From: a bacterium
GTDB taxonomy: Bacteria > SAR324 > NAC60-12
Assembly: GCA_965233585.1 (NCBI GenBank)
Contig: CBDDTI010000743.1
Coordinates: 1 to 20,032, forward strand
Direction of reading: 5' to 3'
DNA: 20,032 nt
Shown here: one piece after another, positions 1-20,032 of the stretch
Layout: the number at the start of each line of letters is the position of its first letter
How positions within the stretch are numbered: the first letter of the stretch is position 1
Program-made: the position numbers and the translations under genes
The notes under the pieces: generated by a model
Seen by the model: the letters and a program-made list of their open reading frames with translations, nothing else
Databases searched by the model: none
Told to the model about the DNA's origin: nothing

Positions 1-62
1 CAGAGATAATGATCACGAGGTAGACAGTCCAGGCTAACATCCAGTCTTGGGCTTTCGGTTCA
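1..62 (-). repeat. Start of a second, related LTR running off the left edge of the window
   Basis: Minus strand from 62 reads TGAACCGAAAGCCCAAGA, nearly identical to the LTR start at 409 (TGAACCGAAAAGCCCAAGA); flanked by ATAT at 63-66. Confidence 0.5.
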
Positions 63-173
63 ATATCAAGAGATTAAGTGATAGTGTTAGTGAGACAAGA
101 AAGAATTCAAGCTTCAAGACCAACTTGAAGAACATAGTGATATCCTTCTTTGTTCATCTTGCAACATATATAT

Positions 174-409
174 TGAACCGTGCCGGTCTTGCCGGTCAAT
201 TATCTGGAGAGGCTTGATCGAAGATGAAGTTTCTGAATCAGATTTGAATCCCCCCAAGGACAGACTGTTTGAAACCGAAAGCATGAGTCTCTCCTATTCT
301 GTGGTCCTGACTCGACTGACTGTACATTCATACAAAATGGAAAAAAGAAGGAATAAATGTGACATAACATTATTGAATCTCCTGATTGGTTCTTGGGCTT
401 TTCGGTTCA
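174..409 (-). repeat. 3' LTR (236 bp) of a Gypsy-type retrotransposon
   Basis: Inverted termini TGAACCG...CGGTTCA (TG...CA). On the minus strand it is directly preceded by a purine-rich tract and followed by ATAT (170-173). Confidence 0.7.
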
Positions 410-425
410 TCTGCCCCGTTTTTTT
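410..425 (-). other. Polypurine tract (plus-strand primer site)
   Basis: AAAAAAACGGGGCAGA immediately upstream of the LTR TG on the minus strand. Confidence 0.6.
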
Positions 426-2425
426 GAGTGAGGTTGCGAGAGCCCGAACTCACTATAGAGGTTGCCCAATCACTAAAACTGCAGGTTCCTGGTTTCACGT
501 GTATCACCCACATTCACCCTTTTCTCTTTGCATTGTGGTTTCTTTATCGCGTCATTATCATTACTAGTGTCCTTTATCACTTATTGTCGATTACAGCGTC
601 TCTGTCACTTTTATCAAGACTATGGGTGGTTCACAATGTGCAACTGCCATGGGTGTCAAAGGCCAATGTTTCATTACGTTTCCAATTGGCCCCTTCAGGA
701 GCAGATTGTCTGGTGACTTGCGAGGGGGGAGCCGTGGATCGAGGCGGTGGGAGTCCGACGAGATTTGCAGCCGCCAGCGGTGGTCCCGTAGGTGTGGTGG
801 ATTGGATGGCCCGAGAGTCAGCAGCAGAAGGTGTGATGTCCTTCGCGGGACCGGTGGTGAGAGTAGCGGGTACCGGAGCAGCTCACACCGGGATCCCGAC
901 AGTCACAGGCAGCATAAATGGCGGCCTGATTGGTTATTGGAATACATCAGGGACGTTTTAGAGGCCGGGAACAATGGGTAAACATTGGACACTGCCCGGT
1001 TACGTCGCGGAAGGGGCGGGCCTTCATCCTCATGAATCGCAATATATTCGTGGTGAACTGGAGCCCAGGGCACCCGGGGTGGTTGGTCTAAACTTATTAA
1101 TACTTTTTTTTTGAGGGGGGTTAGTTAACTGTGGTTGCACATCTCTATGGTTGTTTTGATGCAAACTCTTTGCTGTTAGCAGGCAGCAGAAGAGAGGCAG
1201 CTGAATCAGTGGATTGTCTGTGTGCAGCGAAGTTGAATCGGTTGTTAGACATCCCCTTCATGTGTAGCGATCTTCCCTCTAATTTTTGACTGTTGACGTC
1301 TTTGGATTGAGGTGAATAAAAAGGTGGGGCGAGTATTTTTGCCGCAGAAATACTCTTTGTGGATGATGGCACGGTTGATGTTGACTCTTCAATTCTCAGA
1401 TCAAGTATTAGGTTAGAGGTTCACCTAAATATTTCAAGCCTACAACGGGATTTGGCTATAAGGGGAAAAAACAAAGAGGTTGGGGTTTCCTTACTAGAGG
1501 GCTAGGGCTGGTAACAGAAATGGTCTTAGACTGGCAGAAAGTCACATTGGAATATTTTTGGATGAAATTTTTACTAGCTACTTAAATGAAAGAGAGAGCA
1601 TTTATTTGAATAAGGTTTTTAAATCTTAAGATCTTCTCTACCACTGAAAAGTCTAGTGCCTGTCTCCTTTGTTTTTAAAATTTCTTTGGCCACAAAACCA
1701 TTACAAAAACTAGAAATAGATATGTTTTATGCTGCTCTTGTAGACAACTCTCCCGGTTGCAACTTCTTACTAAGCTTTCATAGCATCTTCCCTTGTAGGA
1801 GCAACCAAGTGAACGCCATGCACAATGCTAGACTGTGCCTCTAACCTAGTACTTGCTCTGAGCAAAGATATTAGAGTACTCATAGATCCATAAAGACTCA
1901 ATAATAATGGTACACGTCACATTGGTGCCATAGTGGAAAATTCTGGTCTTTACAGAATACATATTCACATATACATATTCCAGAATATATCTCTATTTCT
2001 CAGGGTTACCAGAGGCCAGAATTTCAATAATTTACATAGCAAGTGTATGGACCCATTGAAAGGGAAATGAACAATTGTGTCTGCCCTTGAAAAGCCCAAA
2101 GATATTAGAGAAATTGATAGATCAACAAGCACCTACATATGTTATTGTATGTTTCTCTAGCTTGCGAAGTATTACAATCTCTCCGGAAAATCCATGCAGT
2201 TTCCAACAGAATTTTCCAGTAATCTTTTTATACCACAGCTCTATGCTATAACCTGCTTCTCTAACTATGAAGTACTATAAACTCTTTGGCTCTGAGCTTC
2301 AATTCCTCCCCCAAACTTTGATACCAGCGCCATCTGTAGGCTATCAGCTTAAACTTTGATCCACAAAGATAATAGGGCATTTTTTAAAATAGTACTGATT
2401 TTGAGCACTAGATTGCGCCACCAAG

Positions 2426-2513
2426 TGACGTCATCAATGATGTCATCAATGACATCATCTGTGATGGTAGAAGTTTCATCATGATGCCATTGATGATGTC
2501 ATTGATGACATCA
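2426..2513. repeat. Imperfect inverted repeat (32-bp arms) built from TGATGTCATCAA units
   Basis: Arm 2426-2457 matches the reverse complement of 2482-2513 at 28/32 positions; followed by GGCGGGAAAATTTAAA. Confidence 0.6.
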
Positions 2514-2699
2514 ATGATGGCGGGAAAATTTAAATATGGGGTGAAAAAATTTTAGCATTTTTGGATATTACCCAGGATTAGCTTGGATAAAACAAAAATT
2601 ACAAAAAGTGAAATTGATAGATAACAATACAATGTAACTTTTTGAAAGTTTTGAAAGTTAACTTCCCAGAAAGACCAGAGATACACAGAGAGACACGCA

Positions 2700-3660
2700 A
2701 TCGCAGTTGTCCACCACGATGTCTCCCTAATTGTCCGTCTCCATCACCGGAAAGAGGAACATGTCCTCGATGTTGGTTGCCATCAGCACACAGCCGCACT
2801 GGCTGTTCAACCCCGTAGGTCTGACTCAGATCTTCTCCCCTACTTCCACGCTGATGACAGCCTCAGCTTGGTGCTGATCTTGGGGAGCATCAGGGTCGGA
2901 GATGTTGGCGTGGAGCTGGTACCCGAGGAACTCTCTCACCAGCATGACCTGGCTATAGTTGCTCTCCCTGATGTTCCAGACGTACGTTCGTCCCTTGGCA
3001 TAACCTTGCCCGGCCTCCCAAGGGCAGGGGAGTGACCACTGACTGTTCCCATCCACAACTTTGCCGTCCTTGATGACGCACGGCTTGGCAGGCAGTCTCG
3101 TAGGTCTGATCTGTGGGGAGACTGGCTTTGGTGTAGGTGCGGCTGTGGACCAGGTACAAGACATAAGAGGATTTATTCAGCGGGATGGGATGACTGAAGT
3201 CCTGACCATGCATCGAGGTGGAGTAGGTGGAAGGCCGGTAGCTGGGAGTGCAACCCACGTCAAACATTACTCAAAGGTGACCCTCTGTGGAACGGAGAAC
3301 GACCAATGGATGGGGTCCAGTTCAAGGTGCCCATAGACTCCACAATTGTAATGTAGGTCAGTCCTAGAAAGCGAACAAGAGTAGGTTGTAATGTACCTTT
3401 TCTTTTCCCTTTTCAGGAGCTGGAATCTAGTAGGCTTCTTCAGTTGTACAAGGGTTGCCCGAACACTGCATCGCATGGCTGGGATGCTACTTTACGCCTG
3501 GACCTCAGTCGAATCGGAGCAGTCATACGCTGTCAAGTGGTAACGATTCCCAACAACACCATACTTGTTGTGGAGGGCGAAACGATCAGCAGTAGTCGAA
3601 GGGCGGTACGAGAGGACGCAAACTAAGTTGATCATCGCCAGGAGAGAAAAGGCTTGTCCT
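2700..3660 (-). pseudogene. env: env-like envelope glycoprotein ectodomain (chuvirus-glycoprotein-like), disrupted and 3'-truncated
   Basis: Hydrophobic signal-like AFSLLAMINLVCVL, then LTAYDC..RC..FQLL..YSC..YNCGVYGH..CLTW..LPCPWEAG..RTYVW..SQCG..ATNI pieced together across in-frame stops (3492, 3267) and frameshifts. The cysteine pattern resembles chuvirus-type glycoproteins. Confidence 0.6.
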
Positions 3661-4699
3661 CGTAGACCACCATTGTCGGGATCCAAAGGAGCCGTGTCCG
3701 GAGTGGAGAGCTCCATCACGGTGGTTGAAGACCCATGCCGAGGAGATGATGGCGGGGTGAAGACATCATCCTGCAAGACTTCGGGAACGACAGGGAGAGT
3801 TCCTTCATCCAAGACTGGACTGCTGCAGGGCCAAACCTGAGAACTCTTGGCGAATGAAGTCTGTGAACGGGGAGCTTCCCAGGTTTTGGCGGTTTCCAGA
3901 AGAGGAACGGAGGATGTTGGAAGGTCACTGGCAGTCATCGTTGCGGAATCTGCATGGAGAGGAGAGCGTTGGGTGTTATCCGAACGATCAGAGGGACTTA
4001 CAACATTTGTGTGCTCATGAGGGATGAGAATAGATGGAGAGATGTCATCCGGGTAGACCACTGATAGTTGAGTCCGTTGTGGTTCGGTACAAGCACTCGT
4101 AGTCCTGCCCTCTCTAAGGCTAGGGGCATAGACGTCACCAACATCTTGGTTCAGCGCACGGGTGGCAGCAGCATCGTCTGTGGTGACCCAGGAGTTCCGC
4201 ATGGGAACTTCGGCGTTGCCGTCAGCCTCCTCCAGTTGGAGAAGGTCAAAGTCAACCCGCTGGGGAGTGTTGTCGTCCCCTTGGCATCGTTCCAGCTGGT
4301 TCAGGGAGACTGTAATGGGCCTGGGCTGTCCAAGGGCATCTTTGATGGTGAGGTAGATGATGGGAATTGACCTCTCTTTCTTGGATTTAGGGCCCTTGGA
4401 CTGCATTGTCAGATACATGCAGCTAGAAGCCAGAGGTTGTGGCAGTGGTGGAGGAAGCACCCAGTTGCCCAGGAGAATGAAAGGTCTCATCACAGGTGAG
4501 GGAGCTCTGAGCTAGTCGTCGCCAAAGATGGAGTTGCTTGAATGGAACAGGTGGTGAGAAGCTGGAGGTAAGAAACCTTTTAATGATCATGCAAAAAACG
4601 ATACTCAGTCCACCTATTGACAAGCGATCCCCATTCTTTCAGCCAGTTCCACCTCCCTCCAAAGGAGAGCATTTGCCAGTTAGCAGAATCAACCAGATC

Positions 4700-6999
4700 C
4701 GAGGGGAAGATGACGAGCAGTGTCAGTAAGAGTTGGTTCTCTGGTTGTAGCTTGCGGACCTGACATGCCAACTTGTAGGTATGAGCTTCCCAGGTAACAG
4801 GAGTCACCAAGAAACTTTGTAGTGGGGAGAGCTTTGGGGAATCAGAGAGGGCCACCTGGAGGGGAGTCTTTAGACTCAACTGCATTTCTATTTCAATGAG
4901 GGCACTTGGTAGGCAGGGGCAAGAGAGTTGGTGCTTGGCAAATCTCCGGTTTGACCAAGATTTGCCCTTGATGATTCTTGCAAGCGCCTGGGAAAAGGAC
5001 AGTGCCTGGGACCTCTGATTCAAGGTGTGGCAGCAGTTGCGAATCTGGGCCCAAGAAGTATTTGATGCTCTCGGTGAAGCTTAAACTTCCAAAGGTCAAC
5101 AGCTGGAGGAGACGCAGGACCACATGCAACTCATTGCGGCACTGCGAGGAAAAATTAGGGTGAACTATTCTGGTTTGACAACAGTACCTGCAATTGGCCT
5201 TGCCCAGACCATGCCAGCAAATTCGCCATCTTGGAGGAGAAAGGGTTGGTAACCATGCATGCCTTGTTCGAAGAAGGGGGCTTCCTGCATTGCCTCCTGT
5301 AGATGGTGACAATCCTGACAGGAGAATGGCAGCAAACTCAGACGGAACGGGAGAAAGTGGTTCTTTCTGGTTCATGCTACATTTGTGGAAGACAACCCCA
5401 CCATGATGAATCTCCCTGGTGGATAAACTGTCCCAAAGACCCTTAGCTGGACAGCAATGGACACCTTCTTTGATCATAGGGTACAAGAAGATCCTAGGTA
5501 CATGAATTCTCATGGCCACCAAGCCACATTGGTTGACTTGTCCTTCAGACTTAATCCAAGTTTTTTCTTCTTCCTCAGCACTGATGATGATCTGGGCTTC
5601 ACGGAACTCCCCATACTGGGTGTCCGCAGAGATGTTGCTGCTCAGGTGTTCCCAAACTTAATCCCATTGGGCTTGGTATCGTTGGCTCAGGCCCCAAAAC
5701 ATTGAGTGGAGATCCCAGTGAAGTTGCCTGGCCTGCTGAGATGTCTCCGCATCATGTGAGACTTGGAGTTGGTAGCATTGTCTGGTGGGACCTGCGGGGA
5801 CTGTAGGAACCAGGAATACAGATGATGTTGTGCCCAGAAAACCCTTTTGCTGGTACTGACAGCCATGGGGAAATCTCGAGCCATTTACTAGAAACATCCT
5901 TGAGGATTAGCAAGAACTGATTACCTCGGGAACTCACCCTCATCGCCCCAAGAATGTCCGTACCCCAAACCTGGAAAGGAGCACCTGCTTGGACACAGGG
6001 CTGGTAGGCATCTTTCTGTGCTGGAGGGCATCGGTCAGTGGCGGCTTTTCCAACATGTCCCAGGGACCGATGGACAGACTCGAAAGGATTCTTTATCACA
6101 GTTGTTAGGACTAACATGATCCTGGTTCCCATTTGGCTTTCCAGTTGGTTCTGGATGACCCAAATCTGCCTGTTGGGGTTCCAGCCAAACTGGCTGAGCA
6201 AGGTCAACAACTTCAACAACAACAAAGTCTGCCAGTGTTGGATGTCAGCAATGTCCTCACCTTGACCCGGATGTTGCTGCACCCCTTGGACAGTCAGGCC
6301 AGCAGATTCCTGCAAAATCACAACAATGGCCTCTTCGTTGACAAGGACTTCTTTGCCACCAGGCAAAGGGTAAGATGTGAAAACAGCCTGAGGCAGAGTG
6401 TCCGTAATGTCCATTCTTGGCATAGAGAAAAATATATATAGAGCGGTAAAGCCACGACAGCCTACCGTCTAGCGGGGAATACATTAAAAACTCAGCGGTG
6501 CCGTGCCGCCGTCGGCTATTCCTGCCAATTTTTTATTACATAAATATGGTATATATATAACATGTATATATCTGATATAAATTTGATGTATATACATGTA
6601 TAGAATATACGTATATAAATATATATATAAAATAAATATTTATATAAGATTTATTTGGCCTCAAAGTTCACTTAATAGTATTAAGCAAATTTCAGAAGAG
6701 AGACCCGTCCGCCGTGACACGCCGATGGACGTAGTGTACTTCACACAGTCCAGTGAGAGGTAGCTGACGCTTTTCCACTCTATATCTTTTCTCTATGGTT
6801 CTTGGCATTGAGCAGTACAGCCTGAGCTGCCCAAAACTTCCAGTCAACAGATGACCAGTCCAGTCAGAGACTCAAGAGATTGGATCCATGTCGGGCTGGG
6901 GTTGTTGATGGGAAGGATAAAGGGTTTCAGGTAGAATTGGGAGTAAGACAAGATGAGCCCAGGCAGCAGCTTCCTCTTCATTTGCTTTAATTCATGCAC
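4700..6999 (-). pseudogene. pol: Gypsy pol remnant (RT-RNaseH connector and integrase)
   Basis: HRSLGHVG (zinc-finger His pair) and GAPFQVWGTDILGAMRVSSRGNQFLLILKDVSSKWLE (start of integrase core) in ORF 5752-6423. ELKQMKRKLLPGLILSYSQFYLKPFIL near 6900-6999 resembles the RT/RNaseH connector. Many stops and frameshifts. Confidence 0.75.
6421..6797. mobile_element. MITE / non-autonomous DNA transposon (377 bp; hAT- or P-like, 8-bp TSD)
   Basis: TIRs CATAGAGAAAA(AT)ATATAGAG...CTCTATATCTTTTCTCTATG; flanks ATTCTTGG (6413-6420) and GTTCTTGG (6798-6805), 7/8 identical; AT-rich non-coding interior. Confidence 0.8.
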
Positions 7000-7194
7000 A
7001 GTAGTAGGGTTGTGGAGTAATGTCCCTACATCACTCTCATTCGAGCTTGTTACGCTCTAAAATCACCTTAAAACGTTCTCAAAACACCTTAAAACAGGCT
7101 GAAACCGTCTTTCAACCATCCGTTTACCGATAAAAACCATCTTGATGCGCTCTCAAAACACCTTGATGGCATCTACATTAAGGTTGTTTCAACC

Positions 7195-7490
7195 TGAAAT
7201 CGGCTTGTAATCGTCTGCAACCGGCTTGTTTTCGTCTGCAATCGGCTTGCAACAGGCTCGATCGAGCCTGCAATCGGCTTGTTTTCGTCTGCAATCGGCT
7301 TGCAACAACCTCAATCGAGCCTGCAATCGGCTTGTTTTCGTCTGCAATCGGCTTGCAACAGGCTCAATCGAGCCTGCAATCGGCTTGTTTTCGTCTGCAA
7401 TCGGCTTGCAACAGGCTCAATCGAGCCTGTAATCGGCTTGTTTTCGTCTGCAATCGGCCTGTTGCAAGCCGATTGCAAGCCGTTTGCAAC
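7195..7490 (+). repeat. 53-bp tandem repeat (~4.5 copies) of CTGCAATCGGCTTG sub-units, ending in an inverted sub-unit
   Basis: GTTTTCGTCTGCAATCGG recurs at 7228, 7281, 7334, 7387 and 7440; TTGCAAGCCGATTGCA at ~7462 is the reverse complement of the core. Confidence 0.9.
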
Positions 7491-7628
7491 ATCAATTTTT
7501 CCACTTTCAACGTCTTGAATCAGTTCAAGGTTCTGAGAACGGAAAACGTTCAATTTCCACTTTCAACGTCTTGAATCAGTTCGGGGGCGCGAAGAAAGGT
7601 TCTGAGAACGAAAAACGTTCAATTTCCC
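7491..7628 (+). repeat. Two-copy direct repeat in the terminal region
   Basis: TTTCCACTTTCAACGTCTTGAATCAGTTC and AAGGTTCTGAGAACG(G/A)AAAACGTTCAATTTCC each occur twice. Confidence 0.85.
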
Positions 7629-7989
7629 GTGTTCAAGCGGTTTGACTGTTCCTCAAATATTCTTTCATGTTCAAACTTTATTTCTTTAAAATTAAAGCAA
7701 CTCGCGCGCCAACGCGTTTTAAATTTCAACTCGCGCCGTATGCAAAGATTTAAGCTCAAATTTTAATTACGTTGGGGGGAAGGGGTGTCCAAATGCTTTT
7801 CCTCAACATTGATGTAACAAATTTCACAGTCAATTTCAATCAATCCAAAATTCAACACGTATCAAGAAATTCGGCACTTACCTTACAATTTCGTGGCAAT
7901 CCTGTAAATCTCCAAATTTTCAATTTATTTTGGATTTTCACGAATGCCACAACATTGTGAGCAAGCAACAACTAAATATTTTAAAAGTG

Positions 7990-9070
7990 ATAAAAGAAAA
8001 AATTGTTAGGTTTCATGCTTTTATTGTTTGGCTGGGTGGTCCGAAAGTTCCTGGAAAAATAATTCGGATCTCCAACAAACGATAAAATTATGATCAACCA
8101 TCAACTCCCATCAAAACACATCCTCGAGTCAGAAAAATTATAACGTTTCATGTTTTTAGCGAATGTGACAGGTTTAAATTTTTAACAAATTCATTTAGAC
8201 TTCTCATAATCGCTTTAAAACGTCGAACGATCTACAATTCTGCTTTAAATTTATAATCATTATTTTTCTGTTGTCAAGATTGTTATTCACGATTTTTTGG
8301 TCCTTGTGTACATTTTAGAGTGAGTTTGAAATTTCTCAGTCTATTTTGTATGCAAAAAACTAGAAAATCATAAACAGCGGAATATCTTCATCCTAATTGT
8401 CAAGAACATTTTCTCACGCTTTTTTGGCCTTTGTGTAGCTGCTGAATTATTTTATTAAGCTCTACCCAAGGGCCGATAAATTATGAGAAGGCACTTCAAA
8501 TACTCCGCCGAATAAGATTTTATAAAATGCGACATGTTGATTTAATTTGTGAGTGGTTTTCATCATCCATCAAGAATACCGTTCTTTACACTCTTTTGGC
8601 AGTATGTGAAGCTCAAATTTTTCCATACATTATTTGCGTTTTACAAACGCCTTAAGATTGTAAATAATCCACATCATCGTCATTAAGAAGATTATTCTCT
8701 TAGGTTTTTCACTGTCGATTATTCGCTTAATTTTTATTTTATTAAGCAAATACTCTACGGTTTATAAACTATGAGAAGTTACTTCGAAAACTTTGTCAAA
8801 TACGTGTTTATAATTAGTAAATCGTGCTATAATATTTTATTGGTGAATGCGTTTGTGATTGTTTTCATCATTAATTGTGAACATCGGCTTCTCGTTCTTT
8901 TGGTAATTGTACGGCTCAAATTTTTTAAAAATAATTTGAGCCCTACAAACGCCTTAAGATTGGAAGCAATCTACATCGTCGGAAGCACATCCAAGCGCAA
9001 GACTTCATTGTCAAGAACATTGGTCATGCTTTTTAAATTCCTGTACGACGGCTGGATTTTAATTTATCAA
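7990..9070. repeat. Degenerate spaced repeat array, probably non-coding
   Basis: A motif like TCAAGAACATT..TCACGCTTTTTGG..TGTGTA..GCTCAAATTTTT recurs at ~8128, 8273, 8398, 8569, 8682, 8870 and 9009. ~8440-8670 and ~8725-8970 are diverged duplicates (both contain TTTTATTAAGC, ATGAGAAG and TACAAACGCCTTAAGATTG). Confidence 0.55.
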
Positions 9071-9131
9071 GCCACGTGCAAGAATTTGGAAATTGTGACA
9101 AACCACGTCGGAACTTCGAGCGCGCTTTTAA

Positions 9132-9170
9132 TATTTATTAGAAATGTCTGTGTAATATATCGTTTCAGTT
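9132..9170 (+). promoter_or_regulatory. Candidate TATA-like box plus arthropod-type initiator (TCAGTT)
   Basis: TATTTATT at 9132 and TCAGTT at 9165-9170, just upstream of the ATG at 9178. Confidence 0.3.
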
Positions 9171-9177
9171 GTGCATC

Positions 9178-9579
9178 ATGAGTGGTCAAGACAACAAGCA
9201 GTCAAAATCATCATCGTCGCACAATTCCGACTGGGGAGACGAATATACCGGTCCTGATGTTACCGGTATTTATGATACTTCCGACCCGAACCGCGTTGTG
9301 CATCATTCTTTGCGTCGCATGTGCGCGCATCTTCGTAAAATCAACGAAGCATTGGAATCTTTGGACAGTGAATTGGTGCAGTACAGGGCTTGCATCAAAG
9401 ACAAACTTCTTGGCAAACTTAATAATTCACGCGACTCCGATACCAAATTATGGTGGCATCGTGAAATTTCGAATGAAATGAAAGTGTTTCATTTTTATGC
9501 GTCATTTTGCATGAAATTGTTGTGTAAAGATTTCTGTTTAGAACATTATCCAATTCGTGAAGAAGTAGTAGAAGTATGA
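9178..9579 (+). CDS. Hypothetical Polinton accessory protein (133 aa)
   Basis: ORF from the ATG at 9178 (MSGQDNKQ...), with an Inr-like motif upstream and a stop overlapping the next ATG. No recognisable family. Confidence 0.6.
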   Translation: MSGQDNKQSKSSSSHNSDWGDEYTGPDVTGIYDTSDPNRVVHHSLRRMCAHLRKINEALESLDSELVQYRACIKDKLLGKLNNSRDSDTKLWWHREISNEMKVFHFYASFCMKLLCKDFCLEHYPIREEVVEV

Positions 9580-9782
9580 GCGTCTCTTTGCGCCGAACGA
9601 CAAGCTCTGACCAAGATAAAAAATCCCGTTTTGAAGAAGTAGACCAAGATACGTTTCATCAAGATTTGCAATCTCCTGATCTTTGTTCAAGAAACGATTG
9701 TTGTAGTCTGTGCGCGATGATTTTATCAATTTTTGTCATTACTTCCGTTTTTCTTTGGTTGATGTACGGATCTAACTTATAA
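9576..9782 (+). CDS. Small tail-anchored membrane protein (68 aa)
   Basis: ATGA overlap with the upstream ORF; hydrophilic N-terminus, Cys cluster CCSLC, C-terminal hydrophobic AMILSIFVITSVFLWLMY; AATAAA signals downstream. Confidence 0.55.
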   Translation: MSVSLRRTTSSDQDKKSRFEEVDQDTFHQDLQSPDLCSRNDCCSLCAMILSIFVITSVFLWLMYGSNL

Positions 9783-9825
9783 CGGTTTAAAGGCGCTTAA
9801 TTTTGCGAATCAAACTTTAGATATT

Positions 9826-9887
9826 TCTTTATTAAATCTCACCAATAATTCGTTATTTTCAAATAAAATGTTTTATTGAAATAAAAT
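9826..9887. terminator. Bidirectional polyadenylation signal region between convergent genes
   Basis: AATAAA on + at ~9862 and ~9880; TTTATT (AATAAA on -) at ~9828 and ~9873. Confidence 0.5.
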
Positions 9888-11628
9888 TTAAATTGGATTT
9901 TTAATTACAATGTTTAAAATTACTCTTCGATCGTCGTTAAATTCAATCAAATTCCCGTCTAATCTCCTCAGCTCGATCTTCATGTTGTCTAAATAATCAA
10001 CATTGCATCTTATGAATTCTAAATGTTCGAAATGGATAGAACAGTAATCATTTTGTGTGGATTGGCCGATTGTCGGTATAACTCTAAATATTGGGTAAAA
10101 TTTGTCTCCAATAATGGAATGTTGAACAAAATTTGCATAACATATCATAACACCGGGATATAACTTGTAAACGTCTATTGGTTGTGGTGCTTCAAAAAAT
10201 CTTTCCTTAGTCACTGCAAGCGTGACGTAATCACCTCGTTCCTCAATTCTTGCAAGTTCTTTCTCCGAGTAATCGTACATTCCTAAAAACGGGCAAAAGT
10301 TTTTGGGAATGCTTATCGAAAAGGGTTTATCTGTTTTAGCCACAATCCTAAAGAACCCGTTAAAGTTGTCAAAATGTAAAATTTCCTTTAGTTCTTCAGA
10401 TAACAGACGGTTCATTGATGTTGTTAGATCATCAGAGTTGCAGAAATAAAGTTTTGGTATTTCCACGACGTGTCTTTTTGTTTCGTTTTGGGTCATTAAC
10501 ACATTAAAGATAAACGGATTCCTTCCAATTGATTCTGGAATGCTACATATGGTGTTGGGAAAAGATATATCCATCAAGGCTATTTTTGCGTTTTGATTCA
10601 AATTTATTGGATGTTTTAAGTGCACCCAAAAGCTACTATTTGTATTTTCGTAATTCAATTTGGTATCTACTTGTGAATCAATTCGTACGTGCGTTAATTC
10701 GTAATCCATATTTTTGTCTTTTTCTTTTAAATGAAAATGCACTATAGACGGCTGACCTTCGTTTAAACTTAAAAGATTCCCAAAAGAATCTGTAAATTGA
10801 GTGTTTATCGTTTCGATATTGGTTTGTCGCACCTGATAATATCTGATTTTTTTTACATTATGGTAAAAATAATAACCTTCCATTTGATTAGGCAAAGTCG
10901 TTGTAAACATAATTGTGGAATAACTATTTCCGCTGGGAACGTCGGAAATAATATTTGATTTTATTTGAACCAGACCGGGTTTCAAAACGGAATACGCTTT
11001 AATTGCTGTAGTTAGAAGCGCAAAATTTTTCTTTACAGAAAAGTATGCATATTCGTTGTCGAATAACTTAATTGTTTTTGCTTGGGAGGACACAAAGCCG
11101 TTTTGGTAACATTTTAATTTTAAAATTTTTATTAAATGTTTATGTATCAACAAATATCTATTATAATTGTAATTTTCATTTTCCATTTCTTTTTTCGGAT
11201 TTTCATCTATTACGTAAACTTTTTCATCTTTACCCCCTGATTTGGGTTTAAAACTATACAATCTCATTCCTTCCTTGTAAATATATTGCATCAAGTTTTG
11301 CATCAGTCTATGCACTGTCAATATCCTCTTCATCTAAATCAGGCAAAACCCAAATGGATTTTGTCTGGTCTAAAATTTCGGACCTTATGTCTTCTTCCGA
11401 AGAATCTATAGATGTTAATTCGTTTTTTAGCGTGATAAAACAAGGTTGGCCTTTTGACAAAGTCAATTGGTTGTAATTGTAATGTAATCCAATAGACACT
11501 ACCCCAATTTCCCATTCTCTATCTTTCAAGTCTAAATTTTGTGGAAATAAATTGGTAAAAGAATTCAAAGTATTTTTGTCATCCGTATCGGAACTAGCGT
11601 TTGACACGCAATAAATATTATAATCCAT
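9888..11628 (-). CDS. Minor capsid protein (penton/PX-like) with two tandem penton domains, split by a +1 frameshift near 11310-11333
   Basis: ORF 11308-11628 has the penton N-terminal motif (SNASS..NTLNSFTNLFPQNLDL..EWEIGV). ORF 9888-11333 completes domain 1 (..FTDSFGNLL..IVHFHLK) and then repeats the fold (IDSQ..NTNSSFWVHLKHPINL..KIALMDISFP..HSIIGD..PIFRVIP..IELRRLDGNLIEF). Confidence 0.75.
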
Positions 11629-11634
11629 TCCGCG

Positions 11635-12724
11635 CTATTGTGGCATATCGACTATGTCTTTTTCGTATGTCCAACTAGGGTTTTTATACCCTTTCCATTT
11701 TATTAAAGCCATTTTTTCTCCGGTTTTTTTATCTTTTTTTGTCCGAAGAATCTTTTCGATGGCAAATACTTCTGGCTCATCTACGGGTGTAAGTTCACTT
11801 TCATAAAAATTTCCTTCCAAAGTTTCATCCTGTTCCAAAGTCTCTAACTCATAAGTGGGTTTTGGCAAACGTGTAGAAATTGATTTTATTTTAAAAATTT
11901 CTTCTTTGAATTGCGGCGTAAATCCTCTGTCGAATTTCCCCTTCATAATGCTAATACGCACGGTTTGACCGATTTTGTATTTTGGTTTCGTTCTTTTAAT
12001 CTTTGAATAAACCAATTCTTGTTTTCTTCTAATGTGATAGGTTCTCCCGGGGAGTTCGGCTTCGGCGGGTGACATTCCGATCATGCGATGTTTACGATTG
12101 TTGTAGGTATGGACAAGAAAGGGTAACGCGTCAATGTACCTATCGGTATTTTCGTGAGTCATGTATCTAAACAACAGGTTTTTTAAAGTTCGGTTAAATC
12201 TTTCCACAAAGGGGGCGTGCACAAAATTATTGCTGTGTAACAGAAGAATGTTATTGTTTTTGCAGTAGGCTTGAAACAATTTATTCTTAATTTCCGCTCC
12301 TTTATCGGCTAAAATTCTACGCGGAAATTGTTTTGCTCTTTTCATAATAGATTCAAATCCTTCCATAAATGTTTTTGCCATTTTATTTTTTAAGTGGTTC
12401 TACAAAGGCGAATCGTGTAAAAATATCGATGGCTGTCAAAAGGTATCTATTAGAATCATTTTGTTCAGCCAAATTTCCTAAATCTATAAGGTCAATTTGA
12501 AACTGATACCGTTTCCGATAAGCAAATGTTGGATTTCTCGGTCTGGGAAATTTAGGCTGTTTGTGTAATGTGTAGGAGTCTGTTCCTTTTAGCCACTCCT
12601 CGATTAACGTCAAAGGGATTTGTTTTTCATAATAATGATAGATTAGGGCGGGAGATGCAAAAGCTATTGGCGAACCCGGTTTCGCGTATTCTTTTAAAAA
12701 AGTCTCTTTTGTTGTTGTCGACAT
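11635..12724 (-). CDS. int: Polinton retroviral-like DDE integrase with C-terminal chromodomain, split by a +1 frameshift at ~12385
   Basis: FQIDLIDL..YLLTAIDIFTRFAFVEPLK / ILADKGAE / VERFNRTLK / YNNRKHRMIGMSP, and chromodomain FAIEKIL..LIKWKGY..SW. Removing one A from CTTAAAAAATAAAATG joins the two ORFs as PLKNKMAK. Confidence 0.92.
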
Positions 12725-13126
12725 TTAAAACAGAGGTTCTTTCGATATTTTGCGCCTTTTTTTCCTAGATTGCGTAATTGACGAGGGTTTCCTTTTTCTG
12801 TTCGAATTTTGAGTTCGATAGTCGTCGTTGCTATCGGCTTGTCTGGCAGCGTTAAGCAAAATACCTCGTGTAGCGGATTTTAAACGTTGTTTTGCTTTTC
12901 TGCCCACCGGTTGACCCTCCAAAGCTTCTATCGCCGTTTCTACAGCCGCTCTTGTCGCTTCTTTTTTTAAAGCTTTTCCTACAGATTTTATCGGGGCGCT
13001 TTTAGCTACACGTCCAATAGTTTTTATCGTCGATTTTGCTACCGGCATTAATCCGCGAAAAATTCCGGAAAAAAGCGATCCAATTCCCGAACCTCGTTGC
13101 CAATGTAAACCGCTGTGGTAATTCAT
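12725..13126 (-). CDS. Virion core / membrane-lytic protein (adintovirus cupiennin-like, pVI/pVII-like)
   Basis: N-terminal QRGSGIGSLFSGIFRGLMP (protease-site-like Gly motif plus amphipathic helix) and basic C-terminus RKRK..RKKRRK, typical of this Polinton gene. Confidence 0.7.
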   Translation of the reverse strand: MNYHSGLHWQRGSGIGSLFSGIFRGLMPVAKSTIKTIGRVAKSAPIKSVGKALKKEATRAAVETAIEALEGQPVGRKAKQRLKSATRGILLNAARQADSNDDYRTQNSNRKRKPSSITQSRKKRRKISKEPLF

Positions 13127-13135
13127 ATATGTATT

Positions 13136-13894
13136 TTATTGATTTAGACTTTTACGACATCTGTACAACGACATAACACTGACGCCTAAAATGTGAGCCA
13201 TATTTTTGACGCTTAAATATCGCAATTTGGATTCTTTTAAAAAGGCATAAGCGCATGCAGCTAATAAAGTTCTTGGAGCAAAAGAACTATTTTCATTTTT
13301 TTTTAATATTTGTTCAATGGACGTCATTTCTTGATAATTTAACTGCAGCGGCTGTAAAAAATATTCTTTCATATCTTTCGCCTTTATGTAATTGTCTAAT
13401 TTATTCATGTCAGTCAAATCCCGTCTGTATAATTTCATCCAACGCCACACTATCTTTGGATTAATGCCGACTTCTTGACACAAATGACTTATCGGACGGG
13501 GAATTTTTTCTTTTATCAACCCTTGATACAACGTCATAACCACCAATCCTTTGGCATCTATTTTAATTTTTCCACCTTTTCGATAATGCCACGCTGCTAT
13601 ATCTGACCATAGATTCAAAATAACATTTGTAACATCATTATTTAAATGTAATTTATTGCATAAAATTTTTAAAATATTTTTTTCTTTCTCTAAATGCTGG
13701 TTTTTTTGTTTAATTTCTTTATCAAATGTTTTTATTTTGTCCCATTCTGTTTCCAAATTTGATTTTGTTAAATTATAGCAATATATTTTATCAATAACTA
13801 ATCCACACTCGGTACACACCACGTCCCCTTGCCTGGTGTCTTCTATTGGATATTGATGATTGCATATTTTAGTATAATCTACTTTCTCGTGCAT
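13136..13894 (-). CDS. TFIIB: TFIIB-like transcription initiation factor (virus-encoded)
   Basis: Zn ribbon CNH..IEDTRQGDVVCTECGLVID (compare TFIIB VEDYRAGDMICPECGLVV); two cyclin-fold repeats LCNKLHL..TLYQGLIKEKIPRPISHLC and APRTLLAACAY..SVKNMAHILGVSVMSL. ATG at 13894; the ORF track starts at a TTG at 13930. Confidence 0.85.
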   Translation of the reverse strand: MHEKVDYTKICNHQYPIEDTRQGDVVCTECGLVIDKIYCYNLTKSNLETEWDKIKTFDKEIKQKNQHLEKEKNILKILCNKLHLNNDVTNVILNLWSDIAAWHYRKGGKIKIDAKGLVVMTLYQGLIKEKIPRPISHLCQEVGINPKIVWRWMKLYRRDLTDMNKLDNYIKAKDMKEYFLQPLQLNYQEMTSIEQILKKNENSSFAPRTLLAACAYAFLKESKLRYLSVKNMAHILGVSVMSLYRCRKSLNQ

Positions 13895-13950
13895 AATTTC
13901 GATGTTTATTGTATAGATATCAAAACTCAACTAAATAAACATTATTCACA

Positions 13951-14493
13951 TCATTCGATTTTATATTTTTTTAATAATTTAATAATAATTTTTATTCCTT
14001 GTTTAGCATCTTCTTCGCTGGAGGCTCCAATTATAACTATTTTTCCCGACGAAAATATTAAAGCCGAACACTTTTTTACTTTTAAAAATACGCCTGGGAA
14101 TTTTTCTGGGTCGTATCTCTTATGAATGATTTCAAAATCTTCATTCGATTTTAAATGGTTGTAAAATCTTAATAATTTGATCTCTTCTTTTGATTGATAC
14201 AAACAAGTCATGTTTTCTACTTTAAATATTTTAACAACAAATTCGCTATTTATAACAAGTTTTAGTTCGTCTAATGCTTTCGCAATGTGTTCTGTAGAGG
14301 GAATTTTTGTAATGTTTACGTGAAAATGTCGATTTTGCTTTGTTTTGGTAAATATAATAAAGGAATATTTTTTTCTTATTACAACAAAATTATTATAACG
14401 TTTTATTGTATTATCGGTATTAAAAGAGATTTCGTCGCTGTTAATAAGATGAACTTTACAACTAATTTTTACATTGCTGACCAGCACTTCCAT
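13951..14493 (-). CDS. TBP: TATA-binding protein (TBP)-like factor, core only (virus-encoded, 180 aa)
   Basis: Repeat 2 FKVENMT..IKL..YDPEKFPGVFLK..ALIFSSGKIVIIGASSEED matches TBP (FKIQNM..YEPELFPGL..LIFVSGKVVLTGA). Diverged repeat 1: VSNVK..YNNFVVIR..FIIF..VNITK. Likely ATG at 14493. Confidence 0.88.
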   Translation of the reverse strand: MEVLVSNVKISCKVHLINSDEISFNTDNTIKRYNNFVVIRKKYSFIIFTKTKQNRHFHVNITKIPSTEHIAKALDELKLVINSEFVVKIFKVENMTCLYQSKEEIKLLRFYNHLKSNEDFEIIHKRYDPEKFPGVFLKVKKCSALIFSSGKIVIIGASSEEDAKQGIKIIIKLLKKYKIE

Positions 14494-14499
14494 CTTGTT

Positions 14500-15843
14500 A
14501 TGGGCGTACCTGAAAAAAGCGGAATTGCCGGATTGGCCGTTGAACAAAACGACGGCACTGAAAGTGGTTTAGCGCTTCACTCACCGTTAGAAGTAGAAAC
14601 AGGTTTATTAGATGGGGCTCACGTTATTTACAATAGCGTGGCTTCTATCACCAACACCGGACCGGTCGAATTTCTTGTTCCTCGCGATAACGAATGCTCT
14701 TTTATACTGAATCAAACCAGACTTAGCGGCTATTTTGTAGTGACAAATGACGATGGTGAACAGGTAAAAAATGATACTAAAGTCACACTGGCTAATCATT
14801 TTGCCGCTTGTTTATTCAGCCAAGTAGAAGTATATTTAAACGGGGTCCAAGTAGCTGATTTAAGTTCAGCGGTCACTTATCCTTGGAGAATGTTCATACA
14901 ATCATTCCTAAGTTACAATTCGGAGGTGAAAAAAACTTATCTGGCTGCTGAAGGATATTATCCCGAAAGTGCTAACGAAGTTGATACCATAAATGTTACA
15001 ACCGCCACACCGTCTTTGAATAAAAGAAAGCAGTTAATTATGGATGGTAAAAAAGTGTATTTCAATACGCGCTTAGCCGTTGATCTGTTTGACACCGACA
15101 GATTTTTACCTCCGAATGTGGACATCAAAATTAAGCTGGTTAGATCCGCTGAAAAGTTTGGTTTGCTTCAAGATGCTGCGGCAGAAAAACCTTTTAAAAT
15201 TGTTTTAAAAGATGTTAAATTACATATGAGAAAGGTGTTGCCCACATTATTGCTACGGGAAAGTTTTAAAAACAAACTCTTAAAAGAACCGTGCTACCTG
15301 CCTTTTAGCGCCACACGTTTAAGACATTATGTTATTCCTCAAGGCGTGTCGTCCTTTAACATCGCCAATATCGCTAATGGTACTTTGCCGAAACAAGTGT
15401 TTTTTGTGATGGTTCACAATCAAGCCATGTCACACGCCCCGGACAAAAACCCTTTCAATTTTCAACATTTTAATCTGTCTACTTTTAATTTAAAAAAGAA
15501 CGGACAATGCGTATTTCCCAGACCATTTCAACCTAATATAAACGAGGGGGACGCCATTGACTTGTATCGGCATTTATACGACAGTATTGGCATTTCGCAC
15601 GGCAATCAATCCATTGGTTTAACGTATGAACAATATTTAAACGGAAGATTTTTTCTAGCGGCCGATTTAACGCCGGATCAATGTAATTCGTTCCACGTGC
15701 ATCCGGAAAATTACGGAAATTTAGATTTAGAATTGGCTTTTTCCGTAATAACTCCTCATCCTATATACGTTCTGGCTTTTTCTGTTTTTAACTCCGGCAT
15801 TAAAATAGATCAATTCCAACAAGTCATAAAAGGAACAAATTAA
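14500..15843 (+). CDS. MCP: Major capsid protein (double jelly-roll hexon / PY), 447 aa
   Basis: GPVEFLVP..LNQTRL..LFSQVEVYLNG..YPWRMFI..DRFLPPNVDIKIKLVR..LPKQVFFVMV..NPFNFQHFN..DLTPD..GNLDLEL are Polinton MCP motifs. Likely start is the ATG at 14500. Confidence 0.9.
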   Translation: MGVPEKSGIAGLAVEQNDGTESGLALHSPLEVETGLLDGAHVIYNSVASITNTGPVEFLVPRDNECSFILNQTRLSGYFVVTNDDGEQVKNDTKVTLANHFAACLFSQVEVYLNGVQVADLSSAVTYPWRMFIQSFLSYNSEVKKTYLAAEGYYPESANEVDTINVTTATPSLNKRKQLIMDGKKVYFNTRLAVDLFDTDRFLPPNVDIKIKLVRSAEKFGLLQDAAAEKPFKIVLKDVKLHMRKVLPTLLLRESFKNKLLKEPCYLPFSATRLRHYVIPQGVSSFNIANIANGTLPKQVFFVMVHNQAMSHAPDKNPFNFQHFNLSTFNLKKNGQCVFPRPFQPNINEGDAIDLYRHLYDSIGISHGNQSIGLTYEQYLNGRFFLAADLTPDQCNSFHVHPENYGNLDLELAFSVITPHPIYVLAFSVFNSGIKIDQFQQVIKGTN

Positions 15844-15846
15844 ATC

Positions 15847-16329
15847 ATGGAAAACGGATTATCAAATATCTTTTTATCCAATTATATTCGACCAAGATGT
15901 AAATATTTCATCGGGGTTTTTTCAAGCGATAATTTGCCGTCCGATTCGCTTGAGTTGCCTTGTTGCTTGATCACCAACTTATCCAAAAAAAATCAAAAAG
16001 GATCACATTTCATAGCGATGTATATCAACGGAAAAAATCAACTCTATTATTTTGATTCATTCGGTTTTTTACCGCCGATATGGAATCAATGTTTGATGAA
16101 GTTCTTACGACCTTGGATAGAAAAAAACTCATTCAAAACAATCCTGTCTTATTCCATTCAGGATTTTCGTTCTTTGTTTTGCGGCTGGTACGTGACCGCT
16201 TTTTGTTTATCCGTGGGCAACAATTTAATGTCTCCTCAACAATTTGTTAAAATATTTGTAAAAAAACCCAAAATAAAAAATGATGAAATTGTAACTCATT
16301 TTATAAAAAAACTTGAAAATAAACGATGA
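15847..16329 (+). CDS. Adenain-like cysteine protease (virion maturation)
   Basis: FIGVFSSD..ITN..GSHFIAMY..YYFDSFG..IQDFRSLFCGWY supplies catalytic His, Asp and Cys plus the oxyanion Gln. Confidence 0.92.
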   Translation: MENGLSNIFLSNYIRPRCKYFIGVFSSDNLPSDSLELPCCLITNLSKKNQKGSHFIAMYINGKNQLYYFDSFGFLPPIWNQCLMKFLRPWIEKNSFKTILSYSIQDFRSLFCGWYVTAFCLSVGNNLMSPQQFVKIFVKKPKIKNDEIVTHFIKKLENKR

Positions 16330-16346
16330 TATATATTTTACTTTCA

Positions 16347-17192
16347 TTATAATTTCGGGTATTTTCCCGGAAAAAGTAATTTTTTTTTAACAGCATCTGC
16401 ATCAGTTGTTGAAAGTTTTTTTGATTTAGATCTAGTTTGTACGGGAGAAATAGTAAAAGTTTTCTTTTTCGCACCTCCTGATCCTGTTTTGAGGGATGAC
16501 ATTGAAGCTGAAGGGGATTTTGATGCTTGTGAAGAGACCGAGGCTATATCTTTACCAATTTTTTCTGTGTCAAATATGGACAATTCTTTCATATGATCTC
16601 TTACAAGGTGTTTGCCGAATTGCGCATCGTCAACATACTGCTTCCCGCATGCGGTGAAAGGACAAACTATTTTGCCGTCTGAATTTTTTTGTGTCAATGC
16701 CTTTATAACAGGCGAATTTCGCCATTCTGGCATGTCAGGAGTTGAAGTATCGTCCTTGCTTTTTGGTCTTGAAGCGGTATAAAACAAGTCTGGATCGGGT
16801 TCCCTTTCCATAATGGGAGTAGTGGGCAAAAACTGAGCGGTATTTTCTTTTTGTTGGGGAGTTTGAGCGGTTGTTGATCTTGAAATAGATTGGTACGTGC
16901 GACCCGTACTGCTATCGACTTGTACTGGCGGCATAACATTCGATATATTATCAGAACCAAAACGGTACAATTTATCACCGCTTTGATTCATTTTTTGCCT
17001 GTCTTGTAAATTTTTAAAATTAATGGCATTTTCGATGTAATTGGACGTATTTGGTTTTTCATTCATAGAAATAAGTTCTTTTTTTGTTTCATCATCTTCT
17101 ATATTTTTTATTAAAGAATGATATAGCCTTTTGGGGACTAAAAACATGGAATATATTTCATCATTTGTTTTTCTTTTCACACCTGAACTCAT
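16347..17192 (-). CDS. Polinton protein with a C2H2 zinc finger and basic Ser/Thr-rich tail
   Basis: N-terminal MFLVP motif; CPFTACGKQYVDDAQFGKHLVRDH (C-x4-C-x12-H-x4-H); basic C-terminus. Confidence 0.7.
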   Translation of the reverse strand: MSSGVKRKTNDEIYSMFLVPKRLYHSLIKNIEDDETKKELISMNEKPNTSNYIENAINFKNLQDRQKMNQSGDKLYRFGSDNISNVMPPVQVDSSTGRTYQSISRSTTAQTPQQKENTAQFLPTTPIMEREPDPDLFYTASRPKSKDDTSTPDMPEWRNSPVIKALTQKNSDGKIVCPFTACGKQYVDDAQFGKHLVRDHMKELSIFDTEKIGKDIASVSSQASKSPSASMSSLKTGSGGAKKKTFTISPVQTRSKSKKLSTTDADAVKKKLLFPGKYPKL

Positions 17193-17195
17193 CCT

Positions 17196-17570
17196 TTAAC
17201 GACGACGTTGCAAGCTCTTTTTTGCAATAATTTGAGCTAAAATAGGGACGATAATGCTGGCAATTGCCGATAAAGTTCCTAAAATTCCGCCCCTTTGTAG
17301 TATTATTCTTTTTTTTGAAATGTCGGAAGAGCGACGAGGCGGCGTGGCAAGACGTCTGAACTCCCCTAAATGAGCTCTTATTTTTTTCTGAAGTCGTGTT
17401 CGCACTTCGCCATGTAAGGGCAATTCGCCGTTCAAAACGTAATGTAAAATACGACAAAGCAATTCAACGCCGCGATCGTCCAAATAATTTAAAAAATTAG
17501 CGCAATCTTGATGTTTTAATTTTTTTATTGCATTAAAAAGCGAATTAGCTTTTTCTAATTTTTTTGACAT
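17196..17570 (-). CDS. Virion core protein (adintovirus gasderminX / pX-like)
   Basis: LCRILHYVLNGELPL..FRRLA..KKRIILQRGG followed by hydrophobic ILGTLSAIASIIVPILAQII, i.e. an adenain-type GG cleavage site before an amphipathic helix; adjacent to the ATPase. Confidence 0.7.
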   Translation of the reverse strand: MSKKLEKANSLFNAIKKLKHQDCANFLNYLDDRGVELLCRILHYVLNGELPLHGEVRTRLQKKIRAHLGEFRRLATPPRRSSDISKKRIILQRGGILGTLSAIASIIVPILAQIIAKKSLQRRR

Positions 17571-17617
17571 TTTAACAGTAATTATTTTTAATTTTTCTTA
17601 AATAGATATGAAATTTT

Positions 17618-18313
17618 TTAAACAGTAACGTAGGCTTTCATTAATCCTTCATAAGGAAAGATGTTACTTCGAATTCTGACTTTATCGTCTTGCTGTTGAT
17701 GGAAATCTAGAAGAAGATATCCGTGACTTCGACCGTTAACTGCTTCTCTATATGCTTTATTTAAGATTCCAACACGACCGGGAAAAATTTGTTTTGCCAA
17801 ATGTGCAACGGCGCTTCTGTCCCGCGGATTGTTAAAAAGGATCATGTATTGCGTATTTATGCTTAATGTCCGTAAATCGCCTTTTTTGTCAAATAAATTT
17901 TGACAAAGAAAAATGGTGAAACAATTGTAATGATGGGTCAAAACCGTAAAAAAATGTTTTAATATTTGCCCAACATCGTCTAAATAATCGTCAAAAACAA
18001 TCAATTTGGGCATTTTTCTCGGATATAATTCTAAAATATCTTTCAACTCTTCAATTGAATTTGGAATATTTTTGAATTTACGAAAAGACGGAAATTGTGT
18101 GTCAGAACCTCTGCCCTCATTCATGTCGTCTTCCATGTACTGATATGCTTTTTGCGGTTCCTTGTAAAACAACAACATTGTTTCAGGCGGAGTTGCAAAA
18201 TATTCGTGCCGACGAAGCACTAAATGTTTTAGCCACGTTGTTTTTCCGCTTGATGTTGGACCGACAACCAACATGTTGGACGGAATATTAAACCTCAAAT
18301 CAAAACCGTTCAT
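17618..18313 (-). CDS. A32/FtsK-like genome packaging ATPase
   Basis: Walker A GPTSSGKT, Walker B LIVFDD, FT..HHYNCFTIFLCQNLF..RTLSINTQY..NNPRD and GYLLLDF. Confidence 0.93.
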   Translation of the reverse strand: MNGFDLRFNIPSNMLVVGPTSSGKTTWLKHLVLRRHEYFATPPETMLLFYKEPQKAYQYMEDDMNEGRGSDTQFPSFRKFKNIPNSIEELKDILELYPRKMPKLIVFDDYLDDVGQILKHFFTVLTHHYNCFTIFLCQNLFDKKGDLRTLSINTQYMILFNNPRDRSAVAHLAKQIFPGRVGILNKAYREAVNGRSHGYLLLDFHQQQDDKVRIRSNIFPYEGLMKAYVTV

Positions 18314-18379
18314 TTTATTAATTTTAAAAAAGAAATTACAAAATTTTCTTTTAAATAAAAGTAATGATTTAATTATTTT

Positions 18380-19173
18380 TTATTTACAAATTTGACATTT
18401 AGACATTTTGTTGTTAACAATAAGACAATTTCCTAGCGATAAAGTGTGACATCCGCAATTTAAAACATATCTTTTGGAATCCATTGCCGACAACGCAATT
18501 TTTCTTTGAAAACACGTTCGGATTTTGTGATTCTTTGATCTTAAATTTTTAAAAGATTTGTAAATTACAACAGTTTGCTTTAAGCACTTTTTGTAATCTG
18601 CATAAGTTAATTGCTTTTTTATACTAGATTTTTTTAAACCTTTGCATACTTTTTTCTCATCAGTTTTGTTTTTGTCCAAAAAATCGGCTATTTTCATAGA
18701 ATAACATTTTGGACGTAAGCCTATAAAATCAGTAATAGCCGCTCTACCTTTTAATTCATCTTTAAAATAAAAAAGTTGATTGGCTTTACTGTCGTCAAAA
18801 AGTGGATGTTGTTTAGGGTACTTTGAAAAATCAAACATGTGTTTCAATCTCTCCATTTCCCTTTCCAAATTGTTGCATTTAACTTTTAAAAGAAAAGAAT
18901 CCGTGTCCGAAAAACACAAAGATACATTGTCTTTGCCGAAATGTTTTTGAATGGTGTCATAGTATGATCTGTACATAAACAACTTGGACAACTCCAAAAT
19001 GGAAAATCCGACGGCTAAAGGCTTCTTAAGTTCTATCATTGCCGGCTTCTTGTTGACAGCCACTAAATTCTCATTAATGATTTGAAAATTGTTGATGTGC
19101 TGACCAAGACTGGCTTTCCTCAGACTTTTTTCATCTCCACAAAGGACCACTTCGATGTAATTTCGAACATTTT
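18380..19173 (-). CDS. polB: Protein-primed family B DNA polymerase, last exon (motif C region and thumb)
   Basis: ENVRN..KPLAVGFSILELSKLFMY..SDTDSF..FDFSKYP..HPLF..FKDE..FIGLRPKCYS..KGL. Homology begins right after the acceptor TTTTATATTTTTCAG (AG at 19175-19174). Confidence 0.9.
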
Positions 19174-19349
19174 CTGAAAAATATAAAATAAAATTAAACA
19201 TTTTATAAAGAATACAACATTTTTATAAAAATTCATTATAAAGTGTGTAGGAGTTTGGAGATTTATTTTTTAAAAACTTCCCAAAACCATGTGGCAATTT
19301 TCAAAACAAACTTTGGACAGGAAGAGGAGGAGGAAGAAGAAAAGGAAAA

Positions 19350-20032
19350 ATGATGATGATGGAGATGAGGAGGGGGTACAGGAGGTTAAGGGAGGAAAGG
19401 GAGGAAGATGAAGAGCCGCTTTTGACAGTGGAGAAGAAGGAGGTGGAGGAGAAGAGGAAGAACCGGAGACCGGGCCTGATCCGGCGGATCCGGTCGGCCG
19501 TGGCCGACATTTTCGATGCTCCGCCGTCCGCTGCCGCCTCCGCCACCGCTAGCGCCGCTGCCGTTGCACTCTCTGTTAGCGTTGCTGTGCTCGCCGCCAA
19601 CGGTGCTGGCGGTGGCGGAGGCGGCAGCGGTCGCGCTGTCCGAGGCCTTCAAAATGAAAATTTTATTGAGCCTGACGTCCCCACCGGCATTCTTGTCGAC
19701 CTCCCGCCAATAACATCTCCTCCAACGTCCCCACCGAGGTGCCCACTGAGGTCCCCGTCCCCACCGAGGCGCTCATCGAAGCTCCCACCGAGTCCCCCAT
19801 CGAGATGCTCATCGAGGCCCCCACCGAGTTTCTCATCGAGGTCCCCACCGCTGAGATTCCCTCCAACGTCCCCACCGAGGTGCCCATTGAGGTCCCCGTC
19901 CCCATCGAGGTGCCCATCGAGGCCCCCACCGAGTTCCCCACCGAGGCGTTCATCGAGTTCCCCATCGAGATCCCCACTGACGTCCCCATCGAGGCCCCCA
20001 TCCCCATCAGACTCCCCGCCGCAGACGTCGGG
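19350..20032 (+). CDS. GC-rich Ser/Pro/Arg low-complexity protein, open to the window end, antisense within the polB intron
   Basis: Manual translation from the ATG at 19350: MMMMEMRRGYRRLREEREEDEE..RKNRRPGLIRR..AAAVALSVSVAVLAA..TSPPTSPPRCPLRSPSPPRR.., with no stop up to 20032 (so absent from the ORF track); TATAAA boxes at 19204-19242. Confidence 0.5.
   Translation, partial: MMMMEMRRGYRRLREEREEDEEPLLTVEKKEVEEKRKNRRPGLIRRIRSAVADIFDAPPSAAASATASAAAVALSVSVAVLAANGAGGGGGGSGRAVRGLQNENFIEPDVPTGILVDLPPITSPPTSPPRCPLRSPSPPRRSSKLPPSPPSRCSSRPPPSFSSRSPPLRFPPTSPPRCPLRSPSPSRCPSRPPPSSPPRRSSSSPSRSPLTSPSRPPSPSDSPPQTS
19715..20010 (+). repeat. 12-bp-unit GC-rich minisatellite (CCCCA[C/T]CGAGG) with a 141-bp higher-order duplication
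   Basis: CTCCAACGTCCCCACCGAGGTGCCCA[C/T]TGAGGTCCCCGTCCCCA occurs at 19720 and 19861; unit lengths are multiples of 3. Confidence 0.8.

Follow-up and report, generated by a model that had tools for sequence, protein, structure and literature searches.

Positions 13136-14493 of the stretch of DNA analysed here (the window; 20,032 nucleotides) hold two real, conserved genes that lie within an integrated animal Polinton/Maverick (adintovirus-like) element, in a genome that is animal-like. These element genes encode an asymmetric TBP and a short TFIIB, which most likely serve as a private minimal promoter-recognition module (probability roughly 0.6). TBP and TFIIB are the proteins that ordinarily recruit RNA polymerase II to promoters. 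That the pair is common to a family of related elements suggests that the virus steers host transcription to its own genes. The identities, folds and family conservation of the two genes, and their linkage to the capsid gene, are documented below.

Both genes are uninterrupted ATG ORFs on the minus strand which, according to the ORF listing, fill the interval exactly (Table 1). The initial annotation had described them as adjacent, co-oriented and intact, and this description holds: the two frames contain no internal stops, lie 56 nt apart and match their relatives in size (178-200 aa for TBP-like and 224-289 aa for TFIIB-like proteins). The position beside the capsid gene is likewise confirmed, with only 6 bp between the divergent start codon of the TBP-like gene and the capsid start at 14500. 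On the other side of the pair is a basic 133-aa ORF, downstream on the same strand, which begins 9 nt past the TFIIB-like stop codon. The capsid start codon was set at 14500 because capsid homologues, which are 446-450 aa long, begin with MG[VL]P, a call made from 20 of the 88 homologues, picked across the identity range and compared at their N-termini. The spacer between the two genes carries the 8-mer ATATCTAT, which occurs four times in the window as compared to 0.49 expected and is found upstream of two minus-strand genes, the TFIIB-like gene and the ORF at 17196-17570. When one mismatch is allowed, matches fall mostly in TA-rich low-complexity DNA. As a putative promoter motif, drawn from one element, ATATCTAT is a lead only.

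Table 1 Genes and intergenic features of the element, in order of position in the window
Feature	Positions	Strand	Description
Candidate retroviral-type integrase with C-terminal chromodomain	11635..12724	-	Frame broken near 12382, giving two ORFs
Basic ORF, 133 aa, pI 11.5	12725..13126	-	No family match; "core protein" in the initial annotation
TFIIB-like gene, 252 aa	13136..13894	-	Zinc ribbon, short linker, two cyclin-fold repeats
Spacer between TBP-like and TFIIB-like genes, 56 nt	13895..13950	-	Contains ATATCTAT at 13913-13920
TBP-like gene, 180 aa	13951..14493	-	Canonical C-terminal repeat (~85-180); derived, family-conserved N-terminal half (1-84)
Gap, 6 bp	14494..14499		Separates divergent start codons of TBP-like (-) and capsid (+) genes
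Major capsid protein candidate, 447 aa	14500..15843	+	88 homologues, 22-99% identical
Adenain-like cysteine protease candidate, 160 aa	15847..16329	+	Weak: Peptidase_C5 E 0.039, under cut-off
Packaging ATPase candidate, 231 aa	17618..18313	-	Weak P-loop matches, under cut-offs
Putative C-terminal fragment of protein-primed DNA polymerase B, 273 aa	18380..19201	-	Ends with the AT-rich DNA

The element spans roughly 11 kb and forms an AT-rich, Polinton-like island that holds both genes of the pair. GC content is 0.27 in the TBP-like gene, 0.31 in the TFIIB-like gene and 0.31-0.43 in the remaining element genes, as compared to ~0.47-0.54 in the flanks; the composition of the pair is that of the element and not that of the host, in agreement with the AT-richness already remarked upon. 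A Pfam scan of seven flanking ORFs gave no match. Beyond ~19.2 kb the AT-rich DNA stops and GC rises to 0.525. This boundary falls inside the polymerase fragment, and the present copy is therefore truncated or interrupted. Fourteen inverted-repeat pairs were found, none of which brackets the AT-rich island as terminal inverted repeats would. The integrase frame is split, the polymerase is reduced to a fragment and terminal repeats are absent: the present copy is a provirus in decay, with its TBP-like and TFIIB-like genes still intact.

The other element genes vary in how well they are recognized. The two adjacent candidate integrase ORFs match rve weakly (E 0.2 and 0.073), the N-terminal piece covering profile positions 9-43 and the C-terminal piece positions 60-95, and a chromodomain (Chromo) is detected in the C-terminal region at E 4.2e-5. 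No direct Pfam match was obtained for the capsid candidate; in its Atlas look-alike clusters (score 0.98), which come mostly from Arthropoda or Echinodermata, 15-30% of members have the DJR-like domain PF21738. A PDB search with the protease candidate returned nothing significant (adenain, E 0.69), and the weak Pfam scores of the packaging ATPase candidate include Pox_A32 (E 0.0024) and FtsK_SpoIIIE (E 0.0093). For the 273-aa polymerase fragment, neither profile nor PDB search gave a significant match; the ORF contains an FSDTDSF stretch, which we take to resemble polymerase B motif C.

Judged from its sequence, the C-terminal repeat of the 180-aa protein can be assigned firmly to TBP. Residues 90-177 match Pfam PF00352 (TBP) at E 1.1e-18 (67.2 bits against a cut-off of 22.9), the NCBIfam TBP model spans residues 30-177 (E 2e-15), and all 35 matches in a sequence search of the PDB were TBPs. 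As in cellular TBP, the C-repeat retains the stirrup and both phenylalanine-bearing stretches, F-P-G and I-F-S-S-G-K, which align with those of solved TBPs. Across 22 TBP-like sequences 48 positions are invariant. The AlphaFold model (pLDDT 91.8) displays two lobes built of strands and helices, and Foldseek retrieved 44 matches at E <= 1e-3, ranks 1-44 all being TBP-containing chains (189-200 aligned columns, TMq 0.62-0.73). Identity to solved TBPs is 19-27%.

The N-terminal half (residues 1-84) looks TBP-like in fold, as judged by the AlphaFold model alone, which came from a single run whose alignment included four archaeal TBPs; its sequence is strongly derived. When compared by hhalign, the N-terminal half showed no similarity to the C-terminal half of the TBP-like family in an internal repeat test (probability 0.2%) and no significant similarity to four archaeal TBPs (probability 0.6%, E 0.1). 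In both model and alignment the N-lobe differs from that of cellular TBP in having neither helix H1 nor the N-terminal stirrup. Two pairs of DNA-kinking phenylalanines are known from TBP-DNA structures. In the C-lobe of the TBP-like protein both are present and invariant (F132 and F147). In the N-lobe F48 alone aligns; the first position lies in a stretch of seven residues that archaeal TBPs have and the present protein lacks, which leaves fewer than two full pairs in the alignment.

The 252-aa protein is firmly identified as a TFIIB. Like human TFIIB, it consists of a ribbon and two cyclin repeats in collinear order: a zinc ribbon (residues ~10-36, ligands C11/H13/C27/C30), a short linker without conservation (37-68) and cyclin-fold repeats at residues ~69-165 and 172-250, the second of which is closed by a conserved helix-turn-helix. 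The match to human TFIIB was obtained at E 2.1e-4 with the single sequence, 1.4e-7 with a close-family profile and 3.4e-28 with a wide-family profile built from 64 sequences (A3). Positions 48-222 of A3 align with human TFIIB 109-288 and the ribbon aligns with human TFIIB 15-51, both ribbon and core being collinear with the human protein. In the PDB, the best 13 of 28 matches to A3 were TFIIB, TFB or Brf. The AlphaFold model has a pLDDT of 73.6, and a Foldseek search of the PDB with this model placed TFIIB/TFB/Brf chains at ranks 1-37. The list from a BFVD structure search is headed by viral TFIIB/TFB, and the Atlas look-alikes are TFIIB clusters. Identity to solved TFIIBs is 16-20%. The initial annotation had recognized TBP and TFIIB signatures in the two ORFs, and these, well above chance level, are borne out by the Pfam TBP match and the A3 match to human TFIIB, with profile and fold checks of both ORFs returning TBP and TFIIB, respectively.

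Within the TFIIB-like family, alignment A1 contains 34 invariant columns across 32 sequences with identities down to 39%. Among the 64 sequences of A3, C11, C27 and C30 of the ribbon do not vary, and H13 is kept in at least 90%. The ribbon has a C-x-H spacing as compared to C-x2-H in human TFIIB, and the C-x-H...C-x2-C pattern is found in 103 of 130 full-length representatives.

The window protein alone did not reach the cut-off of any Pfam TFIIB family; PF00382 gave no match at all, and Zn_Ribbon_TF (PF08271) scored slightly below its cut-off (27.8 bits against 29, E 1.8e-6). Other matches below threshold were obtained with helix-turn-helix families and with the N-terminal part of IS3 transposase (E 1.3e-8; 34.6 bits, cut-off 160). 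This pattern would suit a transposase-type DNA-binding protein with a zinc ribbon and a helix-turn-helix, a reading that may be grouped with one in which the genes come from the host, as passengers or retrocopies, and do nothing for the element. Both are very improbable and largely refuted. When 48 of the 150 relatives listed were scanned, a TFIIB Pfam domain was detected at E <= 1e-3 in 31 and the TFIIB repeat (PF00382) exceeded its cut-off in 12; these matches, the Foldseek ranking and the A3 alignment, which extends over both cyclin repeats, rule out a transposase helix-turn-helix identity. As for a host origin, the low identity of the two proteins to solved TBPs and TFIIBs means that neither gene is a recent host copy. 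A recent retrocopy private to one copy, which the initial annotation had named as a reading that would overturn its own, is contradicted by this divergence and by the many related clusters; divergence, an element-like GC content and a large family of conserved relatives of intact length together rule out a host retrocopy.

Ribbon and core of the TFIIB-like protein are separated by ~32 residues, the counterpart of the B-reader and B-linker, with pLDDT < 50 at residues 36-65. The region is variable across the family and rich in indels, A3 leaves human TFIIB ~52-108 unaligned, and nothing equivalent to a conserved B-reader or B-linker was recognized in the protein. In this respect, and in its length of 252 aa, the protein departs from cellular TFIIB/TFB (316-345 aa). 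As the segment is short and non-conserved, canonical start-site functions may be missing. In cellular TFIIB the B-reader/B-linker is required for productive initiation, and its apparent absence here, together with a strongly derived TBP N-lobe in which one kinking phenylalanine is missing from the alignment, is compatible with a factor that is competent to bind and incompetent to initiate. The pair might then act negatively, either as a decoy or repressor that ties up host TFIIB, TBP or Pol II, or by sitting on element promoters and so keeping the provirus silent. We consider this unlikely: the ribbon ligands are kept family-wide, the TBP-like and TFIIB-like genes are both retained alongside structural genes, and a simple decoy would not call for a TBP as well as a TFIIB.

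The family to which the pair belongs is large. TFIIB-like relatives form 48 clusters at 39-98% identity, of which the one at 98% may be the window's own, leaving 47 others, and element-type TBPs form 36 clusters at 48-97% identity. A profile search of a library clustered at 50% identity detected short TFIIB-like proteins in 623 clusters at E <= 1e-3 and in 170 at E <= 1e-10. Longest contigs of identical size pair TFIIB-like clusters with TBP-like clusters (four sizes) and with capsid clusters (five), and TBP-like with capsid clusters (three); one such size, 8156, is common to all three. From these identical sizes alone, the pair is probably linked to the capsid gene in other copies as well. 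Two scans of bacterial and archaeal genomes produced 31 and 34 pattern matches and no confirmed relative.

When 15 element ORFs were scanned, RNA polymerase families gave no match at E <= 0.1, consistent with the earlier remark that no viral RNA polymerase was in view. An enzyme other than Pol II could nonetheless be the one that the pair serves: Pol III through Brf-like use, Pol I or, in the manner of a virophage, that of a large DNA virus infecting the same cell. The Brf1 and Brf2 matches of profile A3 are also significant (59.5 bits, E 4.1e-15, and 46.2 bits, E 4.6e-11), and the viral structures that come nearest are TFIIBs from giant viruses equipped with a polymerase. However, human TFIIB scores far above both (102 bits), and the 252-aa protein has no Brf-type C-terminal extension. 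Capsid look-alikes in animal genomes and the element integrase both fit a nuclear life style, and giant-virus genes are absent from the window. Service to another polymerase is, on balance, quite improbable, and host Pol II is the preferred partner of the module.

Several known systems resemble the pair in part. The cellular TBP-TFIIB and archaeal TBP-TFB pairs comprise the same two families that are found side by side here; in contrast to the cellular pair, the present genes are carried on a mobile virus-like element and their products share only 16-27% identity with solved proteins. Virus-encoded members of the same folds occur in giant viruses (Nucleocytoviricota, including the asfarvirus C315R-type TFIIB), and NCLDV TFIIBs rank high among the BFVD matches of the TFIIB-like protein (E 1.4e-7 to 1e-3); no Polinton or adintovirus protein is among the named BFVD matches. 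A multisubunit RNA polymerase belongs to the gene set of these giant viruses, whereas the roughly 11-kb element shows none. In poxviruses, VITF-3 is a TBP/TFIIB-like pair, as given in passages of PMC12917281. The closest functional analogy to the proposed module is ORF24 of KSHV, a herpesvirus late-gene TBP mimic that, as presented in passages of PMC12529657, is a private TBP-like factor directing host Pol II to viral promoters in a nuclear DNA virus without its own polymerase. The likeness is one of function: ORF24 is one large protein that contacts Pol II itself, whereas the element encodes a compact TBP and a separate TFIIB homologue.

Novelty, which the initial annotation had made subject to prior reports, is slightly reduced by an earlier notice of TBP. 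In the literature searched, nothing was found on a TFIIB of Polintons, Mavericks or adintoviruses, and TBP appeared in one figure legend: a TBP gene is labelled in a MELD virus/element with an adintovirus-like PolB in the Figure 5 legend of Starrett et al. 2021 (PMC8502044). That paper gives TBP as a legend label alone, section 3.4 is silent on it, and TFIIB is absent from the main text and one supplement. The label shows that a TBP-like gene is possible in a mid-sized Polinton-related virus.

From these features we infer binding between the two proteins, their DNA targets, the recruitment of a polymerase and its timing. The TBP-like protein would bind and bend element promoter DNA, its canonical C-terminal lobe contacting DNA in the usual manner and its derived N-terminal lobe perhaps altering specificity or partners. 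The TFIIB-like core would bind the C-terminal stirrup of the TBP-like protein and grip flanking DNA through its conserved C-terminal helix-turn-helix. As the element encodes no polymerase, the zinc ribbon is predicted to dock the Pol II of the host. A broader proposal is possible, albeit with the odds somewhat against it: an old and large animal Polinton/adintovirus-like lineage may have a dedicated two-protein initiation module, made up of an asymmetric TBP and a reader-less TFIIB with a C-x-H ribbon, that redirects host Pol II to viral promoters with no need for TFIID or TFIIA, in a mode close to that of archaeal TBP/TFB. The 623 clusters would then be the footprint of an undescribed viral transcription system.

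Polintons, Mavericks and adintoviruses are usually assumed to depend wholly on host machinery, and to our knowledge their mode of gene expression is essentially unknown. For a virus without a polymerase, a conserved TBP/TFIIB pair of its own would constitute a new route by which a small nuclear DNA virus seizes Pol II, and would offer a handle on element promoters and on the question of whether endogenous copies can be activated. The asymmetric TBP and the reader-less TFIIB are also natural experiments, from which one may learn what the minimal initiation machinery can do without. The pair would contribute evidence to the debate over the origin of giant-virus transcription factors and, if the broader proposal is true, the TFIIB and TBP genes of giant viruses may have come from such viruses or passed into them in the course of evolution.

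The AT-rich island lies at ∼8.0 to 19.25 kb, where a composition scan of the window gave a GC content of 0.27–0.39, as compared to ∼0.47–0.54 in the flanks, and ORFs are tightly packed throughout it. The initial annotation had placed an intact TBP and TFIIB pair at 13136–14493, and two ATG-initiated ORFs match these coordinates exactly.

Principal ORFs of the AT-rich Polinton-like element
Feature	Coordinates	Strand	Length (aa)
Polymerase B of the initial annotation	18380–19201	minus	273
P-loop ATPase	17618–18313	minus	231
ORF without assigned role	17196–17570	minus	124
ORF without assigned role	16347–17192	minus	281
Protease candidate	15847–16329	plus	160
Capsid gene	14500–15843	plus	447
TBP-like	13951–14493	minus	180
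TFIIB-like	13136–13894	minus	252
Basic ORF	12725–13126	minus	133
Integrase, two pieces	12383–12724 and 11635–12381	minus	
ORF without assigned role	11308–11628	minus	106
ORF without assigned role	9888–11333	minus	481

Each Polinton hallmark of the island is weak singly, and the context as a whole is plausible. The capsid candidate had no match in a Pfam scan but has 88 homologues; its look-alike clusters, retrieved with a language model (score 0.98), derive mainly from arthropod or echinoderm genomes and carry a DJR-like domain in 15–30% of members. Because the homologues are 446–450 aa long and begin with MG[VL]P, the capsid start was assigned to 14500 rather than to the ATG lying further upstream in the long ORF. 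Pfam matches of the ATPase candidate (A32 and FtsK) and the adenain match of the protease candidate were all sub-threshold. The two integrase pieces, the second with a chromodomain, lie in different frames split near 12382 and match consecutive parts of the rve profile; the island copy cannot produce a full-length integrase. Comparison of the polymerase fragment with profiles and the PDB returned nothing significant, and an inverted-repeat search of the window found no terminal inverted repeats bracketing the island. We read the island as a Polinton/Maverick-type provirus that is truncated or interrupted at its polymerase end and, given this end and the broken integrase frame, as a defective copy. 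With a length of just 273 aa, the polymerase-like ORF terminates at the switch from AT-rich to GC-rich sequence; shortly past it, a 12/36/141-nt tandem array (19719–20002) translates to a low-complexity G/T/S/M/V repeat. Either truncation or interruption could account for this end (18380–19201/19719–20002). Near the left edge (7052–7627 and 8556–8981) lie 53-nt tandem repeats (4.6 copies, 96% matches) together with several short blocks that are duplicated and a direct-repeat pair ∼300 nt apart, and these repeats could be remnants of the element termini or host satellite DNA. The 281-aa ORF at 16347–17192 is S/T/K-rich, had no family match, and includes a C-x4-C...H-x4-H stretch resembling a single C2H2 zinc finger.

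The proposed TBP identity was borne out by both sequence and predicted structure. The Pfam TBP domain covers residues 90 to 177 (E 1.1e-18), all 35 PDB sequences matched by phmmer were TBPs, and the AlphaFold model (pLDDT 91.8, pTM 0.82), in which a long helix terminates each of two strand-rich lobes, retrieved exclusively TBP-containing chains at Foldseek ranks 1 to 44 (TMq 0.62–0.73, identity 19–27%). The sequence matches come solely from the C-terminal repeat, which matches both repeats of its targets. A family profile of 22 element-type relatives, free of cellular sequences, scored archaeal TBPs at 78–82 bits versus 51–58 bits for eukaryotic TBPs, a difference that may reflect deep origin of the C-repeat or merely its lysine/isoleucine-rich composition. 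The C-lobe retains the stirrup stretch Y-D-P-E-K-F-P-G, whose human TBP counterpart is presumably the TFIIB-contact site. Of the 48 positions invariant across all 22 sequences, 28 fall in the N-terminal half (residues 1–84), where constraint within the family is strongest. By hhalign, this half showed no significant similarity to the C-terminal half (probability 0.2%), nor to archaeal TBPs, with which it is nonetheless collinear (probability 0.6%, E 0.1). The first helix is missing from it in the AlphaFold model, and alignment with archaeal TBPs places a 7-residue deletion at the N-terminal stirrup and its phenylalanine. The N-lobe likely folds like TBP, as modeled, although not independently of known TBPs, since four archaeal TBPs (three confirmed as such) were part of the modeling alignment.

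Taken singly, the TFIIB-like protein matched the Pfam TFIIB zinc ribbon just below the cut-off (27.8 versus 29 bits) and aligned weakly but collinearly with the core of human TFIIB (E 2.1e-4). A close-family profile of 32 sequences raised the human match to E 1.4e-7 and, searched against a library of 1.84 billion proteins, retrieved 623 clusters at E ≤ 1e-3, 170 at E ≤ 1e-10, and 15 at E ≤ 1e-30. Among the matches listed, full-length representatives had a median length of 231 aa, and 103 of 130 contained the C-x-H...C-x2-C ribbon of the window's protein. In a Pfam scan of 48 of the 150 listed relatives, a TFIIB domain was detected at E ≤ 1e-3 in 31, and 12 exceeded the gathering score for the TFIIB cyclin repeat. 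A wide-family profile, built from the window's protein and 63 relatives found with the close-family profile, matched human TFIIB at E 3.4e-28 over the ribbon (human 15–51) and both cyclin repeats (109–288), followed by yeast TFIIB (1.7e-17), archaeal TFB (4.8e-16), Brf1 (4.1e-15), and Brf2 (4.6e-11). The AlphaFold model (pLDDT 73.6) comprises a small beta ribbon, a disordered segment (36–65), and ten helices in two bundles; its Foldseek matches in the PDB were TFIIB, TFB, or Brf chains at ranks 1 to 37, then cyclins, with TM-scores kept low (∼0.3) by a different domain orientation in the model. The TFIIB identity advanced initially thus holds as well. Among predicted viral structures, the best matches were an archaeal-virus TFB and giant-virus TFIIBs, and no named match was a Polinton or adintovirus protein. 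Ribbon and core are joined by a short and variable segment that cannot be aligned to the B-reader/B-linker. A C-terminal G-V-S-V-M-S-L-Y-R-C stretch is almost invariant and corresponds in the alignments to the final helices of the core of human TFIIB, which we take to be the BRE-reading helix-turn-helix. A sub-threshold match to IS3 transposases, in their N-terminal helix-turn-helix region (E 1.3e-8, 34.6 bits, cut-off 160), extends over both cyclin repeats; this and further sub-threshold matches to helix-turn-helix families are best explained by such helix pairs.

The two genes are element genes rather than host copies. Their GC contents (0.27 and 0.31) agree with the island, as initially noted, and not with the flanks; their identity to any solved homologue is 16–27%; and relatives are numerous, which together argue strongly against origin as a recent host copy. 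A word-indexed search returned 48 TFIIB-like clusters (39–98% identity, the 98% row possibly being the window's own cluster) and 36 element-type TBP clusters (48–97%) plus four archaeal-type TBPs. Many relatives are full-length, and others are shorter fragments, as expected of decaying copies. Longest contigs of exactly equal size were common to TFIIB-like and TBP-like clusters (four sizes), TFIIB-like and capsid clusters (five), and TBP-like and capsid clusters (three), with one size, 8156, common to all. On matched contigs, identity to the window was 54–82% for the capsid, 42–75% for TFIIB-like, and 54–58% for TBP-like proteins, suggesting, on the indirect evidence of equal contig sizes, that the pair travels with the capsid gene and diverges faster.

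The TBP-like and capsid genes start head to head with 6 bp between them (14494–14499), so that whatever drives either lies inside the coding sequence of the other or far off. The capsid frame is open for 58 codons further upstream (14326–14499), antisense to the TBP-like N terminus. Overlap of promoters with coding sequence may be one more reason why the N-terminal residues of the TBP-like protein are so strongly conserved. The TBP-like, TFIIB-like, basic, and integrase ORFs follow in succession, with gaps of 56, 9, and 0 nt. The 8-mer ATATCTAT occurs four times in the window (13913–13920, 17602–17609, 11154–11161, and 1716–1723) versus 0.49 expected; two copies are sense-oriented 19–39 nt upstream of minus-strand starts (the TFIIB-like gene and the 17196–17570 ORF), making it a candidate promoter element, as a lead only.

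TBP and TFIIB/TFB are the minimal factor set that places a Pol II-type polymerase. As initially noted, no viral RNA polymerase is visible; none was matched in a Pfam scan of the element ORFs, and the wide-family profile scores place the TFIIB-like protein nearest to Pol II-type TFIIB. On these grounds, the favored reading is that the pair would form a private promoter-recognition module recruiting host Pol II, as against its main rivals, in which the pair serves another polymerase or acts negatively as a decoy or repressor. Given the derived TBP-like N-lobe and the missing reader/linker, as judged from alignments and models, the putative host Pol II module would be expected to differ in its DNA specificity and in the partners it uses. 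A full-text search found one relevant publication, on adintoviruses (Starrett et al. 2021, PMC8502044; preprint 10.1101/697771), whose Figure 5 legend labels a TBP gene in a MELD virus or element with adintovirus-like PolB; TFIIB is absent from its section 3.4, text passages, and one supplement. Two papers naming both polinton and TFIIB use the latter, in the passages concerned, as a giant-virus marker. By term search, the accessible text of two recent Polinton papers contains no TATA term; one also lacks “transcription,” and such passages in the other concern VLTF3 and expression patterns. An earlier description of TFIIB in such elements is possible in figures, bioRxiv supplements, or subscription journals, which lay outside the search. 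The identity and conservation of the pair are supported; virus-encoded TBP/TFIIB homologues are of a known kind, and here they occur in a small, polymerase-less integrating virus.
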